DNA of 64,000 nucleotides from an uncultured bacterium (GTDB lineage: Bacteria > Patescibacteriota > Saccharimonadia > Saccharimonadales > 2-12-FULL-41-12). Of the stretch, positions 1-64,000 are shown one piece after another (positions within the stretch are counted from its first letter, which is position 1; each line of letters begins with the position of its first letter). Made by a program: the position numbers and the translations under genes. The stretch spans positions 135,572 to 199,571 of the forward strand of contig CAWIAU010000001.1 in assembly GCA_963834265.1 (NCBI GenBank), read 5' to 3'. Below the pieces are notes generated by a model. That model was not told the origin of the DNA. It searched no databases and was given only the letters and a program-made list of their open reading frames with translations.

Positions 1-173
1 TTGTAGCCGTCATTATGGTCATGGTCAGTGGCTTCCGCTATATTACTTCAGGCGGTGATTCCAATGGTGTTTCGGCTGCCAAAGGTACGTTGCTATATGC
101 TGTTGTCGGACTGGTAATAGTCGCTTTTGCTCAGCTTATCGTCAAATTTGTGCTGAACAAGGCAGCGTCTTAG
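1..173 (+). CDS. VirB2/TrbC-like (T4SS pilin-like) small membrane protein, paralog 1, 5' end outside window
   Basis: Frame open from the window edge to TAG 171-173. Translates ..VAVIMVMVSGFRYITSGGDSNGVSAAKGTLLYAVVGLVIVAFAQLIVKFVLNKAAS, the same two-TM C-terminal module as the next three ORFs. Confidence 0.7.
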   Translation, partial: VAVIMVMVSGFRYITSGGDSNGVSAAKGTLLYAVVGLVIVAFAQLIVKFVLNKAAS

Positions 174-248
174 AAAATAGGTCCCGGAAGTTGATTTAGG
201 CACTAGCACTATGGTATAAAACCTTAAGAGATAATCATAAAGGAAAGT

Positions 249-689
249 ATGTTACAAAAAGCAAAAAGACTTGTACTACAGGCCGGTATCCTCGGCTTCA
301 TACTAGCTCCGCTGGCTATAACGGGAGTTATTGAAGCTCAGGCACCACCCCCGCCACCCCCCCCTAACAATCTTCAAACCAATGTATGTCAGGGATCAAA
401 GCTAGGATTTACCGATGCGCCCACCGAAACATGTGCCGCAGCAACCGCCGAAGGTGAAACCAGAATCAACACTCTCATAATTAAGTTAGTTAATGTTTTC
501 TCTATCATCGTCGGCATCGTAGCTGTGGTTATGATAATTTACGGCGGCTTCCGTTATATCACCTCCGGTGGCGACTCCGGTAATGTTACCAGCGCCAAAA
601 ACACTGTACTCTTTGCTATCGTAGGTTTGATAATCGTGGCTATGGCCCAGTTCATCGTCAAATTCGTGCTGAATAAGTCAACAACGTAG
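249..689 (+). CDS. VirB2/TrbC-like (T4SS pilin-like) small membrane protein, paralog 2
   Basis: 146-aa ORF with an AAGGA RBS upstream. Signal-peptide-like N-terminus, poly-Pro linker and Cys pair, then TM1 (VFSIIVGIVAVVMIIYGGF), loop RYITSGGDSGNVTSAKN and TM2. This hairpin topology is typical of VirB2/TrbC pilins. Confidence 0.75.
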   Translation: MLQKAKRLVLQAGILGFILAPLAITGVIEAQAPPPPPPPNNLQTNVCQGSKLGFTDAPTETCAAATAEGETRINTLIIKLVNVFSIIVGIVAVVMIIYGGFRYITSGGDSGNVTSAKNTVLFAIVGLIIVAMAQFIVKFVLNKSTT

Positions 690-722
690 TAGAATAATAA
701 GAAATAAAACAGGAGATACAAT

Positions 723-1142
723 ATGTTAGGAAAATTCAAAAAACGGATACTACAGATAAGCGTTTTAAGCTTGCTGATAGCACCGGGATTTGCCGTAGCC
801 ACCGTTTCAGCCCAGGCAAATATTCAGGGTGCCAGCTGTCAGGGTTCAGACTTACAGTTCGGGGCGCCGGTTGACTGTGTAGCGGCCACAGCCGAAGGTG
901 AAACTAAGATTAACACTCTTATCACCCAGATAATCAACGTCTTCTCCATCATCGTCGGCATCGTAGCCGTCATCATGATGATTTACGGCGGCTTTCGCTA
1001 TATTACCTCCGGCGGTGACTCAGGCAATGTTACCAGCGCCAAAAACACAATCCTCTATGCGATTATTGGTTTGATTATCGTCGCCCTTGCCCAGTTCATA
1101 GTCAAATTCGTACTCAATAAAGCCACGACAGCCGGCCCATAG
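723..1142 (+). CDS. VirB2/TrbC-like (T4SS pilin-like) small membrane protein, paralog 3
   Basis: 139-aa ORF with GGAGA RBS. Same architecture and a near-identical C-terminal module (NVFSIIVGIVAVIMMIYGGFRYITSGGDSGNVTSAKNTILYAIIGLIIVALAQFIVKFVLNK). Confidence 0.75.
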   Translation: MLGKFKKRILQISVLSLLIAPGFAVATVSAQANIQGASCQGSDLQFGAPVDCVAATAEGETKINTLITQIINVFSIIVGIVAVIMMIYGGFRYITSGGDSGNVTSAKNTILYAIIGLIIVALAQFIVKFVLNKATTAGP

Positions 1143-1158
1143 GCTATAGTAAGAAACC

Positions 1159-1614
1159 ATGATGAAAGCCCTTCGGAGAATAATATTGCAACTGGCCTTG
1201 TTCGTTGCATTTATGATAGCCGGACCTGCTATTAGTGCCTTTGCCCAGGCTCCGGCGCCGCCTCCTGTGCCACCTGCTACTTCAGAAGAAACTAAAGCCA
1301 ATCTGTGCTCAGGGGCTAATCTGGAATTTTCGGGCGGTGTTGGCGATACGGCCCGTCAATGTAACAGGGATGGTAACCCTCAGGGTAAAATTAACGATCT
1401 TGTTACGCAAATAGTGAATGTTTTCTCTATCCTGGTCGGCATCGTAGCCGTCATCATGATAATTTACGGTGGCTTCCGTTATATCACCTCCGGAGGTGAC
1501 TCAGGCAATGTTACAACGGCCAAGAATACCATTCTATACGCAATCGTAGGTTTGGTAATTGTTGCTTTTGCTCAGATCATAGTCAAATTTGTTCTGAATA
1601 AATCCACAACCTGA
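1159..1614 (+). CDS. VirB2/TrbC-like (T4SS pilin-like) small membrane protein, paralog 4
   Basis: 151-aa ORF with the same architecture and a divergent Pro-rich/Cys-pair N-terminal part. Followed by an intrinsic terminator. Confidence 0.75.
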   Translation: MMKALRRIILQLALFVAFMIAGPAISAFAQAPAPPPVPPATSEETKANLCSGANLEFSGGVGDTARQCNRDGNPQGKINDLVTQIVNVFSILVGIVAVIMIIYGGFRYITSGGDSGNVTTAKNTILYAIVGLVIVAFAQIIVKFVLNKSTT

Positions 1615-1647
1615 TCCCTGTCCCGCCTGATAGTTCAGGGATTTTTT
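1614..1647 (+). terminator. Intrinsic terminator of the pilin array
   Basis: Stem atccctg (1614-1620) / cagggat (1636-1642) followed by a T6 run. Confidence 0.6.
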
Positions 1648-1675
1648 AAAAAGCACCCGCTATTAGGTGCTTTTT
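1648..1675. terminator. Bidirectional hairpin terminator (serves the convergent hsp20 gene)
   Basis: gcacc (1653-1657) / ggtgc (1666-1670), flanked by an A-run 5' and a T-run 3'. Lies between convergent genes. Confidence 0.5.
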
Positions 1676-1696
1676 AAAGCTCTGTTACTGTTGTGC

Positions 1697-2161
1697 TTAC
1701 AGAATCTGGATCTTCTTGACAGTATCCTGCTTGACTTTAGTAAAACCGATAGTCAGTACGCCGTCTTTTAGAACGGCTTCGATCTCATCTTCTTTGACTG
1801 GTACGGGGAGCGTGATGCTACGGCTGAATTCACCCCAGTAACACTCCTGTACGAAGTAATTCTCGACATCTTCTTCGTTACCGGCGCTTAGTGTGCCACG
1901 AATACTCAGTGTGTTGTCAGAAATACTTACATCGAGATCATGCTTATTGACGCCTGCGGTGCGAGCCTTGACCATCAGGCGCTCTCTGGTCTCATAAACA
2001 TCAACAGCCAGTTGTCCGGGTACGGCATCTTCTTCGTCCCATTCTTCCCGCGTTTCGCTTGCCTGTGCGGTCGCAACAGGCGCTATATCATCATCGCCCA
2101 GGAAAGCAGCAGTCAGCTCATCCTCCATCAGTAAATCTTCGTCGCGACTTTTCCGCGCCAT
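1697..2161 (-). CDS. Hsp20/alpha-crystallin family small heat-shock protein
   Basis: 154 aa. Alpha-crystallin domain recognisable (AVDVYETRERLMVKARTAGVNKHDLDVSISDNTLSIRG...GEFSRSITLP...GVLTIGFTK). GGAGGG RBS. Confidence 0.85.
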   Translation of the reverse strand: MARKSRDEDLLMEDELTAAFLGDDDIAPVATAQASETREEWDEEDAVPGQLAVDVYETRERLMVKARTAGVNKHDLDVSISDNTLSIRGTLSAGNEEDVENYFVQECYWGEFSRSITLPVPVKEDEIEAVLKDGVLTIGFTKVKQDTVKKIQIL

Positions 2162-2408
2162 GTGGGTACCCTCCAGGTTTTCGTGTAATTACTAAAGTTA
2201 GCTAAATCGTTTTATAAGGAGTTGTTTTTGTGTTAATAGAAGTATAGCTTACTTATCCTAAGGCGCAACAGTCTATCGCACATATTTACAACACAATTAT
2301 TACCACAGATGGGATATAGGTGCTACATCAGCATTCAAAAAAGATAACTTTTTGTATTCGACAGAGCATTTCTTTCAACTTCAGCGATTTATCTTTAAGA
2401 TTAGTGAG

Positions 2409-2515
2409 ATGAATCCCGTTAGAGTCCAGCAAATACAAAACCGTTCCGGACATCGCGCTGGTTATTGTTGCCCTAATATTGCTATCAGTCTCCGTCTTTT
2501 GAGGACTCTAACAGG
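2409..2515 (+). promoter_or_regulatory. comF leader bracketed by 13-bp inverted arms (CCCGTTAGAGTCC / GGACTCTAACAGG) abutting the start codon
   Basis: Arms at 2415-2427 and 2503-2515 pair at 12/13 positions. The hexamer ATGAAT is duplicated at both outer boundaries. The same arms occur at 9361-9372 / 9442-9453. Confidence 0.5.
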
Positions 2516-3187
2516 ATGAATATTGTAGATAGGTGCCTGGAAACTGTAGCGCCACATACCTGTTTTGTATGTGGCCTGGAGGGTGCGTTGCTTTGCAATT
2601 CCTGCTCTATGGAAGCCTTCCTACCTGTTCCTTCCCGTTGCTATCGTTGTCATGTAGCGACCACACAGAGCCGTGTTTGTGCGAATTGCTATCGGGTGGT
2701 GTCTTTGAGTTCCGTATGGGTAGCTACCCGTTATGCGGAGCATGCCAAAGAGCTGATCAGAAGGTTCAAATTTGAACGCGCCAAACAGGCTGCCGATATT
2801 GTGGCCCGCACCATAGATCAGAGATTACCAATACTTCCGGACAGTGTAGTGGTGTCTCATATTCCAACCGCAAATTCCCGTGTCCGTGTCCGGGGCTATG
2901 ATCAGGCGGAGCTCATTGCCCGCCGACTTTGCCGTATCAGGGGGTGGCAGTTTACTTCTCTGTTACTTCGTCGTGGGACGGGACGTCAGCTGGGAGCCAA
3001 GAGGAGTCAACGCTTCATGCAGTTGGAGAGTGCTTTCACGGTTCGTAATCAGAATCTGGTAACCGGAGCCTACGTTTTACTTATTGATGACGTGTTAACC
3101 ACCGGTGCAACCGTGGAAGCTGCTGCCCGATTGCTTAAAGATGCGGGGGCCAAAACTATCGAAGCTGCGGTTTTTGCTCAGCCGTAG
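2516..3187 (+). CDS. comF: ComF family protein (phosphoribosyltransferase-domain competence protein)
   Basis: 223 aa. N-terminal Cys-rich zinc-ribbon-like segment (CFVCG..CNSC..CYRC..CANC) and a C-terminal PRTase motif VLLIDDVLTTGATV. Confidence 0.8.
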   Translation: MNIVDRCLETVAPHTCFVCGLEGALLCNSCSMEAFLPVPSRCYRCHVATTQSRVCANCYRVVSLSSVWVATRYAEHAKELIRRFKFERAKQAADIVARTIDQRLPILPDSVVVSHIPTANSRVRVRGYDQAELIARRLCRIRGWQFTSLLLRRGTGRQLGAKRSQRFMQLESAFTVRNQNLVTGAYVLLIDDVLTTGATVEAAARLLKDAGAKTIEAAVFAQP

Positions 3188-3199
3188 AGTTGACAGACG

Positions 3200-3365
3200 T
3201 GGTGCACCCGGCAAGATTCGACCTTTGTCCGGCAAAACAAAAACTAGTTTTGCTAGAACAAAACCTTTCAGGGTGGCAGGCGGTCAATGTCCACCGGACA
3301 TTGTCGTTCGAATCTTGGACAACCAGACCAAATAAAATACCGATCACTGGGATCGGCGTATTATT
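3200..3365 (-). repeat. tRNA-linked structured module, copy A (3' of tRNA-Arg), ending in a 22-nt duplicate of the tRNA-Arg 3' end
   Basis: 3200-3221 is identical to 3366-3387 (TCGAATCTTGCCGGGTGCACCA on the minus strand). A 48-nt block is near-identical to 4482-4528 in the opposite orientation. A compensatory hairpin is present. Confidence 0.8.
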
Positions 3366-3442
3366 TGGTGCACCCGGCAAGATTCGAACCTGCGACCTTT
3401 GGCTCCGCAAGCCAACGCTCTATCCAGCTGAGCTACGGGTGC
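3366..3442 (-). tRNA. tRNA-Arg (anticodon GCG)
   Basis: 77-nt cloverleaf read by hand: GCACCCG-TA-GCTC-AGCTGGATA-GAGC-G-TTGGC-TTGCGGA-GCCAA-AGGTC-GCAGG-TTCGAAT-CTTGC-CGGGTGC-A-CCA. CCA is encoded. Confidence 0.85.
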
Positions 3443-3598
3443 TTGGTAATGGAGACAAACCTACGGTTTTTCTCATCGCTCTTCGGCAAAGCCGACCCGC
3501 GGGACGGGCAAGCTTGCTGCTCTTTTCCCTAAAAAACAAAAGGAAAACAGGGGTAATTGTATCAGTTTTGCCCCGGAATAGCCATCTAACCTGCTCCG

Positions 3599-4168
3599 TT
3601 AAAAGCGAATACGTTTCATCAGACGATCGACAGGATGCTCAATACGTTGCTCGTTCGGCAGATGTTCTGACAAAAATTCAATAATGTTTTGTTCCTGGTC
3701 GGGCGGGCAATAGATAGACAGATCGGGCATGAACCTTTGTAACGGCCATAGATTAACACTTGTCAGGACACCTTCATGGTGAATCGAGAAAGATATAAAC
3801 TGTGAATAAGAGTACAATTTACCACCCATGACAATTCCTTTTGAGTTTACAGTATATTGGAATTCACGGGGTTTTTTGCCCGCGAGGAATCCGAATAAAG
3901 CGGCTACTACCGCGATAGACCCAACCGATATCAGGTCGCCGTCGCTGAGCCAATATGTCAGACCGCAGACAGCCAGAGTAGCTGCAGCAAGCACAAGGTA
4001 CCATACGATGTCTTTTTGGTGCGAAACATATTCCGAAGCCGTCCAGCTGATTGGTTCCAATGTTGATGGTGGTGGTTCGCTCTCCTGATCCGGCACTGAC
4101 GGATCACTTTCTTTTCGAAATGACCACCCTGACTTTTCTTGTTGCTCTTTGTCCATATCCGGTAGCAA
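3599..4168 (-). CDS. Hypothetical membrane protein (two central TM helices)
   Basis: 189-aa ORF with an acidic/Pro-rich N-terminus, then WYLVLAAATLAVCGLTYWL and SIAVVAALFGFLAG hydrophobic segments. No family recognised. Confidence 0.55.
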   Translation of the reverse strand: MLPDMDKEQQEKSGWSFRKESDPSVPDQESEPPPSTLEPISWTASEYVSHQKDIVWYLVLAAATLAVCGLTYWLSDGDLISVGSIAVVAALFGFLAGKKPREFQYTVNSKGIVMGGKLYSYSQFISFSIHHEGVLTSVNLWPLQRFMPDLSIYCPPDQEQNIIEFLSEHLPNEQRIEHPVDRLMKRIRF

Positions 4169-4247
4169 TTATATAGGACTTTCGTGCTTTTGCATCACTG
4201 ATCCGGCGCCACGAAATACAGGTTTTGTTTTATGGGGGCTATACCTC

Positions 4248-4256
4248 TGTTATAAT
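4248..4256 (+). promoter_or_regulatory. Extended -10 promoter element (TGtTATAAT) for tRNA-Ser(GCU)
   Basis: TGTTATAAT lies about 30 nt upstream of the tRNA 5' end. Confidence 0.45.
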
Positions 4257-4285
4257 CTAATCTCGTCCACCCCGCATACAGATAC

Positions 4286-4378
4286 GGAGAGGTACCCAAG
4301 TGGCTGAAGGGGTCGGTTTGCTAAATCGATAGGGGGGCGAAAGTCCCCGCGAGGGTTCGAATCCCTCTCTCTCCGCCA
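4286..4378 (+). tRNA. tRNA-Ser (anticodon GCU)
   Basis: 93-nt type II cloverleaf: GGAGAGG acceptor, anticodon stem TCGGT/ATCGA with loop TTGCTAA, long variable arm, T-arm GAGGG-TTCGAAT-CCCTC. CCA is encoded. Confidence 0.85.
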
Positions 4379-4582
4379 AATATAACGCCCCGCTTTATGT
4401 GGGGTTTTATATTTGGCTTGATCGAAATGAATTCGAACGACAACTGCCAGAGGCAGTTGGCCGCCCACCGCCCCGAAGGGCTTTGTTCTAGCAAAACTAA
4501 TTTTGTTTTGCCGGACAAAGGTCGAATCCCTCATTGTTACAAGTTATACTTTTGCGGGGCTAAGGCGAATCCCTCTCTCCTC
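4379..4582 (+). repeat. tRNA-linked structured module, copy B (3' of tRNA-Ser-GCU), with partial duplicates of the tRNA-Ser 3' end
   Basis: Same module order as copy A. TCGAATCCCTC at 4522-4532 and CGAATCCCTCTCTC at 4566-4579 match the tRNA-Ser T-loop/acceptor 3' strand. Confidence 0.75.
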
Positions 4583-4759
4583 TTTTTAAAAAACCATTTT
4601 TCCACAACATAAATTAATTCTCACCCCTGTATTCAATACAAAAAGTTGCTAATTGTGATCTTTCTCACAGAGCAATCTGCCAAAGCTGTCTAAAGTAGTG
4701 TATACAACACGGGGGTGTTAGGCCGGAAAAGCAATAATAACCGGCGAAAGGATTAAATT

Positions 4760-4900
4760 ATGAACAATATATTACTTCATCGCAAAATCAACAATTTCAT
4801 GAAAATGAAAGAAAATGAGATGCCGGAACTTAAGCGTAGCAACATTGACAAAATGATCGAGGATCTGGTCAGCGAAGGTCGCAATTCCGCATCGTACTAG
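4760..4900 (+). CDS. Possible small ORF (46 aa), hypothetical
   Basis: ATG preceded by AAAGGA. Translates MNNILLHRKINNFMKMKENEMPELKRSNIDKMIEDLVSEGRNSASY. Below the ORF-track size cutoff and has no homology support. Confidence 0.25.
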   Translation: MNNILLHRKINNFMKMKENEMPELKRSNIDKMIEDLVSEGRNSASY

Positions 4901-4935
4901 ACAGCTTCCTTTAGTCTCACAGAAAGGAAACCCAT

Positions 4936-5325
4936 ATGAAAAATTTTGATTCTGACAATACCGGCTCTCTGGAAAAAATTCTGTCGCAAACTGTACTTGC
5001 CCAAGAGGTTATAAGGCTATTCACCGGTATACTGCTCGTCTTGTTATCTATCAGGGGTTTGCTTGCTTTTTATGGGGCCAAACAAGAGACATGGCTGGAA
5101 CAAGTGATAGATTTTGTGACTGCACCTGTAGTTCTGCCATTCCGGAGCTTATTCACAGATTCCCGGGCAGGTGAAGTACCTGTATTCTTTTCGATGCTGT
5201 GCGTGCTTTCTCTGGGAGTCCTGCTATACACAATCGTTGATCTGGTCAGCAAGTATTCCTTACTGCAGAAGCTGCAAGTCAGAAAGTCTATGTTATCCAC
5301 GCAAAAAACCCAGAACCAATCCTGA
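4936..5325 (+). CDS. Membrane protein, possibly YggT-like
   Basis: 129 aa with two or three hydrophobic helices. The ..FVTAPVVLPFRSLF.. segment resembles the YggT motif; this is a weak call. Confidence 0.4.
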   Translation: MKNFDSDNTGSLEKILSQTVLAQEVIRLFTGILLVLLSIRGLLAFYGAKQETWLEQVIDFVTAPVVLPFRSLFTDSRAGEVPVFFSMLCVLSLGVLLYTIVDLVSKYSLLQKLQVRKSMLSTQKTQNQS

Positions 5326-5361
5326 AATTTATCCGGCTAATTCGATGAGATTGCTCTCGTA

Positions 5362-6660
5362 TCAGGCCTGTCCCCGCATCTCCTGCAAATGTTTAAAAAT
5401 AGTAATCAGAGCGATATGATTGCCGAATCTTATACCGGCAATTCTGAGTCTGTACTTTTCAGGCAGATCAGCGGGAAGTCTTTCATCGGGCTTGATGATT
5501 CTCAGCAGCGGATCTTTTGCAAGAACCCTTGTTCGGGTGCTTTCGCCCAATTCTAAATAAAGTTCCCAAAGTTGTTCTGTCGCAATATAACTACGTAGCT
5601 TTCTTTTGAAATCATCACACTTATCCGGATCGGTAGCTATTGCTAATGCCTCCGGCAGGTATTTTGCCAGCCCATCACGCTCCATCGCAAGAACAGCAGA
5701 TTTTGACTCAGCACTCAGCATATGAGCAAGTAAGACGGTATCACAACCGGCAACCATATCGACAGCACTGTTATAGTCCTCAATTGTTCTGGCTTGCCCT
5801 TTTAATGTCCGGGCTAGTGAGCCGCTCAGAGCCAGGGGCGCAACATAGTCGTCTCTCAGATTTTTGATCACAAATCCCGCTAACCCTCCAACGGCAGGCA
5901 GCTGCTCAGCCAGTTCCATGGCTTCATCGGCGTGATCGCCGAGACTTACGTAATCCATTGCCCGGTAAGCTTTATCCAGTGTTTCGTAGTAAACGGGCGA
6001 TACAATAGTATCTTCTCTGTCGAGGGCCAGGCCGCTATACTCTGCTACCGAAAAAAGCCGGGCGTAGCCACCCACCATTGATGCCCGGGCTAATAGTGAA
6101 TTGCGATTATTCGGGTACAGTTTATTTAGCTCCACATTAAGTGTGCCTACGAATCTTTTTATAGGATCATAGGCATCTCTTAATTCGGTCCATCTGCCAG
6201 TTCGTGTTTGATGACTGCCCGCAATCGCATAACCCATAGCTGCAGCATCCGGAGTTATACCCGGATCCATGTCTCTCAGTGCGGGTTCTAGTCGCGGACA
6301 GCTTGCAAGCGCAAGGGTAACGATTTTTCCGCTGAATATTGCCGCCCGTTTCTCGTCATCGCCTAAATTATCATCTACAGTCGTCAGATATTCGAGTTCA
6401 CGCTCCATAACAGCTAAACCTCTGCTATCTATAGCCATTTGTGCGAATTTTATGACCGCGGAGGAAGGACCCTGAAGCACATGCAAGGCTGGTGCTACAG
6501 CGTGAGCCAAATCGTGAACCCCTGTCTGTTCATTTTGCATTGAAAGCCAGGTGCTTTCTATCGTAGGTACAAAACTACCAAAATCAAATGCAGGATTGTC
6601 ATTACCGTGATCGGCCATAATAAGATTATAATAGATATTATGCCATTTGTCTATTTCCAT
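5362..6660 (-). CDS. Hypothetical protein (432 aa)
   Basis: Long uninterrupted ORF with normal composition. No family recognised. Confidence 0.6.
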   Translation of the reverse strand: MEIDKWHNIYYNLIMADHGNDNPAFDFGSFVPTIESTWLSMQNEQTGVHDLAHAVAPALHVLQGPSSAVIKFAQMAIDSRGLAVMERELEYLTTVDDNLGDDEKRAAIFSGKIVTLALASCPRLEPALRDMDPGITPDAAAMGYAIAGSHQTRTGRWTELRDAYDPIKRFVGTLNVELNKLYPNNRNSLLARASMVGGYARLFSVAEYSGLALDREDTIVSPVYYETLDKAYRAMDYVSLGDHADEAMELAEQLPAVGGLAGFVIKNLRDDYVAPLALSGSLARTLKGQARTIEDYNSAVDMVAGCDTVLLAHMLSAESKSAVLAMERDGLAKYLPEALAIATDPDKCDDFKRKLRSYIATEQLWELYLELGESTRTRVLAKDPLLRIIKPDERLPADLPEKYRLRIAGIRFGNHIALITIFKHLQEMRGQA

Positions 6661-6716
6661 CTACTATAGTAATTATTCATATTCCCTGCTGATTTGCGTT
6701 ACAATATCTAGCTGTT

Positions 6717-6806
<90 letters not shown>

Positions 6807-6816
6807 TAATTTATTT

Positions 6817-7377
6817 TTACTTAAACAATTCTTTCTTTTTTTGGCCTCCCACGCGGTGGTCGGTGTTGCGGGTTAGACAATAGGCAATTGCCGGAGCCAG
6901 GATATACAACAAGACGACGACTGACACCAGCTCGGGCGCCAAACCCAGTCCAAAGTGTCCACCAGGAGGATCACCATGCAATTGGTTCTGTTCGTCGCAC
7001 CACCAGCTTGGTGGGTATCGCCACTGGCTAAAATGGTACATTACGGCATAGATTGGTAGCGTGACAGCCAGACTTGCTGCCGACACAAACAACTGTCGTT
7101 TGGCGAGTGCATGCCGTGGGCGATAGCGCTTTGAACCAGCCCTCACAAAAGATATCAGCAGGAAAAGCCCTATGACGATCCATAGCAGGACGCCAAATAT
7201 TTTGGGGCCGTTTCCCATGTTTAGACCTTGAACAAAGCTATCCCCCTCTGCATAGGCAAAGCAGTGCGCAGTGTCATCCCACCACTTGACCAAAAAAAAC
7301 GGCACCAGTACCATCAGCGGCAGCGCTGCAAAGCGTAGCCAGAGCCACGTTTTCTCCGATAGTTTAAGATTTTTCAT
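6817..7377 (-). CDS. Hypothetical integral membrane protein, co-transcribed with padR
   Basis: 186 aa with multiple TM segments. Overlaps the padR stop by 14 nt on the same strand. Confidence 0.6.
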   Translation of the reverse strand: MKNLKLSEKTWLWLRFAALPLMVLVPFFLVKWWDDTAHCFAYAEGDSFVQGLNMGNGPKIFGVLLWIVIGLFLLISFVRAGSKRYRPRHALAKRQLFVSAASLAVTLPIYAVMYHFSQWRYPPSWWCDEQNQLHGDPPGGHFGLGLAPELVSVVVLLYILAPAIAYCLTRNTDHRVGGQKKKELFK

Positions 7378-7753
7378 TAAATTCTCCTTCTATAAGTTTT
7401 TTGATCTGGGGTTTATAAAAAACGGATGTTACATTACGTGTTATAAACTGGCCTAACACGTTGTTGCCGATTGAAGTTAGTGAGTAGAGTTTACGATCCG
7501 GTCCGGCTTTATTCTGCTCTGTATTAAAATCAACCAGCTCTGCTTCGTAGTAGCGGCGTAACGCCCGATACATGCTTTGATCGTCAGCGGTCAAGGTACC
7601 GTTTGTCGACGTATCTATGAAGACCTTAATCTCAGCCATGTGTTTTGCGCCGTCCTTTAGGGCCAGCATGATCCACAGCGTTAGCTGCCCTTTTTTGAAG
7701 GCCTCTTCCCAGCCTTCCAACAACTTCCGTTCGTATGAATCATCAGCTACCAT
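7364..7753 (-). CDS. PadR family transcriptional regulator
   Basis: 129 aa. The winged-helix PadR pattern is recognisable (LTLWIMLALKDGAKHMAEI...SMYRALRRYYEAELV...RKLYSLTSIG). Confidence 0.8.
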   Translation of the reverse strand: MVADDSYERKLLEGWEEAFKKGQLTLWIMLALKDGAKHMAEIKVFIDTSTNGTLTADDQSMYRALRRYYEAELVDFNTEQNKAGPDRKLYSLTSIGNNVLGQFITRNVTSVFYKPQIKKLIEGEFNEKS

Positions 7754-7841
7754 ACCGACAGTATAGTACCTAAGGAATAGTACGTCAATACCTTTTAGTA
7801 ATTTGATAAATTAACAGAGGTAAAATATACTAATATTTGAT

Positions 7842-7933
7842 GGAGGAGTCGCATAGTCCGGTCTAGTGCGCTGCACTCGAAATGCAGTATGGCGGCAACG
7901 TCATCGCGAGTTCGAATCTCGCCTCCTCCGCCA
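7842..7933 (+). tRNA. tRNA-Ser (anticodon CGA)
   Basis: 92-nt type II cloverleaf: anticodon stem CTGCA/TGCAG with loop CTCGAAA, T-arm GCGAG-TTCGAAT-CTCGC. CCA is encoded. A TTGATA-17-TATACT promoter lies upstream. Confidence 0.85.
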
Positions 7934-7938
7934 TGCGC

Positions 7939-8979
7939 CTACTGTTCTTTACGTAACTCTTCAGCTTCAATACGTTTGCGGGCGACAACCCAAATCGGTC
8001 CGCCTATGAGTACCGTCACGGCACCGAATATCAGATAAACTTTGGCTGCCGCTTTGGCGAATTCAGCCAGTATTGGCAAAGTTAAGTCGCGGGATAATTG
8101 ATTCGTGCCAGTGGCTTTTTGACCCCCGATTGCTGCCTGCACAAAGTATAATCCCAGAGCGATCATAATAATCATCACGCCGTTTATGGTCAGAATTCTG
8201 CCCAGGCGCTTTATGCCTTCATCCCTGACCGGATATAAAAAGACTACCAGAAGAGCAAAGATGACAGTCAATCCAAGCAGTATCCAGGGGATCTGTTTGA
8301 GCAGCTGAAATTGCCGGGGAGCATTACCAGCCGCAACAAAGACATTCTGTGACTCCCCTGCCTGCTTGAAAGTATCGGCTGTGATTTTGTTATCCGGTAA
8401 CAGATTTTTGCTGCTGCGCAGGTTTGACTTCGCCTGCTGTATCAGCGGGGTGATATCTATTCCGGGTGGCACGCATGTAGCTTTGAATGCATTCATTTTC
8501 TGCTGCTGCGAAAGTTGCTGAGCCGTACACGGCGGCAGTCCGCGTAACCGGCTTTCCAGACGCTTCCCTGCTTCCTCAATGAACAAATCATTGCTGGCAC
8601 TGAAGTCCAGCACAAAATCCGGCTGGGCAGCGGAACCATCAAGCCACCTGTAAGTACCGTCGATCAGTTTCTCGGAATTTGTCCGGATAACTGTCGGTGA
8701 GTAAGCCCGGACCAGAGAATCCCTGATGATCGGGTCATTGAGGGGAATGTCAGATGTATTCTTCTTATCGACCGATTCCAGTGCTGTGTTGAGGCTGTTT
8801 TCAATAAGGTGATCATAGGCACCGCTCTGAGCAATAGCATTTTTGACCGTTGCAGGATCCCCGGCTACGAAACTTATCACCATAGCGCCGGCAGCCACAA
8901 AGAGAAACAATCCGAGCAGCCAGCTGACAGCTATAATACCGGCTTTACGAAGAAAAGTCGGTGAATGAGACTCAATCAT
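7939..8979 (-). CDS. Hypothetical membrane protein (N-terminal TM, large extracytoplasmic domain, C-terminal TM bundle)
   Basis: 346-aa ORF. No family recognised. Confidence 0.6.
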   Translation of the reverse strand: MIESHSPTFLRKAGIIAVSWLLGLFLFVAAGAMVISFVAGDPATVKNAIAQSGAYDHLIENSLNTALESVDKKNTSDIPLNDPIIRDSLVRAYSPTVIRTNSEKLIDGTYRWLDGSAAQPDFVLDFSASNDLFIEEAGKRLESRLRGLPPCTAQQLSQQQKMNAFKATCVPPGIDITPLIQQAKSNLRSSKNLLPDNKITADTFKQAGESQNVFVAAGNAPRQFQLLKQIPWILLGLTVIFALLVVFLYPVRDEGIKRLGRILTINGVMIIMIALGLYFVQAAIGGQKATGTNQLSRDLTLPILAEFAKAAAKVYLIFGAVTVLIGGPIWVVARKRIEAEELRKEQ

Positions 8980-9043
8980 AGAATCAAGTATAGCGAATGG
9001 GGCTATGAAAGGGTAAAATTAAGAGATGAGGCCGAAATTCTGA

Positions 9044-9229
9044 ATGTCCGATTTTTTGATAGCTTTTTTAGCGACTGCGAGCGCCAGTACCTGGGTATAT
9101 ACCAAAGCCCAGCGTCGCACCGGTGGTAATACCAGGAACGCCCTCATGGTTGCGGTCGCCATGGGGGTGATAGTGTTTATAGTAATGATGACAATTCTTA
9201 ATTTGGTCGCTAACAGCTTAGAAAACTAG
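9044..9229 (+). CDS. Small hypothetical membrane protein (61 aa)
   Basis: Two hydrophobic helices. No homology evidence. Confidence 0.4.
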   Translation: MSDFLIAFLATASASTWVYTKAQRRTGGNTRNALMVAVAMGVIVFIVMMTILNLVANSLEN

Positions 9230-9354
9230 TCCTGTTTCAAATCCTTACACTTATCCCTGGTAAACAATATAAGCACCAGACCATTTGTAACGGGGCTAGC
9301 CATTTACGGCTACTATAACTTCATTTTTGCTAATTTAACTGGTACTATAAGGTT

Positions 9355-9453
9355 ATGGATCCCGTTAGAGTTCACAATGAACAAGGGATATAGAAAATTT
9401 AAGGGGTGGTATGCGAACGAATAAATCTATAATTTGGATTCAACTCTAACAGG
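9355..9453 (+). promoter_or_regulatory. Leader of the HTH-HAD gene bracketed by the same inverted arms as the comF leader
   Basis: CCCGTTAGAGTT at 9361-9372 and AACTCTAACAGG at 9442-9453; the 3' arm abuts ATG 9454. ATGGAT / ATGGAC are duplicated at the boundaries. TATAAG lies at 9346-9351. Confidence 0.5.
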
Positions 9454-10305
9454 ATGGACGAAAAGGGGTTGGGGCAGAAGCTGGCTGATGCGCGCAGGAG
9501 CGCGGGACTAACACAGCAGGAATTATGCCAGAAATCAGGTCTGAGCTACTCGACACTTGCCAAAATTGAGCGGGGGGCTATCAGGTCCCCGTCTATATTT
9601 ACCATCCAGCAGATCGCAGGCGTGCTGGGAACGTCAGTGGACACTTTGCTGGGCATTGAGGCTTCGGGGGGTCAAAACCCTGCTGAAGCACCTAAAAAAC
9701 GCTCTAAAAGCGGTATCGAATTCGTTTACTTCGACATCAATGGTTGCATAGTACGGTTTTTCCATCAGGCATTTGCAGCGGCTGCCAAAGATACAGGAAT
9801 TTCTTCGGATATTGTCGAGACAACCTTCTGGCACTATAACGACGCTGTTTGCAGAGGTGAACTGAGCATGGAAGAATTCAATACAATTCTGGCCCGTCAG
9901 TTCAGGCAGGATCAATTCAGCTGGATGGAATATTACATGGGCGCTGTTGATCCGATTTCCGAAACAGCAGAACTGCTGGCCTGGACCAAAGAGCACTACC
10001 GCATAGGTCTGCTTAGCAATATTATGCCGGGCTTTATAACCGAAATGCGCTCCAAAGGGTTGATACCTGAACTGGCCTATGACGCTATTATTGATTCTTC
10101 CGAAGCCCAGGCCATCAAGCCCGAACAGCGAATCTACGAATTGGCTGCCAAGCGTGCCAATATTGACCCGGGTTCGATCCTGCTGATAGATGATTCCCGG
10201 GCCAATCTGATGGCTGCCGAACGCCTGGGCTGGCGGGTCCTGTGGTTCGATGACTACCGTCCCAAAGAATCAGTAGACCGTATCAAACAAGCCCTTGAGT
10301 TTTAA
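9454..10305 (+). CDS. Fusion protein: N-terminal XRE-type helix-turn-helix domain + C-terminal HAD-like hydrolase domain
   Basis: 283 aa. The HTH part reads LGQKLADARRSAGLTQQELCQKSGLSYSTLAKIERG. The HAD-like motifs are YFDINGC, LLSN and LLIDDSRANL. Confidence 0.7.
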   Translation: MDEKGLGQKLADARRSAGLTQQELCQKSGLSYSTLAKIERGAIRSPSIFTIQQIAGVLGTSVDTLLGIEASGGQNPAEAPKKRSKSGIEFVYFDINGCIVRFFHQAFAAAAKDTGISSDIVETTFWHYNDAVCRGELSMEEFNTILARQFRQDQFSWMEYYMGAVDPISETAELLAWTKEHYRIGLLSNIMPGFITEMRSKGLIPELAYDAIIDSSEAQAIKPEQRIYELAAKRANIDPGSILLIDDSRANLMAAERLGWRVLWFDDYRPKESVDRIKQALEF

Positions 10306-10324
10306 GTGGTAGAATAGGTATTAC

Positions 10325-10765
10325 ATGATGCCACTTCTTGAGGGTCGGATTGACCGTAAAACTTTTATTATGGGTAGCGCTGTGGGCTTGGGAATTCTAC
10401 TGGCAGTAATTATAATGTTCATAATTCCGATTGGACTGATCGATATCGTGGTCAATCAGTCCCACAGTGTTAATTTCAGGCCGGTTTATTTTATATTTGC
10501 GATTCCGGCTATAGTCTATGCTTTCTACTTCGGTGTTCTTGCTATCAAACGGGCTCATGATATTGGCTTACCTGGCGTTCCTCTGCTAATTATAGTAGGA
10601 ATAGCAGAGTTCATAAGCCGGCTTACGGGCTGGTGGATTCCCCACTTGCTTGCACTGCTGCTGCTGCTATTACTGGTCATTTATCCGAGCCATAAAGGTT
10701 CAAATAAATTCGGACCCCGTCCCCACAAACGCTTCCGCATCGCAAATTTACGCCTGAATAGCTGA
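10325..10765 (+). CDS. DUF805 family membrane protein
   Basis: 146 aa with TM helices. The KRAHDIGLPG motif is characteristic of DUF805. Confidence 0.6.
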   Translation: MMPLLEGRIDRKTFIMGSAVGLGILLAVIIMFIIPIGLIDIVVNQSHSVNFRPVYFIFAIPAIVYAFYFGVLAIKRAHDIGLPGVPLLIIVGIAEFISRLTGWWIPHLLALLLLLLLVIYPSHKGSNKFGPRPHKRFRIANLRLNS

Positions 10766-11026
10766 TTTTGTAGATTCGGGTCCGATATAACCGTCAAGGT
10801 GCATACATGATTCTTCGAAAGCAATGCGATCAGGCTTAAGACCGCGGGGATCAGCCGTACAGAGCGCTTCTGCGTTATAGTTCACCGGGTTGGTGAGTTG
10901 TATTGTCTGATCTGTGGCCAAAGATCCCGGAGATGTTCCGCGTGCGATACCAGTAAAGGTTTTTCTGTCAGCCAATGCCGGAATATTCACGCATCGATCG
11001 TAGCCGGCTGTTGTATCTATACCCAT
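10748..11026 (-). CDS. Hypothetical protein (92 aa), translationally coupled to valS
   Basis: Its ATG overlaps the valS TAA stop (TAATG). No family recognised. Confidence 0.4.
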   Translation of the reverse strand: MGIDTTAGYDRCVNIPALADRKTFTGIARGTSPGSLATDQTIQLTNPVNYNAEALCTADPRGLKPDRIAFEESCMHLDGYIGPESTKSAIQA

Positions 11027-13674
11027 TATTTCAGATAAATGAAGTCAAATTGTTTAAGTTGCTTCTCGATCGCTTCAACTTCACTTTGCAGGTCTTTTTG
11101 CTGCTGTTTGCTCTCTTCTACCAATTTTTTCGGAGCTTTTTTGATGTAGGCCGGATTACCCAGACGGTTTACCAGGACATGATCTTGTTTTTTGAGCTCT
11201 TCCCTCCTGGCCAGCAGCTTATCCAAAAAGCGTCTTGCTACATCTTCGTCTACATCAATCCATGCCGTAACCGGTGTTTGTGTCAGGCGCAGGCCTTTGG
11301 CCTCGTAGGCGGGTTTGATTTCGTCCAGCCTTGCCAGGGCGACGACCAGCTTGCTGTTATTTTTTATCAAAGGTGAATCTTTGTAATAGAGGGCTGTGTA
11401 TTTGAGCCTCAGCATGGTTTTTATCTGTCTTATCTCGCCGATAATCACTTGCAGTTGTTCAAACTCTTTCGCAATCCTGACATCGTGTTTGACAGATTTG
11501 GGCCAAGGTGTTGTGATTAATAAATTATCATTCTCCGGATTGAGAGTCTGCCATATAGTTTCGGTTACAAATGGCGCGAAGGGGTGAGCTAGTTTGAGGA
11601 TAGTCTCCAGACCGTACGTCAATACGCCGTAGTTCAGGCTGTGCTTGCTGGACTCTATGTACCAATCGGCAAAATCGTCCCACGTCAGATGGTACAGCTC
11701 ATTATAGGCGCCGCTGAAATCGAATTTTTCGATAGATTTGTCAATGGAATCAATCGAATCTGACAGTTTCTTTAGTATCCAGTGATCTGCCGCCGATCGT
11801 GCTTCGGGTGCTTCCCCTGCCTGCCTGCCTTCAGACAGACTCTCGTAGTAGCGGGCTATGTTCCAGAGCTTATTGTTGAAGTTGCGGTTGGCTTCGACCT
11901 TATCGGTGCTCCAGCTTTGGTCATTTCCGGGTGATACTCCCATGACGAGAGCCAGACGCATGGCATCAGTGCCGTATTTTTCGATAATCTCCAGAGGATC
12001 AATGATTGATTCGGGGCGGCTCTTGCTCATTTTCTTTCCATCGGTGGTTCGGATCATACCGTGCAAAAATACAGTTTTGAATGGCACTTGACCAGTTGCG
12101 TAAGTGGTAGACAGAATCATTTTTGCAACCCAGATAGGCAGGATGTCCATACCGGTTTCCATGACGGTTGTAGGGTGGTAGGCCTGATAATCTTTACTCT
12201 TTGCTAACAGGTCTATAAGCTCAAGCGAAGTATCAGATGTAAGTGCAGGATCAAGCAAAGTGCTCCATGTCCAGAGTGAAGAGCTGAACCAGGTGTCGAG
12301 GGTATCCGGATCCTGCTCCCATTCACGGAATCCTTCGCTCTCGTCATCCGGAGGAGTCAGACCAACATAGATTTCTTCTTTCCCGTCTGCATCGGTTCGA
12401 TACCACACCGGAATGCGGTGGCCCCACCAGATTTGGCGGCTCAGGCACCAGTCATGGAGATTATTAACCCAGTGAAAGTAAAGTTTCTCAAATCGTTTCG
12501 GTACAATCTTTATGTCACCATCATTTATTACGGCCTGCATAACTTCTTTCAGAGAATGTTTTTTGCCTTTCCACTTCACTGCTTTCCTGTTGACGTCTAC
12601 GAACCACTGTAGCCTGATCTGGGGTTCAATAACGCCTTTGCCACGATCATTAACAGCAATATTGTGCACATATTCCTTGTCTACGTTGAGCATCAGGCCT
12701 TTTTTCTTCAGCTTTTCCACTATCCCGGCTCTGGCAACACCTATTTCCTGACCGGCAAACTCCCCTGCTATCGGTAATAATTTGCCATGAAAATCTATAA
12801 TCTGTGTGCGGTCCAGATTGTGGCGCTCAGCAACCTCGAAGTCGACGTGGCTATGCCAGGGGGTAATAGTCATCACGCCGGTACCGAACTCCGGATCAAT
12901 AGCCGTATCTTTAATAACAGTAGCTGTTACTGGTCCGTTGATCCACTCTGCTTCGAAGGTATCGCCGTGCTTATAATCACGATAGCGCAGGTCATCGGGG
13001 TGCATCACTACGTATTTATCGCCGAATTTCGTTTCCGGACGTGCCGTGCCGATTCGGAATGGTCCGTACTGTAGCGTGTAGAATTCCCCTTTTTCTTCCT
13101 GATACATTACTTCATCGTCAGAAACAGTAGTTTGTAAGTTGGGATCCCAGTTTACGATACGGTTACCTCTGTAAATCAGGCCGTCATTGTACATGCTCAT
13201 AAAAACTTCGTTGACAGCGCGGTTGAGTGATTCATCCAGAGTGTAGCGCATGCGTGTCCAGTCAGCGCTGGCACCCATGGCCCGCATCTGGGCGATCATA
13301 GTATCCCGGCTGTTGCCTACGAACTCACGAGTCCGGCGCAGGAACTCTTCCCGCCCGATTTCGTGTTTGTCAGTTCCCTCTTCGGCTAATTTCTTCTCCA
13401 TCAGCGCATTGACAGCAAGTGCAGCATGATCTGTTCCCGGTACCCATAAAGCATCCTTGCCCTTTTGGCGGGCATGACGAATCATGATGTCCTGCAGTGT
13501 CAGGAATATTGCATGGTGAACCCCCAGTGTACCGGTCTCATTCGGCGGGGGCATACTGATAGTAAATCGTTCTTTTTTGCTGTCCGGATCAGCGATAAAA
13601 GCTCCGCTACGCTCCCACAGAGCATAGATATCCGCTTCGTACTCTCCGGGTTCATAAACTTTAGCCAACTTCAT
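11026..13674 (-). CDS. valS: Valine--tRNA ligase
   Basis: 882 aa. Class I motifs are present (PPPNETGTLGVHHA; KMSKSRP), with a ValRS-type editing domain and a C-terminal coiled coil. Confidence 0.95.
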   Translation of the reverse strand: MKLAKVYEPGEYEADIYALWERSGAFIADPDSKKERFTISMPPPNETGTLGVHHAIFLTLQDIMIRHARQKGKDALWVPGTDHAALAVNALMEKKLAEEGTDKHEIGREEFLRRTREFVGNSRDTMIAQMRAMGASADWTRMRYTLDESLNRAVNEVFMSMYNDGLIYRGNRIVNWDPNLQTTVSDDEVMYQEEKGEFYTLQYGPFRIGTARPETKFGDKYVVMHPDDLRYRDYKHGDTFEAEWINGPVTATVIKDTAIDPEFGTGVMTITPWHSHVDFEVAERHNLDRTQIIDFHGKLLPIAGEFAGQEIGVARAGIVEKLKKKGLMLNVDKEYVHNIAVNDRGKGVIEPQIRLQWFVDVNRKAVKWKGKKHSLKEVMQAVINDGDIKIVPKRFEKLYFHWVNNLHDWCLSRQIWWGHRIPVWYRTDADGKEEIYVGLTPPDDESEGFREWEQDPDTLDTWFSSSLWTWSTLLDPALTSDTSLELIDLLAKSKDYQAYHPTTVMETGMDILPIWVAKMILSTTYATGQVPFKTVFLHGMIRTTDGKKMSKSRPESIIDPLEIIEKYGTDAMRLALVMGVSPGNDQSWSTDKVEANRNFNNKLWNIARYYESLSEGRQAGEAPEARSAADHWILKKLSDSIDSIDKSIEKFDFSGAYNELYHLTWDDFADWYIESSKHSLNYGVLTYGLETILKLAHPFAPFVTETIWQTLNPENDNLLITTPWPKSVKHDVRIAKEFEQLQVIIGEIRQIKTMLRLKYTALYYKDSPLIKNNSKLVVALARLDEIKPAYEAKGLRLTQTPVTAWIDVDEDVARRFLDKLLARREELKKQDHVLVNRLGNPAYIKKAPKKLVEESKQQQKDLQSEVEAIEKQLKQFDFIYLK

Positions 13675-13735
13675 AGGGTCTCAGTATATCACCTCTGTTT
13701 AGTTAACTGAATATGCGTATTATCTGATAATAGTA

Positions 13736-13764
13736 TTGACAAAAATAAAAATATATCATAAAGT
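13736..13764 (+). promoter_or_regulatory. Sigma-70-type promoter (TTGACA-17-TAAAGT)
   Basis: Perfect -35 at 13736-13741. A TAGGAG RBS precedes ATG 13787. The ORF-track TTG start at 13736 is itself the -35 box. Confidence 0.5.
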
Positions 13765-13786
13765 TATTACGTATAGGAGCAAAAAT

Positions 13787-14650
13787 ATGACAACCGAACG
13801 GATGGAAAATCTTTCCCCAAAACAAGAAATTGCAGATCATGTGATAAGTGAAATTGTCACGGCTAACAGTCAGATTGAGGCTTTTAAACCTGGCGGAAAT
13901 GAAATTTATGATCTTACTTCCAAAAGACTATTTACCAGGAGAGTAGCCAGCGACGAGGCAATTAGATTCACGGCATATAGCCGCACCGAGACCGAGGCAA
14001 GACTAATCGACGCTATAGTCGATGATAGATTAGCTCTCAGCAAGGTTCCGGGTATGATAATTCGAGCTAGCCGTGCCGGCCGCGAGGAATTACTTGCTGA
14101 GCAGGCTGAAGCAACTGTTGAAATAAAGGAAGTTGAAGCTACGCATCTGGAAAAGGCAGTAATGGCATTCAATGGTGCGATTGATCAAAAAATTATTAAA
14201 GCAACTGCTTTAGGAAAAAGCACAATTGAAGACGATAAACGCATGGACATTGTAAGCGCTAAACTGGGACTAACTGAATCAACAGAAATCGTTAAGTTCA
14301 ATAATGGTAAACATCGAAAAGCAACTATAACTTACAGCCCGGATGAACGAACTCCATTTGATCTCGGTAGTTTAAGTGAATTTGCCAGAGAAAGAATTGT
14401 ATCCGAATCATTAAATGGTTCAGAAGCATTAGATTTAGTTGTGCTTAAAGAAGAACTATTAATATTTCCAGGTTATGAAACGGGAACGAAGATAGAAAGA
14501 AGTTTGACTGTCGGCCTTAATCTAAACGAAGAAGACAGGCGGAAGTCAGCGAAGGCAAACATTTATCCTTTCGCTGTTCGAATGGATACCACTCCCGAAG
14601 ATTTAGAACGGATAACTGCTATAGTAACAGACCAGCAGCCAATTGAATAA
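13787..14650 (+). CDS. Hypothetical acidic protein (287 aa) in an AT-rich pocket
   Basis: The ORF is re-started at ATG 13787, which has RBS and promoter upstream. No family recognised. Confidence 0.55.
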   Translation: MTTERMENLSPKQEIADHVISEIVTANSQIEAFKPGGNEIYDLTSKRLFTRRVASDEAIRFTAYSRTETEARLIDAIVDDRLALSKVPGMIIRASRAGREELLAEQAEATVEIKEVEATHLEKAVMAFNGAIDQKIIKATALGKSTIEDDKRMDIVSAKLGLTESTEIVKFNNGKHRKATITYSPDERTPFDLGSLSEFARERIVSESLNGSEALDLVVLKEELLIFPGYETGTKIERSLTVGLNLNEEDRRKSAKANIYPFAVRMDTTPEDLERITAIVTDQQPIE

Positions 14651-14898
14651 ACTATTTTTAATATTATTTACCCACAGATTTGCATAATAACTTATTAGTT
14701 ATTTAGTATAGAGAGAGTTCTGAGTTTCACGTGAAATTTGGGACAACTAAACTCAAGGCTTTATCCGAAAGCTTTCAGTTCAACAGCCCATCCATATTGA
14801 ATTTATTTTGATATACGATCCTGACAGTGAATCAGAGTAATTCTTATAAACTTTTTGTTTCAAAATAAGCATAACTAAAATCCAACAGAGGTGCAACA

Positions 14899-14927
14899 TT
14901 GACAAAATAAATAAAATTTGCTATATT
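14899..14927 (+). promoter_or_regulatory. Sigma-70-type promoter (TTGACA-17-TATATT)
   Basis: -35 at 14899-14904 and -10 at 14922-14927. A GGAGA RBS precedes ATG 14949. Confidence 0.55.
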
Positions 14928-14948
14928 AGTATGGAGAAATGTAACTAA

Positions 14949-15902
14949 ATGCGAGACAAAGACCCATTACGCAGAAAAGTAACTGAACTCGCTAAGCCTC
15001 GCGTACGGGCAACAGGCAGAACTGCTCTGCGAACCGGAATGAAGATTGCCAGGGCAGCTCACGCTAAAGCACGCGAACTTGACGAACAATATGAATTATC
15101 CGACGGCGCTAAAATAAGGAAGCGGGAAGAACGAGAACGCAAAGGAGAAGCAGTAGCTCATAAGGCTCACGATGATCATAGAAGATTTTTAGAAAATCTT
15201 AGCGAAAGATCAGGCTTCAGCGTCGATAAACATGCACTCAGGAAACAAGCAACAGAACCGTGGACCACAATAGAATTAGGCCCGGGTGACAGACCTGTTG
15301 GTATGAACAGAAAATTTAGCGGAGATAGCAAATATATTGGTATTGATCCTCACATACATATGCCCAGAGAAGTAACAGAAGAAATTTTTGCCAGGCTAAA
15401 ATCCAGTCGTCCCGGAGAAAATATTAACTTATTGTCATTGGATAGAGGAGCCAAATCTATTGCAGGGGAGATCCCCGATGGATCGGCCGATGAGGTTTTT
15501 GCAGTTTATGTTTTTGATGATCCAAAAACTGATCGCGGGACGATAATAAGCGAAGCATATCGAATGCTAAAGCCGGGAGGGATATTCATTGTCTCGGACC
15601 ATAAATCACTGCTTTCGCGTCTTAAGCCTAAATATAGTTCACCTATTGACAGGCCGGAGTTTGAACGTAAAGGAGTAGCAGCTGATTTGGAGACAGCGGG
15701 GTTCGAGCTTCAGTTTTATAGAGAATATCCAGGTTCGTACTGGACGGCTCTTGAAGAAGGGTCTCCAGAGTTAGCAGAACTACAGGGAAAATATTTCGAT
15801 ATTGGGAATAAACTTGGATTGGTCTCTGAATATAATCAGCCACACATGGACATACTAGTCGCAATGAAGCCTCCTGAGCCTACATACACAGCCCGGGCTT
15901 AA
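14949..15902 (+). CDS. Protein with a basic helical N-terminal region and a class I SAM-dependent methyltransferase-like C-terminal domain
   Basis: 317 aa. Motif I-like IELGPGDRP, then YIGIDP, DEVFAVYVF and MLKPGGIFIV. Confidence 0.55.
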   Translation: MRDKDPLRRKVTELAKPRVRATGRTALRTGMKIARAAHAKARELDEQYELSDGAKIRKREERERKGEAVAHKAHDDHRRFLENLSERSGFSVDKHALRKQATEPWTTIELGPGDRPVGMNRKFSGDSKYIGIDPHIHMPREVTEEIFARLKSSRPGENINLLSLDRGAKSIAGEIPDGSADEVFAVYVFDDPKTDRGTIISEAYRMLKPGGIFIVSDHKSLLSRLKPKYSSPIDRPEFERKGVAADLETAGFELQFYREYPGSYWTALEEGSPELAELQGKYFDIGNKLGLVSEYNQPHMDILVAMKPPEPTYTARA

Positions 15903-16974
15903 TTTCTAAAGAATAAGGATCTGCCACAGGTTGGTCTTTGACGGCCATGAAGTAACCGAGGGTGGCGATCATGGCGGCGTTGTCTGTGCAGAGCCCGGGG
16001 TCTGTATAAGCTACTTTTATCGGAATGCGTTCTGATATCTGACGGCGAAGCTCGCTGTTGGCAGCTACTCCGCCGGCTACTACGAAACTTTGTGGGTGGA
16101 ACTCCTGAAATGCCAGAACTGCCTTGTCGACCACCGTTTCGATGGCTATTCGCTGAAAGCTGGCGGCAATATCCGCTTTTTGGGCCTCAGAGAGACGCTC
16201 AGATAGCTTATGGGAGGGAAAGTTGTAATCCTCACCTATTTGTTGCTGTGCCAGCCGCAGGACGGCAGTTTTAGGTCCTGAAAAGCTGAAGTCGTATTTG
16301 CCCGGTATCCGGGCTTTGGGAAGTTTGTGAGCAGTTGGATCTCCTTCCCGGGCTATTTTCTCGATGGCAGGACCACCCGGGTAGGGAAGACCAAGAATTT
16401 TGGCAACTTTATCGAAGGCTTCGCCGATGGCGTCGTCGCCGGTCTGCCCCAGCAAAGTGTAGTCGAAATGGTCTCGCAATAGCACTAGTTGGGTATGTCC
16501 CCCGCTAACTATTAGTGCCAAAACGGGAAAATCAGGTGCTGTAGCCGTCAGTTGGTAGCTGTCAGATAGGGTAGAAGTAGCATTAGTCAAAAAATTAGTA
16601 TAAACATGGGCTGTCACATGGTTTACGGCATAGAGGGGCTTCTGTTTGGTTATAGCCAGCGTCCGTGCCGTCATAACTCCGATCAGCAGGCTGCCGCCTA
16701 AACCAGGGCCATATGTTACGGCAATCCCGTCAATCTGATCCCACGGATCACTACTGTCAGGGAACTGTCCGCGGACTGGAGAGACCAGCGCTTTTTCGAC
16801 GACGGGCATTATAGCTTCCAGATGACTGCGGGCAGCAATCTCCGGCACAACTCCGCCGTAAGCAGTGTGTAAATCCATAGAACTGGCCACCACGTTGGAC
16901 AACAGCAGCTGCCCGTCCTCCACCACTGCCGCAGCTGTCTCATCGCAACTAGTCTCAATACCCAAAATTTTCAT
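15880..16974 (-). CDS. tsaD: tRNA N6-adenosine threonylcarbamoyltransferase
   Basis: 364 aa. MKILGIETSCDETAAAV..., HVTAHV and SGGHTQL are typical TsaD/Kae1 motifs. Confidence 0.93.
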   Translation of the reverse strand: MKILGIETSCDETAAAVVEDGQLLLSNVVASSMDLHTAYGGVVPEIAARSHLEAIMPVVEKALVSPVRGQFPDSSDPWDQIDGIAVTYGPGLGGSLLIGVMTARTLAITKQKPLYAVNHVTAHVYTNFLTNATSTLSDSYQLTATAPDFPVLALIVSGGHTQLVLLRDHFDYTLLGQTGDDAIGEAFDKVAKILGLPYPGGPAIEKIAREGDPTAHKLPKARIPGKYDFSFSGPKTAVLRLAQQQIGEDYNFPSHKLSERLSEAQKADIAASFQRIAIETVVDKAVLAFQEFHPQSFVVAGGVAANSELRRQISERIPIKVAYTDPGLCTDNAAMIATLGYFMAVKDQPVADPYSLEIKPGLCM

Positions 16975-16997
16975 CTGTTTTACTGTATCATTGTTGT

Positions 16998-18284
16998 ATG
17001 AATCCGAAAAAATTAGTGCGGAAAGTTGTCCCGAATACAGCGGTCAAAAGGCTGGAGAAGAGTTATCGCATAGGGCGGGGATTGGCGTGGCAGACACTGT
17101 ACGGCTTTCCGGCGCGCGGCATGAAAGTTATTGCAGTCACCGGTACCAATGGCAAAAGCACCACATGCGCTTATATCAACGAAGTTCTCAAAGCGGCCGG
17201 CTATAAAACAGCTGTGTTAACCACCGTATTTTATGAGGTAGCAGGTAGGCGTACGCCAAATAAAACTCACCAGACAATGGATAAGCAGTCAATCCTGCAA
17301 AGCTTTTTTGCCCGGGCAAGAAAGGTCAATGTTGACAGGGTGATTTTAGAGGTTACAAGCCACGCAATTCATCAGGATCGTATTATGGGTATACCTGTAG
17401 AAATTGCCGTTGTGACCAATCTGACCCCTGAGCATCTGGATTATCACAAGACAATGAAGGAATACGCACGAGTCAAATCATTGCTCCTGCGTGATTACGG
17501 CGCCAAGTGGGCCATTCTGAATGCTGATGACCAGTGGTATGACTATTTCCGGGGCCGTGCCAGGGCAAAAATATTCTCATTCGGGAAGCAGGCGGGAACC
17601 GACGCTCAGATAAAATCAGTCAAACTTGGAGCCAAGGATTCAGAAGCAGTTATCGAAACTGAGCTTAAGAAAATCCCGGTCAAAACCCATCTACTCGGCG
17701 AAGTAAACATATTCAACGCCTCTGCTGCCGCCAGCGTAGGCATCATACTGGGTCTGGAAAGCAAAGTAATTGAGGAGGGCATTGCCAATCTGAAGGGGCT
17801 GGACGGGCGTCTGGAGCCGGTGGAGGCGGGACAGGACTTCACTGTACTGGTGGATTTTGCCGTCACCCCTGATGCGATAGAACAGGTGCTTACATCTCTC
17901 AGGCAAATTGCCCGGGGGCGGGTAATGATTGTATTTGGCGCCACCGGTGATCGCGACAAACCCAAACGGCCTCTGATGGGCGAGGTAGCAGCGCAACTTG
18001 CCGACAAAATTTTCCTGACCGACGACGAAACGTATAGCGAAGATCCTGAGGCCATCCGGCAAGCCGTCTACGAAGGCATCAGGAAAAAGGGGGGCGAAGC
18101 CAAAACCTTCATAATCCCTGACCGTAAAGAAGCTATAGAAGCCGCTTTCCTGAAGGCAAAAGCCGGCGATATTGTATTGCTCACCGGTATAGGCCACGAA
18201 GACCACCGCAACATGGGCGGCAAAAAGATTCCATGGAATGAATTAGAGATAGCCCGAACACTTCTCGAACCCAAAGTGCGATAG
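16998..18284 (+). CDS. murE: Mur ligase family protein, most like UDP-MurNAc-tripeptide synthetase (MurE)
   Basis: 428 aa. P-loop VTGTNGKSTT, middle and C-terminal Mur ligase domains, and LTDDETYSEDP at the position of the MurE DNPR motif. Confidence 0.7.
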   Translation: MNPKKLVRKVVPNTAVKRLEKSYRIGRGLAWQTLYGFPARGMKVIAVTGTNGKSTTCAYINEVLKAAGYKTAVLTTVFYEVAGRRTPNKTHQTMDKQSILQSFFARARKVNVDRVILEVTSHAIHQDRIMGIPVEIAVVTNLTPEHLDYHKTMKEYARVKSLLLRDYGAKWAILNADDQWYDYFRGRARAKIFSFGKQAGTDAQIKSVKLGAKDSEAVIETELKKIPVKTHLLGEVNIFNASAAASVGIILGLESKVIEEGIANLKGLDGRLEPVEAGQDFTVLVDFAVTPDAIEQVLTSLRQIARGRVMIVFGATGDRDKPKRPLMGEVAAQLADKIFLTDDETYSEDPEAIRQAVYEGIRKKGGEAKTFIIPDRKEAIEAAFLKAKAGDIVLLTGIGHEDHRNMGGKKIPWNELEIARTLLEPKVR

Positions 18285-18292
18285 GTGAACGG

Positions 18293-18322
18293 TTGACAGA
18301 ATAGTTGGCACTCGGGTATAGT
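18293..18322 (+). promoter_or_regulatory. groES promoter (TTGACA-18-TATAGT)
   Basis: -35 at 18293-18298 and -10 at 18317-18322, overlapping the CIRCE operator. Confidence 0.6.
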
Positions 18323-18331
18323 GAGTGCTAG
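18305..18331. promoter_or_regulatory. CIRCE operator (HrcA-binding inverted repeat)
   Basis: TTGGCACTC-N9-GAGTGCTAG versus the consensus TTAGCACTC-N9-GAGTGCTAA. A second, degenerate copy TTAGTGCTC-N9-GGGCATTAA lies at 18333-18359. Confidence 0.8.
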
Positions 18332-18401
18332 ATTAGTGCTCATTGCGAGAGGGCATTAACGCTAAAAAAAGTTTAAGATTAATGGAGGTTATTTATAAAT
18401 T

Positions 18402-18695
18402 ATGGCTGTACCTATTCAACCACTAGCCGATTACATTGTAGCCGAAGCCGAAGCTGCGGCTACCAAAACATCCAGCGGGCTCTATTTGCCCGCAGGAGCG
18501 GGTGAAAAACCGAAGACTGCCAAAGTATTAGCGGTAGGGCCCGGAAAAGTCGGTGATGATAACGAGCGGATACCTGTCAGCCTGAAGCCTGGCGACCGAA
18601 TAGTCTACAAAGGCTATAGCACGACCGAGATAAAAGTCGGTGACAAAGAGTACATATTAGTTAAAGAAGAAGACGTTTTGGCTACAGTAAAGTAG
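18402..18695 (+). CDS. groES: Co-chaperonin GroES
   Basis: 97 aa. PLADYIVAEAEAAATKTSSGLYLP...GDRIVYKGYSTTEIKVGDKEYILVKEEDVLA. Confidence 0.93.
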   Translation: MAVPIQPLADYIVAEAEAAATKTSSGLYLPAGAGEKPKTAKVLAVGPGKVGDDNERIPVSLKPGDRIVYKGYSTTEIKVGDKEYILVKEEDVLATVK

Positions 18696-18842
18696 CCAAT
18701 TAGCGATTCACTATGAACGATTTGCAAACCATTCACAACTGGCAATTAGCTTTTGAACCCCCATGGTTCATTGCTAAACGCTAGTTCATCGTTCATAGCC
18801 AATGGCAAATTAATAATCTAACTACAAAGGAGTTTGAAAAAC

Positions 18843-20492
18843 ATGGCAAAGAAAGTATTTTACGATGATGATGCCCGCAAGCGCGTACTGGGCGGGGCAG
18901 AGATTCTATATAACGCAGTCAAAACGACTATGGGTCCCAAAGGGCGCAACGTGGTGCTCAGTAAGAGCTACGGCAACCCTACTGTGACTCATGATGGTGT
19001 GACAGTAGCTAAAGGCGTGGACATCGCTGATGTCGACGACGAAACGCTAGGCTACAAAGTCGGTGCCGAACTTATCAAACAAGCTGCCAACAAGATGAAT
19101 GATGTTGCCGGAGATGGTACGACCACCGTAACTGTGCTGACCTATCACATTCTGAATGAGGCCAACAAGCTGATCGCTGCCGGCCACAACCCAATGCTTC
19201 TGCGAAAGGGCCTGGAACAGGCCGCCCACGACGTACTGACACAGCTCGGTACTCTGACTGAAGACATCAAAGGTGACAAAAAGCGCGTGGCCGAAGTAGC
19301 CACTATCTCTGCCGGTGACCCTGCCATCGGTGCTCTTATCGCTGATGTCATCGACAAAGTTGGCAAAGACGGCGTTGTGACTGTCGAAGAAGGCCAGGGA
19401 CTGTCCCTGGAAAGTGAAGTGGTTGAGGGTTTCACGATGGACCGCGGCTTCATCAGCCCGTACATGGTGACTGATACTGCCCGCATGGAAGCTGTCATCG
19501 ACAAGCCGGCCATCGTAATTACTGACAAGAAGATCAGCAGCGCGCAGGATTTCCTGCCTTTGCTAGAAAAATTAGCCCAGACCGGCAAAAAAGACCTGTT
19601 GATCATTGCTGAAGATGTGGAAGGCGAAGTGCTTGGTGTATTGGTGCTCAACAAATTGAAAGGTGTGCTGAACGCCGTTGCTGTCAAGGCTCCGGCATTT
19701 GGTGATCGCCGTAAAGATACACTCGAAGATATTGCCACACTAACTGGTGGGCAGGTTGTGACCGAAGACCGCGGTATGACATTCGAGAACGTTGATCTTG
19801 ACGTGGTAGGTTCGGCCCGTAAGGTGATTGTAACCAAGGACGAAACGACAATTATCGAGGGTGCCGGCCCGGCAGCAGCCGTCAAAGCCCGCATAGCTCA
19901 GATCAACACTCAGGCCAAAGCCGCCAGCTCATCCTACGACAAAGAGAATCTCCAAAAGCGCCGCGCCGCCTTGTCCGGCAAAGTCGCCGTCATCAAAGTC
20001 GGTGGCGCTACCGAAACCGAAATAGAAGAGAAAAAATTCCGTGTTGATGACGCCGTAGCTGCTGTCAAAGCTGCTCTGGACGAAGGTATCGTATCGGGTG
20101 GTGGCGTTACACTGATTAATCTGGCATCGCTTATCAAGGCAGATGGCAACGATTCAGCAGCAGCCGGCGCATCCATACTGCGCAAGGCACTCGGCCAACC
20201 ATTCAGAATCCTGTTGGAAAATTCCGGTCTTAACCCGGATGAATGGCTGCCGCAGATAAAAAAGGCCAAACCCGGCCAAGGTGTAGATGTTAATAATCCG
20301 ACCAAACTAGTAGATCTCAAATCGGCCGGTGTTATTGACCCGGCCCGTGTTACCAAGGAAGCTATCCAGAATGCGGCCAGCATCGCCGGTACCGCCATCA
20401 CAATGGGCGCGCTAGTCGTAGAAGTCCCAGAGCCAAAATCTGCAGCTCCCGACATGTCGGGCATGGGCGGCGGTGGCATGATGGGCATGTAG
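18843..20492 (+). CDS. groEL: Chaperonin GroEL
   Basis: MAKKVFYDDDARKRVLGG...AGDGTTTVTVL..., with a C-terminal GGM-type tail. The start is moved to ATG 18843, which has an AAAGGAG RBS. Confidence 0.96.
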   Translation: MAKKVFYDDDARKRVLGGAEILYNAVKTTMGPKGRNVVLSKSYGNPTVTHDGVTVAKGVDIADVDDETLGYKVGAELIKQAANKMNDVAGDGTTTVTVLTYHILNEANKLIAAGHNPMLLRKGLEQAAHDVLTQLGTLTEDIKGDKKRVAEVATISAGDPAIGALIADVIDKVGKDGVVTVEEGQGLSLESEVVEGFTMDRGFISPYMVTDTARMEAVIDKPAIVITDKKISSAQDFLPLLEKLAQTGKKDLLIIAEDVEGEVLGVLVLNKLKGVLNAVAVKAPAFGDRRKDTLEDIATLTGGQVVTEDRGMTFENVDLDVVGSARKVIVTKDETTIIEGAGPAAAVKARIAQINTQAKAASSSYDKENLQKRRAALSGKVAVIKVGGATETEIEEKKFRVDDAVAAVKAALDEGIVSGGGVTLINLASLIKADGNDSAAAGASILRKALGQPFRILLENSGLNPDEWLPQIKKAKPGQGVDVNNPTKLVDLKSAGVIDPARVTKEAIQNAASIAGTAITMGALVVEVPEPKSAAPDMSGMGGGGMMGM

Positions 20493-20496
20493 CATA

Positions 20497-20523
20497 ATGA
20501 GAGGAGGTGATTCCTCCTCTCAT
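20497..20523 (+). terminator. groEL terminator hairpin
   Basis: 11-bp perfect stem atgagaggagg / cctcctctcat with loop tgatt. A second hairpin aaaacgactc..gagtcgtttt follows about 70 nt downstream. Confidence 0.6.
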
Positions 20524-20696
20524 CGTTGCCGGGTGCCGAAATGAATTCGCCACTTGGACTGCTCTCCTCCCAAAAATGAGAAAACGACTCCCGAAATAAA
20601 TTCGAAGAGTCGTTTTGCATACATTTGCAACTTGCTTTCTATATTTAATATAAAGCAAACAAATGTAAGTGCTCAAAAACAAGAATTTAAATACGT

Positions 20697-21455
20697 CTAT
20701 GCTTGGGGTCCAGTAACCTGTTGTAGGGTTGCCATAGCTTGTTCCAAGAGAGCTGCATACTCTTCAGGAGTATCGTATACTGTTCCTGTCCGCCTCTCAT
20801 TGTGTCCAGTTACTAATCCATCATGGACAACAGGAGTAACCGCAAAGCTTGCGACCTCGAAATATGGGTCGGCATTAGAGGGTGGAAGCCCTGAGGCTTT
20901 GGCTATTTTTCGGTTTGGCGATTCATCTTGCGTAGCGGGACCGGTTACTATAACATCACTCATTCCGCTAAGTGTAGTTTTATCGCCATATTGCTCAGAA
21001 CTATAAAAAGCCAGCTCAATACATGGAACAACTGAAGTGACCATATCGGTCCTTAGTCCAAGGAATGGCTTTATTTCCAGCAGCTGATCGTTGGGGTCGG
21101 TAACAGAGACTGGGACACCGACGGTAGATTCGTCTACCCCCTTGGTTAGATGGCCGCCATGCGCGCCTAAAAGTCTTCCAGTAGTGTGTACACGGAAAAC
21201 TGTTCCGTTTCTTTCTACAAATCCACTGGGAAATTCATGAAATCCGCGTTCCCTTAAATCTTGGTGTTCATCCAGAAGCTGTTGAAAAGCACCAGTAAGT
21301 TGTTCCCTTGCTTGTATAGCACTTTCTACGCGAGGGTCGCGGTTGCCATTCCTCGGGTCACTAACTTGATTGGCTCCCGCCACAGCGACTGCAGCTAATG
21401 GCGTAGTAATATCGGATTGTCCACCGCTTGGTTTTTCTATTCCTTGGCCTGGCAT
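20697..21455 (-). CDS. Hypothetical protein (about 252 aa)
   Basis: ORF on the minus strand. The start is moved to the ATG at 21455, which has a GGAAG RBS 7 nt upstream. No family recognised. Confidence 0.55.
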   Translation of the reverse strand: MPGQGIEKPSGGQSDITTPLAAVAVAGANQVSDPRNGNRDPRVESAIQAREQLTGAFQQLLDEHQDLRERGFHEFPSGFVERNGTVFRVHTTGRLLGAHGGHLTKGVDESTVGVPVSVTDPNDQLLEIKPFLGLRTDMVTSVVPCIELAFYSSEQYGDKTTLSGMSDVIVTGPATQDESPNRKIAKASGLPPSNADPYFEVASFAVTPVVHDGLVTGHNERRTGTVYDTPEEYAALLEQAMATLQQVTGPQA

Positions 21456-21613
21456 TAGTGTCTTCCTATTTAACGTCAAAAATAGTATCATACTATTATA
21501 ATAATGTCAACCCAACTGATGTCTTTTTTATAATTATCTCTTGTTTGGTGGAGATAATCGTGTTATTATCTCCAGTAGATTAGTGATAAACATAAAAACT
21601 AAGGAATAAATAC

Positions 21614-22744
21614 ATGGTAGATAGAACTATTGAACCGCAACTGAGAAATAAACTTGGGAAAGGGCGGGTACTGGTAATTTATGGACCGCGGCGGGTGGGC
21701 AAGACTACCTTGGCCCGGAAATTGCTTGGTGAAGCGCCCAAAGGCGAGCAGCTGTATTTGAACTGTGATGAGTTGGCTACACAGGACGCGCTGAAGCCTA
21801 CGAGTCTGGCTTCTCTGGAGCGGGCTATCGGCAGTGCTAAGCGTATTGTTATCGACGAGGCCCAGCGGGTAGTGAACATCGGCCTGACGCTCAAACTGCT
21901 GGTTGACGAACATCCGGAGCTGGATATTATCGCCACTGGCTCCTCGTCATTTGATCTGGCCAACAAAATCAAAGAACCTTTGACCGGCCGGAGTTATGAA
22001 TTCTTCCTGCCGCCGCTGTCGGTAGGGGAGATCAAGTCCGGGCTTGGCTACAGCAATATCCAGATGGAAACACTCATCGAGCGATTACTCCGTTTCGGTA
22101 GCTATCCGGGGATTATTCTGGAAGATGAGGCTCAGGCAGCCGAAGAACTAAGCGACATAGCTCAGCGCTATGTATACAAAGACTCAGTCGAACTGCTGGA
22201 ATTGCGCCAACGCCAGCTGTTGCCACCCCTCCTGCAGGCACTGGCCCTAAATATAGGACAGGAAGTGTCTTATAACGAGCTGGGCGTGAAGTTAGGCGTG
22301 AAGCTGGAAACAGTAGAACGTTATATCACGCTACTGGAAGCGGCTTTTATCATCTACCGTGTGTCTGCTCTGACAGGCAAACAGGGCAGCCTGAGCAGTC
22401 GCAAGCGCAAGGTGTATTTCTATGACCTGGGTATCCGGAACGCCCTGATCCAGAGCCTGCAGCCGATGTCGATGCGGTCCGATAAAGCCGCGCTCTGGGA
22501 AAACTTCTGTATGAACGAACGCATGAAGTGGTGGCAGGGACATACAGGGAATCCAGAGCGTTATTACTGGCGGGGTCTCACCGGACAAGTGGATCTGGTT
22601 GAGTCTATCGATAACAAATGGCAGGCCTTTGACTTCCGGTTAGAGGACGAGAAAGTACGCGTCCCCAAATATTTCACCGAAACATATCCCTCCACTACCC
22701 ACGAAGTAGTTCATCCCAAAAATTTCTTCGGGTGGTTATCTTAG
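21614..22744 (+). CDS. AAA+ ATPase with C-terminal DUF4143-like domain (COG1373-type)
   Basis: 376 aa. Walker A VIYGPRRVGKTTL and Walker B RIVIDEAQ. The C-terminal half has the typical DUF4143 layout. Confidence 0.75.
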   Translation: MVDRTIEPQLRNKLGKGRVLVIYGPRRVGKTTLARKLLGEAPKGEQLYLNCDELATQDALKPTSLASLERAIGSAKRIVIDEAQRVVNIGLTLKLLVDEHPELDIIATGSSSFDLANKIKEPLTGRSYEFFLPPLSVGEIKSGLGYSNIQMETLIERLLRFGSYPGIILEDEAQAAEELSDIAQRYVYKDSVELLELRQRQLLPPLLQALALNIGQEVSYNELGVKLGVKLETVERYITLLEAAFIIYRVSALTGKQGSLSSRKRKVYFYDLGIRNALIQSLQPMSMRSDKAALWENFCMNERMKWWQGHTGNPERYYWRGLTGQVDLVESIDNKWQAFDFRLEDEKVRVPKYFTETYPSTTHEVVHPKNFFGWLS

Positions 22745-22822
22745 AGTGGAATAAAAAAGTATCTTGCATAAATTGCTATTTTGTAGTACTATTGGTTATT
22801 ATAGACAGCCAAAGGAGTATCA

Positions 22823-23293
22823 ATGGGAATTTTTGACCGGTTTCGCAGAAACAGACAAGATGATAGTGTCCTGCCAGCAGAAGTAAATGAATATTATGAG
22901 ACCGAACAGCGGGATCGTCGGGGTGTAGCAGTATTACTGGGTATTATTACCCTGATTATCACGTTGCTGATAGCTGCCGGCTTGTTCCTTGCCGGCCGTG
23001 CCGTATATCGCAGTGTCACTAAAGATGACAAGCCAAAAACCGTACAAACGGAATCAAAAAATAAAGATGATAAACAAGGTGCCGCGCCCGCTCCGGCGGA
23101 CACCAAACCTACAGGTAATGGTGTTGGTGGGGCCGCAAACGGTGCCGAGCCTAATCCATCAGGCTCCGGTAGCACACCATCCACTCCTTCACCTGCCAGC
23201 CCTGCACCGTCCGGTTCTGCGACAGTTCCGTCTACCGGCGAGGAGCAGACTTCTGAGACCAGTCTGCCGCGTACCGGCGACGATGGAATGTAG
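22823..23293 (+). CDS. Membrane-anchored low-complexity (Pro/Ser/Ala/Gly-rich) protein ending in LPRTG
   Basis: 156 aa with an N-terminal TM (VAVLLGIITLIITLLIAAGLFLAG). The C-terminus is ...SLPRTGDDGM. Confidence 0.55.
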   Translation: MGIFDRFRRNRQDDSVLPAEVNEYYETEQRDRRGVAVLLGIITLIITLLIAAGLFLAGRAVYRSVTKDDKPKTVQTESKNKDDKQGAAPAPADTKPTGNGVGGAANGAEPNPSGSGSTPSTPSPASPAPSGSATVPSTGEEQTSETSLPRTGDDGM

Positions 23294-23398
23294 TAAGTTG
23301 ACGGGGTCCTGTCAGCCGTCCGCCCCTAAGATTTTTTCTGCTTCTGCAGAATAAAGATTTTGGAGCCGCCTCATACTGGTAGTTTTGAAATTCAGGGC

Positions 23399-23899
23399 TT
23401 AGAGGGCCGAAGTTTCTACGTCAGGTTTAGGTTGATGCATGGATGGCGAAGTTCTCTGGGTAAAATAGTTTACTTCGTTAACGATACTGAGCAAAGCTTC
23501 AGCCCGGACCTTTTCGTCGACGATTTTCTCAGCTGACTCAAAAGCTGTTTTGATCAGTGTGTGATCATCGGATGCCTGAATCATGGTCATAGTAAGTCTG
23601 AATTTTTCTTCCGGAGACTGATCCAGTTTATCAACCAGTGGCGAGAGTTGGGCCAGAGCCTGCTGTTTGATCGTTGTGAGGTAATCTTCCTCTCCTGTCG
23701 TAGCGGTGATTGGTGAGGTGCTTTGAATCGGACTGACTATTGCCGGAGTACTGACAGAACCAGAACGAGTGACAGGATTTACTGCCGGACTTCCCGGCGT
23801 TTGCGCACCGTCCGCCAGAGCACTTATACCGTTCATAGGGGTTCCACCTAATGTGGGTACCGGCCTATTATTCTGATCATCATTATCGAACATTACCAC
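23399..23899 (-). CDS. Hypothetical protein (166 aa)
   Basis: ORF with a Pro/Ser/Thr-rich N-terminal half and a helical C-terminal half. No family recognised. Confidence 0.5.
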   Translation of the reverse strand: MVMFDNDDQNNRPVPTLGGTPMNGISALADGAQTPGSPAVNPVTRSGSVSTPAIVSPIQSTSPITATTGEEDYLTTIKQQALAQLSPLVDKLDQSPEEKFRLTMTMIQASDDHTLIKTAFESAEKIVDEKVRAEALLSIVNEVNYFTQRTSPSMHQPKPDVETSAL

Positions 23900-24027
23900 C
23901 CCCTGTTTTGAAATCGGAACAATTTCCCATTATCATTTTTTCAATTTACAATGGTTATAGTAACAAAATTCATAGGTAAACAAAAGCAGTTTACAATATC
24001 AAAATAGAATTTTGAAAGAGGTTTAAT

Positions 24028-25062
24028 ATGCTGGATGATTTGAAAATGATACATAACCGGGATGCTCAGGATTCGCTGGGGATAGCTCAGAAGCAATGGC
24101 AGCAGCTGAAACATGAGTATAATGTAGAACGTATCCCGTATAACGGTTTAGAAAACATTGTTCTGGCAGGTATGGGCGGGTCCGCACTGGCAGCTACGTT
24201 ACTGCATACCTGGCCTGGCCTGAACCTGCCATTTGAAATAGTCCGTGACTACGAGCTACCGGCTTATGTGGGGCCACAGACATTATTTATCGCTTCCAGC
24301 TACTCCGGAAATACCGAGGAAGCTTTGTCGGCTCTGGATGCAGCCGAAGCCAAAGGTGCGCAGATTGTGGTAATCGCCGCAGGCGGGAAGCTGCAGGAGC
24401 GTGCCTCAGCTGCCGGATACCCTTTTTATCAGATTCCGGAAGGTTTCCAGCCCCGCATGGCGGTCTTTTATAATTTTGCCGCGCTCATTCAATTATTTGA
24501 GGCAACGGGCATGATTGCTGAAAAATCGGTTGATAAATTGAATCAGGCCGCCGACTGGCTGGGAACCCGGAGTAACTCACTGCTGGCAGATGTGCCTGTG
24601 GCCCGGAATCCTGCTAAACAGATTGCTCAGGAGCTGATGGGCAGCTCTGTTGTCGTGTACGCCGGACCCAAACTATTCCCTGCGGCCTATAAATGGAAGA
24701 TCAACTTCAACGAAAATTCCAAAACAATCGCCTGGTGCAATGCTATTCCGGAATTCAACCACAATGAGTTCCTGGGCTGGACCAGTCACCCGGTCGATAA
24801 GCCCTACAAGGTAATAGATCTTCGAAGTTCACTGGAACATGTGCGGGTGCTGAAGCGCTTCGAAATTACTGAGCGATTGTTATCAGGCAAGCGGCCGGCA
24901 CCTGAGATTGTACAGGCCGAAGGCGATGACATACTTGAGCATCTGCTCTGGACCATACAGCTGGGCGACTTTGTCAGTCTGTATCTCGCGCTACTAAATG
25001 GCCTCAATCCTACTCCCGTTGAACTGATAGAAAAACTCAAAATCGCTTTAACAACGGATTAA
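24028..25062 (+). CDS. Bifunctional phosphoglucose/phosphomannose isomerase (SIS domain)
   Basis: 344 aa. Contains GMGGSALAA and SYSGNTEE. Length and layout match archaeal-type PGI/PMI. Confidence 0.7.
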   Translation: MLDDLKMIHNRDAQDSLGIAQKQWQQLKHEYNVERIPYNGLENIVLAGMGGSALAATLLHTWPGLNLPFEIVRDYELPAYVGPQTLFIASSYSGNTEEALSALDAAEAKGAQIVVIAAGGKLQERASAAGYPFYQIPEGFQPRMAVFYNFAALIQLFEATGMIAEKSVDKLNQAADWLGTRSNSLLADVPVARNPAKQIAQELMGSSVVVYAGPKLFPAAYKWKINFNENSKTIAWCNAIPEFNHNEFLGWTSHPVDKPYKVIDLRSSLEHVRVLKRFEITERLLSGKRPAPEIVQAEGDDILEHLLWTIQLGDFVSLYLALLNGLNPTPVELIEKLKIALTTD

Positions 25063-25083
25063 AACATCGATTTTACGTGAATA

Positions 25084-26082
25084 CTACAGGCCGAGTACTT
25101 TGAGACCGTTAACTGTCGCTATGTCGGCCAGCACATCCATATCATATATACGCTGGGCTTCCAGCAGGAAATGCAGTTCGGTCCACATGTCACCGTCGTT
25201 GAATGGTTTGTATATATCCTGAGTGTTGTCGGTGCCGATTGCAACTGTCAATCCGGCAGCAATCATTTCTTTGACGGGGGCGATGGCATTATGAATAGGG
25301 CCGATCACATCATGATCACGGGCGGCTACCCAGCTGTTATCTATCCATCCCACCGGGCAGGCGACTACCATAACTCCGGCATCTGCCATCCTTGCGTACA
25401 GGTCTTGCCGATATTCCTTCGGTTGTGCACCGACTGATATGCAATGAACAGCTACCACCTTCCCCTGGTAACCGTGTTCGACGGTTTTTGCCACCAACAG
25501 CTCTGTGTCACGCTGTTCGGGAGAATTAAACTGATCCATATGTGCGTGGATCATTTTGCCGCCGTTCTTTTTTGCAGCTTCGAATAATATGTCGAGGTGT
25601 TCGGCTTCGTGGCCGGCATCTTTTTCGGGCAAACCACCAATTATATCAACAAATTCTGCACCGATTTCAAACCATTTTCGTGCTTCCGGCCCGGTCACGC
25701 CTTTGACTACCTGATTGATGAATTTGATCTCGATACTTCCCTTAAAGGTTTCACGCAATTTTTGAGCAGCTTTAATAGCCTTATCTTCAATCACCGGATC
25801 AACATCGATAAAAGTTCCTAGGGCCTGAGTTCCTTGCCGGCAGAGGTCTTCTACGGTATAAGCCATGTGGCTGTAGATATCATCGACACTGGATTTGGAT
25901 TTCAACTCATCAGGGAAATCCCACTTTTGTTGCAGCGTACCGTTTACAAGTTTGAAATTCTCTTCGTTCAGGATGTAAGCCCGGTCAATATGGGCATGAG
26001 CATTCACCCAGCCGCCCTTACCCTTAATCTTATCAAGCAAAATTTGCTTAGGATTAAAATCGGTATTAATCATGGCGAACAA
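25084..26082 (-). CDS. Amidohydrolase superfamily protein (cytosine deaminase-like)
   Basis: 332 aa. Metal-ligand pattern NAHAHIDR ... HAHMDQ ... VAVHCIS ... IGTDN. Confidence 0.6.
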   Translation of the reverse strand: MFAMINTDFNPKQILLDKIKGKGGWVNAHAHIDRAYILNEENFKLVNGTLQQKWDFPDELKSKSSVDDIYSHMAYTVEDLCRQGTQALGTFIDVDPVIEDKAIKAAQKLRETFKGSIEIKFINQVVKGVTGPEARKWFEIGAEFVDIIGGLPEKDAGHEAEHLDILFEAAKKNGGKMIHAHMDQFNSPEQRDTELLVAKTVEHGYQGKVVAVHCISVGAQPKEYRQDLYARMADAGVMVVACPVGWIDNSWVAARDHDVIGPIHNAIAPVKEMIAAGLTVAIGTDNTQDIYKPFNDGDMWTELHFLLEAQRIYDMDVLADIATVNGLKVLGL

Positions 26083-26176
26083 TGTTACTCCGGTTAGTGT
26101 TTTACTCCAACAATATTAACACTTTACGATACTTTTAGCGGCAAAGCTTTTTATTTTCACTTCTGTATGCTATTAT

Positions 26177-26303
26177 ATGTTTATGGTTTTATTGCAAACT
26201 ACAAATACTAACCGTCGCAGTTCACGTATTCACGGGAACTGTCCTTGTAATTGTTAAAATAAATTGTAAGACTCCAAGACAGCTCCCGTAAGGGAGCTTT
26301 TTT
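26177..26303 (+). promoter_or_regulatory. Candidate Arg-codon leader peptide + terminator/antiterminator attenuator upstream of argH
   Basis: Leader ORF 26177-26257 encodes MFMVLLQTTNTNRRSSRIHGNCPCNC. Segments: 1 = 26217-26223, 2 = 26235-26243, 3 = 26278-26287, 4 = 26292-26298, followed by a T-run. The 1:2, 2:3 and 3:4 pairings are mutually exclusive. Confidence 0.5.
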
Positions 26304-26325
26304 AATGTAAGATAAAGGAGAAATT

Positions 26326-27522
26326 ATGAACAAACTATGGCAAGGTTCTGGCAGCGGAAAGCTACATCCGTTGATTGAGGCGTATACGGTAGGTGAGGAT
26401 TACCTGAGCGACCAACAGTTGCTGGGTTACGATATTCAGGCGAGTAAAGCGCATGGTTCAATGCTGCAGAGTATTGGTGTGTTGGATGCCGGCGAGCTGG
26501 ACAAGCTACTAGCTTCGCTTGATGAGCTGCAAAAGGAATGGGAACAGGGAAGATTTAAGATAGAACAGCATCAGGAAGACGGACATACGGCAATAGAGCA
26601 ATATTTGACAGATAAGCTGGGAGATATAGGTAAAAAACTGCATACCGGACGCAGCAGGAATGACCAGTCACTGGTCATGACCAGGCTGTATATGAAGGAA
26701 AATCTGAAAACGATACAGACGCTGGTAGATAATCTGTCAGCTGCGTATGCGAAGACTGCACAATCGGCCGGTACCACGCCTATGCCAGGCTATACACACC
26801 TGCAAAAAGCCATGCCCACGACGGTGGCAATCTGGCTGGATTCGTTTGCGGCGGCATTTACCGATATGAAATATCCGCTTCAGGCCGCGCAAACTGTAAT
26901 TGATCAGAACCCATTGGGCTCAGCTGCCGGCTTCGGCGTAAGTCTGGGCATTGACAGGGAACATACAACCAAAACGCTGGGCTTTGGCAAGGTTCAGGAA
27001 AACACCATGTACTGCGGCTTGTCCCGCGGGCTTTTTGAAGCGATTGCCGTGCAGTCACTCAGTCCGCTGATGGTTCTGGCTGGTAAATTTGCCCAGGACA
27101 TGCTGATGTTCACTACTGAAGAATTCGGGTTTTTCAGTCTGCCGGATACATTTACCACCGGGTCGTCGATAATGCCGCACAAACATAATTACGATTTGTT
27201 CGAGATCATGCGTGGTGAGGCGCACGCTTTCGGCTCGTATGTCCACCAGCTGGAATCAGTATCCGGTGCCATCGGCAGCGGATACCAGCGTGACCTGCAA
27301 TTAACCAAGGGTGTAACGTTGCATGCTTTCGGCGTCGCCAGGTCTACCCTGGGAGTCCTGTGCCTTGCTGTCGATAACCTGCAAATAAATAAAGACAAAC
27401 TCAAAGCCTCAATAACCAGCGAAATGCTCAGCGTCTCCGAGATCAATAAGTTGGTAGAACAGGGTATGCCATTCCGCGATGCCTATAACCAGATCAAACT
27501 CGAGCTCCACAAACTCGATTAG
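26326..27522 (+). CDS. argH: Argininosuccinate lyase
   Basis: 398 aa. TGRSRNDQ and the fumarate-lyase signature GSSIMPHKHN are present. AAAGGAG RBS. Confidence 0.88.
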   Translation: MNKLWQGSGSGKLHPLIEAYTVGEDYLSDQQLLGYDIQASKAHGSMLQSIGVLDAGELDKLLASLDELQKEWEQGRFKIEQHQEDGHTAIEQYLTDKLGDIGKKLHTGRSRNDQSLVMTRLYMKENLKTIQTLVDNLSAAYAKTAQSAGTTPMPGYTHLQKAMPTTVAIWLDSFAAAFTDMKYPLQAAQTVIDQNPLGSAAGFGVSLGIDREHTTKTLGFGKVQENTMYCGLSRGLFEAIAVQSLSPLMVLAGKFAQDMLMFTTEEFGFFSLPDTFTTGSSIMPHKHNYDLFEIMRGEAHAFGSYVHQLESVSGAIGSGYQRDLQLTKGVTLHAFGVARSTLGVLCLAVDNLQINKDKLKASITSEMLSVSEINKLVEQGMPFRDAYNQIKLELHKLD

Positions 27523-27684
27523 TCAGTGTCTGATTGACAGAACAAACTAAATAAAGTAAGCTTTTGATAAATAAAGACTAAAAAATAAAAAAACTTATTG
27601 ATTATTGAATAAAAATATATAAAGTTTTGATAATTTATGATAAAAAACTATAAATACGATAAATAGTGAATATAGTATAACGTT

Positions 27685-28632
27685 ATGGCAATAGCTCTGG
27701 AAATGGAAAGAGTTCACGGCAGTCCTGGCTTTGCAGCCATTGATCTGGTGGGCAAAGGCACCGAAGGAGAAGTTTATCTCCGGGACTTCCGGGCTCTTGA
27801 GGCTTCCCGCTTCGCAGTTGTGAAGATTGGAGGTGAAATGATCCGGAACCCTGATCAGCTCCAAAGAATTGCCTTAGGGATAGCATTTTTACAGGGACAA
27901 AGGCTTTATCCTGTAATTGTTCATGGCGGTGGAGTGCAAATTACTGATGGACTGGAAGAGGCAGGTATAGAATCGGATCGTATTGAAGGCAAGCGCGTAA
28001 CCAGTCTCGGCGGATCTCTGGTCGTGAAAACTGCTCTGGATGAAGTTAACCAACGTCTATGTGATGCAATTGAGGCATATGGCGGCCGGACGATCGGAAT
28101 ACGAAACCGTGTTTTTGGCGCTTCAATTGAAGATGGAGATAATCTTGGTCGTGTCGGGAAAGTTGATCGTGTGGATGCCTCACAAATCTTTGCCGCAACA
28201 TCAAATGAAAAAATTGCAGTGGTCAGCTGTGTCGGTAATTTAGCGCTTTCCGATATAAACTTTTTGCCTGTGCACCTTAATATTAATGGTGACACTGCAG
28301 CAGTTGCTTTGGCGGGTGCTCTCAAGCCACAAAAATTTATATCTCTAACAGAAAAAGGCGCGGTTCTGGACGCACAGGGAAACTGGATAAAATCCCTGAC
28401 TCACCAAGAAGCTGAGCAAATGATAGCAGACGGATCTCTCACAGATGGAATGCGGCTTAAAGTCTTAGAAGGGCTAAAGTTGCACGGTTTGGGTGTTCAT
28501 GATGCGGTTATTACCAGCCCCGCGAAGTTTCTTCTCGAGCTATTTACTGACGGTGTTAGCACAATCATGCGGTCTGATGAAACGGGCCCCGTACACATTC
28601 CGCCAAGGCTTAGATCAGCAAGATTGATATAA
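27685..28632 (+). CDS. argB: Acetylglutamate kinase-like amino-acid kinase
   Basis: 315 aa. VVKIGGEMI, PVIVHGGGVQI, GKRVTS and NINGDTAAVALAGAL match ArgB motifs. Confidence 0.75.
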   Translation: MAIALEMERVHGSPGFAAIDLVGKGTEGEVYLRDFRALEASRFAVVKIGGEMIRNPDQLQRIALGIAFLQGQRLYPVIVHGGGVQITDGLEEAGIESDRIEGKRVTSLGGSLVVKTALDEVNQRLCDAIEAYGGRTIGIRNRVFGASIEDGDNLGRVGKVDRVDASQIFAATSNEKIAVVSCVGNLALSDINFLPVHLNINGDTAAVALAGALKPQKFISLTEKGAVLDAQGNWIKSLTHQEAEQMIADGSLTDGMRLKVLEGLKLHGLGVHDAVITSPAKFLLELFTDGVSTIMRSDETGPVHIPPRLRSARLI

Positions 28633-28633
28633 T

Positions 28634-30289
28634 GTGCTTAAGATGAAAGAAGAGTACATAAAAAAGCTTGCTTCGGTTTGCGCTGAGCTTTTCAAAGAGG
28701 AAGTCAAAGTTGAGCTGACGCGGCCGGAAGAGCAATTCGGTGATTATTCTACCAATGTAGCAATGCGGCTGGCCGGGAAGCTGAATAAAAATCCACGGGA
28801 TGTCGCAGAGCAGATCATAGATAAGTTAAAGATGAATGCGTCGATTGCCGGCCCGGGGTTTATAAACATTCGTTTGAGCGATAAAGCGATTTTTGATTTT
28901 ACATTTCGGGCAACTGACTTATCCGAAACGCTGAGGGGTAAGACTGTAGTAGCTGAGTATTCGGATCCAAATCCGTTCAAGGCGCTTCATGCAGGACATC
29001 TATACACAAGTCTGGTGGGTGACGGCGTGTCTAATTTGCTGGAGACGGCAGGGGCAGTGGTAAAACGCGTTAATTTTGGCGGGGATGTAGGGCTCCATGT
29101 TGGCAAGGCGATGTGGGCAATACTGCAAAAACCTGAGGCCGAACATCCTGAAAAATTGCAGGATATTCCGGAAGACGAACGCGCTGGCTGGGTAAGTGAA
29201 CGCTATGTCGAGGGGCATACAGCTTATACCGAAAACGATCAGGTAAAAAAAGAAATTACAGAGGTAAATAAACGAGTTTATCAGGTTCATGCAGATCAGG
29301 ATAAAAACTCGCCATTTGCTCAAATTTATTGGACCTGCCGGCAATGGAGTTATGATGGCTTTGACCAACTATATAGGCGTCTCGGCATGAAGCCGTTCGA
29401 CAAATATTATCCTGAAAGCGCGGTTGATAGCCTGGGGCTTGAAACAATACGAAAGCACACAGGCACCGTATATGAGGAGTCAGAGGGTGCAATAATATTT
29501 CGTGGCGAGTCATTCGGCTTATTCACGCAGGTGTTTGTAAACAGCGAAGGTTTTACTACTTATGCCGGCAAAGACGTCGGACTTATTCAGCAAAAATATA
29601 TTGATTATCGCTACGATGTTTCGTTTATTATTACCGACTTTTCACAGAAAGATCATTTGAGTGTAGTTATGAGGAGCATTGAACAATATGAGCCGGAACT
29701 GGTTGCAAAAACCATTCATCATACGCATGGACGGATTAATTTTGCTGATGGTTCAAAAATGAGTAGTCGAAGCGGAAATGTGGTCATGGCGAATGATGTG
29801 ATTGATGCTACGTTCGCGGCAGCCAGAAGCAACGACGAACCGATCATTCTCGGCGCTATCCGGTATTCTTTTCTGAAAAACCGCATTGGGGGCAATATTG
29901 CCTATGATCCGGAAGAGTCGGTAGCTCAAGAAGGTAATAGCGGGCCATATCTGCAGTACGCCTTAGTGCGCGCGCGGAGTATTCTGGGCAAAGTGGAGGC
30001 TAAAAGCTCCGAAGTTACTATCGATTCTCTTGATCAGTATGAAAGAAGTCTGGCGCGCAAGCTCAGCATGTATGGCGAGGCCTTCGAGATGGCGCTGAAT
30101 GATTACTCGCCGCACCACATCGCAGTCTATCTTTATGAACTTGCGCAGATATTCAATCGATTTTATGAGAATAGCCGCGTAGAAGGTGACCCGCGCGAAG
30201 CTATAAGAGTACAATTAGTTCGTTCATATGAAAAAGTCCTGAGTCATGGTCTTGGTTTACTGGGAATGCCTGCACCGGAGAAGATGTAG
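28634..30289 (+). CDS. argS: Arginine--tRNA ligase
   Basis: 551 aa. HIGH-type motif HAGHLYTSLVGD, an anticodon-binding C-terminal domain, and a terminal M typical of ArgRS. The start could be GTG 28634 or ATG 28643. Confidence 0.92.
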   Translation: MLKMKEEYIKKLASVCAELFKEEVKVELTRPEEQFGDYSTNVAMRLAGKLNKNPRDVAEQIIDKLKMNASIAGPGFINIRLSDKAIFDFTFRATDLSETLRGKTVVAEYSDPNPFKALHAGHLYTSLVGDGVSNLLETAGAVVKRVNFGGDVGLHVGKAMWAILQKPEAEHPEKLQDIPEDERAGWVSERYVEGHTAYTENDQVKKEITEVNKRVYQVHADQDKNSPFAQIYWTCRQWSYDGFDQLYRRLGMKPFDKYYPESAVDSLGLETIRKHTGTVYEESEGAIIFRGESFGLFTQVFVNSEGFTTYAGKDVGLIQQKYIDYRYDVSFIITDFSQKDHLSVVMRSIEQYEPELVAKTIHHTHGRINFADGSKMSSRSGNVVMANDVIDATFAAARSNDEPIILGAIRYSFLKNRIGGNIAYDPEESVAQEGNSGPYLQYALVRARSILGKVEAKSSEVTIDSLDQYERSLARKLSMYGEAFEMALNDYSPHHIAVYLYELAQIFNRFYENSRVEGDPREAIRVQLVRSYEKVLSHGLGLLGMPAPEKM

Positions 30290-30925
30290 ATGAGCAAGAA
30301 GCAGAAAAAAGCAGTTATTTTTGATTTTGACGGCACCTTGGCCGATACTGAGGGTTTGCTTAGCGAAATATATAATGAGCTGGCCACCAAAAACAAGTGG
30401 CAAAAGCTGAATAACCGGGGGTATAGACAGCTTTTTACGGCAACGATACTGCATGCGCTGCGATGGAGTCGCTTTCGTCCCTGGCGATTTTTTTATCTGG
30501 TGCGTCAGAGCAGGAAGCATCTGCACACAGAAGCCGGGCGCATCAGTCTTTTCAAAGGCATACCGAAGCTCGTCAGGGACCTTGAAAAGGCCGGTTATGA
30601 CCTTTATGTGCTGAGCAATAACGTATCGACCACTATCAATCTGGTACTGACACACCGCGAAATTATTGATAAGCTCATTGTTCTGGAGAAACCGATCTTT
30701 CTTCGAAAGCATGTGCGAATCAACGAGCTGGTTAAGCGAAAAAGCTATGAGCGCAGCAATGTCTGGATGGTCGGCGACGAAAAGCGCGATGTTCGGGCCG
30801 GACAAAAGGCAGGGGTGGCCACGATCGCGGTAACCTGGGGGCTGCAAAACAAAGGAGTTCTGCGAAAAACCCGTCCTACGCATATTGTTAATAACCCCTC
30901 CGGGATTGCCAAAATACTGATTTAG
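30290..30925 (+). CDS. HAD family hydrolase
   Basis: 211 aa with canonical motif I VIFDFDGTLADT and a later GDEKRDV. Confidence 0.75.
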   Translation: MSKKQKKAVIFDFDGTLADTEGLLSEIYNELATKNKWQKLNNRGYRQLFTATILHALRWSRFRPWRFFYLVRQSRKHLHTEAGRISLFKGIPKLVRDLEKAGYDLYVLSNNVSTTINLVLTHREIIDKLIVLEKPIFLRKHVRINELVKRKSYERSNVWMVGDEKRDVRAGQKAGVATIAVTWGLQNKGVLRKTRPTHIVNNPSGIAKILI

Positions 30926-30958
30926 CGTTAGTTTAAGATTAATCCGGAGGAGATAACT

Positions 30959-31405
30959 ATGAGTGATAATTCTACAGATAAACCAACCAAAGCCCGTATA
31001 GCGCAATCTGCAGCAGCCAAGGCAGCTGCTTCGGCACGGGCGACAGCACTCAAACAAGCCTCCGCCGCACGCAGTGTGCCCTCCCGTGAGGCCGAAGGCT
31101 TCATGAACTTTATCCGCAGCCAGGGAGTCATTGGTCTGGCAGTTGGTTTGGTGCTGGGTACACAGATCAAAACACTGGTTGACCAGTTACTTGCCAGCTT
31201 TGTGAATCCTCTGCTCGGTATCTTCCTGCCGGGAGAAGGAGACCTGAGCCAAAAGAAATTTACACTCAACACATTAGGGGAAACAGCAGTTTTCGCATGG
31301 GGACAATTCGCCTATGTTTTAATGAGTTTTATGATAGTGGCTGCTATCATCTACTACATTATCAAGGCCCTGAAGCTCGATAAGCTGGACTATAAAAAAG
31401 ATTAA
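30959..31405 (+). CDS. mscL: Large-conductance mechanosensitive channel MscL with an Ala-rich N-terminal extension of about 45 aa
   Basis: FMNFIRSQGVIGLAVGLVLGTQIKTLVDQLLASFVNPLLG aligns to the MscL TM1 region. The TM2 and C-terminal helix layout is conserved. Confidence 0.85.
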   Translation: MSDNSTDKPTKARIAQSAAAKAAASARATALKQASAARSVPSREAEGFMNFIRSQGVIGLAVGLVLGTQIKTLVDQLLASFVNPLLGIFLPGEGDLSQKKFTLNTLGETAVFAWGQFAYVLMSFMIVAAIIYYIIKALKLDKLDYKKD

Positions 31406-31501
31406 TGTTTTGAGTAAGCATATATACCGAAGATAAAGAGTTATGCTTGACAAAAGCATAAGCCGGAGCGAGAATTCATTTATAACAATGGAGGTTTTAA
31501 A

Positions 31502-31798
31502 ATGGTTTTAGTACAAATTCTCAGGCGGAGAGACGCCAGTTCAATAATCATTGCCATAATTCTGGCAATTATTATCGGCCAGCTATTATCAATGATGACA
31601 GGAGACCTGGCAGCAACTTTGAGTGGTTTGAAAGAAGGAGAAGCGCCAATTTATAATCCTCCGGGGGCTGAATGGAAACAAATATATTTGTTTCCTGTAG
31701 TTTCTTCCGCATTGCAGATCATCCTGCTCGAAATACTGGCTCGCGCAACGATTATGATAAGCGCGAACATCAGCAAACCGGTCAATCACAGAAGATAA
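31502..31798 (+). CDS. Small hypothetical membrane protein (98 aa)
   Basis: GGAGG RBS and two TM helices. No family recognised. Confidence 0.5.
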   Translation: MVLVQILRRRDASSIIIAIILAIIIGQLLSMMTGDLAATLSGLKEGEAPIYNPPGAEWKQIYLFPVVSSALQIILLEILARATIMISANISKPVNHRR

Positions 31799-31848
31799 AT
31801 CGATTAAATCAGGTACAATGATAATAATATCGTTGTACGGGGTTTAGT

Positions 31849-33264
31849 ATGGATGATATAAAGCTGCGTAAAAGCGGTGCCGGCCACAATCCAAAATTTT
31901 TTGTGCCTCCCAGGGAGGCCGTACCTGCCTCGCGTCCCAGACCATTACCCGTACCTAAGCCCTTATCGCCGAAAGTCAGTGATAAAGAACGATTCAAACC
32001 AAAAATACCCCCGCCTCCGCAAAGCAGGCAGGTATCAGGTTTCTGGTCGCGTAAAAGGGTAATTATAGTGGTCATTATATTGCTGATTGTAGCTGGTATC
32101 GGCGGATATTTCGGTATATTGCGTCCGCGTCTTAACTCAAAGCCGTCTACTCCGGCAGTTGTAAACCAGCAACCCAGGCCCGAACCAAGTTCACAGCCAG
32201 AGCTACTAACCGGTAATTTCCGGATTGTTGCCACCGGTGACATCATCACTCACGACAGTGTCAACCAGAATGCCAGACAGCCTGATGGCAGCTATAAATA
32301 TGATGATATGTTCAGCGAAATAAAACCGGTATTTGCCAAATCAAAAACACGCATATGTCATAATACTGTACCGACGGGTGGAGCTTCGCTGGGCATCAGT
32401 GGCTATCCCAACTTCAATGCACCGGCGGAGCTTATTGATGGTCTGGCACTTAGCGGCTGTAATATCATGAGTCTGGCGAGTGACCATATAAATGACAAGG
32501 GTCAGGCTGGCATCGATGCCACGAGGGTTGCTATTGAAAAGCAAAAAACGATAACTGTTACTGCCGGAGCAAATCGCTCATTAGAAGAGCAGAACATCGA
32601 AAACACTTTTAATATTGGTGAGGGTGCACTAAAGTTCGGGTATTTATCATATACGACCAGGCAAGCTAACGGGACGGCTGCCTCTTTTGCAGTTAATGTT
32701 TATAACAAAGATATTGTTCGTCAACAGATTACGACAATGAAGACCAAGGCGGATTTTGTAATAGTCAGTATGTGCTGGGGCAGGGAAGACTCCGGGGATA
32801 TAATCGCCGAACAGGATCTGATTGCACAGGAGTTGGCCGATGCCGGTGCTGACATAGTATTGGGTCATTGTACGCATGTCGTACAGCCTGTAAAGCGTTT
32901 ACCCTCAGGTAACGGTAAAGAGACAGTTGTATATTACAGTTTGGGCAATGCTCTTAATTCGCAGTTACCACTCGAAACCCTGATTGGCGGCCTGGGTGTC
33001 ATAGATATCGACATTGCTACCAAAAAAATTACCAGCGTAGGAATGTTGCCAACGTACATGCATTATGAGTGGACTGCTGCACAAAAAGCTGCCAAAGCAC
33101 TGACAGGTCGTACCAATCTGAAACTGTACCCGCTTGATCAGGCAGCGGTACCGCTGGCCGCCTCACAGAATGGTACGACCGTCGAAGCTCAGACCCGGCG
33201 CATCAAAGAGATAACCAATCGATTTACGTTGACCAAAATCCTCACAACTGCTGACTTTCAATAA
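31849..33264 (+). CDS. CapA family (PGA_cap metallophosphatase-like) protein with N-terminal Pro-rich region and TM anchor
   Basis: 471 aa. FRIVATGDIITHDSV, LASDHINDKG and CWGREDS match CapA-family motifs. Confidence 0.75.
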   Translation: MDDIKLRKSGAGHNPKFFVPPREAVPASRPRPLPVPKPLSPKVSDKERFKPKIPPPPQSRQVSGFWSRKRVIIVVIILLIVAGIGGYFGILRPRLNSKPSTPAVVNQQPRPEPSSQPELLTGNFRIVATGDIITHDSVNQNARQPDGSYKYDDMFSEIKPVFAKSKTRICHNTVPTGGASLGISGYPNFNAPAELIDGLALSGCNIMSLASDHINDKGQAGIDATRVAIEKQKTITVTAGANRSLEEQNIENTFNIGEGALKFGYLSYTTRQANGTAASFAVNVYNKDIVRQQITTMKTKADFVIVSMCWGREDSGDIIAEQDLIAQELADAGADIVLGHCTHVVQPVKRLPSGNGKETVVYYSLGNALNSQLPLETLIGGLGVIDIDIATKKITSVGMLPTYMHYEWTAAQKAAKALTGRTNLKLYPLDQAAVPLAASQNGTTVEAQTRRIKEITNRFTLTKILTTADFQ

Positions 33265-33980
33265 CCAGGAGCAGCAGGCAGGTCGAAATGTTGTTCCAGA
33301 GTTTTGCCTGATTGTTTGATTTTACCCGCCAGGTCCGTTCCGACGTAGCGAAGATGCCACGGCTCGTATTGGTATCCTGTTATGGATTCCTGACCATCGC
33401 CATAACGGATGATAAAGCCGTACTCATGGGCGTGCGCGGCGAGCCATTGACCGGCCGGAGTACCACCAAAACATATCTCTAAATCACAGGTTCCGTCGCC
33501 TACGTCCACCCCCAGTCCGGTTTGGTGTTCGCTGTGGCGCGGCCGGGCACTGTAGCGATCGGCGGCTGCGACTCCGTCTCTTTTGACATAGGAATCATAT
33601 AAATTTTTCTGGGCTGCCTGGGACCGGTAGCCACTGATAAGTTTTAACCCGTGTCCGGCACCTTGCGCTCCCGCGAACAAGCTTGTGAGCTGGCCGCCAG
33701 CCTCCTTTCTCAGCGCGCCGCTTAAGTCACCCGGTACGAAACCATCGGGCAACGGTCGTTTTTTATTGATCACGACCTGGATACTGTTAGCGTCGATTGG
33801 AGCAGATGTAGCCACGGGCGGGTCGGGCGCTTTCGTAGGAGCTTGGGCAGTTGGTGGCTTTGACGCAGGAGTTGGAGCTTTGACATGCGAACCACCGAAT
33901 CCTACGACCAGGAGGAATATCAAGAGAATAAGTGCCATAAGTAGTAGTTTAACACGGTATTTTCGGAGGTATGTTTTCAT
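33258..33980 (-). CDS. D-alanyl-D-alanine carboxypeptidase, VanY/peptidase M15B family
   Basis: 240 aa. SGYRS, SEHQTGLGVDV and EPWHLRYVG motifs, with an N-terminal TM anchor. Confidence 0.85.
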   Translation of the reverse strand: MKTYLRKYRVKLLLMALILLIFLLVVGFGGSHVKAPTPASKPPTAQAPTKAPDPPVATSAPIDANSIQVVINKKRPLPDGFVPGDLSGALRKEAGGQLTSLFAGAQGAGHGLKLISGYRSQAAQKNLYDSYVKRDGVAAADRYSARPRHSEHQTGLGVDVGDGTCDLEICFGGTPAGQWLAAHAHEYGFIIRYGDGQESITGYQYEPWHLRYVGTDLAGKIKQSGKTLEQHFDLPAAPGY

Positions 33981-34013
33981 AGTTAAAGGGGTACTAGCGT
34001 ATAATAACCCGAT

Positions 34014-34556
34014 ATGATTAATAAAAATATGGTGCCCACCAAACTACTCTGGATTGATCTGGAAATGACCGGCCTGAATAGCGAAAAAGACGTAATTTTA
34101 GAAGTCGCAGCAGAAGTAACTGATTTCGAATTCAAAACACTTGCCAGTTATGAGGCTGTTATAAAACATCCGAACCGTGTTCTGAAAAACATGAACGACT
34201 GGTCGCGAACGCAGCATCAGGCCAGCGGCCTCACCGAGCGGATTAGAACTACAGGCAGGGAGGAAAAAGAAGTTATTCACGAGCTGATCGGTTTTATCAC
34301 AGCCGAGTTTGGCACCGAGCCAGCCGTGCTGGCCGGCAATTCCATCCATAATGACCGCAATTTTATAAAACGCTGGTGGCCCGAAGTCGACAGGCTCTTG
34401 CATTACCGGATGCTGGACGTCAGTAGCTACAAAATCCTGATGCAAGCCAAATACGGCGTGAATTTCCACAAAAAAGAAGTACACCGTGCCTTCGACGACA
34501 TTCAGGCGTCAATTGCCGAACTTCAATATTACTTAGGGGAAATAAAGAAAGACTAA
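34014..34556 (+). CDS. orn: Oligoribonuclease
   Basis: 180 aa. LLWIDLEMTGL..., GNSIHNDRNF and HRAFDDIQASIAEL align along the full length to Orn. Confidence 0.9.
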   Translation: MINKNMVPTKLLWIDLEMTGLNSEKDVILEVAAEVTDFEFKTLASYEAVIKHPNRVLKNMNDWSRTQHQASGLTERIRTTGREEKEVIHELIGFITAEFGTEPAVLAGNSIHNDRNFIKRWWPEVDRLLHYRMLDVSSYKILMQAKYGVNFHKKEVHRAFDDIQASIAELQYYLGEIKKD

Positions 34557-34903
34557 TGAAGCATAAGGAAGTTGAAGACTACGTGCTGAGTATGCCGGAT
34601 GCCGTGCTGGAATATCCCTTTGGCGAGGAAGTGGCTGTATATAAGGTGGGCGGCAAAATGTTCGCTTTGATAGCTGAGAAAACCGATCCTGTACGGATTA
34701 GCCTGAAGTGCGATCCCCAGTTGGCAGAAGTGTTACGGGAGAAGTACGAAACGATTATGGCTGGATATCACCTGAACAAAAAACACTGGAACACTATTAT
34801 CCTGACCGGTCAGTTACCGTGGGAAGAAGTGCAGGGGCTGATCCGTCACAGCTATGATCTGGTTGTCGGCAACGGCGGCGTAGTACCGGATTATTCCGGC
34901 TGA
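34556..34903 (+). CDS. MmcQ/YjbR family DNA-binding protein
   Basis: 115 aa. YPFGEEVAVYKVGGKMFAL ... HLNKKHWNTI. Confidence 0.75.
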   Translation: MKHKEVEDYVLSMPDAVLEYPFGEEVAVYKVGGKMFALIAEKTDPVRISLKCDPQLAEVLREKYETIMAGYHLNKKHWNTIILTGQLPWEEVQGLIRHSYDLVVGNGGVVPDYSG

Positions 34904-35496
34904 CTCGCTGATTTGGGAAGCAGGAAATTCATGCCGCTAAAGGCTGTCTGGAATGTTTTTTGCTCTGCTGGCGTCGAGGAATCATAGACTGATTTTGCTT
35001 GTTTTTGATAACTCGCAAGTTTTGTCTGTATGAGTTCGGTGAATGTCTGGTCAAACCGATTATTAGCTGTCGCATCCGCCAGTAAAGTATCAGACTTGGT
35101 ATTTTTGCCGCTGTTTAACACTTTATCGGGTGCTTTTGCCTTGCGGTTCTTCAGCGCCTGCTTAGTCGTTTGTTTCGCTGATTCTACAGAGAGCTGGGTG
35201 TTAATAGCCAGTGATTTGGTTTCGAGAGATGTTGCCTTACCCGCTCCGATTGCAGAGACACGGACAATTTCTGTCTGAGTCTGTGCCAGTTCAATCAGTT
35301 TTTGGTTCTGGGCCTGCCCGGCTTTATTGAAAAAGCTGACGACTACAATGATCAGAATTATAACTGTAATTGCTCCCAAAATTATCAATATGATACGTTG
35401 TTTCTTGTTAGGGCTAAACCCACTTACTGGCGCCTGACCAGGAGTAGTAATGAAGTCATAAGGATTTTGAGAGTTCTTATTCTGATTCGGAGGCAT
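34891..35496 (-). CDS. Hypothetical membrane-anchored protein (201 aa)
   Basis: N-terminal TM (IILIILGAITVIILIIVVVSFF) followed by a Gln/Lys/Thr-rich ectodomain. Confidence 0.55.
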   Translation of the reverse strand: MPPNQNKNSQNPYDFITTPGQAPVSGFSPNKKQRIILIILGAITVIILIIVVVSFFNKAGQAQNQKLIELAQTQTEIVRVSAIGAGKATSLETKSLAINTQLSVESAKQTTKQALKNRKAKAPDKVLNSGKNTKSDTLLADATANNRFDQTFTELIQTKLASYQKQAKSVYDSSTPAEQKTFQTAFSGMNFLLPKSASQPE

Positions 35497-35844
35497 AAAG
35501 ATAGTTTAACAGCTATGAGCTTAAGGTTAAAAATTCATTTCGGCGCGCCTGGGTAGGCGCTTTCCCAAGATACTTTTGTAAGCAGCAACAAAAGTATCCA
35601 AAAACGCTGCAGCGTTGCCGAGAACACGACTGAGTCCAGATACCAGACTGGCCCAGTGATACGAAAGACTCCCGCTGGTCGATCCTGTTCTTAATGTTTT
35701 ATAAGGAATAGAACAAGACTGATTTCGTATCAGCTATTCGAACCAGCCTGATTGGACCCAATCGGTTCCGGCAAGTGCTGGGGGATTCATGGAGTTCCTA
35801 TTTTTAATGAGAAGACCAGGAGTGTCCAGGAATGAGAATTCTAA
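35497..35844 (+). repeat. Structured intergenic repeat family, copy 1 (variant core)
   Basis: Head hairpin gatacttttg/caaaagtatc at 35569-35598. The tail CTGATTGGACCCAATCGGTTCCGGCAAGTGCTGG matches the complement of 55200-55233 at about 30/34 positions. It fills the whole intergenic space. Confidence 0.7.
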
Positions 35845-36375
35845 TCATCTATTAGGTTTTTTGTTTGCTATAACGGCAACGAGCGCAACGATATTTGCCA
35901 CAGCAAGTATGCTATAGCCAGCATAAATTTGAGTAACACCTTTGCTGACCTCATCGTTAGCAGGAGTCTGACTAAATATATTTGAAGGGGGCAACTCGGG
36001 TAATGATTCGTTTGTATAACCCGAAATATCTTTATAATGCTGTTTATTGGCTTGATCTATCTGTTGCGCATCTTTAAGGCCAAGCAGAGACACCAGTATT
36101 AGGATGACTGCGCCCGCCGATACTAATAGTTTTCCTAATGTGTGATTTTTGGCAAACATAGCAATGCTTACCGCAGTTAGAATCGCTAAGATAAACAACC
36201 AATTTTCTGCTTTATAAGTAAACGTTTCTTGAGCCAATATATAATTAAAAGCTGCGCTTGAAGTAACGATGTAAACAGCTATAAAGTTCACAAGAGCGAC
36301 AACAAATAAAATTCTATAGGTCAGGCTTTTCTTGCCAGGAAAAACTTTGGTTGTCTGAGGTGTTGTTACTGGCAT
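35845..36375 (-). CDS. Hypothetical integral membrane protein (176 aa, 4 TM)
   Basis: ORF with four hydrophobic helices. No family recognised. Confidence 0.55.
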   Translation of the reverse strand: MPVTTPQTTKVFPGKKSLTYRILFVVALVNFIAVYIVTSSAAFNYILAQETFTYKAENWLFILAILTAVSIAMFAKNHTLGKLLVSAGAVILILVSLLGLKDAQQIDQANKQHYKDISGYTNESLPELPPSNIFSQTPANDEVSKGVTQIYAGYSILAVANIVALVAVIANKKPNR

Positions 36376-36507
36376 AGTAGTATTTATCCTTTAGTGTAAA
36401 GTTAGTAACAGATAAGAGTATTCTATCAGTTAAAAGCTTAAGGTAAAAAATGAAAAGTTATCTTGCCTATGCTTTCAGCTTTCAGCCTTAAGCCTTAAAC
36501 TGTAGCT

Positions 36508-38288
36508 ATGGATGCGGTAGCAGAGGTTAAGGCGCGACTCAGTATTGAGGACGTAATCAGCGAATATGTGGTACTCAAGCGTGCCGGGCGCAATTTCAAG
36601 GGGCTGAGCCCTTTTAGTAACGAAAAGACACCTAGCTTTGTAGTCAGTCCTGAGAAGCAGATCTGGCACGACTTCAGCTCAGGGCGGGGCGGCGATATCT
36701 TCACATTCGTACAAGAAGTCGAGGGGCTGGATTTTAAAGGTACTCTGGAGCTACTGGCGCGAAAAGCTGGCGTGGACCTGGAACAGTTCCAAACCAAGGG
36801 TGGGCGCTCTGGTCCGGATAAAGAACGGCTTTATAATGCGTTAGATGCGGCTGCCAAATTCTATCAGGTACAGTTTGGCGCCAACAAAGACGCCTATAAC
36901 TACATTCTCAAAACACGCGCCTATTCCAAAAAGACAGTTCTGGAGTTTCGCTTGGGCTATAGCCCGAATTCGGAGCGTTCGCTGACCGATTATTTACTCA
37001 AGCGAGGATATAGTGAACAAGAAATTAAGGCAGCGGGCCTTTCTACTATGCGCCGAAATGGTTCGAGCGACATGTTTCGGGGCCGAATTATGGTGCCGCT
37101 CATGGACGGATTCGGAAGAGTTATCGGATTCACTGCCGGCTGCTGGCCGATGAACCAAATGCACCCAAATACATTAATACACCGCAAACTCCGCTATACG
37201 ATAAAAGCCGTCATGTATTCGGTTTACATCTGGCCAAAAAAGACATTCGTGACAATAAATTCTCGGTGTTAGTGGAGGGTAATATGGATGTTGTCGCCAG
37301 CCATCAGGCCGGTGTACGTAATGTCGTCGCTACTGCCGGTACAGCTCTGACAGAAGGCCAGCTGAAGGCTCTGTCCCGACTGGCACCGGATGTACGTCTG
37401 GCATTTGATCAGGACCGGGCCGGTCTCGCTGCTGCGGAACGTGCTATACCTATCGCCAGCCGCGTAGATGTGAATCTGAGCATTATCACGATTCCAAGCG
37501 GCAAAGATCCGGATGATCTGATCAAACAGGATCCGGAGTTATGGAAACAGGCAATTACTAAATCCCAATATGCTTTCGACTGGCTGATGGATCGTTACAA
37601 AGCCGGACTTGATCCGGACAGCGCACAGGGCAAAAAAGAGTTCACGAATGTGCTGCTGGCAGTAGTGCGCGGTTTGACTGATAGTGTCGAGCAGGATCAT
37701 TATCTGACTAAGATTGCGTCTGTCGGCGGTGTCAATTTAGAGGCCCTGCGCGCTAAATTACATAAAACCACACCTGATACACCCGCCAGAAAGCTTAAAT
37801 CCACAGAAAAGCATAATACTCCGGTTGATACCAGGCTGCAACATGAGCAGCGTCGCACAATTTCGCATTTATTATCACTGACTCTTATGCAGCAGGTGAC
37901 ACGGGAATATCTGGAGATGATCCATCAGGATATGATTGACGATGCTCAGCAGAAAACGGTTTTCAGCTTCCTCAGGAAAAATCCTGAGTTCAGGGGAGAC
38001 CTTGCGACAGCTGAGGAGTTGCAACCCATATCAGATTATGTTAAAATTTTATCACTACTCTTTGAAGAACTTTACAGCACTGTCGATACGTTAGAGCTTC
38101 AATATGAAGCGGCGCGACTAGGAGCCCGGGTGGTAGAAAATTTCGTAAAACAACAAAAGACAATTCTGGCAGGTGAATTACAGAACGCGAGCGAAACTGA
38201 CAGTCAGGAATTACTCGCCCGTGTTCGCGAGCTGGATAAATTATTAAAGATGAGTAAGACAATATCAGCGAGGCAAACTAATGGTTGA
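36508..38288 (+). pseudogene. dnaG: DNA primase DnaG, reading frame broken by a -1 shift near 37134-37140 (ORFs 36508-37272 and 37266-38288)
   Basis: ORF1 ends with ..FRGRIMVPLMDGFGRVIGFT, then reads nonsense. The -1 frame continues RLLADEPNAPKYINTPQTPLYDKSRHVFGLHLAKKDIRDNKFSVLVEGNMDVVASHQAG, the canonical TOPRIM entry. This could be a true frameshift or an assembly indel. Confidence 0.85.
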
Positions 38289-39381
38289 TGAACCTATAAC
38301 CCCAAAGCAACAGATGGAAGAGACCAGGCAGGAACTGCTGGCACTCGCCAAAAAAGACGGCAAAATAGAGCAGGAAGTAATCTTTGCTAAGATACCGGAA
38401 TCACCGGAAAATGCCGAAGCACTCGACAGTTTGTACACAGAACTAGCCGACGCCAATATTCCTGTGGGGGGTATCGCTATAGTGGCAGATGTGTGGGCCG
38501 GTGAGGACGACGAAGAGGTAATACTGGATGACAAGGTTTATCTGGATGATATTGCTGACGACTCAGTCCGTCTCTACCTGCGCGAAATCGGCAAGATTCC
38601 GTTACTTAAAGCCGACGAAGAATTAGCTCTGGCTCAGCGCGTAGTAGCCGGAGACAAAGACGCTAAGGACAAAATGGCCGAAGCTAATATGCGTCTGGTG
38701 GTCAGTATTGCCAAACGCTATGTTGGTCGTGGGCTGGATCTTCTGGATCTTATTCAGGAAGGTAACACCGGATTACTCCGTGCAGTTGAGAAGTTTGATC
38801 CCGACAAGGGCTTCAAATTCAGTACCTACGCGACCTGGTGGATAAGACAGGCAATTACCCGTGCTATCGCCGATCAGGCCCGTGTTATCCGCATACCCGT
38901 TCATATGTTCGAGACTATTAATAAGTTGCTGCGCACACAGCGCCGTCTGACTCAGGAACTCAACCGCGAGCCAACCAACGAAGAAATTGCTGCGGCTATG
39001 GAAATGGAAGTTGAGAAAGTCGAACATATTATGAAGATCAAGCAGGATATTCATTCGCTGGATGCCAGTGTTCGTGATGACGAAGATGACAGTGTATTGG
39101 GAGATTTCATCGAAGATGAAGATACAGCCAGCCCTGAAGAATCAGCCACCGGCCAGTTACTCAAAGAACATGTCAAAGATATGTTGTCAGGACTCACGGA
39201 ACGTGAACAAAAAATACTCAAACTACGGTTTGGCCTGGAAGATGGCAAGAGTCATACCCTCGAGGAAGTCGGCCAGGAATTCATGGTCACCCGCGAACGC
39301 ATTCGCCAGATAGAAGCCAAAGCTCTGGCGAAACTGCGCAAACACAAAGACGCCCGTAAACTCCACGAATACATATCTTGA
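38281..39381 (+). CDS. rpoD: RNA polymerase sigma factor RpoD (sigma-70)
   Basis: 366 aa. Region 2 is [46 protein letters not shown]. The region 4 HTH is [24 protein letters not shown]. Confidence 0.95.
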
Positions 39382-39432
39382 CAAATTAGTATATTATTGC
39401 TAATTTAGCTTTATAATAAACGGAGCTAGAAA

Positions 39433-39828
39433 GTGATCGGTCAAAGAGGTATTGGTAATACATTAAGAACTCGTAGCATGCCTTCATTGAAGGTTATTCT
39501 AGCTAGCGGGACTCTTTTGGTATCTGCTGCAGCTGGTGTATGGGGTGCACCTAAAGCCTTTAAAGCTGCTCATCAAGAACAATCTCAGACAGAGGATCTG
39601 AAGAATGCTGCTTTAGGGGACATTGACGCCGCAAATAGAGCTATGAAGTTGCTGGACGATCCTAGTCATACTGTTACTCCAGACTTAAGCACAAAGCAAA
39701 TTAGACGCACGTATACTAAGCTCCAAAGACTTGAGTTGCTTAATAAACGCAATGGTTTTAGTGAGAGTCGAGCTATCAGAGCAGACAGCATTTTAGATAG
39801 TGTTTTCAAAGAACAGGGCATGACCTAG
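39433..39828 (+). CDS. Hypothetical secreted/anchored protein, N-terminal part of a split gene
   Basis: GTG start with a GGAG RBS and a signal-like segment MPSLKVILASGTLLVSAAAGVWG. Ends at TAG 39826-39828, while the +1 frame stays open for 111 more codons. Confidence 0.5.
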   Translation: MIGQRGIGNTLRTRSMPSLKVILASGTLLVSAAAGVWGAPKAFKAAHQEQSQTEDLKNAALGDIDAANRAMKLLDDPSHTVTPDLSTKQIRRTYTKLQRLELLNKRNGFSESRAIRADSILDSVFKEQGMT

Positions 39829-40156
39829 CCCTCAGCCAGAGACCCTCACGGCGTTAGGCTATGCTATCCGTACAGCAGTAACGGTTGACCAGCCAGGCGG
39901 CGCCCCTCTAACAACTATATTTGGACATGCTTATCATAAAGCAGCAGTTGATCAGCAAGAATACGCAGCGAGATATGCCATTGGCCAAGCAGGACCTGAA
40001 GTTAACCGGCTGCAGGCTGCAGTTGACAGCAGCCCGTGGTCAATAAGCGTTATCACTAATAGACATCTTCAAGACATTGTAGAAGAAGAAGGTCGCAATC
40101 CCATACAAGAATTTGAGGAGATTGCCAGACGGTTTGGGCAAATGGATATTGAGTAA
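39824..40156 (+). pseudogene. Start-less open frame (111 codons) continuing the preceding ORF in the +1 frame
   Basis: There is no ATG/GTG/TTG until 4 codons before the stop. Translates PSPQPETLTALGYAIRTAVTVDQPGGAPLTTIFGHAYHKAAVDQQEYAARYAIGQAGPEVNRLQAAVDSSPWSISVITNRHLQDIVEEEGRNPIQEFEEIARRFGQMDIE. Confidence 0.45.
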
Positions 40157-40230
40157 ACTATAGAAAGTTTAAATATTAAATAGATAAGTCGCATTTCCTA
40201 AGTGATATAAAACAACCTACAATAAGACCC

Positions 40231-40797
40231 ATGAAGATTATCGGAGTTTCCGGGACCAATGGCAGCGGTAAAGATACTCTCTCCCAAATGCTGGGTGACA
40301 AGTATGGGTATTTTGTTGCCTCAGCTACCGATATGCTGGACGCCGAACTTACGCGTCGCGGCTGGCCATCAGACCGCCAGAACAAGAGTAAGCTCGGTGA
40401 CGAATGGCGTCGCGAATCAGGCCTCGGAGTCATTGTCGACAAGGCAGTCGACGCGGCTCTGGCAGCCGGCTTCGATAAATTAGTTGTCGGCAGTCTGCGC
40501 AATCCGGGCGAAGTTGATCGGGTACATGAACTGGCCGGTAAAGTAGTTTGGGTCGACGCCGATCCGCGAATTCGCTATGAACGAATTCAGGCTGCAGATC
40601 GCGGCCGCTCTGAAGACCAAAAAACATATGAACAATTTTGCGCTGAAGAACAAGCAGAAATGCATCATTCCGGCGACGAAGCTACGCTCAACATGACTGT
40701 AGTCCGTGACTGTGCTGATATATCGCTCAATAACAACGGTGAAAACTCCGAACAGTTCCGAGCTGCAGCCGAAAAACTTCTTGCCAGTTTTCTATAG
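40231..40797 (+). CDS. P-loop nucleotide/nucleoside kinase-like protein
   Basis: 188 aa. Walker A GVSGTNGSGKDT at the extreme N-terminus, with size and layout of small NMP/dNK-type kinases. Confidence 0.5.
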   Translation: MKIIGVSGTNGSGKDTLSQMLGDKYGYFVASATDMLDAELTRRGWPSDRQNKSKLGDEWRRESGLGVIVDKAVDAALAAGFDKLVVGSLRNPGEVDRVHELAGKVVWVDADPRIRYERIQAADRGRSEDQKTYEQFCAEEQAEMHHSGDEATLNMTVVRDCADISLNNNGENSEQFRAAAEKLLASFL

Positions 40798-40802
40798 TAT
40801 TC

Positions 40803-41930
40803 GTGATGACAACGGCGTATTCAGAAATTTCTACAATCTTAGCATCAGGTCACCCTGATGAAGTGATAGGTTTAATTAATCAGGGCATAGAAGAAAATGT
40901 CTTAGTGGCTCGTGAGCGGGTTAAACCTTATGGCGCTGTAGCGTCTGTTGCCGAAGGTTTACATTCACAATTATTCGAACAAGCCGGTAGCCATCGGGTC
41001 AGAGGCTTGCTGACCATATTAGGCTTCAAGCTGATGGGTGGTACGGATGATGAAATGATCGTTCGTGCCGCTGTTAGCGGTGAGCTTAATCAGGCAGGAG
41101 TTTTGCCGCTGGATGATATACAGGATGATTCAAAACAGCGTCGAAGCTTACCGGCTTTACATCGTTCACTAGGTTGGTTATACGAGCGTGAAACCGGAAA
41201 TAAAGCTGATGCCGCTAAAGCCGGTGAATCACTGACGACCAATCTTTCTATAAGAAAGCTGTTTGAAGCCCAGGAAATTATTATCCGGCTTGATGCGCCG
41301 CCGGAGAGACGTCTTGCCGCCCTGTCCGTTATTAATCAGAATATGGCAATAACCGGCTTCGGACAGAATCTGGATATTTTGCTCAGTAAGGGACCTCCGG
41401 CTAACGAAGCAGCTATCAGACAGGTTATGCTTGCCAAAACCGCAATCTACACCGTCCTTAATCCGTTACAAGTTGGCATGGCATTAGCTGGTGCATCATC
41501 TCAAAGCCTAAAGGCTGTTCGCGGGTACGCCGAAAATATCGGAACAGCTTTTCAAATACTCAATGATCTGGATGTAACAAAACCGAATACTCCGGAGTCA
41601 CCTAAGGATACGGCAGAAGATATTTTGGGGGGAAAACAGACGCTCCTCACATTTTTTGCGCTATCCCACCCCGATTCCCGTGCAACTGCTAAAGAGCAGA
41701 ATTTTTTGGCCCGCAGGCTCCGGGGTAGCAAGCTAAGTAAAAGGCAATTTGTTAAATGTCAGCGTATTTTACGGACAAGCGGAGCAGTCGATTATGCACT
41801 TGCAGAAATAAAACACCATGCCGCTGTTGCCGGGGACTCATTGCAAAGTGCTGCAGATTCAAATGGGTGGAATCCTAATGCAGTCAAAGCCCTTGGCTAC
41901 TTTACCAGTAAGCTCGCGGCAGCAGCCTGA
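40803..41930 (+). CDS. Polyprenyl synthetase family protein (trans-isoprenyl diphosphate synthase-like)
   Basis: 375 aa. First Asp-rich motif LDDIQDDSKQRR. The second motif is degenerate: FQILNDLDV. Confidence 0.7.
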   Translation: MMTTAYSEISTILASGHPDEVIGLINQGIEENVLVARERVKPYGAVASVAEGLHSQLFEQAGSHRVRGLLTILGFKLMGGTDDEMIVRAAVSGELNQAGVLPLDDIQDDSKQRRSLPALHRSLGWLYERETGNKADAAKAGESLTTNLSIRKLFEAQEIIIRLDAPPERRLAALSVINQNMAITGFGQNLDILLSKGPPANEAAIRQVMLAKTAIYTVLNPLQVGMALAGASSQSLKAVRGYAENIGTAFQILNDLDVTKPNTPESPKDTAEDILGGKQTLLTFFALSHPDSRATAKEQNFLARRLRGSKLSKRQFVKCQRILRTSGAVDYALAEIKHHAAVAGDSLQSAADSNGWNPNAVKALGYFTSKLAAAA

Positions 41931-41931
41931 T

Positions 41932-42849
41932 ATGCGGTACGGTTCTGAGCGGCAGATTTTCAGACGGGGAAGTACGACATTTTACCGGAGCTCACTGTTT
42001 TTTCCTGCAAAGATACGTACGGATGTTTTTGATTTATACAGTTTTGTTCGGGTAGCCGATGACTACGTGGACAAGCTGCCTCGTAACCGCGAAGCATTTT
42101 ATGAACTACGAGGCTTGTGGACGCAGTCCATTAAAAGTACTCACTTTAGCACGGCTAAAAAGCCGTCGGATTCTCTCAATCAACGGGTTATTAAAAATAT
42201 GGTTCGTTTGATGCGAGCACATAATTTTGATCCAACATGGGTAGAGAGCTTCCTGGACTCCATGGAGTCCGACTTATCATGGGCTACAAGCAAGATCGGT
42301 GCGAAGACAGGTAAAAAGCATATTGAACATGGCAAGCACCAATTTTATAAGTTCGATAATCCAAAAGCTCTGCTGTTTTATATACACGGCTCTGCTGAGG
42401 TAGTAGGGCTAATGCTGGCTCGCATCATGGGTCTGCCAAAGGCTGCTGATAGGTACGCCGAACTGCTGGGCCGCTCTCTCCAAAGCATCAATTTTATACG
42501 TGATATACAAGAAGATAATAATTTAGGGCGTTGTTATTTCGTCAACAGCGATTTCGAGAAATTTGGACTGCCTGATCTTTCTGAAGCTAGTGCTCGGGGT
42601 AATCCTGAGGGCTTCGCGAACTTTATACGGGAGCAAATAGAGCTCTACAGAAAAACTCAGCGGGAGGCGATCAAAGGCTTCAGGTTCATACCTAGGCGTT
42701 ACCGCCTTCCCATTCAAACAGCTGTAGACATGTACGACTGGACAGCCAACAAAATTGCTCAAGACCCTCTGATTGTGTTCCAGAAAAAAGTTAAACCCTC
42801 CAAGCCCAGAATCCTCAAAACCGCTTTGAATAACATTATTAAAACTTGA
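41932..42849 (+). CDS. Phytoene/squalene synthase family protein
   Basis: Start is set at ATG 41932, 2 nt after the upstream stop; the ORF-track start at 41818 overlaps by 113 nt. YSFVRVADDYVD and LQSINFIRDIQEDNNLGRCY match the two family signatures. Confidence 0.75.
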   Translation: MRYGSERQIFRRGSTTFYRSSLFFPAKIRTDVFDLYSFVRVADDYVDKLPRNREAFYELRGLWTQSIKSTHFSTAKKPSDSLNQRVIKNMVRLMRAHNFDPTWVESFLDSMESDLSWATSKIGAKTGKKHIEHGKHQFYKFDNPKALLFYIHGSAEVVGLMLARIMGLPKAADRYAELLGRSLQSINFIRDIQEDNNLGRCYFVNSDFEKFGLPDLSEASARGNPEGFANFIREQIELYRKTQREAIKGFRFIPRRYRLPIQTAVDMYDWTANKIAQDPLIVFQKKVKPSKPRILKTALNNIIKT

Positions 42850-42925
42850 AGCAACCGGGCAAGGCGATAGACAGAATATATATTCTGCGATATTATATCT
42901 TTATTAGCAAGGGAGATTAAGTATT

Positions 42926-43816
42926 GTGAATGCACCAACATTTGAAAGACTAGCCTTAGGAGAAGTTCAAGAAGATCCAAAAATTGTACTGCACGTAGGT
43001 GATGGCGTGATTACTGAAATTGCCGAACAATTTATGCCCGCTGATTTTCAAATGGAAGCAACACCTGAATCACTCGGTGAGGTTATTGGCAAAACTGGTC
43101 CAAAATCTACAATGAGAGACAATGAAGCCAGAGTAGAAAGTACTCTTGCCGATGCTTTGCCAACTGCTCTCGGCTGGGTAGAACGTTCAGGCATTATGGT
43201 ACCGATCAACCGTGGACTATGGAACCCCGAAGAAGTTGCCCCCGAGGATGCAGTACTGATAATTATGGCTGGCGTTCCTAACTGGGTGCGGCGATCTGTT
43301 GAGAGAACTATCAAAGCACCTCAGGAAGAAGTTATTATTGCGGCAGGTGGACGCGTGATGGATAGTGAAACAGATCTAAAAAATACCGACGTTCAAGCCC
43401 ATATTGAAAAAATGGGTACTCCGCCAACTGAAGCGGAGCATTTAGAAAATCTTTATAGAAAAACTCTGGAAGAAGCCGGCAAAAAAGTACGTATTCTTAA
43501 AACGGATGCGGTTTCTTCATGGCAAATTTTGCCTGAAACATTCAGGCAATTTCCGGATTTAATAGATCGCAATGTAGCAGCCGTCCGTGTAAACAATGCG
43601 GCTCTTACTATGGCGCTACAACTTCGCCTGGCCGGCCGTACTATAACCAGATCGTTCGATACTCAGGATAATCCACAACTTTCTGCTATATCAGACGATA
43701 TTGCTTTAGCCAGAACTAAGGACGAAACAACCCGACCAAAGGAATTTCAATCTCCTATAACGACAGTTCGTCAAATACCGGTTCTTGGCAAAGAATTCGT
43801 ATCTCAAACGTATTAG
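42926..43816 (+). CDS. Hypothetical protein (296 aa)
   Basis: GTG start with an AGGGAG RBS. No family recognised. Confidence 0.5.
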   Translation: MNAPTFERLALGEVQEDPKIVLHVGDGVITEIAEQFMPADFQMEATPESLGEVIGKTGPKSTMRDNEARVESTLADALPTALGWVERSGIMVPINRGLWNPEEVAPEDAVLIIMAGVPNWVRRSVERTIKAPQEEVIIAAGGRVMDSETDLKNTDVQAHIEKMGTPPTEAEHLENLYRKTLEEAGKKVRILKTDAVSSWQILPETFRQFPDLIDRNVAAVRVNNAALTMALQLRLAGRTITRSFDTQDNPQLSAISDDIALARTKDETTRPKEFQSPITTVRQIPVLGKEFVSQTY

Positions 43817-43838
43817 TTTACACTTAGTTAAAATAATG

Positions 43839-43867
43839 TTGACATTAAAGCATAAGTATGATAATAT
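43839..43867 (+). promoter_or_regulatory. Sigma-70-type promoter (TTGACA-17-TAATAT)
   Basis: -35 at 43839-43844 and -10 at 43862-43867, upstream of ORF 43911. Confidence 0.5.
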
Positions 43868-43910
43868 AGAATAGTTCAATTCAAAAAATAAAAAGGAATT
43901 CTAAAACAAA

Positions 43911-44246
43911 ATGGACGCACAATATCAAGGAATGTATAAGGCTGCAGCAACCATGCAGCATAATTTTCGCCACATGACCGCGCATGCGGCTCATGATCCG
44001 ATGGCTACGGTGCTGAATAACCAGCTGCATGCTCTGCACAAAGACCTTGCTAACGGTAAGAGCCCCCGTGCAATCGAAAATCGCTTAAAGATGATCGATC
44101 GACAGATGCATCAGGTTCAGAGAACAGGCGGAAACTCATACGCTATGCCGGGACAGAGCCCTCTTATGAGTACGCAAAGAGCGGGACAGTACCGAAGTGG
44201 CATCAAAGCCCTGCAAAACACCGTCCGCACCCACTCAAACTATTAG
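43911..44246 (+). CDS. Hypothetical His/Gln/Met-rich protein (111 aa)
   Basis: AAGGAA RBS with its own promoter. No family recognised. Confidence 0.45.
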   Translation: MDAQYQGMYKAAATMQHNFRHMTAHAAHDPMATVLNNQLHALHKDLANGKSPRAIENRLKMIDRQMHQVQRTGGNSYAMPGQSPLMSTQRAGQYRSGIKALQNTVRTHSNY

Positions 44247-44341
44247 GTAAATTGTTACTACTCATCTGATATTATTTTATTCAATATTATTAGCTGAACA
44301 AATTGTTTGTTTTCTCTAGTCGCGTATACTTAATAGATAGT

Positions 44342-47008
44342 ATGACGGAGAGGAAAAAATTAGCGATAATTGATGGTAAGTCGGTTTTTTACCGTGGCTA
44401 TTATGCTATGCCGAATCTCAGTACCAAAGATGGTGTTTCGACAGGCGGTGTGTACGGCTTTGCTGTAATGGCGCTGGAAGTTATCAAACGGCTGAAGCCT
44501 GACTATGTCTGTGTGGCATGGGACAAGCCTAAGACAAACATCAGGAAACGACTGGAGTTGTATCCTGAGTACAAAGCCGGCCGCAAGCCGGCCCCTCCTG
44601 ACTTCTACGCCCAAATTCCTCTATTGCATGAGCTTCTGCAGGCTTTTGGCTGGCCGCTCTATGAGCTGGATGACTATGAAGCCGACGACATTATGGGTAC
44701 GCTGGCGTTGCAGGCTAGTGAGCAGGATATTAATACTCTGCTCATTACATCTGATTTAGATTTATTACAGGTGATCAGCGACCATACAAAAGTTTATGCG
44801 CTCAAAACGGGACTTTCTAATATAGAGCTTTATAGCAGGGACAGTTTCGAGGCTAAATATCAGATCAAGCTCGATCAGTTCCTGGATTATAAGGCGCTTG
44901 TGGGCGATAGTTCCGATAATATTCCGGGTGTGCCGGGCATTGGTCCTGTAGCGGCCCGTAAGTTGCTGGAAGAGCATAAAACGCTGGATGGTATCTATGA
45001 AAATCTGGCACTATTGCCATCGAAACTGAGCGAAAAGCTGGTTGCCAATAAAGACCTGGCGGGGCTGAGTAAAAAACTGGCTGCCATCTGGACGAACGCT
45101 CCGATCAAGCTGGATCTGAAAGAAGTGGATGGCAGCAAATGCGATCCGGACAAAGTACTGGAAGTCTTACGGAGACTGGAGTTCCGCACACTTGTCAGGC
45201 AGCTGCCGGAGATCATGCAGGTTAAGCAGATTCCTGAAGAAGCGGTGACAGGGGGCGAACAAAGTTTTCCGGCAGGAACGGGTATCTATATCTCCAAAGA
45301 GCAAAACTATGACAAGCTGAACAGCCTCAAATTCAAAAAGAATGATCTGGTGTTTATCGATAGCCGGACAGGCGGCAAGCACGGCCGAAACCCTTTATTG
45401 CTGACTTTGAGCTCTGATCCGAAGACGGTCTATATATTGGACCTCGCTTCTTTACCCCACGGGGAAGCTATAAATGCTCTGAAAAATAGCGGCCTTTCCG
45501 ATGCCAGACTAGCGGGCCGCGACGTCAAAGCAACGCTGGAAGTACTCATGGATCTCGGTATATCTCTGCCCACAGTCGGACATGATGTATTGGTCGGATC
45601 TTTTTTGCTCAATAGTCTCAGGCGCGAACAAAGCCTTACCGAGCTGGCTGAGGCTGATCTGGATTATAATGGTGCGGGCTTCGAAGACAGTACCGAAGTA
45701 GAGCTCATTGATCTGGAGCCGGAGATTATTGCGGTGCTGAGAGCACTGTATGCCAAACAGCATGCTGAGCTGGAGGCAATCCCGAAGCTGAAGAAGCTGG
45801 CTCATGAAATCGAATGGCCGGTTATTTCTGTTCTGGCAGAGATGGAGTACAGAGGTATACAGCTGGATACGAAGTATCTGGGTAGTTTTGCCGAGGAACT
45901 GCGCGATCAGATAAGCGATATAGAGCAGCTCGTCTATGGCCATGCCGATCAGGAGTTCAATATCTCGAGCTCACAGCAGTTATCAGTAATTTTGTTTGAA
46001 AAGCTTGCATTGCCGACCCAAGGAGTTAAAAAGGGTAAAAGCGGTATCTATAGCACAGCAGCACCAGAGCTGGAGCGTCTGCGCGCTCTGCATCCGATTA
46101 TCGAACTGATCAGTCAGTACCGCGAGATGACCAAACTCATGAGTACCTATGTAGAAACTCTGCCACTGATGGTGGATGAGGATTCTCGCCTGCATACGAC
46201 TTTTGCGCTGACGGTCGCGCAGACCGGACGACTAAGCTCTAATGATCCCAATCTGCAGAATATTCCGGTACGGACTGATCTGGGACGGCGGATTCGTACA
46301 GCGTTTGTGGCAGCTCCCGGCAAAGTACTGATTGGCGCAGATTATAGTCAGTTTGAGCTGCGTCTGGCAGCCGTACTGGCAGATGACAAAGAGCTGATAG
46401 AGATCTTCAACAAAGATATTGATGTCCATACGGCAACGGCCGCACAGGTCTATGAACGCGAAGTTGAGGATGTGACCAAGACTATGCGCCGCGATGCCAA
46501 AGTCATTAATTTTGGTGTCCTGTACGGCATGAGTCCACATGGTTTGAGCGCTGCAACCGGCATGACATTTGTGGCAGCCAAAGCATATATAGACAAATAT
46601 TTCGAGCTTCGGGCACCCTTGCTTGAATATATGAATGGTCTCAAAGAAAAGGCCAGAACCGATGGCTATGTTGAGACACTTTTTGGCAGACGGCGACCTA
46701 TGCCTGACATTCACTCTGGTAATTTTGTTGTTCGTGCGGCAGCTGAACGGGCTGCGATGAACATGCCTATACAAGGAACGGAAGCGGATCTGATGAAAAT
46801 GGCCATGATTGATGTGCAGAAATATCTGGGGAAAGTTGATGGTGCAGACATGTTGCTGCAAATTCACGACTCTATTCTGGTCGAAGCTTACGAGGCAGAT
46901 GCTGAAAAAATAGCCCGTGAGCTAAAAGACATTATGGAAAAGGTTCACAAGCTGCCCGTTAAGCTTACTGTTGATACTTCTTTTGGGGGGAATTGGGGCG
47001 AACTATAG
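44342..47008 (+). CDS. polA: DNA polymerase I
   Basis: Start is moved to ATG 44342 (MTERKKLAIIDGKS). 5'-nuclease domain motifs are present (GVPGIGPVAARKLL). Pol A motifs are DYSQFELRLAA, RRDAKVINFGVLYGMS and QIHDSILVE. Confidence 0.95.
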   Translation: MTERKKLAIIDGKSVFYRGYYAMPNLSTKDGVSTGGVYGFAVMALEVIKRLKPDYVCVAWDKPKTNIRKRLELYPEYKAGRKPAPPDFYAQIPLLHELLQAFGWPLYELDDYEADDIMGTLALQASEQDINTLLITSDLDLLQVISDHTKVYALKTGLSNIELYSRDSFEAKYQIKLDQFLDYKALVGDSSDNIPGVPGIGPVAARKLLEEHKTLDGIYENLALLPSKLSEKLVANKDLAGLSKKLAAIWTNAPIKLDLKEVDGSKCDPDKVLEVLRRLEFRTLVRQLPEIMQVKQIPEEAVTGGEQSFPAGTGIYISKEQNYDKLNSLKFKKNDLVFIDSRTGGKHGRNPLLLTLSSDPKTVYILDLASLPHGEAINALKNSGLSDARLAGRDVKATLEVLMDLGISLPTVGHDVLVGSFLLNSLRREQSLTELAEADLDYNGAGFEDSTEVELIDLEPEIIAVLRALYAKQHAELEAIPKLKKLAHEIEWPVISVLAEMEYRGIQLDTKYLGSFAEELRDQISDIEQLVYGHADQEFNISSSQQLSVILFEKLALPTQGVKKGKSGIYSTAAPELERLRALHPIIELISQYREMTKLMSTYVETLPLMVDEDSRLHTTFALTVAQTGRLSSNDPNLQNIPVRTDLGRRIRTAFVAAPGKVLIGADYSQFELRLAAVLADDKELIEIFNKDIDVHTATAAQVYEREVEDVTKTMRRDAKVINFGVLYGMSPHGLSAATGMTFVAAKAYIDKYFELRAPLLEYMNGLKEKARTDGYVETLFGRRRPMPDIHSGNFVVRAAAERAAMNMPIQGTEADLMKMAMIDVQKYLGKVDGADMLLQIHDSILVEAYEADAEKIARELKDIMEKVHKLPVKLTVDTSFGGNWGEL

Positions 47009-47025
47009 GAAGTTTGGTTAGAAGA

Positions 47026-47294
47026 ATTTCAATTGCCTTGCTTCACAAGCCACTCGAGCTACTTTCTTGTATTGACTAGAAAGTAGGCAAAGAAGCAACA
47101 GGCTTGAAAAAGGTCTTTATGGTCTCATTGTCGAAAAGCAAAATGCTCGGGTAACTCACCAATTTTTAACTATTTTCATAGAGAAATTGGCTTAAACATC
47201 CCCTCCTCGCTGAGTATTGTGCTCTCGACACTCGTCCATCAGGAGCTTTTCAGGCCTGGTGAAACTCCATGGAAAAATTACTAAAGATAATTTT
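47026..47294 (+). repeat. Structured intergenic repeat family, copy 2
   Basis: Head ATTTCAATTGCC.., hairpin ctactttct/agaaagtag at 47059-47086. The tail CCATGGAAAAATTACTAAAGATAATTTT (47267-47294) is identical to the complement of 55282-55309. Confidence 0.8.
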
Positions 47295-48222
47295 ACTTCT
47301 TTATTACAGATTCAGATCTAGTCTGATTAATCTTATAGTTTAGAAATTTAATAAGTAACTGACTGGATTTATTTACTTTGCCAGAACCTGAACCACCGCG
47401 TTTTTCTGTCGTTCCTTTAAGGTCCATGTAATACGCATCTAAATCCATGTATGTACTATCTAGAAAAGCTGTACGTTTTCTTTCCATGAATAGCGGCCCT
47501 ATTTCTGATAATGCTAACGGTTCACCAGTTTCGTTTCCCTCAGGGGATTTTTTATAAATTAGGGGTTTTTTCTCTTCTCTTGGCTCCGCAATATCTAACC
47601 CCTCAAGTCTATCAAAAGGGCCTACGTGACCACGAAATTCGTGAGGAGGCTGTCCATGGCTTATTTTTACTCTTTCAAGTTCTCTGTTTATATTAGTTAC
47701 GTCCCGGGCCAATATTTGCATTCGATCCCTGTCTCCAGATGCCGTTGAACCCGATAATTCGTTCCAATATTCGCGAGTCCGTTCGTAGTTTTGCCTCAGG
47801 TCCTCCGATTCATCCCAGACACGTTGGGTAAAAACTCTATATGCGCTTGCTTTACACATATTCTTCCATATTGTTGTCGCCATCTTAGCGGAGTAGCTAG
47901 CGTCTTGCCCTGGACTTATTCCTGCAATAAATTCTTTTAGTGAATTACGATCTAATGTGCCGAGACTCCCTTCGGTTTCCGGGTCGTAGGTCATTAATAC
48001 TTCCGCCTCAGCATCTTTTGGTTCCACTGCATAGCCCTTAATGCCTGCTTTAGCTAGTTCGCTAACAAGCATCAATGGGTCAACTCTTTGTCCATCGGTA
48101 TCAATAAAATTTGCCATGGGAATAACAACATCGCCGCCTCTTATTTGATCCGCCGGAAGAGTTAATTGGTGTGATTCTTGCGCATTATCTATCATATAAA
48201 TACATTTTATCACAAAATACAT
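47293..48222 (-). CDS. Hypothetical protein (309 aa) in an AT-rich pocket
   Basis: Long ORF with no family recognised. Its 3' end abuts the tail of repeat copy 2. The start codon is uncertain (ATG 48222 or 48195). Confidence 0.55.
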   Translation of the reverse strand: MYFVIKCIYMIDNAQESHQLTLPADQIRGGDVVIPMANFIDTDGQRVDPLMLVSELAKAGIKGYAVEPKDAEAEVLMTYDPETEGSLGTLDRNSLKEFIAGISPGQDASYSAKMATTIWKNMCKASAYRVFTQRVWDESEDLRQNYERTREYWNELSGSTASGDRDRMQILARDVTNINRELERVKISHGQPPHEFRGHVGPFDRLEGLDIAEPREEKKPLIYKKSPEGNETGEPLALSEIGPLFMERKRTAFLDSTYMDLDAYYMDLKGTTEKRGGSGSGKVNKSSQLLIKFLNYKINQTRSESVIKK

Positions 48223-48318
48223 TAAATTGCAAGTATAGTTTGAATTTTAGATTATTGTATTGTTATGTATTTCAAAACTCTGGGGTTAGTTGTCGAAGAG
48301 TTCATGTAATATAAAGAG

Positions 48319-49137
48319 ATGAATATACCGGTGGTGAAGATGGGTGATGGCAGGGAAATATTTCAAATAGGATTGGGGCTGTGGAAGATGTATCTGGGGG
48401 TGGTTTGCAGGCGGGCGGTGCGGTATGGGCTGGAGGCTGGCTATCGGCATTTTGATACCGCGCAGGTGTATCTGAACGAGCAACATCTGGGCGCGGCAAT
48501 TGATGATAGCGATGTTCCGCGCGAAGAAGTATTTATAACAACCAAAGTCTGGAACGGCAATCAAGGTGCGGATAAAATGCTGCCGGGTTTTGAGAAATCT
48601 CTCAAAAAACTCCGGACAGACTATGTGGATCTGCTGCTACTGCACTATCCGGTAAAGGAGACGCGGGCAGAAGCCTGGGGCAGGATGGAAGAAATCTATA
48701 AGTCCGGCCGTGCCAAGTCTATCGGTGTCAGTAACTACACTATTAATCATCTGGAGGAATTGCTCACACAGTGCAAAGTGAAGCCCGCGGTCAATCAGGT
48801 GGAGCTACACGTCTATTTGCAGCAGCCGGAGCTAATAAAATTCTGCAAAAAGAATGATATTCTGATCGAAGCTTACTCGCCGATGGCACACGGACATGGC
48901 ATGGATGAACCTGTACTGCAAAAAATCGCTCAGAAGCACAGCAAAACCGTGGCACAGATCATGATTCGCTGGTGTATTGAGCGTGGCGCCGTGCCGTTGC
49001 CGAAATCTACCCATAAAGAGCGCATACAGGAGAATATGGATGTTTTCGACTTCTCTCTGGATCCCGAAGACATGGCGGATATCGCAATGCTGGACTCGGG
49101 TATGCGCACATGCTGGGATCCAACCGATACGCTTTAG
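48319..49137 (+). CDS. Aldo/keto reductase (2,5-diketo-D-gluconate reductase-like)
   Basis: 272 aa. GYRHFDTAQVY, YVDLLLLHYP, IGVSNY, NQVELH and IPKS-type (LPKS) motifs. Confidence 0.88.
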   Translation: MNIPVVKMGDGREIFQIGLGLWKMYLGVVCRRAVRYGLEAGYRHFDTAQVYLNEQHLGAAIDDSDVPREEVFITTKVWNGNQGADKMLPGFEKSLKKLRTDYVDLLLLHYPVKETRAEAWGRMEEIYKSGRAKSIGVSNYTINHLEELLTQCKVKPAVNQVELHVYLQQPELIKFCKKNDILIEAYSPMAHGHGMDEPVLQKIAQKHSKTVAQIMIRWCIERGAVPLPKSTHKERIQENMDVFDFSLDPEDMADIAMLDSGMRTCWDPTDTL

Positions 49138-49397
49138 CCGGTGCCAATACGAATACTCAGGCGTTTTTTGGTCTGAACTAATTCTCTCAGCTCGTGCAGT
49201 CGTGGTCGCATGGCTCCGGCAAAGGCAGCGTTGGGTACGGTTATTAGAATAGTATTTTCTGATAGCTTCACACCGGGTGTCTGGCCAAAGTTTTTCATAA
49301 CGAAATGTTTGATAATCTCTATCTCCGGAGGTTCGCTAAATTGGCGATTGCCGAGAATGTCAGAAAGGCTGGAACTCATCTTACTATGATAACTCAC
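49134..49397 (-). CDS. DUF721/DciA-like small protein
   Basis: 87 aa. The ..TILITVPNAAFAGAMRPRLHELRELV.. segment resembles the DUF721 core; this is a weak call. Confidence 0.4.
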   Translation of the reverse strand: MSYHSKMSSSLSDILGNRQFSEPPEIEIIKHFVMKNFGQTPGVKLSENTILITVPNAAFAGAMRPRLHELRELVQTKKRLSIRIGTG

Positions 49398-49457
49398 CGG
49401 CTTAATACCAAATATGGTTTAACGCGCATAAACAAAGTCATAAAACCCCTGTCTGCG

Positions 49458-49486
49458 TTGACATTAGCATCTTCCGCAGATATATT
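49458..49486 (+). promoter_or_regulatory. glmS promoter (TTGACA-17-TATATT) placed only 9 nt from the ATG
   Basis: -35 at 49458-49463 and -10 at 49481-49486, with ATG at 49496. No Shine-Dalgarno sequence is present. Confidence 0.55.
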
Positions 49487-49495
49487 TCATGGACC

Positions 49496-51286
49496 ATGTG
49501 CGGCATTATCGGCTATATCGGTACCACTCAAGCGACACCTATCCTGATGGAAGGTTTGCGTCGTATGGAGTATCGGGGTTATGACTCAGCCGGTATCGTT
49601 ACCAAACAGGATGATAATTTCCAGTTGGTTCGGGCTTATGGCAAAGTAAGTGCACTGACAGATAAGATCAACGGACAAAATCCTGCCGGAGTAAGCGGTA
49701 TAGGCCATACCCGCTGGGCAACCCATGGCCCGCCTAATGAACAGAACGCACATCCACATCTCGCCAATCGAATTGCTCTGGTGCATAACGGTATCATTGA
49801 GAATTATGAAGAGCTCCGCGAAGAACTGATCGAAGATGGAATAGAGTTTGCCAGCGAAACCGACAGCGAGGTGCTGGCATGGCTTATTGAGCGCGAATAT
49901 ACAGACAATTTATTGACGGCGGTACTGGCAGCTCTCGGTAAAGTGCGGGGAACTTACGGCATAGCAGTTCTGGCCAAAACGGGGGACAAGAGATTAATTG
50001 CGGCTCGTATGGGCAGTCCGATCCTGGTTGGACATACAGGTGACGGTTGGTGTGTTGCCAGTGACGGTGCGGCTCTGGCCGGCAAGTGCTCGCAGGTACT
50101 GTATCTTGATGATAAAGAAGTGGTAGCCTGCAGTGAAGATGGTTATAAGCTCTATGATGACCAGGGCAATAGTAAAAACCGTGACATGAGCGACTTCAGC
50201 ATGCCTGTGGAGGCCATAGAAAAGCAGGGTCATGCGCATTTTTTGATGAAAGAAATCGCCGAACAGCCCGAAGTTATAGAACGTGCTTTGAGTATCGCCG
50301 GTTCTAAACCAGCTATGGATGACGAAGCAGCCAAAAATCTGGAACATATTATGATTACCGCTTGTGGCACAGCTTATCATGCAGGGTTTTTCGCCAAGTA
50401 TCTGTTAGAACAATGGTGCGGCGTACCGGTATCAGTAGAATTCTCCAGCGAATTCCGTTACCGGGGGGCAATGTTGCCTGGTGCAACTCTAGGAATAGTT
50501 ATTTCTCAGTCCGGCGAAACTGCCGATACGATAGCCGCGTTGGGCGAACTCAAAAGGCGGTCGATACCGACTGTAGGTATAGTCAATGTGGTTGGATCTA
50601 CGATTTCGCGGGAGGTTGATGCGGTCCGCTATCTGCACGTCGGTCCGGAGATTTCAGTCGCCAGCACCAAAGCCTTTACGATGCAGGTGATTATGTTGCT
50701 GCGGCTCGGTCTGGAGATAGGTCTGCAGCGAGGATCGATTGATCAGAAACTTGCTGACGAGATCAATTCCGCTTTTGCCGGATTACCCGCCCAAATGCAG
50801 CTTGTGATCGACCAATCATCAATAATCCGAAATAAAGTCGCACCACTAAAAGACTTTGAACACGCATTTTATCTGGGCCGGGATCTTCTGTATCCGATTG
50901 CCATGGAGGGGTCCCTTAAGCTCAAAGAGATCAGTTATATTCACTCCGAAGCCTATCCGTCCGGTGAGATGAAGCATGGTGCTATCGCCCTTATCGACAA
51001 AAATTTATTCACGGTGGCGTTACTTGGCAAAGGAAAGTTGTTCGAAAAAAGTGTCAGTAATCTGGCTGAAATTCAGGCACGTTCCGGCATCGTCTTGGCC
51101 ATAACCGATGAGTCCAAATATGCCGTCAGACATGAGGACGTATTATTCATACAGACAGACCACTCAGTTACGGCTCCACTAATCTTTAATGTCGTCCTGC
51201 AACTCGTTGCTTACTTCATAGCAGATGCCCGCGAGTGTCCGATTGATCAGCCCCGGAATCTGGCCAAAAGCGTCACAGTAGAATAG
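49496..51286 (+). CDS. glmS: Glutamine--fructose-6-phosphate aminotransferase
   Basis: 596 aa. MCGIIGYIG N-terminal nucleophile, two SIS domains, and C-terminal ...NLAKSVTVE. Confidence 0.96.
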   Translation: MCGIIGYIGTTQATPILMEGLRRMEYRGYDSAGIVTKQDDNFQLVRAYGKVSALTDKINGQNPAGVSGIGHTRWATHGPPNEQNAHPHLANRIALVHNGIIENYEELREELIEDGIEFASETDSEVLAWLIEREYTDNLLTAVLAALGKVRGTYGIAVLAKTGDKRLIAARMGSPILVGHTGDGWCVASDGAALAGKCSQVLYLDDKEVVACSEDGYKLYDDQGNSKNRDMSDFSMPVEAIEKQGHAHFLMKEIAEQPEVIERALSIAGSKPAMDDEAAKNLEHIMITACGTAYHAGFFAKYLLEQWCGVPVSVEFSSEFRYRGAMLPGATLGIVISQSGETADTIAALGELKRRSIPTVGIVNVVGSTISREVDAVRYLHVGPEISVASTKAFTMQVIMLLRLGLEIGLQRGSIDQKLADEINSAFAGLPAQMQLVIDQSSIIRNKVAPLKDFEHAFYLGRDLLYPIAMEGSLKLKEISYIHSEAYPSGEMKHGAIALIDKNLFTVALLGKGKLFEKSVSNLAEIQARSGIVLAITDESKYAVRHEDVLFIQTDHSVTAPLIFNVVLQLVAYFIADARECPIDQPRNLAKSVTVE

Positions 51287-51287
51287 C

Positions 51288-51455
51288 TATCCCTTTCGCA
51301 CCAGCTAACCGATTACCTTGCATAGCCAGGAAATAGGTTAGCTTCTTTAACTTATATGCGATTTTCTTCTGTGATGCTCCCTTCACTGTACCTCAGTACA
51401 GCTCGGTCGCTTCTCGAAGATAAATCACATCTGAGCCTAAAGTGCGAAAGGGATA
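51288..51455. repeat. 168-bp element bounded by perfect 14-bp inverted repeats (TATCCCTTTCGCAC / GTGCGAAAGGGATA) directly after the glmS stop
   Basis: Arms at 51288-51301 and 51442-51455. Two internal hairpins: agctaacc/ggttagct at 51303-51343 and ctgtac/gtacag at 51386-51401. Confidence 0.7.
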
Positions 51456-51508
51456 TAACATAGTTAAGTAATTAATGTTTATTACAAATATATGGTATAA
51501 TATTTACT

Positions 51509-52084
51509 ATGAGGAATTTCTTCGTTGCTTTGGCAGTATTTATTATGATTATTGTCGGTTTGTGGCTGCTTATTTCTAATATTTTTCGCAGAGATCCGGC
51601 ACCTGCTCCTAATACGACACAAACTGCCAGTCAGGAAAAATTTTCTGACAGAGCTACAAAAGTGCGCTTTATCACTGACGGGGCGACAGTCGGGCTGGAA
51701 AATCATCGTTCTATACGCATCACGGTCGATCAAACCGAACGCAAGATAGAAATTCTAAAGGGTTATACCGAAGAAATCATTCGTGAACAAAGCTTCGGCA
51801 ATGATACGGCTGCATTTACAAAATTCCTGGCAGGTCTGGAGAATTTTGGTTATAACAAAGAGAACCCCAATGCATCAAAAGACGAACGAGGAGTGTGCCC
51901 CCTGAGCTATCGCTTTATATATGAAGCAGTTTATGAGAGCGGCGAACCGCTCAGGTCATGGTCTTCCAGTTGCGGCACCGGTAACCGTGCAGCAGGCAAT
52001 TTGACTGGTATCCAGCAGTTGTTCCGCAATCAAATTCCCAATTACAACAAGCTCGTGGCCGATGTAAACCTGGCACGACCGTAG
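51509..52084 (+). CDS. Hypothetical membrane-anchored protein (191 aa)
   Basis: N-terminal TM (FFVALAVFIMIIVGLWLLISNIF) followed by a soluble domain with Cys residues. No family recognised. Confidence 0.55.
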   Translation: MRNFFVALAVFIMIIVGLWLLISNIFRRDPAPAPNTTQTASQEKFSDRATKVRFITDGATVGLENHRSIRITVDQTERKIEILKGYTEEIIREQSFGNDTAAFTKFLAGLENFGYNKENPNASKDERGVCPLSYRFIYEAVYESGEPLRSWSSSCGTGNRAAGNLTGIQQLFRNQIPNYNKLVADVNLARP

Positions 52085-52107
52085 TCAGGCTGCGGTATGA
52101 TTAGTAG

Positions 52108-53088
52108 ATGCCGGAATTACCTGAAGTAGAGACAGTACGTATCGGGCTTGCGGGTCTACTGCCCGGTGCCAGAGTTACGGACATAAAGTCCGATTGGTCT
52201 AAAAGTTTTCCGAACGATCAATCTGACACAGACACATTTTTAATTGGAGCCGTGGTTACTGGCGTCCGCAGGCGAGCCAAGGTACTTCTGATCGATCTGG
52301 ATAGTGGTTATTCATTGGTTATACATCTCAAAATGACGGGACAGCTTGTTTACGTTCGTAAACCAGAGGTGTCAGTAGTCAGTAGTCAGGAATCAGTTGG
52401 ATCTACTGAAAACAGAAAACTGAATACTGATAACTCCGCTCCGGAAGAGCGGTTTGGGGCCGGTCATCCTGGCAGGTCGCTTGCGGGTAGTTTGCCCGAT
52501 AAATCTACCAGAGTTATTTTATATTTTGAGACAGCAATATTATTTTTTAATGATCAGCGCAAGTTCGGCTGGATGCGCCTGATTCCAACTATTGAGGTCG
52601 AACAACTCGATTTTTTTAAAAAAGTTGGCCCGGAACCACTGGCCGCTGACTTTTCGGCTCAGGATTTTATTGTTCGGATTCGGCGCAGATACCGAAGCAT
52701 TATCAAAGCTGTATTGCTGGATCAAACTGTTATCGCCGGAGTCGGAAACATCTATGCCGATGAGAGTCTGTGGGGTGCCAGACTTCATCCTGCAACGCCG
52801 GTTCAGAATATTCCGGACGCTCAGTTGAAACGTCTGTTCAAAGAATTGCAATATGTCCTGAATCTGGCAATCGAAAAAGGCGGATCAACCGATAGAAATT
52901 ACGTCAATGCCGAGGGCAAAAGAGGTAGTTACCTGAGCTTTGCCCGCGTCTTCCGCCGTGAAAACCGACCATGCCCCCGCTGCGGTCATACCATAGTAAA
53001 ATTGAGAGTAGCCGGGCGGGGCACTCACGTATGTCCACGCTGCCAGCAAGAATCTATGCCTAAGATAATTTCCGAGGGTAAAAAATGA
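52108..53088 (+). CDS. mutM: Formamidopyrimidine-DNA glycosylase (Fpg/MutM) with an internal insertion of about 45 aa
   Basis: MPELPEVETV N-terminus, an H2TH region, and the C-terminal zinc finger CPRCGHTIVKLRVAGRGTHVCPRCQ. Confidence 0.9.
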   Translation: MPELPEVETVRIGLAGLLPGARVTDIKSDWSKSFPNDQSDTDTFLIGAVVTGVRRRAKVLLIDLDSGYSLVIHLKMTGQLVYVRKPEVSVVSSQESVGSTENRKLNTDNSAPEERFGAGHPGRSLAGSLPDKSTRVILYFETAILFFNDQRKFGWMRLIPTIEVEQLDFFKKVGPEPLAADFSAQDFIVRIRRRYRSIIKAVLLDQTVIAGVGNIYADESLWGARLHPATPVQNIPDAQLKRLFKELQYVLNLAIEKGGSTDRNYVNAEGKRGSYLSFARVFRRENRPCPRCGHTIVKLRVAGRGTHVCPRCQQESMPKIISEGKK

Positions 53089-53219
53089 TGATTTTAGATC
53101 AAAACAGACAAAGCGCGACAAATCATAGCCATAGCTACGGTACGAATAGGTTTGTTCAGTTTTGGACAAAAAGGGCAATTTTTGTTCCGGAAACTTTATT
53201 TTGGGATAGGTTCTAAATT

Positions 53220-54143
53220 ATGATAACTACACTTACAGGCCCGAATAATTTTTTGCTCAGGGAAAAGATAAATCGAATTCAGGGTGCATTCATAAAAGAG
53301 CACGGGGATCTGGCGGTTGAGAGACTGGACGGCGAAGAAACAACGGCAGAGCAAATAATGGGTGCTATTGAATCCGTACCTTTCCTGTCATCAAAAAAGC
53401 TGGTTATTATCCGTGATCTTAGTGCCAACAAGCCGGCTTCGGAAGAGATTGAGAAGCTGCTGGATGCAACCAGCGATAGTGTGGATGTAGTCTTTGTTGA
53501 ATCCAGGCCCGATCGGCGTGGTGTGTACTACAAAACACTTAAAAAACGCACCGAAATGCAGGAATTTACCGAACCGGATGAGCGGGGACTGGCCAACTGG
53601 CTTGCGCGGGAAGCAAAAAAGCGGGAAGCCAAATTAAGTTCTTCTGACGCGTTCTATCTGGTCAATAGAGTCGGAGCCAACCAGCAGCTACTTGATAATG
53701 AACTGGCCAAACTGATTGATTACAACCCAGAAATTACTAAGGCTACCATTGAGCTATTATGCGAGCCAACCCCACAAGGAACAGTCTTTAATTTGCTTGA
53801 CGCGGCTTTCGCGGGCGACACCAAAAGGGCGCTGAAACTATATAGCGACCAACGGGCGCAGAAAGAAGAACCGTTGAAGATCCTGGCAATGATTGTCTGG
53901 CAGATGCATATAGTTACACTAGTACATGCTGCCGGAAATAAAAGTGTCGACGAAATAGCCCGCGATACTAAAATGAGTCCATTCGTACTCGGCAAAAGCC
54001 AAAACATCGCCCGCAAATTAAGCAAAACCCAGGTAATAGGACTATTGGACGAGCTGTGTGAACTGGACTATAAGCTCAAGTCCCAATCAATGGATGCCGA
54101 CGAAGCCCTCAAAAACCTGATAATCAGCCTCGGAAAATCTTAA
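53220..54143 (+). CDS. holA: DNA polymerase III subunit delta
   Basis: 307 aa. N-terminal ..LTGPNNFLL.., with overall HolA length and helical C-terminal domain pattern. Confidence 0.7.
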   Translation: MITTLTGPNNFLLREKINRIQGAFIKEHGDLAVERLDGEETTAEQIMGAIESVPFLSSKKLVIIRDLSANKPASEEIEKLLDATSDSVDVVFVESRPDRRGVYYKTLKKRTEMQEFTEPDERGLANWLAREAKKREAKLSSSDAFYLVNRVGANQQLLDNELAKLIDYNPEITKATIELLCEPTPQGTVFNLLDAAFAGDTKRALKLYSDQRAQKEEPLKILAMIVWQMHIVTLVHAAGNKSVDEIARDTKMSPFVLGKSQNIARKLSKTQVIGLLDELCELDYKLKSQSMDADEALKNLIISLGKS

Positions 54144-54149
54144 ATTTAT

Positions 54150-54430
54150 AATACAGTTTCGTTTCGACCCTGAAGGTCGCCCCAGCTTCCTTTTTGTGCC
54201 AACAAAAAGGAAGCGAAAAAATGGCAGGCAACGAAAAGATTCTTTATGATCTCATTGTCAAAGCCAACAATGTCCTGGACGACTCCTTCCAGTCGGCCTC
54301 ATTCTTTATTAATTCTCATAGAATGAACTCGGCTGATTCCAGAACCATTAATTGTAGTTTTGACACTCGCTCATCAGGAAGCTTTTCGGGCCTGAACGGG
54401 ATTCGTGGACTAAAGGATTTTATTATAATG
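54150..54430 (+). repeat. Structured intergenic repeat family, copy 3 (left inverted repeat of the nuclease cassette)
   Basis: Hairpin cttccttttt/aaaaaggaag at 54186-54213. The blocks CTTTATGATCTCATTGTC and GACACTCGCTCATCAGGAAGCTTTTCGGGCCTG are homologous to copies 2 and 4. It contains an 88-aa ORF (54194-54460) that I do not trust as coding. Confidence 0.7.
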
Positions 54431-54475
54431 ATGGAGATAGTATTATTAGGGGAAATCTAATCTGGAGTATTAAAC

Positions 54476-55171
54476 GTGGCTACAGACAGACAAATGACTG
54501 AACTGAAAGAGCGGATGAAAACTTATAAGCGCAAATACTTGCGTAAAGAATTTAATAGAGTTGATGAATCGGCAACTAGAATCATGGTTAATAGTTTTTT
54601 GACGGACGTGTTGGGCTACAAAGAACTTGAAGAAATTAAGACAGAGTTCAGAATTCGTGGGGAATATGCGGATTATGTCGTACAGCTGAAACGTAAAAAA
54701 CACTTTGTTATCGAAGTTAAGTCAATTCAGCTTGATCTAAATGATAAACACCTACGGCAAAGCCTAAATTATGCTGCTAATGAAGGAATTGACTGGATTG
54801 TCCTATTGAACGGACGGCAAGTTGAACTCTATCGAGTTAATTTTGGTAAACCAATCAGCAGTACATTGATTTACTCGATTGATTTAATGGATAAAGATGC
54901 TTTCAAAAAATGCCCAGATCAACTTTGGTATCTTACTAAAATCGCAGTGATTAAGGGTGAGTTAGAGGAATTTTGGAAACGTTCTAACGCCTTGCAGCTA
55001 GAAAATTTAGCAAAACTAATCTACTCCGAGGAAATAGTGCGAAAAATTAGAAATGACCTCAAAAATAAAACCGGAATTTATTTCCAGCTAGAAGATGTAT
55101 CAGCTGGTCTCTACGATGTAATAACTAGAAAAGTAGTTTTCTTAAAGCCTAAACTTCGTTCAAAGAAATAA
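54476..55171 (+). CDS. Type I restriction enzyme HsdR N-terminal domain-like (PD-(D/E)xK nuclease fold) stand-alone protein
   Basis: 231 aa with a GTG start and GGAG RBS. DESATRIMVNSFLTDVLGY ... ADYVV ... VIEVKS ... QSLNYA ... WIVLLNGRQVELYRV matches the HSDR_N pattern. Confidence 0.7.
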   Translation: MATDRQMTELKERMKTYKRKYLRKEFNRVDESATRIMVNSFLTDVLGYKELEEIKTEFRIRGEYADYVVQLKRKKHFVIEVKSIQLDLNDKHLRQSLNYAANEGIDWIVLLNGRQVELYRVNFGKPISSTLIYSIDLMDKDAFKKCPDQLWYLTKIAVIKGELEEFWKRSNALQLENLAKLIYSEEIVRKIRNDLKNKTGIYFQLEDVSAGLYDVITRKVVFLKPKLRSKK

Positions 55172-55560
55172 AATACTGAAGCTTCACGGGCTTTAACTAG
55201 CATTTGCCGGAACCGATTGGGTTCAAACAGTATGGCTTGAATCTTTAATCTCCAACAACTAATTTCTCCAATAATTAATTCAAAATTATCTTTAGTAATT
55301 TTTCCATGGATTGCCTCAGGCCTGAAGAGTTCCTGATGGACGAGTGCTAAAGGCACAATTATTAGCGAGATGCTGTTTGCAACTTGCCTTCCTTCAAGAT
55401 AATCAAGGCAAGCTAAGTTCATCGAGCATTGTGCTCTTTGGCAATGAAACCATAACGAACTTTTCAAGCCTGCGGCTCTTTTGCATACTTTTGCAGCTGC
55501 AGGTAAAAGTATGTCGAGTGGACTGCGAAGCAGGTCAATTGAAATACTTAATTAGAGAAA
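55172..55560 (-). repeat. Structured intergenic repeat family, copy 4 (right inverted repeat of the nuclease cassette)
   Basis: Read on the minus strand: head ATTTCAATTGACC, hairpin catactttt/aaaagtatg at 55484-55513, tail CCATGGAAAAATTACTAAAGATAATTTT, then ..CCCAATCGGTTCCGGCAA. Confidence 0.8.
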
Positions 55561-55562
55561 GT

Positions 55563-55970
55563 CTATTTCTTTTTGGCTGGGGCTTTTTTGGTTGCAGGTT
55601 TCTTAGCAGCAGGCTTTTTAACTGCAGGTTTCTTAGCAGCAGGCTTATCCTTGGCGGCTGGCTTTTTCTTGGCTGAGCTGGCAATCCTGGCAGCGCCAGC
55701 AGCCACGCTTACACCAGCTGCTATTTTGGCAGCCCGGGACAGTTGTTTCTTCTTGCGGGCGGCTTTGTTTTTATGAATCACATTCTTTTTGACTGCTTTG
55801 TCGATGGCGCTCTGAGCTTTTTTAAGCTCGGATGCTGTCTTTTTACCGCCTTTTGCAGCGGAGTGCAGGGCCTTTACCGCTGTTTTGAGATTGCGCCTGG
55901 TTTTGGCGTTGCGGGTTGTCGCCTTGAGAGCTGTCCGGACACGTTTTTTAGCTGATTTGATAATTGGCAT
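55563..55970 (-). CDS. rpsT: 30S ribosomal protein S20 with a Lys/Ala/Pro-rich C-terminal extension
   Basis: The N-terminal ~85 aa (MPIIKSAKKRVRTALKATTRNAKTRRNLKTAVKAL...) is S20. The C-terminal ~50 aa is AKKKPAAKDKPAAKKPAVKKPAAKKPATKKAPAKKK. Confidence 0.9.
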   Translation of the reverse strand: MPIIKSAKKRVRTALKATTRNAKTRRNLKTAVKALHSAAKGGKKTASELKKAQSAIDKAVKKNVIHKNKAARKKKQLSRAAKIAAGVSVAAGAARIASSAKKKPAAKDKPAAKKPAVKKPAAKKPATKKAPAKKK

Positions 55971-56161
55971 AGTACTTTATAATCCTTGCTTACCTTATTA
56001 ACATAAATTGTTTAATGATTTTACCACTGGTAATACACTATAAACTATCATTTTGATTATTGTAAATAAATCACTTTAAAAATACTAGACAACCTATAGA
56101 TTTCCGTGGTATTGTTAACCATAAGTTTCATATTTAAACAAAAATACAAAAAATAAACGGT

Positions 56162-57832
56162 ATGCCACCACAAGCTAACACCTCACAAGACCCCTTCGGA
56201 CAAATTGTTGACAAGTTAAAGTCGGCAAATAACGTATTGGTAACTGTTAGTAACAATCCCACTGTGGATCAGTTAGCCGCCTGCATCGGACTGACAGTAG
56301 CACTTAATAAGCTCGGCAAGCATGGTACCGCTGTTTACAGCGGCCGTACTCCATCGGTAATCGAATTCCTGGAGCCGGAAAAAACGCTGGAATCCAATAC
56401 CGACAGCCTGCGTGACTTTATCATTGCACTCGACAAGTCCAAGGCAGACAAATTACGATACAAAGTCGAAGACGAAGTAGTCAAAATCTTCATTACACCG
56501 TACAAAACAAGTATTGGAGAGAAAGATCTGGAATTCAGCCAAGGTGATTTCAATGTGGATGCGGTTCTGGCGCTCGGGGTACATCAAAGATCAGAGCTGG
56601 ATGAAGCAATTGTTTCACATGGACGGATTCTGCACGATGCTGCAATATTATCTATCAATACTTCGAGTCAGAATGAACTCGGATCAATAGATTGGAGCGA
56701 TGCAGGTGCCAGCAGCTTGTGCGAAATGGTCAGCGATATAGTCAACGAGCTTGGCAAGGATGCATTTGACCCTCAGATTGCTACAGCATTACTGACCGGA
56801 ATCGTAGCCGAGACAGATAGATTCAGTAATGAAAAAGCATCGCCCCACACTATGTCGGTGTCTGGTACATTGATGGCCGCCGGCGCAAGTTCCCAGCTGG
56901 TCGCCAGCAAGCTGGAGACTGCAGAGGGAGTATCCGAATCAATTCAGGACGACACGTCATCTGACCAGGATCAAATTACTGATCAGGAATCGAATCCGGA
57001 CGGAATGATCCAAATAGAGCACGATAATGAACCGGTAGCGGATCTCCCTGAGGTTCAGGACTTGTCTGCATCAGAGCCTATGTCTGTTCCCGAATCAACA
57101 CCAGAGGCAGAAAACGATATACATAACGAGATACATTTTGATGAGCGTGACGCTTTAAAGCCGCTCGAAGATAGTCCGTCATCAGAACCATCATCCCGGG
57201 AACATAGTAAGCCTGACGGGTCGTCGACCAGTATGATTATGGACCCACCGCAGTTCGGGGGTCAGCTCACAGCCAATAGCGTAAATACTGATTATCAGGA
57301 ACCTGCCAGTATAGATCCACTGGGAGTGCAGCCATCGGAGTTACCAATATTGTCGCGTAACTCTCCTCCGGCTGATTCTCCGGATCCCTACATTCCGACT
57401 CCGGTCAGTGATCCCCCGCAAACAAAATCTCCGGTTCCCCCCATAAACGATAAACAAACACTGAGTGAGATTGAAAAGGCAGTCGACAGCGCTCATCTTA
57501 AAAATCAGCCTGCACAATCCGGTCCGGCGTCGCCAGTAGACGAACTTCGTCAGGAGGTAGAGCAGGCTGCTAACATGACAACCTTTCAGCCGGAGCCGAT
57601 CGCAGCGTTAAATGCTCAGGACTTCGGACTGGACCTTGGTCACGGGAAGCCTGCATCTGAAACTGAGACCACTAAGCCGGAAGACCAGAATCAGGGGGTC
57701 ACTTCTCTGCCTCCGGTAACTAACACATCCGACGAAGACACAATAGAAAGCATTCTGGGCAAAAATAATAGCAAGAGCAATAGTTCACCTCCGCCCCCCG
57801 TGCCTCCACCTATGATGCCGCCGCCTGTCTAG
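56162..57832 (+). CDS. DHH-family (NrnA-like) domain protein with degenerate catalytic motifs and a long Pro/Ser/Asp-rich disordered C-terminal half
   Basis: 556 aa. The ATALLTGIVAETDRFSNEKASPHT segment resembles the DHHA1-proximal NrnA motif. The N-terminal H-x-PDGD motif is replaced by SNNPTVD. Confidence 0.45.
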   Translation: MPPQANTSQDPFGQIVDKLKSANNVLVTVSNNPTVDQLAACIGLTVALNKLGKHGTAVYSGRTPSVIEFLEPEKTLESNTDSLRDFIIALDKSKADKLRYKVEDEVVKIFITPYKTSIGEKDLEFSQGDFNVDAVLALGVHQRSELDEAIVSHGRILHDAAILSINTSSQNELGSIDWSDAGASSLCEMVSDIVNELGKDAFDPQIATALLTGIVAETDRFSNEKASPHTMSVSGTLMAAGASSQLVASKLETAEGVSESIQDDTSSDQDQITDQESNPDGMIQIEHDNEPVADLPEVQDLSASEPMSVPESTPEAENDIHNEIHFDERDALKPLEDSPSSEPSSREHSKPDGSSTSMIMDPPQFGGQLTANSVNTDYQEPASIDPLGVQPSELPILSRNSPPADSPDPYIPTPVSDPPQTKSPVPPINDKQTLSEIEKAVDSAHLKNQPAQSGPASPVDELRQEVEQAANMTTFQPEPIAALNAQDFGLDLGHGKPASETETTKPEDQNQGVTSLPPVTNTSDEDTIESILGKNNSKSNSSPPPPVPPPMMPPPV

Positions 57833-57847
57833 AGTGAGTTACAATGG

Positions 57848-58123
57848 TTGAATATGTTAGAAGTTATCACTACTATTGTCGGGTCGTTAATGGGTCTGAG
57901 TTTTTTGCCACAGGCCTGGAGAATTTATAAATTTAAGAGGTCAGAAGAAGTATCACTGGTTACCTATGCATTCATTTTGTTCGGCGCTTCGGTCTGGATA
58001 GTCTATGGGGTAAGTAAAAGCGACATAGTGCTGATTATCTCGAATATTTGTGGGCTGATTGGCTGTAGCACTGTGCTGATTGCTACTTTGTACTACCGAA
58101 AGCCCGCGAAAAATGAATTTTGA
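57848..58123 (+). CDS. SemiSWEET / PQ-loop family transporter
   Basis: 91 aa with three TM helices and the LPQ motif in TM1 (GLSFLPQAWRIYK). Confidence 0.75.
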   Translation: MNMLEVITTIVGSLMGLSFLPQAWRIYKFKRSEEVSLVTYAFILFGASVWIVYGVSKSDIVLIISNICGLIGCSTVLIATLYYRKPAKNEF

Positions 58124-58790
58124 CGGAATTTTATTGATTGATAAGCCGGCCAAATGGACGGCGCACGACGTAGTAGCCAAAATACGTGGAATACTCACGA
58201 AAGAAGCTGGTCGCAAGGTTAAAGTGGGACACACCGGCACGTTAGATCCTCTGGCCACGGGCCTGATGATCATAGTCGCGGGCAGCTATTGCAAACAGGC
58301 CGAGCAGTTCAGCAAGCTGGACAAAACATATGAAGTGACGATGAAACTAGGCCAGACCAGCACAACTGGTGATGAAGAAGGGGAGAAAACTGTCATTAAT
58401 ACTCACAAACCAGCCATCAGTGAGATTAATATAGCTCTGGAGCAATTCACCGGAGAGATTATGCAGACACCACCGATATATTCGGCGATCAAAGTTGACG
58501 GCCAACGGGCATACAAACTAGCCCGGGAGGGCAAGGAAGTAAAGTTGGAACCCCGAAAAGTTACCATATACGGTATAGAATTAATAAATTACGCTTATCC
58601 TATGGTCAAATTCACGACCAAAGTATCGTCAGGCACCTATATCCGTTCATTAGTAGAGGATATAGGACAAAAATTAGGCACAGGAGCCTACATGAGCGAC
58701 CTCAACCGTACAACGGTTGGTCAGTATAAAATAGAAGAATCTATAAAAGTAACAGATGTAACTATTGACAGAATAACAAAAACTTGCTAG
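58113..58790 (+). CDS. truB: tRNA pseudouridine(55) synthase
   Basis: Start is moved to ATG 58113 (MNFDGILLIDKPAKWTAHDVV). The catalytic motif GHTGTLDPLATGLMII is present. Confidence 0.92.
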   Translation: MNFDGILLIDKPAKWTAHDVVAKIRGILTKEAGRKVKVGHTGTLDPLATGLMIIVAGSYCKQAEQFSKLDKTYEVTMKLGQTSTTGDEEGEKTVINTHKPAISEINIALEQFTGEIMQTPPIYSAIKVDGQRAYKLAREGKEVKLEPRKVTIYGIELINYAYPMVKFTTKVSSGTYIRSLVEDIGQKLGTGAYMSDLNRTTVGQYKIEESIKVTDVTIDRITKTC

Positions 58791-58793
58791 AAT

Positions 58794-59279
58794 ATGATCA
58801 TGAAATTATTTAAACCAAAACAACAAACAATTTCTGATGAATTAGCTGCTATGCAGGCCGAAACGGATGACCCGATACTTCCCACAGTGAAAGCAGAAGT
58901 AAGAAAAACTAAACATCAGACAGTAGCTACCTGGGCTACTATAGGAACACTGGCTGCAGGAGTAGTTGCTCATGCACTTGGCGGTAACGGAGAATCCGGA
59001 AAACAGCCGGCGCAACAAGAGGGCAGTCCGACTCCTCCGGTTTATAGCGAACCATCGAAAGGTGCTGAACCTGCTCCGTCTGCTCACGGTACTGAGTATC
59101 AGCCTGTCGTCCCAACTTCTGCGCCACTGAAAGGTGCTGAACCTGTTGCTCCGGATACTCCGGATAATAGTACTCATCGTAATGAGTTCCAGCCTGCCGT
59201 GCCTATGTCTACACCTGCGCCTGCTCTTCCTCCTACGCCCGCACCCCCTACTCCTGTGATGCCAGCGCATGGCAATTAG
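58794..59279 (+). CDS. Hypothetical membrane-anchored Pro-rich protein (161 aa)
   Basis: One TM (VATWATIGTLAAGVVAHAL), then repeated ..KGAEP(A/V)..(E)YQPVVP.. units. Confidence 0.5.
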   Translation: MIMKLFKPKQQTISDELAAMQAETDDPILPTVKAEVRKTKHQTVATWATIGTLAAGVVAHALGGNGESGKQPAQQEGSPTPPVYSEPSKGAEPAPSAHGTEYQPVVPTSAPLKGAEPVAPDTPDNSTHRNEFQPAVPMSTPAPALPPTPAPPTPVMPAHGN

Positions 59280-59330
59280 TAATCAGTATCTTGCGTAACA
59301 GATTGAGTTGTGCTACAGTATGACCAGCAT

Positions 59331-59612
59331 ATGATTACTAGTGAGAAAAAGGCGACTATTGTCGCCGAACTGGCAAAAGACAAAAAGAACACCGGCAGTC
59401 CTGCTGCACAAGTCGGTATATTGACTGCGCGTATTCAGGAACTGACCGAGCATCTCAAGATCAATAAGAAAGATTTTGCGGCCCGCCGCGGCTTATTACA
59501 GATGGTTGGTAAGCGCAAGCGACTGCTTCGCTACATCGCAGACAGAGACAGTAAAGCGTACATTGATCTTATACAAAAGCTTGGCATTCGCGCAAGCAAG
59601 CCAAAAAGCTGA
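59331..59612 (+). CDS. rpsO: 30S ribosomal protein S15
   Basis: Start is moved to ATG 59331. GSPAAQVGILTARIQELTEHLKINKKDFAARRGLLQMVGKRKRLLRY. Confidence 0.92.
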   Translation: MITSEKKATIVAELAKDKKNTGSPAAQVGILTARIQELTEHLKINKKDFAARRGLLQMVGKRKRLLRYIADRDSKAYIDLIQKLGIRASKPKS

Positions 59613-59782
59613 CCCCCTGGTTTTGTACATTTCGCTGTTGCAGGCGAATTGAGTAAGACCAGAGAGTTAGCCGGGACTCTCGGAACTGGTTCTATAAAAC
59701 TAAGAGAATTTCGCCGTCGTGGAAGCAGCTATCCTGAAGGGATATCTGAACCATGCAGGCGAAAGAGAGGAATAATATATAA

Positions 59783-61915
59783 ATGAGTACCATCAATCCC
59801 GCTGGTAAAGAGATAGTAAAGGTAAGTACTGAGTTCTGTGGGCGGACGTTAACACTGGAGGTCGGCCGCGTCGGCTTCCGCAGTAGTGCCAGCGTCATGG
59901 TGCGCTACGGTGACGCGGTTGTGCTGGGCACAGCCATGGTTGGTAGCAAGCCGCTTCAGGGCTTCGATTATTTCCCCTTATCGATTGATTATGAAGAAAA
60001 GATGTATGCCGCCGGCAAGATCAGCGGCAGCCGCTTCATCAAGCGTGAAGGCCGTCCCAGCGATGACTCTATATTAATCGGCCGTTTGATTGACCGCCCG
60101 ATTCGCCCGCTCTGGCCAAAAGGTTACCGCCACGAAGTTCAGGGAGTTGCTACCGTACTGAGCGTGGACCCGGCATTTCGTCCGGACATGATTGCCATGC
60201 TTGCTATGAGCACGGCCTTTATGCTGACTGGTGCTCCGTTCGAGGGCCCGATCGCCGGCGTGCGTGTCGGTATGGTGGATGGCAAATATGTACCATTTGC
60301 GACCGCTGAACAACTGCAGGATGGCAAACTTGACCTTGTCGTAGCCGGAACGCAGGACGCCATAATGATGGTAGAAGCCGGTGCCAACGAAGTAACGGAG
60401 GACGAAGTCGCCGCAGCTCTGGAATTTGCCCACAAAGCTATTCAGCCGGCTATCGCACTGCAGCAGGAACTTCTGAGTAAGATCAAAGTCACCAAACAGG
60501 AATATACACTGGATCTGCCCGATGAATCCGTCCAGAAGCTTGCTGACGAATGGACAAAGGGCAAGCTCGGTGAAGCTCTGCATGCTCCGTATCCGGAACG
60601 CAATGAGCTGGTCACGAGTTTGCGTGATGCTTATCACATATTTATAGAAGAAAAACTAGGTGAAGACTATAATGTACACCGAACTGCCTACGACGAAGCC
60701 TTCACTAAAGCTCTGCACAAGGATGTTCGTAGAGGGATCATTGAGAAGAATATCCGTCCGGACGGACGCAAACTCGACGAAGTACGCCAGCTATCCAGTG
60801 AAGTCGGCATATTGCCGAGAACTCATGGATCCAGCCTGTTTACACGCGGCCTGACACAGGCTATGAACATTGTCACACTGGCACCACTCAGTTTTGCTCA
60901 GATGATCGATACTATGGAACGCAGCGAAGAAAAACGCTATTTCCACCATTATAACGCGCCTGGTTACACCGTCGGTGAAATAAAACGCCTCGGCAGCCCC
61001 GGTCGCCGCGAAATCGGCCACAGTGCACTTGCCGAGCGGGCAATGACCGCCGTGTTACCCGGCGAAGCAGATTTCCCATATGCCATACGATCTGTTACCG
61101 AAATTATGAGTCAAAATGGTAGTACCAGTATGGCTGCCACCTGTTCCTCGACACTGGCACTCATGGATGCCGGCGTTCCTCTGAAGCGTCCGGTGAGTGG
61201 TATTGCTATGGGTCTGATGCTCGGCGAAGATGGCAAACCATATATCCTGACTGATATTGCCGATGCCGAGGATTTCGCCGGAGACATGGACTTCAAGGTT
61301 ACCGGCACAAGCGAGGGTATAACAGCTTTGCAGATGGATATGAAAGTTCACGGATTACCGCCGGAAATTCTTAAGCAGGCTTTACTTGAGGGTCGCAAAG
61401 GACGCATGAAAATTCTGGAGCATATGATCAGTGTTATGCCGTTGCCACGAGCTGAGTTGAGCCAGTATGCGCCGCAGGTTGTCGGAATCAGCATTAATCC
61501 TGACAAAATCCGCGAAGTTATCGGCAAGGGCGGCGAAACTATCAACAGAATCATTGCTGAAACCGGCGCCGAAATCGACATCAAAGACGACGGTACGGTT
61601 ATGATCGCCAGCCCCGACAAGACCAGCATCGATGCCGCTATTGCCATGGTTCAGGCTATCACCGCCGAGGCAGAAGTCGGTAAAATCTACGAGAATGTAC
61701 CAGTGGTAAGTGTGATGGACTTCGGTGCATTCGTTACAATCATGCCAGGCAAAGACGGCTTAGTGCATGTGTCTGAAATGAGCGAGGAAAGGGTTAATAA
61801 GCCAAGCGATGTCGTTAAAGAGGGCGACCTGGTCACAGTCAAACTGGTTGCTATCGATGATCGCGGCCGCCTGCAACTGAGCATGAAAGCAGCAGCCCGC
61901 GATAAAAACGCGTAA
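59783..61915 (+). CDS. pnp: Polyribonucleotide nucleotidyltransferase (PNPase)
   Basis: 710 aa. Two RNase PH domains, then KH (GKGGETINRI) and S1 (GKIYENVPVVSVMDFGAFV) domains. Confidence 0.96.
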   Translation: MSTINPAGKEIVKVSTEFCGRTLTLEVGRVGFRSSASVMVRYGDAVVLGTAMVGSKPLQGFDYFPLSIDYEEKMYAAGKISGSRFIKREGRPSDDSILIGRLIDRPIRPLWPKGYRHEVQGVATVLSVDPAFRPDMIAMLAMSTAFMLTGAPFEGPIAGVRVGMVDGKYVPFATAEQLQDGKLDLVVAGTQDAIMMVEAGANEVTEDEVAAALEFAHKAIQPAIALQQELLSKIKVTKQEYTLDLPDESVQKLADEWTKGKLGEALHAPYPERNELVTSLRDAYHIFIEEKLGEDYNVHRTAYDEAFTKALHKDVRRGIIEKNIRPDGRKLDEVRQLSSEVGILPRTHGSSLFTRGLTQAMNIVTLAPLSFAQMIDTMERSEEKRYFHHYNAPGYTVGEIKRLGSPGRREIGHSALAERAMTAVLPGEADFPYAIRSVTEIMSQNGSTSMAATCSSTLALMDAGVPLKRPVSGIAMGLMLGEDGKPYILTDIADAEDFAGDMDFKVTGTSEGITALQMDMKVHGLPPEILKQALLEGRKGRMKILEHMISVMPLPRAELSQYAPQVVGISINPDKIREVIGKGGETINRIIAETGAEIDIKDDGTVMIASPDKTSIDAAIAMVQAITAEAEVGKIYENVPVVSVMDFGAFVTIMPGKDGLVHVSEMSEERVNKPSDVVKEGDLVTVKLVAIDDRGRLQLSMKAAARDKNA

Positions 61916-61928
61916 ACAAGGGGAAAAT

Positions 61929-62132
61929 ATGAATTATTCCATAGCAAATCTAAATAAAAAGCACCTGCTGAGCATTGCTGTAATAAGTCTGACTGCCGCT
62001 TACCTGATCGGATCGCGGGCTCTTGACACCGGCAGCCTGTGGCAGTATCTGCTCTCATTTATTCTGGTAATTGTGAGTATCCGATACTTTATAAGGACTA
62101 TCATAAAAAACCATCGTGGCCATAAAAACTAA
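61929..62132 (+). CDS. Small hypothetical membrane protein (67 aa)
   Basis: Two hydrophobic helices. Overlaps the udg start by 17 nt. Confidence 0.4.
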   Translation: MNYSIANLNKKHLLSIAVISLTAAYLIGSRALDTGSLWQYLLSFILVIVSIRYFIRTIIKNHRGHKN

Positions 62133-62709
62133 AAAAGCTCTTCTTGAGCAGATTAAGGCAGATATTATCGGGCAAAATATCTGCCCGGATTTGGCCAGGA
62201 CAGCCACGAACCTTGTCATGAGCAGGGGCAATCCCGATGCCGAAGTCGTATTTATCGGAGAAGCTCCGGGGAAAAACGAAGATCTGCAGGCTAAGCCCTT
62301 TGTGGGGGCAGCCGGCAAGTTCCTGGACGAAATGCTGCGTGGTATCAATCTGACGATTAAAGATGTATATATCACCAATATCGTTAAGTACCGGCCACCC
62401 GGCAATCGTGATCCGCTGCCGAAGGAAAAGAGGGCTTTCTGGCCGTTTCTCGTTACTGAATTACATTGCATCGGACCTAAAATACTGGTGACTTTGGGAC
62501 GACACAGCATGGAATATTTCCTGCCGGGCAAAAAAATTACCGACATTCACGGGCAGCCCAAACGCATCACGTTTGGCAGCCAAAAACTGGTAATATTGCC
62601 GCTATATCATCCGGCAGCTGCGCTATATAACGGAAATCTAAAGGAAACTCTGATCGAAGATTTCGCGGCAATTCCGGTTATTTTAAAGAAATTAAATCAA
62701 ATAAATTAA
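62116..62709 (+). CDS. Uracil-DNA glycosylase, family 4
   Basis: 197 aa. GEAPGKNEDLQAKPFVGAAGKFLDEML and HPAAALY motifs. Confidence 0.88.
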   Translation: MAIKTKKALLEQIKADIIGQNICPDLARTATNLVMSRGNPDAEVVFIGEAPGKNEDLQAKPFVGAAGKFLDEMLRGINLTIKDVYITNIVKYRPPGNRDPLPKEKRAFWPFLVTELHCIGPKILVTLGRHSMEYFLPGKKITDIHGQPKRITFGSQKLVILPLYHPAAALYNGNLKETLIEDFAAIPVILKKLNQIN

Positions 62710-62729
62710 GAATTAATAAGGAAACCTAA

Positions 62730-64000
62730 ATGGAAAATAATAATAACAATACTAACAAACCAGCTGACACGGGTAGTGCCGGCAGTACGAAACGACCCGC
62801 AAGGTCGCAGAGGAAACAAAACCCACCCGACAACGGTGGTAACGAACGTCGTCCGGCCAGCCGCGGTGCCGCAATTCGCGCCCAGAAACGAACCGTTGAA
62901 GATGCTCATCGCATCGCCAATCAATATATGGACGCCGAGGGCAAAAGTGGCAATAATGGTGGTGAAAAAAAACCGCGTGCGAACTTCATCGATGATACTC
63001 CACGTCTGAAAATTATCGGTCTGGGTGGCATGGATGGCGGTGGATCCAAGAACACCATACTTGTCGAATACAAGGACGACGTAGTCATTATGGACTGCGG
63101 CAGTGACCTCGGTGTCGACCTGCCGGGTATTAACTACGGTATTGCCGACATGGCATATCTCGATACTGTCAAACACAAACTAAAAGGCTACATCATCACC
63201 CACGGTCACCTGGATCATATCGGCGGCTTGCCGCACATTGTGCCGCTGTTCCCGGCGCCGATTTATGGCAGTAAATTTACAATCGGGCGCGTCGAAGAAA
63301 TCTTCGGAAACTTCGGTCTGCCAATGCCCGAGGGATTTGAGCTCAAGACAGTAACAATGAACGAAAAAACTCATGAACGTCTCAAAGTCGGCGAGTTTTT
63401 CGTCGAATTTGTAACCGTAACCCATGCTATACCGGGCAGTACCTGTATCGTTCTTGATACTCCCGTAGGCCGCATCATTAATACCGGTGACTTCCGGCTT
63501 GATCCGAATCCGCTGGACCACGAACGCACCGATACTGAGCGCCTGATAGCACTCGGCAAAGAAGGTGTGCTGGCGCTACTCAGTGAAAGTACCACTACCG
63601 AACGCCCCGGCCGTACGCCCAGCGAAAGCATGTTGGAAGATAGCTTCGTCAGGATCATGGATCAGGCTCCGGGCCGGATCTTTGTAGCAATCTTCAGTAC
63701 CAACGTGAATCGTATTCAGATGATTATCAATGCTGCAGTGCATCACGGCAAGAAGATTGCTCTCGATGGTCGCAGTATGATTTCGACTCTGGAAATGGCA
63801 GTGCGTCACGGCTTCGTACGCGTACCAAAAGGGACGTTCGTACCTATTGCGAGTGTACCGAATATGCCCGATGATCAGGTAGTTATTGTCTGTACCGGTG
63901 GTCAGGGTGAACCAAGCTCGGCCTTGCAGCGTATGTCAACCGGCGACCATCGCCACATCAAACTCAAAGAACAGGATTCGGTCATTCTCAGCTCAACACC
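62730..64000 (+). CDS. rnj: Ribonuclease J (metallo-beta-lactamase/beta-CASP), 3' end outside window
   Basis: Not in the ORF track because no stop falls within the window. ATG at 62730 with an AAGGAAA RBS. Asn/Arg-rich N-terminal tail, then KIIGLGGMDGGGSKNTILVEY..., ITHGHLDHIGGLPH and GDFRLDPNP. Confidence 0.88.
   Translation, partial: MENNNNNTNKPADTGSAGSTKRPARSQRKQNPPDNGGNERRPASRGAAIRAQKRTVEDAHRIANQYMDAEGKSGNNGGEKKPRANFIDDTPRLKIIGLGGMDGGGSKNTILVEYKDDVVIMDCGSDLGVDLPGINYGIADMAYLDTVKHKLKGYIITHGHLDHIGGLPHIVPLFPAPIYGSKFTIGRVEEIFGNFGLPMPEGFELKTVTMNEKTHERLKVGEFFVEFVTVTHAIPGSTCIVLDTPVGRIINTGDFRLDPNPLDHERTDTERLIALGKEGVLALLSESTTTERPGRTPSESMLEDSFVRIMDQAPGRIFVAIFSTNVNRIQMIINAAVHHGKKIALDGRSMISTLEMAVRHGFVRVPKGTFVPIASVPNMPDDQVVIVCTGGQGEPSSALQRMSTGDHRHIKLKEQDSVILSST

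Follow-up and report, generated by a model that had tools for sequence, protein, structure and literature searches.

A small structured module behind tRNA genes of Saccharimonadales that looks like a miniature recombination cassette

What is the structured module that stands directly behind two different tRNA genes of a Saccharimonadales chromosome, each copy ending in a duplicate of its own tRNA's 3' end? CPR bacteria such as Saccharibacteria have tiny genomes in which repeats find scant room, and little is known of their mobile DNA and non-coding elements. In the 64-kb stretch of DNA analysed here (the window), which belongs to a chromosome of this CPR order, a sequence-only reading had placed one copy behind tRNA-Arg (3365 to 3200, minus strand; copy A) and another behind tRNA-Ser-GCU (4379-4582; copy B), and both were confirmed at these positions. 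The window was compared with loci of about 20 kb from relatives, some 200 kb of related DNA in all, so that eight lineages were covered, namely the window and seven relatives. These were found via the synteny of neighbouring genes, using a conserved 189-aa open reading frame (3599..4168, minus strand) that encodes a predicted membrane protein between both tRNAs, outside the module, and that gave no hit in a Pfam scan. A ComF-seeded search for related loci in genome contigs returned only distant, non-syntenic loci, and with the ComF and HSP20 of the window as queries the sole lead was a 2.4-kb Logan contig. The sole short-read contig seen ends within the adjacent tRNA-Arg, and the tRNA cluster adjoins a conserved type IV secretion gene block.

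Copy A is preceded by tRNA-Arg-GCG (3366..3442, minus strand), called by ARAGORN and by the Rfam tRNA model with 69.2 bits. The inverted repeat that follows on the same strand (3328..3365) is a terminator-like hairpin with a T-run, in whose outer stem the CCA of the tRNA pairs with TGG. Next comes an inverted copy of the tRNA-Arg 3' end, here called S' (TGGTCTGGTTGTCCAAGATTCGAAC; 3306..3330, minus strand), which was delimited by local alignment: positions 3306-3317 are the exact 12-nt reverse complement of tRNA-Arg positions 53-64 (CAAGATTCGAAC, 12/12), and the outer TGGT is the reverse complement of ACCA. The tRNA end, the terminator and S' form one long hairpin (DNA fold of 3300-3395, z = -5.6; the corresponding palindrome at L022, a locus of a relative, reaches z = -9.1). 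Folding of the minus strand then gives hairpin 1 (CAATGTCC-GGT-GGACATTG, 3285..3303), a linker (ACCGCC) with a weak hairpin 2 (3263..3284) and hairpin 3, termed type a (3224..3262), which makes up the bulk of a 48-nt block and has an outer stem TTTGTTC/GGACAAA and an inner stem GCAAAAC/GTTTTGC. The copy ends in S (3200..3221, minus strand), a direct copy of tRNA-Arg positions 55-76 including CCA; as had been claimed, this 22-nt repeat is exact (3200-3221 equals 3366-3387). A closing stem of 10 bp, P1, is formed by 3212-3221 and 3308-3317.

Copy B lies on the plus strand behind tRNA-Ser-GCU (4286..4378; ARAGORN, Rfam) and the terminator-like hairpin and T-run of that gene (4379..4416, an inverted repeat). 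Its S' (TGGCTTGATCGAAATGAATTCGAAC, 4414..4438) was assigned by reasoning from the sequence: the length and both ends (TGGC..ATTCGAAC) are those of the inverted tRNA-Ser 3' end, and the middle is decayed. The predicted fold continues with hairpin 1 (CAACTGCC-AGA-GGCAGTTG, 4441..4459), whose stem type also occurs in module 2 of L019 and in the insertion of L017, with a linker and hairpin 2 (4460..4481, GCCC-CGAA-GGGC at 4470-4481) and with a type-a hairpin 3 (4482..4519). S is represented by TCGAATCCCTC (4522..4532, tRNA-Ser positions 55-65), and in P1 positions 4426-4436 pair with 4522-4527 and 4531-4535, leaving a CCC bulge. Further downstream, a sequence repeat and alignment reveal the remnant of an older, distal module of "type b" (4550..4582, plus strand), which consists of the 3' half of a hairpin 3 (TTTTGCGGGGCTAAGG) and a decayed copy of the tRNA-Ser 3' end, CGAATCCCTCTCTC (4566-4579), and which is homologous to the right end of the Ser-GCU module of L006. 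Both tRNA-Ser matches reported earlier are thus real, copy B being the proximal unit and the second match belonging to the distal remnant.

The two copies share several sequence blocks. The block that had been described as invariant, ATTCGAACGACAA, occurs exactly twice in 64 kb, at 3301-3313 (minus strand) and 4431-4443 (plus strand), with 0.07 occurrences expected, and the 28-mer TTTTGTTTTGCCGGACAAAGGTCGAATC is found twice in the window with 0 mismatches (0 expected). The 48-nt block, itself a two-tier hairpin, differs by one substitution and one 1-nt indel, as had been stated. Hairpin 1 had been reported as a 5-bp stem of different yet complementary sequence in the two copies; the complementarity holds, with three compensatory pairs between copies A and B, and the stem has 8 bp. 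The inverted arrangement is confirmed as well, with arms of 107 nt (3235-3341 and 4403-4509) that are 72% complementary. An origin of copy A by simple inversion between both modules was rejected, as each module retains its own cognate tRNA tail.

The seven related lineages yielded at least 12 further modules or module-like instances, and the instances lie in the window, L006 (two), L017, L018 (two), L019 (two), L022-L025, L023 and L029 (two). Their anatomy is established: the tRNA 3' end (S, positions 55-76), the terminator hairpin, S', a core and a second, direct S follow in this order. The folded module spans roughly 100-250 nt and a whole unit about 130-250 nt, most units having 158-177, the two direct tRNA-end copies are spaced by 131-248 nt, and the cores contain one to four hairpins and range from a 12-nt loop (L023) to approximately 170 nt (L017). 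The association with tRNA genes is exclusive. Every instance follows a tRNA and its terminator immediately, lies on the same strand as the tRNA and ends in the 3' end of that very tRNA, which bears out in all further copies what had been proposed from two. The hosts are Ser-GCU, Ser-UGA and Arg-GCG, so that more than one tRNA is indeed used, and tRNA-Ser-GCU is followed by a module or module-like unit in 8/8 lineages. A covariance model built from five copies recovered three copies outside its training set (L017 with 66.9 bits, L018 with 37.2 and 32.2 bits), and in 196 kb it gave no match away from tRNAs, its other matches being the tRNA T-arms themselves. The 64 kb of the window contain two copies, each at a tRNA, and the 196 kb yielded none elsewhere.

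The ends are specific for the local tRNA. S is identical to it at 22/22 positions for Arg in the window, 21/21 in L018 and 22/22 in L019, and it mirrors lineage-specific changes of the acceptor (CCCTCTCTC, CCCTCCCTC, and CCCTCCTCCT in L029). S' matches the inverted tRNA end at 12/12 positions in copy A and at about 18-19 of 24 in L017 and L022. The junction between shared and tRNA-specific sequence falls in the T-loop in all copies, as the two window copies had suggested, and the tail of S is decayed or truncated in window copy B, L017, L022 and module 2 of L019. Since S and S' are derived from tRNA, and since the core of module 1 in L019 holds an 18-nt inverted match (one gap) to the variable-arm/T-stem region of tRNA-Ser-GCU, one might think of a tRNA gene duplicated in tandem or decayed into a pseudogene. 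This reading is largely refuted and hardly credible: none of the modules is called by ARAGORN or the Rfam tRNA model (RF00005), which detect the true tRNAs alone, the tRNA contributes no more than its 3' third, in one inverted and one direct copy, and the core hairpins show no alignment to tRNA. An ordinary decayed tRNA gene, which would have refuted the earlier reading, is largely ruled out.

The sequence-only reading had overlooked that the 5' end of the module is the reverse complement of the tRNA T-loop and T-stem, and it is because of this that the module ends can pair and close a four-way junction. S' has two alternative partners: upstream it may pair with the tRNA end on the other side of the terminator, and downstream with the distal S. 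The latter pairing, of 8-13 bp (about 19 bp in L022), is stem P1, which in the predicted fold closes a four-way junction with the three hairpins. For five long copies RNAalifold returned this junction with 38 pairs, 11 of which show compensatory changes, in comparison with 4.0±1.5 after shuffling (0/500 shuffles reached 11) and 0-5 in slid controls; the stem covariation first seen between two copies is therefore present in more of them. The long copies have RNA fold z-scores of -2.7 to -4.5, and the predicted values for modules folded as DNA are z = -4.2 and -5.2.

Such a fold brings a structured RNA into consideration, either as a cis element in read-through tRNA transcripts or as a small RNA on either strand, with S' as an antisense of the tRNA's 3' third and the distal S as its mimic. 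Such an RNA could serve as a decoy or competitor for a recogniser of tRNA 3' ends, or it could control the folding of read-through precursors through the alternative pairing of S' with the tRNA end or with S. The conserved, covarying junction and the fold z-scores of the long copies are consistent with this explanation, as are the unit at tRNA-Ser-GCU in every lineage and the type-a hairpin, whose sequence is conserved across species including the loops. Moreover, the terminators are flanked on either side by A- and T-tracts, which would stop an antisense transcript as well. Nevertheless, we consider an RNA function unlikely. On the sense strand the modules stand behind a terminator, and no promoter-like site was found within or beside them (a perfect TTGACA at 3190-3195 lacks a good -10, and a promoter in the module was rejected). 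G·T pairs (7) do not exceed A·C (10), so that there is neither a G·U excess nor a strand asymmetry. The decayed or truncated S tails and the very variable core would be unusual for one RNA function, and filled and empty sites and tandem arrays would be unexpected for a housekeeping RNA. The modules also lack an Rfam match: at the gathering threshold just the four tRNAs were reported in the window, and at E<=10 both modules and L019 gave chance hits only, far under threshold, in agreement with the earlier statement that no known RNA family is recognised. Of the earlier suggestion of a structured RNA or DNA site under selection, the covarying stems support the structure, and its RNA half draws no support from strand asymmetry.

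Occupancy varies between lineages and between tRNAs. tRNA-Arg is followed by a module in the window and by a module-like unit in L029, and it is empty in L006, L007, L017, L018, L019, L020 and L022; Ser-UGA is filled in L006, L018 and L023 and empty in the window, and Ser-CGA is empty everywhere seen (window, L006, L018 and L029). Units also occur in tandem, as in L019, where the proximal S is perfect and the distal S decayed, and nested pieces are present in L017, L019 and L022. The modules are mosaic, the two of L006 having 40 identical nt in common at the left and the two of the window a right-hand block. The 48-nt block of window copy A agrees with that of the L006 Ser-UGA module at 45/46 aligned positions (94-98% by indel counting), against a baseline of about 70% for ComF and 189-aa ORF DNA and 78-91% for tRNAs, although over 48 nt one or two differences are not significantly below the expectation at tRNA-like conservation. 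The high conservation of the type-a hairpin could reflect constraint instead of transfer.

Template switching at quasi-palindromes is an established mutational mechanism, and the modules might be an enzyme-free, functionless by-product of it. According to this explanation, palindromes would grow at tRNA terminators by template switching, fold-back synthesis would copy the tRNA end into S', gene conversion among modules and with the neighbouring tRNA gene would keep S, S' and the cores similar, and the hairpins would persist only through the self-correction of palindromes. The tRNA end, terminator and S' do form a long quasi-palindrome that has the terminator loop at its centre, S and S' follow the sequence of the local tRNA as gene conversion would have it, the mosaic blocks within a genome are identical, and neither a strand bias nor a nearby recombinase was seen. 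What it leaves unexplained makes it improbable: a common three-hairpin core with compensatory changes in lineages whose ComF proteins are 46-74% identical, the near-identical block between species at non-equivalent tRNAs, the regular length of 158-172 nt in six units, the exact proximal and decayed distal tRNA-end copies of L019, and the selective occupancy, with Ser-CGA empty despite the same T-loop and similar terminators.

An enzyme that could move the module was searched for nearby. The cognate recombinase whose presence had been proposed as a check did not turn up: a Pfam scan found no integrase, transposase or other recombinase among the 50 open reading frames of the window, and in the seven relatives the genes called up to about 10 kb from the modules included none. 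No open reading frame lies within the units. The module motifs had no match in IMG/VR viral contigs, and copy A had none by blastn in phage and plasmid records, so that there is no known parent element. Exact searches with a 21-mer and a 20-mer from the 48-nt block found no match in GTDB genome representatives and five chance matches in JGI metagenomes, all inside coding sequence with no tRNA near. No prior description of the module was found in the literature.

These results bear on a further explanation, in which the modules are ordinary scars, decayed and not under selection, left by large prophages or conjugative elements that had integrated into these tRNA genes (classical CIME or att remnants). 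A direct repeat of the tRNA 3' end from the T-loop is the classical signature of an island in a tRNA gene (PMC4383910), and the type IV secretion gene block lies beside the tRNA cluster. However, scars of this kind are very unlikely here, as integrase remnants and cargo are absent, an identical internal deletion would need to recur in all lineages, the structure is conserved and covarying, the inverted S' is foreign to a classical attL/attR pair, and a search of the loci gave no second, distant copy of any tRNA end. The earlier idea of att-type scars of a CIME- or MITE-like element therefore stands in part: filled and empty sites, tandem arrays, nested pieces, the near-identical block across species and the lack of G·U bias point to a recombining or mobile cassette at the DNA level, and the conserved fold and the ends that are inverted copies of the tRNA 3' end show that it is not a simple decaying scar.

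Several other candidates were discarded. A tmRNA, also in two pieces, was ruled out by negative ARAGORN and Rfam results and by the absence of an acceptor 5' strand; GGATTCGAACGGGA is reminiscent of a tmRNA 5' region. For retrons, group I/II introns, hammerhead and other ribozymes, and omega or bridge RNAs there was neither a motif nor an Rfam hit, and adjacent RT, TnpB, IscB and IS110 genes are absent. A casposon-like target duplication was set aside, as the required positions have no inverted repeats, and so was a palindromic operator for a dimeric protein, since the stems differ between copies of one genome.

The explanation that we favour, with a little less than even confidence, is that the module is a small recombination cassette specific to one Saccharimonadales lineage, acting at the DNA level at the 3' ends of tRNA genes. 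As no recombinase lies nearby, its mechanism has to be inferred, and we propose a T-loop crossover, an enzyme acting in trans and a folded-DNA substrate. Recombination centred on the T-loop would add, stack, swap and remove units; the T-loop includes the palindrome TTCGAA and flanks the core at both sides. The catalyst would be a recombinase encoded elsewhere in the genome, and the site that it recognises may be the module folded as a single strand or as a cruciform. A former tRNA end that was displaced would account for the distal S, as for islands that integrate into tRNA genes; such islands are recognised by the logic of the displaced tRNA fragment (PMC4383910).

Several points weigh against the cassette, among them the missing recombinase and parent element in the searches above and a conservation of the type-a hairpin that constraint could explain. 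For a double-stranded circular intermediate, 130-250 bp would be a very small size. Ordinary Campbell-type integration is awkward, because the unit must itself bear the tRNA-specific 3' end and S', and therefore a move from Ser to Arg needs an extra step, which might be cassette exchange at T-loop sites or gene conversion. Lastly, the universal unit at Ser-GCU (8/8 lineages) could equally be an old, vertically kept functional feature. A bolder proposal, which we regard as doubtful, is that the cassettes form an undescribed tRNA-linked class of CPR bacteria with a folded-DNA site, whose closing stem would be a self-made mimic of the T-arm target. The palindromic T-loop would permit exchange in both orientations; this would explain S', the alternating arrays and the swapping of cassettes between Ser and Arg, and possibly the inversion of the tRNA segment in the host genome.

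In summary, the module has the look of a miniature recombination cassette, and no described RNA family matches it. It is a conserved, structured, tRNA-linked element with ends copied from the host tRNA, signs of turnover and no visible enzyme, and it may point to a novel mode of tRNA-gene targeting, by folded DNA or by symmetric T-loop recombination, which, if true, would be of interest to mobile-element biology and possibly to site-specific genome engineering in Patescibacteria. Alternatively, it may reveal a new tRNA-linked regulatory or decoy structure. In practice, such modules may break short-read assemblies at tRNA loci, two inverted copies could drive local inversions, and island finders based on displaced tRNA fragments could be misled, since the modules mimic att scars.

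Among known systems, the islands and prophages that tyrosine integrases insert into tRNA genes (the T-loop sublocation class of Islander) resemble the module in the direct, displaced tRNA 3' end starting from the T-loop, in the intact tRNA gene and in tandem stacking, the L019 copy nearest the tRNA being the best preserved. The module differs in its 130-250 nt without integrase or kb-scale cargo, in the extra inverted S', in the covarying four-way junction and in its presence at Ser-GCU in all lineages. CIMEs, the att-flanked remnants of ICEs, likewise have direct repeats, here of the tRNA end, around a segment without recombination genes, and the module shares with CIMEs and MITEs the small size, the non-autonomous nature, more than one copy per genome and boundary repeats like recombination sites. 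The pairing of S' and S provides the terminal inverted repeats of a MITE; a target-site duplication is absent, and the S'/S flanks of copies A and B have no short direct repeat. In contrast to both groups, the inverted repeats are the host target itself, the tRNA end, and vary with the tRNA, the copies occur only at tRNA 3' ends, and the parent element is not known.

REPINs and BIMEs, which are moved by RAYT, are alike in their hairpins as inverted doublets just 3' of genes, to which the alternation of S and S' in L019 corresponds, and in a structure that is kept while linkers vary. Here, however, the repeat is the tRNA 3' end and not a genome-wide REP consensus, the copy number is seemingly low, the module sequences have no GTAG or CGTC end tag, and RAYT was not seen in the loci read. 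From integron attC sites the module departs in the R and L boxes (RYYYAAC / GTTRRRY), in place of which its ends are ATTCGAAC and (T)CGAATC, and in having no ORF and no integron integrase or attI nearby; from both attC and the attP(+) of CTX phage it differs in its target, the tRNA T-arm, and in a single-stranded DNA folding that is only predicted. With these two sites it nevertheless has in common a base stem made of imperfect inverted repeats, a terminal structure that ranges from a short loop to branched multiple hairpins, a fold that is kept while its sequence is poorly conserved, a stem that reproduces the target-site duplex, and stacking in the manner of cassettes.

In the window, the tRNA-Arg-GCG gene (3366-3442, minus strand) and the tRNA-Ser-GCU gene (4286-4378, plus strand), both detected by ARAGORN and Rfam, are each followed by a terminator-like hairpin with a T-run and then by a common module, as seen in the aligned copies (copy A, 3365 to 3200; copy B, 4379-4582). 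The copies are mutually inverted around 3443-4285, and their invariant blocks each occur exactly twice in 64 kb, against about zero expected by chance. The tRNA-Arg 3' end is repeated exactly over 22 nt (3200-3221 = 3366-3387), and copy B matches tRNA-Ser through TCGAATCCCTC at 4522-4532 and CGAATCCCTCTCTC at 4566-4579. The sequence-only reading had described these tRNAs, terminators, invariant blocks, repeat and inversion correctly; the complementary change it reported in hairpin 1 was also recovered, but the stem has 8 bp rather than 5, with three pairs altered on both sides. It overlooked that the module's 5' end carries the T-loop and T-stem of the tRNA in reverse complement, CAAGATTCGAAC in copy A matching tRNA-Arg positions 53-64 at 12/12. 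At 3190-3195 (plus strand), a perfect TTGACA immediately precedes the reverse-complemented copy of the tRNA-Arg end; no promoter was called there, since even the best -10 sequence, AAGATT 17 nt downstream, is a poor match.

Direct DNA-pattern scans brought up no relatives, and related loci (L006, L007, L017-L025, L029 and L030) were reached via ComF and the conserved 189-aa protein encoded between the two tRNAs. In these loci, about 200 kb of DNA representing parts of genomes, the 3' flank of every tRNA was read. Modules were found behind tRNA-Ser-GCU in L006, L017 (with a ~100-nt insertion in hairpin 2), L018 (short form), L019 (two tandem units) and L022-L025 (different core), and behind tRNA-Ser-UGA in L006, L018 (short form) and L023, where a minimal form consists of an 8-bp stem of tRNA end and complement with a 12-nt loop. 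Module-like units in L029 follow tRNA-Ser-GCU (fold z = -1.2; inverted copy judged by eye) and tRNA-Arg-GCG (12/14 match to the tRNA end; fold z = -2.7). All modules of the relatives lie on the tRNA strand, directly past the terminator, and finish with a copy of the same tRNA's 3' end. These copies start at T-loop position 55 or 56, are perfect through CCA in several cases (21/21 in L018; 22/22 in L019) and mirror lineage-specific acceptor-stem changes, for example CCCTCCTCCT in L029 only. Thus, the proposals that the module recurs behind tRNAs, serves more than one of them (Ser-GCU, Ser-UGA, Arg-GCG) and joins each tRNA's own 3' end within the T-loop are borne out. From five long copies, a covariance model was trained that recovered three non-training homologues with 32-67 bits; otherwise, in 196 kb, it matched only tRNA T-arms themselves (8-17 bits). 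The Rfam search matched no family to the module. A tRNA pseudogene would also hold tRNA-derived sequence, but the module does not qualify as one, and this origin is hardly credible.

The unit begins with S, the tRNA 3' end (positions 55-76); past the terminator follow S', which repeats positions 53 to ~76 in inverted orientation, then the hairpin core, and S a second time in direct orientation. S' is easily recognised in L022 (TGGCTGCGAGAAGAGGGATCCGAAC, ~19/24) and L017 (~18/24), these counts, like the L029 S', being made by eye; in the window only both its ends are kept, TGGT...CAAGATTCGAAC (Arg) and TGGC...ATTCGAAC (Ser). The core is flanked by T-loop motifs, ATTCGAAC at its left edge and (T)CGAATC at its right edge. 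S' has two potential partners. With the tRNA end it gives one long hairpin across the terminator (DNA fold z of -5.6 for the window, -9.1 for L022), and with the distal S it forms stem P1 (10 bp in copy A), closing a predicted four-way junction around hairpins 1-3. This junction was predicted independently for each long copy, with RNA z of -2.7 to -4.5 and DNA z of -4.2 and -5.2. The copy B tail departs from the tRNA sequence after CCCTC and still pairs with the left flank (AATGA/TCATT); therefore pairing, not tRNA identity, is preserved there.

By using RNAalifold on the five long copies, 38 pairs were obtained, 11 of them with compensatory changes, compared with 4.0±1.5 after shuffling of 3' partners (at least 11 in 0/500); paired cells reached 86%, against 38-52% with partners slid by 1-3 columns. 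The P1 stem changes in step with the tRNA, reading CAAG/CTTG at Arg and GGG/CCC at Ser. Based on five sequences, this covariation, which the sequence-only reading had anticipated, gives moderate rather than overwhelming support for the structure. A structured RNA acting by antisense or mimicry of the tRNA 3' end could share such a fold; however, G·T pairs (7) are not in excess over A·C mismatches (10), giving no sign of one RNA strand as the selected molecule, and this alternative is considered unlikely.

Occupancy differs between tRNAs and lineages. tRNA-Ser-GCU is filled with a module or module-like unit in 8/8 lineages, and tRNA-Ser-CGA is empty wherever seen (window, L006, L018, L029). tRNA-Ser-UGA has a module in L006, L018 and L023 and none in the window; at tRNA-Arg, the window has a module and L029 a module-like unit, and the site is empty in L006, L007, L017, L018, L019, L020 and L022. 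In the L019 array, with units of ~170 and 172 nt, the tRNA-proximal S is perfect and the distal one has decayed. Distal to copy B, the stretch 4550-4582 of the window represents the right-hand end of an older module ("type b"), homologous to the module at L006 Ser-GCU. Nesting is seen in GGTGAGAACTGCC.GTGGCAGTTCGCAAGG, common to the L017 insertion and L019 unit 2, in an inverted 18-nt segment within L019 unit 1 that matches tRNA-Ser-GCU with one gap, and in the L022 core (AAATTCGAGC...GTTCGAATTT). Both L006 modules have 40 identical nt in their left part, and both window modules share the right-hand 48-nt block. Between the window and L006 Ser-UGA this block is identical at 45/46 aligned positions, compared with ~70% for ComF and ORF189 (the 189-aa protein gene) DNA and 78-91% for tRNAs; identity figures were taken over full length, aligned-only values being inflated for short unrelated pieces. 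Classical decayed att scars are a very improbable account of the modules.

The locus itself is rearranged. The segment with tRNA-Ser-GCU, ORF189 and tRNA-Arg (window 3366-4378) is inverted relative to ComF in comparison with L017, L018, L019 and L022, and in L006 tRNA-Arg alone is flipped; the two inverted modules, with 107-nt arms, are the obvious candidate substrates for such inversions. A distal tRNA-end copy lies 10-12 nt from the ComF stop codon (window 3187-3221; L018 9296-9330), Arg-type in the window and Ser-type in L018, in each the type of the tRNA now facing ComF. Between ComF and the flipped tRNA-Arg, L006 has a 255-nt spacer with a separate long inverted repeat (10690-10870; CCATTGCATATCTCTTCTC ... 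GAGAAAGATATGCAATGG); as this repeat runs in the opposite polarity to the modules, it may be left over from a rearrangement. The only short-read contig with the window's ComF (Logan, run ERR12037361, 2452 nt) ends ~220 nt past the ComF stop, within tRNA-Arg and a short way past module A, and such repeats may interrupt assemblies.

The surroundings are ordinary chromosome (ValRS, ArgRS, TsaD, GroEL, PolA, DnaG, sigma-70, PNPase, type IV secretion pilins, HSP20, ComF), and a ComF homologue with 49% identity in the hit list carries the name Candidatus Saccharimonadales. Paralogous type IV secretion pilin genes (TrbC/VirB2-like) are arrayed at 249-1614 (plus strand), and the order pilin array, HSP20, ComF, tRNA-Ser/Arg cluster is kept in L006, L007, L018, L022 and L029, the loci with enough upstream sequence. 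The tRNA 3' ends point toward this block, and this prompts the question whether a conjugative element was domesticated here long ago. The 189-aa protein (3599-4168, minus strand) has a predicted hydrophobic segment and no Pfam hit; it is conserved at 37-67% identity and adjoins the Ser-GCU and/or Arg-GCG tRNA in the six relatives with detected tRNAs (L006, L017-L021). DnaG primase appears as two overlapping ORFs (36508-38288, plus strand), one with zinc ribbon and N-terminal core (36508-37272) and one with Toprim and DnaB-binding domain (37266-38288), for which a frameshift, a sequencing error and a genuinely split primase are possible explanations. An AAA_14/DUF4143 ATPase (21614-22744, plus strand) and a protein with a type I restriction HSDR_N-like domain (54476-55171, plus strand), in lower-GC stretches (~41% at 54-56 kb), may be defence or accessory genes.

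The explanation that we tentatively prefer is a small cassette acting at the DNA level, with T-loop-centred recombination that would add, stack, exchange and remove units. Hairpins are what the machinery recognises in integron attC sites, REPINs and IS200/IS605 ends, and those of the module would play the same part. The T-loop core TTCGAA is a perfect palindrome, and a recombinase with this crossover region could act in either orientation, which would account for S' and the alternating arrays. The distal S would be a displaced former tRNA end, as with islands that sit in tRNA genes (PMC4383910). The weak points of the cassette are the tiny unit; the tRNA-specific sequence that a Campbell-type unit must carry, so that cassette exchange or gene conversion has to be assumed for the Arg copy; the lack of a parent element in viral, phage or plasmid collections; and the lack of a recombinase nearby: the cognate enzyme envisaged by the sequence-only reading was found neither in the window nor near any module, among window genes and relatives' loci. 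Palindrome growth with gene conversion would need no enzyme and could also yield inverted tRNA-end copies; it is as unlikely an alternative as the structured RNA.

Compared with known systems, the module fits no Rfam family. It differs from tRNA-gene islands in having neither integrase nor cargo, and from integron attC sites in having neither boxes nor IntI. The hairpin-doublet form of REPIN/BIME is present, but the module's repeat is tRNA-specific, not genome-wide, and no end tag was seen. As for the att-type or MITE-like miniature element first suggested, the MITE part is not supported, as no short target duplication flanks copies A and B and the copies seen in 196 kb lie only at tRNAs, and the att-flanked miniature form stands as the closest working likeness; classing it as a CIME would call for a cognate element. 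That the module is a class of its own, with a folded site mimicking the tRNA it targets, seems unlikely. In essence, the module is best grouped with tRNA-targeting non-autonomous elements, as a variant.

Follow-up and report, generated by a model that had tools for sequence, protein, structure and literature searches.

A conserved leader ahead of argH in a Saccharimonadales genome as a likely ribosome-mediated attenuator specific for arginine

The classical leader-peptide attenuators are trpL, hisL, leuL, thrL, pheL and ilvL of E. coli and Salmonella. Arginine biosynthesis is classically under the control of ArgR/AhrC and argS under that of a T-box. In Firmicutes, where T-box leaders precede argS and arginine genes, these leaders are untranslated and make direct contact with uncharged tRNA. 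Arginine is listed among the T-boxes (PMC1262725). In mycobacteria, leaderless polycysteine short ORFs (sORFs) have been described as a 'Cys ribulon' (Canestrari et al., bioRxiv 10.1101/834739; Mol Microbiol 2020). The ilvB1 uORF of M. tuberculosis has the regulatory codons LVVI, and its leader can fold into either a terminator or an antiterminator hairpin, the terminator being Rho-independent (PMC13236596). In orf34 of Salmonella speF, two consecutive Arg codons report arginine supply, through a ribosome that pauses and an mRNA that can fold in alternative ways (Ben-Zvi et al. 2019, PMC6386406). Our literature search, which covered few subscription-journal papers, found no arginine leader-peptide attenuator, nor any attenuator in CPR bacteria or Saccharibacteria.

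The element described here lies ahead of argH in a window of 64,000 nucleotides, the whole stretch of DNA that was analysed. The original prediction had guessed a CPR-like genome, and the relatives of the host indeed place it in the Saccharimonadales (TM7/CPR). The genes of the locus are as follows.

25084-26073, minus strand: amidohydrolase, the divergent upstream neighbour
26314-26320, plus strand: Shine-Dalgarno (SD) sequence of argH, AAAGGAG, 5 nt ahead of the ATG
26326-27522, plus strand: argH, argininosuccinate lyase, 398 aa, the first gene that would be regulated (TIGR00838, E = 5.8e-89, above the curated cutoff)
27685-28632, plus strand: argB, acetylglutamate kinase
28634-30289, plus strand: argS, arginine--tRNA ligase (TIGR00456, E = 7.3e-86)

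Profile matches bear out the earlier calls of argH, argB and argS, and the upstream neighbour is divergent as had been noted. The start of argS abuts the stop of argB. The 162-nt gap between argH and argB is AT-rich, contains no terminator and may hold a promoter of its own for argB. No homologues of argG, argF, argJ or argD are present in the 64-kb window. Between the amidohydrolase gene and argH we recognize the following features.

26148-26176, plus strand: putative promoter of the leader in the sequence, with a -35-like TTTTTA (26148-26153), a 17-nt spacer, an extended -10 TG (26168-26169) and a -10 TATTAT (26171-26176)
26183-26257, plus strand: leader ORF MVLLQTTNTNRRSSRIHGNCPCNC with its stop codon, putatively translated from a leaderless mRNA
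26207-26305, plus strand: match of the covariance model and sole copy in the window (94.8 bits, E = 1e-19)
26213-26227, plus strand: putative regulatory Arg codons, CGT-CGC (26213-26218) and CGT (26225-26227)
26217-26242, plus strand: helix 1:2, anti-antiterminator and possibly a pause hairpin, GCAGTTC/GAACTGT with an inner CGT/ACG stem (-11.1 kcal/mol)
26232-26243, plus strand: segment 2 (ACGGGAACTGTC), inverted repeat, 5' arm of the antiterminator, beginning 21 nt past the first Arg codon
26244-26270, plus strand: weak AU-rich hairpin of 9 bp inside the 2:3 loop (-3.2 kcal/mol)
26272-26275, plus strand: 'segment 2.5', CUCC (GCUCCAG in most relatives), a possible anti-SD element, bulged out in the 2:3 state
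26278-26289, plus strand: segment 3 (GACAGCTCCCGT), inverted repeat, 3' arm of the antiterminator, overlapping the 5' arm of the terminator
26281-26303, plus strand: intrinsic terminator 3:4, AGCTCCC-GTAA-GGGAGCT (26281-26298) with a T-run (-13.7 kcal/mol; covariation)

The terminator, the four segments and the 9-bp hairpin had all been proposed in the original prediction and are found at the coordinates given there, and an unguided repeat search recovers the three pairings 1:2 (10 nt, 90%), 2:3 (12 nt, 92%, 26232-26243 with 26278-26289) and 3:4. Segment 1 is GCAGTTC (26217-26223) and starts inside the second Arg codon; segments 2 and 3 were first noted as GGAACTGTC (26235-26243) and GACAGCTCC (26278-26286). 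Helices 1:2, 2:3 and 3:4 are mutually exclusive, and helix 2:3 in the window pairs 11 of 12 positions, with one A-C mismatch. The terminator has a 7-bp stem (5 G-C) and a GTAA loop, and its T-run ends 22 nt before the argH ATG. It is the top match of a consensus scan, and a stricter scan leaves seven sites in 64 kb, among which this one alone stands just upstream of a co-oriented gene. Canonical hairpin-plus-T terminators are used by the organism elsewhere, for example after tRNA genes. The leader region is more stable than its shuffles (z = -2.24), with an equally good fold in 3 of 200. The base of the nested hairpin is the counterpart of a CCUU/AAGG extension of helix 2:3 in relatives. The loop region varies across the alignment.

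Helix 2:3 together with the nested hairpin comes to -14 to -18.6 kcal/mol when segment 1 is masked, beside the values listed above for 1:2 and 3:4. In a transcript cut before segment 4 with segment 1 masked, helix 2:3 forms and absorbs the whole 5' arm of the terminator; in a transcript reaching 26287 with no mask, it is helix 1:2 that forms, and segment 3 stays unpaired. Of 10 genome loci, 9 give helix 2:3 in such masked and truncated transcripts. When the full-length leader is folded to equilibrium, the terminator stays the minimum-energy fold despite the masked segment 1 (in the window and in loci L002, L007 and L009), and therefore the switch must be kinetic, as it is for trp. Since the mechanism is kinetic, full-length equilibrium folding was discarded as a test and the truncated-transcript folds were used instead. 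Most relatives have a helix 2:3 that is thermodynamically more stable than 1:2 with no ribosome present, so that termination in arginine-replete cells would need either a ribosome between segments 2 and 3 or the prior formation of 1:2.

The same element is found at 24 other loci, and conservation of the ORF, the Arg codons and the four segments, on which the original prediction had made its case depend, holds across all of them. It precedes the arg operons of 10 of 11 related Saccharimonadales species genomes, which were found through ArgH (57-75% identical); of the other two ArgH-related loci one lacks the element and one is truncated. The element is absent from L001, the locus of the closest ArgH relative (75%). 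A pattern scan added 15 further metagenome contigs, and since the pattern ran over segments 1 and 2, these sequences bias the conservation there and not that of segments 3 and 4. Every related sequence comes from a metagenome assembly. The genes downstream are argH-argF-argJ-argB-argD, argG-argH and argS operons and GNAT or AstE-like genes; operons led by argH, argG, argS or GNAT/racemase genes carry the element upstream regardless of gene order, and argS operons in other genomes have their own leader copy (L022, L024). The covariance model, built from 23 distinct leaders, finds exactly one copy per locus, and its next-best match in the window reaches 19 bits.

All three helices covary, with about 95% of cells paired against 33-56% in slid controls. 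For helix 1:2 the figure is 95%, with 4 of 9 pairs changed on both sides, and for the terminator 95.7%, with 4 of 7 pairs so changed; for these two helices together, 95.4% of cells are paired and changes on both sides are seen in 8 pairs, a result that none of 500 shuffles reaches. Helix 2:3 has 95.7% of cells paired against 33-51% in its slid controls, and 8 of its 10 pairs are changed on both sides (23 sequences). In L004, L007, L008 and L009 the same four-segment logic is rebuilt from different sequences.

The original prediction described a leader ORF of 26 codons from ATG 26177, with Arg codons CGT (26213-26215), CGC (26216-26218) and CGT (26225-26227). The Arg codons are where it put them and the ORF is present, ending at TAA 26255-26257; however, ATG 26183, which gives 24 codons, is the likelier start, because the -10 box directly abuts ATG 26177, the in-frame alternative with the peptide MFMVLL.... 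A start at 26183 places 10 codons ahead of the Arg run, as in relatives, and in each of the 24 ORFs the Arg run opens at codon 9-12. Arg makes up 3 of the 24 leader codons (12.5%), compared with 5.3% in the genes of the window. The sole peptide feature common to all 24 ORFs is RR or RRR with another R 1-2 codons on. Spacing is also preserved: in each of the 24 leaders, segment 2 follows the first Arg codon at a distance of 18-24 nt, and 11-44 nt lie between the end of the stop codon and segment 3. This spacing would put a ribosome stalled at the Arg run over segment 1, with segment 2 probably out of its reach.

The original prediction saw neither an SD sequence nor a clear promoter for this ORF. 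The first part stands, while a promoter-like -35/-10 pair is present in every locus. In the window the -35 element is poor (3/6), and in 24 of 24 related leaders the arrangement is TTGCAT, TTGCGT or TTGACA, about 17 nt, TAtnnT and then 6-10 nt to the ATG. A promoter score of at least 7/12 is reached by all leaders and by 21% of background ATGs, and one of at least 8/12 by 67% of leaders and 6% of background ATGs. Because every locus has its -35/-10 pair ending 6-10 nt ahead of the ATG, initiation on the leader ORF is probably leaderless, with a transcript that probably starts at ATG 26183 or within a few nucleotides of it. Likewise, 19 of 57 ORF starts in the window lack an SD and have a -10-like hexamer at a distance of 5-9 nt upstream, against 6.4% of all ATGs, and about a third of the window's genes thus look leaderless. 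Leaderless mRNAs are perhaps common in the lineage, a point to consider when genes are called in CPR genomes. A long-range pairing of 26091-26102 with 26203-26214 was taken as chance, because its 5' arm lies upstream of the putative transcription start and the upstream region has no counterpart in relatives.

We consider it likely that the element is a ribosome-mediated transcription attenuator specific for arginine. The original reading of a trp/his-type attenuator that senses Arg codons is thereby upheld, by conservation, by compensatory changes in all three helices and by the association with arg operons and argS. When charged tRNA-Arg (the CGY decoder) is plentiful, a ribosome would pass the Arg codons and reach the stop at 26255-26257, on or just past segment 2. 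There it would separate segment 2 from segment 3, segments 3 and 4 would pair, and the hairpin with its U-run would release RNA polymerase 22 nt before argH. Under arginine shortage, a ribosome would stall with CGT or CGC (26213-26218) in its A site, covering segment 1 and leaving free segment 2, which starts 21 nt further on. Segment 2 could then pair with segment 3 once this is transcribed and sequester the 5' arm of the terminator, and polymerase would read into argH and probably also into argB-argS. We infer the stalling, the efficiency of termination and the response to arginine from the arrangement of these elements.

Other explanations of the element were weighed. The alternative helices could form a switch that works without a ribosome, either a riboswitch or an attenuator to which a protein or a tRNA binds, with the ORF being incidental. 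Helix covariation alone does not demand translation, and the leader has no SD, which leave some room for such a switch. However, the unconserved N-terminal part of the ORF, merely 13% identical among relatives, is constant in length and open in one frame only (0 in-frame stops compared with 34 and 8 in the other frames of 24 distinct orthologous ORFs), the predicted +1 position coincides with the ATG, and the conserved CGY Arg run varies by 3-nt indels only, the RR and RRR versions differing by exactly 3 nt. Nor is there a conserved unpaired pocket, a T-box motif or an Rfam match. At gathering scores Rfam finds only tRNAs in the whole window and 14 related loci. Around the site, permissive E-values give Phe_leader, preQ1-II and STnc50 at 16-18 bits against gathering scores of 47-55, covering the terminator or the SD only; the best leader match is Phe_leader, whose 16.3 bits fall short of its gathering score of 55 and which extends over the terminator alone. 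No T-box (RF00230) match appears in 25900-26500 even at E <= 10. We therefore regard a switch without a ribosome as unlikely. As for operator control by ArgR/AhrC, no ARG box of the E. coli-type consensus (TNTGAATWWWWATTCANW) occurs with up to 3 mismatches in 26075-26325, and matches to this consensus across the window number 16, compared with 16.2 expected by chance.

A second explanation accepts the ribosome and denies the specificity: the leader would sense translation capacity or the coupling of transcription and translation in general, as in the stringent response. Any slowed leader ribosome would favour helix 2:3, and the sensor is small, merely 2-3 consecutive Arg codons and one more. 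Against this, the Arg run is invariant and the shared Arg codons of the 24 ORFs are exclusively CGT or CGC, whereas CGY accounts for only 46% of Arg codons in the genes of the window; the element is tied only to arginine biosynthesis genes, argS and their neighbours; and a ribosome stalled at the Arg run would sit exactly over segment 1. We find general sensing very unlikely.

The nascent peptide itself might be the sensor, that is, an arrest peptide for free arginine like the fungal arginine attenuator peptide. In the main subfamily RRSSRIxGSCPC is well conserved, with 60% identity from the Arg run on. This conserved stretch, however, coincides with segments 1 and 2, and the residues encoded there change (S, G, N, D) where pairing permits, the base pairing being retained. 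The distant members L007 (RRTRI), L008 (RRRPRYTGGIVRV) and L009 (RRRSRRFEGIAAV) have only the Arg run in common. Moreover, stalling at high arginine would give read-through in plenty, the wrong sign for biosynthetic genes. We see very little likelihood in an arrest peptide. That the element is an independent gene for a small protein or an sRNA, with a terminator of its own, while argH is expressed from elsewhere and no switch exists, is hardly credible: a short ORF followed by a strong terminator is what such a gene would look like, and small genes are frequent in divergent intergenic regions, but the T-run and argH are only 22 nt apart, SD included, and so leave no room for an argH promoter, a promoter scan of 26177-26325 found no promoter-like site, a plain terminator has no use for a covarying and overlapping antiterminator, and the element always stands ahead of arg or argS operons in any gene order.

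The arginine attenuator may also have a translational layer. Segment 2.5 is conserved immediately 5' of segment 3 in the alignment, and its duplex with the downstream SD is stronger for cognate (-6.67 kcal/mol) than for non-cognate (-5.73 kcal/mol) partners, a difference that 20 of 5000 permutations match. The pairing comes to 4 bp only in the window, and we propose it tentatively. A decoy helix between segments 2 and 2.5 was rejected, as segment 2 shows no covariation with 2.5 and the SD region does.

A wider reading, which we offer as a speculation with somewhat less than even chances, is that the Saccharimonadales possess an arginine 'ribulon', in which copies of a leaderless Arg-codon sORF would coordinate arg operons, argS and uncharacterised genes and would replace repression of the ArgR type. 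Under the same reservation, the uncharacterised genes would be those for GNAT, AstE/AspA-like and Asp/Glu-racemase-like proteins and for a protein of about 190 aa without Pfam match, and control would be a double lock in which the intrinsic terminator is backed by the anti-SD segment 2.5, silencing leaked transcripts. If true, no cis-regulatory RNA family would have been defined in CPR bacteria before this one, and the co-regulated genes would be assigned to arginine metabolism. As it stands, genes of unassigned role that share the leader are candidates for arginine-related functions, and the covariance model is ready for the annotation of CPR genomes. The element would bring ribosome-based sensing of a metabolite to Saccharibacteria, whose genomes are reduced and which are mostly unculturable, and would join leaderless initiation to classical terminator/antiterminator switching. 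Arginine is the standard case of control without an attenuator (ArgR, and T-boxes for argS), a gap that an Arg-codon attenuator would fill.

Compared with described systems, the Arg leader resembles the trpL/hisL type. Both have a short ORF rich in cognate codons, four segments forming helices 1:2, 2:3 and 3:4, and an intrinsic terminator just ahead of the first structural gene; in both, the regulatory codons lie at the 5' edge of segment 1 and the stop is positioned so that a finishing ribosome would block 2:3. Unlike that type, the Arg leader is specific for arginine, is apparently leaderless without SD and occurs in Saccharimonadales (CPR), and it has no sequence or structure homology with the Rfam leaders (Trp_, His_, Leu_, Thr_ and Phe_leader). 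With the ilvB1 leader it shares a uORF with regulatory codons, which is translated in ilvB1, and alternative hairpins; ilvB1, in contrast, answers to branched-chain amino acids, is not reported to be leaderless and is unrelated in sequence. The orf34 of speF governs polyamine synthesis, is an SD-led ORF of 34 codons, and acts through Rho-dependent termination, unfolding of the RBS and RNase G sensitivity, with no intrinsic terminator. Like T-box leaders of argS, the element would read the charging of tRNA-Arg through a terminator/antiterminator switch upstream of argS. As in the Cys ribulon, the first cistron would be a sensory sORF, leaderless there and, judging from the position of the -10 box, probably here, with a run of codons for the controlled amino acid and with own copies in several operons. 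The Cys ribulon differs in amino acid and phylum, and its output is a downstream ribosome-binding site that becomes unmasked, whereas the main output of the Arg leader would be an intrinsic terminator with a covarying antiterminator, pairing with the SD being a tentative addition.

The leader upstream of argH-argB-argS in the window is probably an arginine-sensing, ribosome-mediated transcription attenuator. Our analysis supports this original prediction and refines it, with a start at 26183 and a leader ORF that is apparently leaderless. The ORF, Arg codons, pairing segments and terminator that had been predicted are all found where they had been placed, and the main elements are as follows.

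26171-26176, plus strand: putative -10 hexamer TATTAT, with an extended -10 TG at 26168-26169 and a poor -35
26177 (ATG) to 26255-26257 (TAA), plus strand: longer form of the leader ORF, 26 codons
26213-26218 and 26225-26227, plus strand: Arg codons CGT-CGC and CGT
26271-26277, plus strand: CUCC-containing element ACUCCAA (GCUCCAG in most loci), just 5' of segment 3
26281-26298, plus strand: terminator hairpin AGCTCCC-GTAA-GGGAGCT, with its T-tract to 26303, 22 nt 5' of the argH ATG (26326)

A consensus scan ranks this hairpin as the top terminator-like site within its 8-kb surroundings. Stricter rules leave seven sites in the 64-kb window; only at the leader hairpin does a gene of matching orientation follow directly while none precedes. 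Some of the other strict sites lie directly 3' of tRNA-Ser and tRNA-Arg genes, indicating that terminators of this kind are in use in the organism. On the minus strand, a hairpin with a T-run at 59351-59366 also resembles a terminator; the genes on either side are both on the plus strand, and no minus-strand gene is near. An unguided repeat search recovers the pairings of all three helices, the anti-antiterminator 1:2 (26218-26227 with 26232-26241), the antiterminator 2:3 (26232-26243 with 26278-26289, 11 of 12 positions paired) and the terminator 3:4. Helix 1:2 has a free energy of -11.1 kcal/mol and the terminator one of -13.7 kcal/mol; the nested 9-bp hairpin is weak (-3.2 kcal/mol). The leader region folds more stably than its dinucleotide shuffles (z = -2.24). 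A 12-nt inverted repeat, 92% complementary, pairs 26091-26102 with 26203-26214. Its first arm lies shortly upstream of the amidohydrolase gene, which is divergent, and also upstream of the inferred transcription start, and its second arm directly precedes the Arg codons; the repeat is probably due to chance.

In the species-representative genome set, the ArgH relatives are all Saccharimonadales/Saccharibacteria MAGs with 57-77% identity, which bears out the earlier guess of a CPR-like genome. In ten of these 11 species genomes the arginine operon is preceded by a short RR- or RRR-encoding ORF and, after it, a terminator. Among the related loci compared (L001-L026), the leader lies immediately 5' of argH in L002, L003, L005, L006, L008 and L009, and 5' of argG-argH in L004, L007 and L010; the L011 locus is truncated. 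No leader is found at L001, although its ArgH is the closest relative at 75% identity. In its place (L001:2770-3000) are a promoter close to consensus, TTGTCA-17-TATAAT, and about 85 nt of 5' region, in which there is a weak hairpin as well as a three-codon mini-ORF (ATG CGT TCC TAA) with a single Arg codon. A degenerate-pattern search spanning the Arg codons and segments 1 and 2 retrieved 15 further metagenome contigs with the leader, and in each of them segment 3, the terminator and the ATG are present as well. Trained on 23 distinct leader sequences, a covariance model finds exactly one copy per locus (52-100 bits), including the one in the window at 26207-26305 (94.8 bits), and no Rfam family matches the window or 14 related loci. 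Between the leader terminator and the argH SD, L006 (2944-2990), L012, L014 and L016 have a further hairpin flanked by A- and T-tracts (AAAAGCCTGAGGTTCAGGCTTTT), which may serve as a terminator in tandem with the first or as a bidirectional one.

Base pairs were counted on a MAFFT alignment of the leaders. In the terminating conformation (1:2 plus 3:4), 95.4% of cells are paired and eight pairs change on both sides, a result matched by none of 500 shuffles; slid controls are paired at 41-56%. The antiterminator 2:3 is paired at 95.7% (slid controls 33-51%), with eight of ten pairs changing on both sides, such as a position with U-A in 14 sequences and C-G in 6. Because segments 3 and 4 lay outside the retrieval pattern, these counts are not circular. 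The divergent loci L004, L007, L008 and L009 rebuild the four-segment logic with other sequences; in L004, GGAAGCTATC is exactly complementary to GATAGCTTCC. Two helices that exclude each other, have one strand in common and both covary, as in the alignment, point to a switch; a plain terminator would not leave this signature.

Its pattern of variation suggests that the ORF is translated. The 8-11 codons before the Arg run have just 13% identity between loci, and in this part the 24 distinct ORFs contain no in-frame stops, versus 34 and 8 in the other frames; RR and RRR versions are a 3-nt indel apart in the alignment. From the Arg run onward the peptide is 60% conserved, a stretch that coincides with segments 1 and 2, where residues vary (S, G, N, D) as pairing permits, and in distant members the Arg run is the sole surviving peptide feature. 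The regulatory Arg codons of the leaders are all CGT or CGC, codons that account for 46% of Arg codons across the window genes. The window also encodes the following tRNA.

3366-3442, minus strand: tRNA-Arg with anticodon GCG, with its own hairpin-plus-T terminator at 3339-3357 (minus strand)

The usual bacterial anticodon is ACG, not GCG. The tRNA-Arg(GCG) decodes CGU and CGC only, the sole Arg codons at the regulatory positions.

The original prediction conceded that the leader ORF had neither an SD nor a clear promoter; the former still holds, whereas a promoter can now be proposed. Every locus has a -35/-10 pair before the leader ATG (typically TTGCAT, TTGCGT or TTGACA, 17 nt, TAtnnT), with the -10 hexamer ending 6-10 nt upstream. 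All leaders score at least 7 of 12, versus 21% of background ATGs, and two thirds score at least 8, versus 6%. In the window the -10 location places the predicted canonical +1 at the A of ATG 26183, and ATG 26177, which abuts the -10, is unlikely to be transcribed. Thus the frame, stop and Arg codons first described are retained, but 26183 is the likelier start; counted from there, the ORF has 10 codons ahead of the Arg run, like most relatives. Among the window's 57 crude ORF starts, an SD alone is seen at 22, while another 19 lack an SD and are preceded by a TAnnnT hexamer resembling a -10, whose end is 5-9 nt from the start, for example 7364-7753(-), 11026-13674(-), 16998, 34014, 36508, 51509 and 52108. 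Against a background of 6.4% for all ATGs, leaderless mRNAs seem common in this Saccharimonadales genome, which bears on gene calling and is consistent with a leaderless leader ORF.

The spacing of the elements is constant and suggests how the switch would operate. The final codon of the Arg run contains the start of segment 1, and segment 2 starts 18-24 nt from the first Arg codon. Relative to the end of segment 2, the stop codon is positioned between 12 nt upstream and 24 nt downstream, and 11-44 nt separate the end of the stop codon from segment 3. Bacterial ribosomes protect about 12-15 nt 3' of the A-site codon. With this footprint, a ribosome stalled at the Arg run would cover segment 1 and leave segment 2 free, while one finishing the ORF would occupy segment 2 or the stretch that separates it from segment 3, never segment 3 itself. 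When transcripts ending ahead of segment 4 are folded in silico and segment 1 is masked, helix 2:3 forms in the window, as had been proposed, and in eight of nine other genome loci, thereby sequestering the 5' arm of the terminator. At full-length equilibrium, the most favourable fold for the window and for three relatives is still the terminator, which means that the switch has to work kinetically, like that of trp. Even without a ribosome, helix 2:3 is more stable than 1:2 in most relatives, so that termination at sufficient arginine would need either ribosome position or helix 1:2 forming first.

NCBIfam identifies argH, argB and argS downstream of the leader, forming one array, and a divergent amidohydrolase upstream. 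ArgH (26326-27522, 398 aa) covers positions 1-384 of the 455-position TIGR00838 profile, and the short C-terminus is common to all relatives (398-405 aa). The 162-nt argH-argB spacer (27523-27684) is very AT-rich and shows no terminator in the terminator scan. It contains promoter-like sequence, suggesting that argB-argS may also have their own promoter; argB lacks an SD and has TATAGT (27671-27676) 8 nt before its ATG, and may itself be leaderless. An ARG-box-like 18-mer at 27604-27621 (2 mismatches) is indistinguishable from chance. Elsewhere the leader precedes argH-argF-argJ-argB-argD (L016, L018, L025 and others), an Asp/Glu-racemase-like gene and then argS (L022), a GNAT-like gene and then argS (L024), GNAT and AstE/AspA-like genes (L015), or a protein of about 190 aa without a Pfam match and then a racemase-like gene (L023, L026). 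The generic or no-hit genes directly behind the leader (L023:608-1198, L026:2808-3380, L022:309-1070, L015:4350-5683, L024:554-1069 and L007:1224-1718) encode the protein of about 190 aa, the Asp/Glu-racemase-like protein, small GNATs, the AstE/AspA-like protein and a 164-aa protein without a hit. Such genes are candidates for arginine-related roles.

The CUCC-containing element, conserved at this position in L002-L026, seems to change in step with the SD region of the gene that follows, which we regard as a lead, not a finding. The pair is CUCC/GGAG in most loci, UUCC/GGAA in L003, L013 and L024, GUCC/GGAC in L010 and CUUCA/UGAAG in L020. Cognate duplexes average -6.67 versus -5.73 kcal/mol for non-cognate ones, with 20 of 5000 permutations as good, a result inflated by the relatedness of the loci; in the window the pairing is 4 bp only. 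The element could act as an anti-SD lock on read-through transcripts.

The window leader would work like the trp, his, leu, thr, phe and ilv attenuators and displays every sequence-level feature of that class, and it belongs to none of the Rfam leader families. It differs from the classical attenuators in its host, a CPR lineage, in its apparently leaderless initiation and in its amino acid, since arginine is normally under ArgR or T-box control. Arginine is listed under T-boxes (PMC1262725). In our literature search, neither a leader-peptide attenuator that controls arg operons through arginine nor any attenuator from Saccharibacteria/Patescibacteria came to light, though subscription-journal work on either may exist. 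Near in concept are the leaderless polycysteine sORFs of mycobacteria, which act by unmasking a ribosome-binding site (10.1101/834739), the uORF attenuator of ilvB1 in M. tuberculosis (PMC13236596) and orf34 of Salmonella, in which a pair of Arg codons serves as the arginine sensor for speF via Rho and RNase G (PMC6386406). The leader is a new, well-supported RNA/sORF family whose mechanism is well known, not a new kind of system.

Follow-up and report, generated by a model that had tools for sequence, protein, structure and literature searches.

Repetitive extragenic palindromes (REP, together with BIME and REPIN) are mobilised by RAYT, a Y1 HUH transposase, and REP and ERIC elements, when transcribed, stabilise mRNA by blocking exonucleases. 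MITEs and other structured repeats (Correia/nemis, ERIC, RUP, bcr1 and Rickettsia palindromic elements) are short, non-autonomous and intergenic, form long hairpins, can be co-transcribed with their neighbours and accumulate in variable regions. The attC sites of integrons, 57–141 nt in size, are imperfect palindromes beside the 3' ends of accessory ORFs; they keep structure over sequence and function as single strands. The ends of IS200/IS605 elements and PATEs, a group widespread in bacteria and phages, are DNA hairpins recognised in single-stranded form, and base pairing near the hairpin aids this recognition.

The element described here was found in a stretch of 64,000 nt from an uncultured bacterium (GCA_963834265.1, CAWIAU010000001.1:135572-199571; hereafter the window), and it resembles MITEs, attC sites and IS200/IS605 ends in the features just named. 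As in REP, BIME and REPIN, its copies are extragenic, non-coding hairpins with compensatory changes and without an internal transposase, present singly or as inverted doublets, often just past genes or between convergent genes. It is likewise multi-copy (4–5 copies in 64 kb, at least 7 in a 16.7-kb contig, and inverted pairs), and the stem of its second hairpin (hp2) ends in GTA(G/T) at the 3' base, recalling the GTAG of REPs.

REPs measure 20–40 nt and REPINs ~100 nt, whereas the unit measures 230–390 nt, has three modules plus a pseudoknot, and does not correspond to a 20–40-nt palindrome with a conserved GT(A/G)G head; REPs are species-specific, whereas the core of the element's head occurs across phyla and on phage contigs, and no RAYT was found in the sequence examined (3.5 Mb). 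Unlike in MITEs, no short terminal inverted repeat with target duplication could be defined, the inverted part being a complex head of ~110 nt; solo units with their own rod are common, there is no known parent insertion sequence, and the hosts range far wider. In contrast to attC, the element has no integrase, attI or cassette array, its rods are longer, its copies are dispersed and mostly cassette-free, and its conserved head with hp2 and pseudoknot has no attC counterpart. The left- and right-end hairpins of IS200/IS605 lie on the same strand rather than inverted and pair over 4 nt, and tnpA stands beside only 1 of ~110–120 copies of the element. We regard it as a structured extragenic repeat that has a real chance of representing a new functional class.

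Copies of the repeat in the window

The window DNA is from a Candidatus Saccharibacteria (TM7, Saccharimonadales) genome. The product of its polA gene shows at most 68–69% identity to polA of 80 species representatives, almost all of which carry the label Saccharibacteria or Patescibacteria, and the gene order of the polA neighbourhood is well kept across these 80 related genomes.

A preliminary description had reported four copies of an intergenic repeat, the first three on the plus strand and the last on the minus strand, and all four were located at those places and on those strands. Each unit consists of a sequence-conserved head, a rod and a tail, in the order TTTCR, a short GC-rich hairpin (hp1), a spacer of ~7 nt, hp2, a linker, the rod and the tail; rods fall into types A and B. 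Heads were scored with two models: R1, a covariance model of the head only, which includes copy 1 and leaves the rods outside, and R2, a head model built from 89 metagenome matches only, with no window sequence.

20599-20694, minus strand: possible fifth, degenerate copy (R2 15.5 bits, E 0.036, filters off; fold z −7.7)
35538-35844, plus strand: copy 1, rod type B, from sequence (fold z −4.57, R1 81 bits, R2 61 bits)
35538-35541, 35545-35560, 35569-35598 and 35599-35604, plus strand: TTTC, hp1, hp2 and CAAAAA linker of the copy 1 head
35582-35586 and 35606-35610, plus strand: copy 1 pseudoknot, loop GCAGC with GCTGC
~35607-35783, plus strand: copy 1 rod
35781-35808, plus strand: terminator-like hairpin with T run following the copy 1 rod
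35845-36375, minus strand: accessory ORF, 176 aa, no Pfam or PADLOC match, 3' end abutting the copy 1 tail
47027-47294, plus strand: copy 2, rod type A (fold z −4.19, R1 89 bits, R2 51 bits)
47037-47049, 47059-47086, 47099-47258 and 47259-47294, plus strand: hp1, hp2, rod and tail of copy 2
47293-48222, minus strand: accessory ORF, 309 aa, no Pfam or PADLOC match, stop codon overlapping the copy 2 tail end
54157-54475, plus strand: copy 3, rod type A, most diverged (fold z −4.64, R1 32 bits, R2 33 bits)
54165-54179, 54185-54214 and 54225-54394, plus strand: hp1, hp2 and rod of copy 3
54197-54201 and 54222-54226, plus strand: copy 3 pseudoknot, TGCCA with TGGCA
54476-55171, plus strand: HSDR_N_2 (PD-(D/E)xK-type) cargo ORF, 231 aa (Pfam PF13588, E 6e-7)
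55172-55544, minus strand: copy 4, rod type A (fold z −4.28, R1 99 bits, R2 76 bits)
55533-55523, 55513-55484 and 55476-55313, minus strand: hp1, hp2 and rod of copy 4
55503-55495 and 55477-55469, minus strand: copy 4 pseudoknot, CCTGCAGCT with AGCCGCAGG
55310-55282, minus strand: copy 4 tail, identical to the copy 2 tail
55242-55199, minus strand: 3' arm fragment of type B

Copies 2, 3 and 4 start 18 nt past the polA stop codon (47008), 13 nt past the holA stop codon (54143) and 18 nt past the rpsT stop codon (55563), respectively, and each of these genes is co-oriented with its copy. The copy 2 tail ends at the stop codon of the convergent ORF at 47293-48222, and the copy 3 tail extends to the start of the HSDR_N_2 ORF, which is enclosed by copies 3 and 4 as a tail-to-tail inverted pair; copies 1 and 2 are solo units with no inverted partner. 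The tails abut three convergent accessory ORFs (35845-36375, 47293-48222 and 54476-55171), as had been claimed.

The 20599-20694 site lies between convergent groEL (18834-20492, plus strand) and an ORF at 20697-21491 (minus strand). It carries a stem similar to hp2 (ACATTTG/CAAATGT), then ATGCAAAACG and a hairpin of 10 bp, and beyond these stands a second AATTCATTTCGGC start, of which 13 nt are identical to the start of copy 1. As a fifth copy this site is weak, and it was left out of the member count.

Similarity among the window copies

An nhmmer profile of copies 2–4 recovered copies 2–4 with E values of 1e-75 to 1e-91. Copies 2 and 4, at first described as sharing several blocks, show 73% identity over 277 nt; their identical tail, given earlier as 28 nt, is a perfect match of 29 nt (47266-47294 and 55282-55310). 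Copy 3, called a more diverged homolog before, is the most diverged. Two of the blocks noted earlier, TTATGGTCTCATTG and CACTCGTCCATCAGGA, are the two sides of one conserved rod internal loop and its flanking pairs.

For copy 1, the earlier account held in part. By sequence, copies 1 and 4 have only the head hairpin (77%, 43 nt) and the CCCAATCGGTTCCGGCAA block in common, and the core differs; its architecture, however, matches that of the other copies. The CCCAATCGGTTCCGGCAA block, taken before for a shared tail, lies inside a 44-nt match of 84% identity (35736-35779 in copy 1, 55199-55242 at copy 4) and is part of the type-B 3' arm, present as an isolated fragment behind copy 4. Type A rods occur in copies 2, 3 and 4 and in locus L089, and type B in copy 1, in locus L033 and in the fragment behind copy 4.

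Folding, covariation and pseudoknot of the element

All four window copies fold into hp1, hp2 and rod, with MFE z-scores of about −4.2 to −4.6. The hp2 stem has 9–13 bp with the consensus cTACTTTTg...cAAAAGTAg and is followed by the linker (G/C)CAAAA(G/A); the rod is an imperfect hairpin of 160–180 nt and ~55 base pairs, in which sequence varies and pairing is kept. Among copies 2–4, 27 of the 68 predicted pairs were substituted on both sides and still paired, which none of 500 shuffles matched, with slid controls reaching 2–5. The copy 1 rod is homologous to the rod of L033, from another genus, with compensatory changes at 13 of 46 pairs.

The preliminary description had also proposed a hairpin, now hp2, conserved in position with a covarying stem. 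This was supported in 86 distinct family members, with no equal among 500 shuffles: hp1 and hp2 had 95.1% of cells paired, compared to 68.9% in shuffles, and the covariation score was 0.458, compared to 0.101 (0/500 shuffles reached 0.458). The variable pairs of hp2 are strictly Watson-Crick switches (0–1 G-U among ~340 cells). Several motifs of loops and internal loops keep their sequence as the stems vary.

The loop of hp2 can pair with the bases that directly follow the CAAAA linker, which gives an H-type pseudoknot. Examples are GCTGTCC/GGACAGC, CTTGAAC/GTTCAAG and CCAGCAGC/GCTGCTGG in the family, and those of copies 3, 4 and 1 listed above. In 92 distinct sequences with 12-nt loops, 50% of cells were paired in the pseudoknot register versus 11–31% in other registers, and the maximum in shuffles of these sequences was 38% (0/500 reached 50%); each of the four core pairs occurs as 3–4 Watson-Crick types. 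Because a pseudoknot is meaningless in duplex DNA, a single-stranded form, either RNA or ssDNA, is under selection.

Members from gut and phage sources have a short hairpin (hp3; xxGAAAC-loop-GTTTCxx, with one covarying base) after the pseudoknot, and in Saccharibacteria members the rod begins (CTTGAAAA...) at this same position; the Saccharibacteria rod thus looks like an expanded hp3. A candidate closing helix, 5' TTTCAA with the TTGAAA that follows hp2, was rejected, the TTGAAAC of gut and phage members belonging to their own hairpin hp3. The preliminary description had overlooked hp1, the organisation of the whole core as one long rod hairpin, the pseudoknot and the weak fifth copy.

Non-coding status and absence from known catalogues

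The earlier view that the element is non-coding was upheld, with peptide similarity found only in shifting frames and stops in all frames. The idea that the copies are decayed remnants of a small protein-coding gene draws on short similar peptides (LYGLIVEKQNAR, LYDLIVKANNVL and RYGFIAKEHNAR; LVHQELFRP; PNRFRQ(M/V)L), yet these occur in different frames within and between copies, and substitutions are paired across hairpin arms rather than placed at third codon positions. The longest ORF in the elements (118 aa) has itself as sole homologue among 5.8 billion proteins, and Pfam gave no match. We rejected this idea as very improbable.

Rfam 15 at gathering thresholds returned 4 tRNAs only from the whole window, and its E-value mode (copies 1, 2 and 3/4 and a phage-contig pair) gave chance-level matches far under gathering scores. 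As previously noted, no known RNA family fits, 6S, SRP, RNase P, tmRNA and riboswitches all being negative in Rfam 15; small ribozymes, HEARO/IS605-orfB and STAXI likewise stayed below their gathering thresholds there. A literature search by sequence string and keywords found no relevant paper. No carrier was found among annotated phages and plasmids, and the head is matched in three human-gut records titled 'Bacteriophage sp.', all without annotation.

Strand preference and signals of transcription

The main rival to the mobile repeat that we favour below is a family of functional structured non-coding RNAs, either small RNAs or RNAs processed from 3' UTRs. Its pseudoknotted head would bind a conserved protein or RNA and its rod would serve as a structural spacer; the copies would be paralogous genes, also carried on phages and in variable regions, acting for example in defence, anti-defence or RNA metabolism. 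The covarying pseudoknot, the loop motifs conserved while stems vary, and a head maintained over a GC range of 23–69% among the metagenome matches listed all speak for this RNA.

On the forward strand hp1 has an excess of G-U (59) over A-C (25), as an RNA would, while 50 of 92 sequences have A-C at the midpoint of the pseudoknot, equal to G-U on the opposite strand. Since hp1 thus favours the forward strand and the pseudoknot the reverse, the tests conflict: both asymmetries are RNA-like, yet they indicate opposite strands. The rods fold equally on either strand, with few G-U pairs and no strand bias, and together with an hp2 practically without G-U this fits a DNA hairpin or a requirement for both strands and, like the disagreement between hp1 and the pseudoknot, counts against an RNA.

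Directly upstream of copy 1 lies a promoter-like match, and its rod is followed by the terminator-like hairpin with T run, in accordance with an RNA gene; this hairpin was the only match near an element in the terminator scan. Against this, shuffles of the three regions scanned gave such promoter-like and terminator-like matches at least as often. The consensus scan found no canonical terminator at hp1, hp2 or rods, and promoters were not consistent between elements.

Relatives in Saccharibacteria and position next to genes

The family, thought of as four local copies, is not confined to the window: members were found at 8 of the 80 related loci in Saccharibacteria, including the weak R1 matches L071, L033 and L027, and in metagenome and phage contigs. 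L062 carries one copy directly after polA, L042 an inverted pair whose units directly follow holA and rpsT and enclose no gene, and L035, L033, L007, L027 and L071 one copy each. In all folded Saccharibacteria copies (every one but the weak L071 match) a long rod of unrelated sequence follows the head, and the rods of L042 (holA/rpsT) and L062 (polA), both from other genera, are unrelated to those of the window copies at the same sites. Rods are more alike within one genome than between genomes at the same site, which points to spread or homogenisation within genomes. An exact DNA pattern from the A-type rod (CACTCGYYCATCAGGA...) had 0 matches in the genome and metagenome collections, because rod sequences are too lineage-specific. 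The recurring insertion sites are spacers between convergent genes, places at which compact genomes tolerate insertions. Relatives such as L001 have empty sites, with a holA-rpsT gap of ~150 nt in L001.

These positions bear on a further explanation, namely that the element is a cis-acting 3'-end module of the upstream gene, working as a terminator, an insulator separating convergent genes or an exonuclease block that stabilises mRNA. Heads lie 13–38 nt past a co-oriented stop codon at polA, holA and rpsT and in L035, L062, L042 and L089, many copies sit between convergent genes, and hp1 has its G-U bias on the forward strand. However, no U-tract follows hp1, hp2 or most rods, no terminator was found at the heads, copy 1 is upstream of a divergent gene, and an inverted pair on a phage contig (L156) lies between co-directional genes. 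Where an upstream gene was called, it was co-oriented for 49 of 77 heads and oppositely oriented for the other 28. In most relatives the element is missing from the corresponding gene ends, and sequence conservation across phyla is unexpected for terminators. We consider a 3'-end module improbable. The 49 heads downstream of a co-oriented gene, and the three of four window copies that start 13–18 nt past a co-oriented stop codon, are also in keeping with a functional RNA.

Members in metagenomes and phages

A loose pattern based on hp2 gave many matches in viral contigs and was too noisy for use. Tightened with the loop AGC, which biases the loops sampled, it matched 9 viral stretches and at least 120 metagenome stretches; partner copies outside the AGC-loop selection also confirm the family. 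R1 confirmed at least 89 heads in the metagenome matches listed (E < 0.01, local GC 23–69%), many of them extra copies beyond the pattern selection, and R2, made from these, scored window copies 4, 1, 2 and 3 at 76, 61, 51 and 33 bits.

One 16.7-kb contig labelled viral contains at least 7 copies, and a metagenome contig matching it carries ABC-transporter-type genes. Copy number is high on the contig Ga0079305_1002383 / IMGVR_UViG_3300007961_000281. On L156, a phage contig with portal and capsid genes, the inverted pair folds as a giant hairpin (z −8.7). Tail-to-tail inverted pairs of 350–580 nt were the commonest arrangement among the matches listed (~12 found); most enclose no gene and some do, as in L251, where a 525-aa ORF lies between inverted heads. 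Six elements of ~460 nt share 79% identity inside and have different flanks. So dense a packing (at least 7 copies within 16.7 kb), like the tail-to-tail dimers and the truncated fragments, is what one expects of repeats rather than of RNA genes.

Neighbouring genes are unrelated to each other and comprise housekeeping, phage and accessory genes: 84 neighbouring proteins contained 111 Pfam families, none more than 2 times, and this lack of gene association also weighs against a functional RNA. Sporulation, T9SS-sorting and phage terminase proteins among the neighbours suggest hosts from several phyla. In view of both sides of the evidence, we judge the functional RNA to be possible, yet on balance unlikely.

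Accessory genes beside the copies

The preliminary description had the element travel with accessory gene cassettes. This did not hold, given unrelated neighbours, mostly gene-free inverted pairs and HSDR_N homologues that mostly lack the element; the link to accessory-gene cassettes is not general. The HSDR_N_2 ORF is missing from this site in related genomes by synteny, and its homologues (more than 1,400, at 70–88% identity) stand in varied contexts. Cargo linkage to HSDR_N_2 was rejected on its homologue contexts, eight of which (L081–L088) lack the element, with L089 as sole exception. L089 has a type-A fragment upstream of the HSDR_N gene, like copy 3, a full unit just past its stop codon, and then another type-A arm fragment. 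For the 309-aa ORF, tblastn gave no match in any of the 80 related loci. Compared with related genomes, copy 1 and the 176-aa ORF are an insertion, with a promoter-like direct repeat of 38 nt on either side (35498-35534 and 36414-36451).

A recombination site that captures gene cassettes, analogous to integron attC or dif-like modules, would account for such neighbours: a site-specific recombinase would cut and rejoin the folded rod or head, inserting accessory genes between copies. Accessory ORFs do lie between or beside copies in the window, L251 and L089, structure is conserved while sequence varies, as in attC, and hybrids occur in which a complete unit is followed by the 3' arm of the other rod type. 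On the other hand, a recombinase was neither found in the window nor enriched among neighbours, the majority of inverted pairs have nothing inside, the cargo genes show no relation to each other, and HSDR_N homologues are usually without the element. Rods of 140–180 nt exceed the attC range, and no R-box consensus was seen by reading. This explanation appears doubtful, and we give it little credence.

Search for a partner enzyme and ends of the element

By Pfam, the window lacks a transposase, an integrase and a reverse transcriptase; among the 84 neighbouring proteins, transposases and recombinases were not enriched and no reverse transcriptase was present. A tblastn search of 3.5 Mb with approximate IS200/IS608 TnpA queries, in which 64 kb stand for the source genome, found one IS200-like tnpA (L224, identical with L331). 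The only copy of the element near this gene is at a distance of 650 nt, and tnpA adjoins only 1 of ~110–120 copies. Association with a Y1 transposase thus had no support in the sequence searched, the one IS200-like gene not being flanked by copies.

No direct repeats were seen on reading the flanks of copies 3/4, L156 and L260, and no autonomous insertion sequence with the same ends was found, the enclosed ORFs being unrelated (HSDR_N_2, the 525-aa ORF and a phage terS). Reading of the rod bases showed no attC-type RYYYAAC/GTTRRRY boxes. There was no CRISPR array in the window and no cas gene in any of the Pfam searches; the only CRISPR-repeat resemblance, by eye, is hp1 followed by (C)GAAA(T/C) on the reverse strand. 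Retron features were also absent: no reverse transcriptase was found, multiple copies are orphans, and an a1/a2-type closing helix is, on reading, inconsistent across copies.

Discussion

We tentatively favour a non-autonomous, REPIN/MITE-like mobile structured repeat, of a family undescribed in the sources searched. The element is non-coding and multi-copy, is more alike within than between genomes, exists as solo units, inverted dimers and truncated pieces, has no linked gene, occurs in distant hosts and phage contigs and switches strictly between Watson-Crick pairs, which together point to a repeat like REP/REPIN or MITEs. Neither a target-site duplication nor a filled/empty site pair was found, so we infer its mobility, and likewise its enzyme. 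The earlier proposal of a novel ncRNA/3'-UTR element or mobilisation site stands as far as a non-coding, structured and covarying element is concerned, and fails where it described a local family travelling with cassettes.

Such a repeat would multiply within a genome and move between hosts, with phages as one likely vehicle. Its head would be the recognition site of a trans-acting enzyme that acts on a single-stranded copy, and insertions would persist only at harmless places, namely in the spacers of convergent genes and close behind stop codons. Copies that recombined with each other, or that took up insertions, may have brought accessory ORFs (HSDR_N_2, the 309-aa ORF and the 176-aa ORF) beside or between them, and the same events may have left pieces of one rod type after an intact copy of another type. 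The accessory ORFs are explained about equally well by copies acting as recombination or insertion hotspots or by copies and accessory genes alike accumulating in permissive spacers.

Some observations run counter to a mobile repeat. No enzyme stands consistently beside the members, copies 1 and 2 are solo, and the asymmetries of hp1 and of the pseudoknot are RNA-like. The hp2 core, the linker, the pseudoknot register and several loop motifs are conserved across phyla, which selfish repeats seldom are and which would suit a functional RNA just as well; this conservation keeps the functional-RNA reading seriously alive.

A bolder proposal is that the family forms a new cross-phylum class of structured single-stranded RNA or DNA, whose pseudoknotted head docks a conserved protein and which has a function in the cell or in conflict rather than being junk; we hold this to be conceivable, though unlikely. 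The docking head proposed here comprises hp2 (TACTTTT/AAAAGTA), the CAAAA linker, the loop-to-downstream pairing and the GAAAC/GTTTC hairpin or the rod. Its proposed carriers range from Saccharibacteria to gut Firmicutes, and include their phages.

If the element is as undescribed as the searches suggest, it would be among the more widespread structured non-coding elements missing from catalogues. In the ultra-small, streamlined genomes of Saccharibacteria, 250–400 nt of non-coding DNA per copy is costly; bacteria from the gut and the environment carry the element too, as do phage contigs. The element can serve to mark horizontal traffic among very different hosts, is probably the substrate of an enzyme recognising a pseudoknotted hairpin, and offers an explanation for assembly breaks and for variable hotspots that lodge accessory genes, here a PD-(D/E)xK nuclease-like one. 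The head model is directly usable for annotating the family.

Insertion of copy 1 and a probable degenerate copy beside groEL

The block formed by copy 1 of the repeat element and the adjoining 176-aa ORF is inserted between the two arms of a 38-nt direct repeat (35498-35534 and 36414-36451; 79% identical). A sigma-70-like promoter match was found at the second arm, and the arrangement looks as if the 201-aa gene had had its promoter region duplicated during the insertion. A probable further trace of the family was located in the spacer between the convergent groEL and ORF 20697-21491 (20493-20696), which showed a very stable fold (z -7.7). This spacer contains a degenerate hairpin resembling hp2, one of the head hairpins of the element, and a stretch of 13 nt (AATTCATTTCGGC) that matches the beginning of copy 1. 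It also holds a GC-rich hairpin of 11 bp that resembles a terminator, and it is probably a decayed member of the family.

Family members on other contigs

At least seven copies of the element were found on a 16.7-kb contig classified as viral (IMGVR_UViG_3300007961_000281, identical to Ga0079305_1002383; loci L212, L177, L234 and L254). L254 likely overlaps L234, as their element heads are identical. L254 carries genes that, judged from their translations, are of the ABC-transporter and lipoprotein types, so a bacterial instead of a viral origin is possible for the contig. Another locus, L224, carries an IS200-like Y1 transposase gene (2624-3115, +; 59% identity to an IS200 TnpA sequence) and a single family member (3771-3843, -) about 650 nt away, with no second family copy flanking the transposase gene.

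Other features of the window

The window opens with three to four diverged paralogues in tandem (1-1614; about 440-480 nt each). Further along lies an inverted repeat of about 107-127 nt (3215-3341 versus 4403-4528), whose arms are 72% identical over 107 nt with a perfect core of 28 nt; the segment that they bracket could be invertible or duplicated. GC content dips to 0.41 at 14000-16000, compared with about 0.47. In ribosomal protein S20, the Pfam match stops at residue 81, leaving outside it a Lys/Ala/Pro-rich C-terminal extension with KPAAKK-like repeats.

Features of these regions
249-689, 723-1142, 1159-1614: array ORFs, small T4SS-pilin-like proteins (PF18895 / TrbC-VirB2)
3366-3442 (-): tRNA-Arg, between the repeat arms
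3599-4168 (-): ORF, between the repeat arms
4286-4378 (+): tRNA-Ser, between the repeat arms
Within 14000-16000 (the GC dip): unannotated 304-aa ORF
14949-15902: 317-aa methyltransferase-domain ORF, within the GC dip
55563-55970 (-): ribosomal protein S20, 135 aa

Conservation and neighbourhood of the HSDR_N_2 gene

The HSDR_N_2 protein (54476-55171; PD-(D/E)xK-type, 'type IV restriction endonuclease'-like), encoded between copies 3 and 4, showed 70-88% identity across more than 1,400 sequences, among which the homologues with a source name are from Saccharibacteria. Its neighbourhood differed in every genome examined (the window and loci L081-L089), and the neighbours were often defence-type genes, including those for an SLFN-like helicase, SIR2-DUF87 and Fic. 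PolA, at 68% at most, is less conserved than this protein, and such conservation of a gene whose surroundings keep changing suggests that it moves horizontally.
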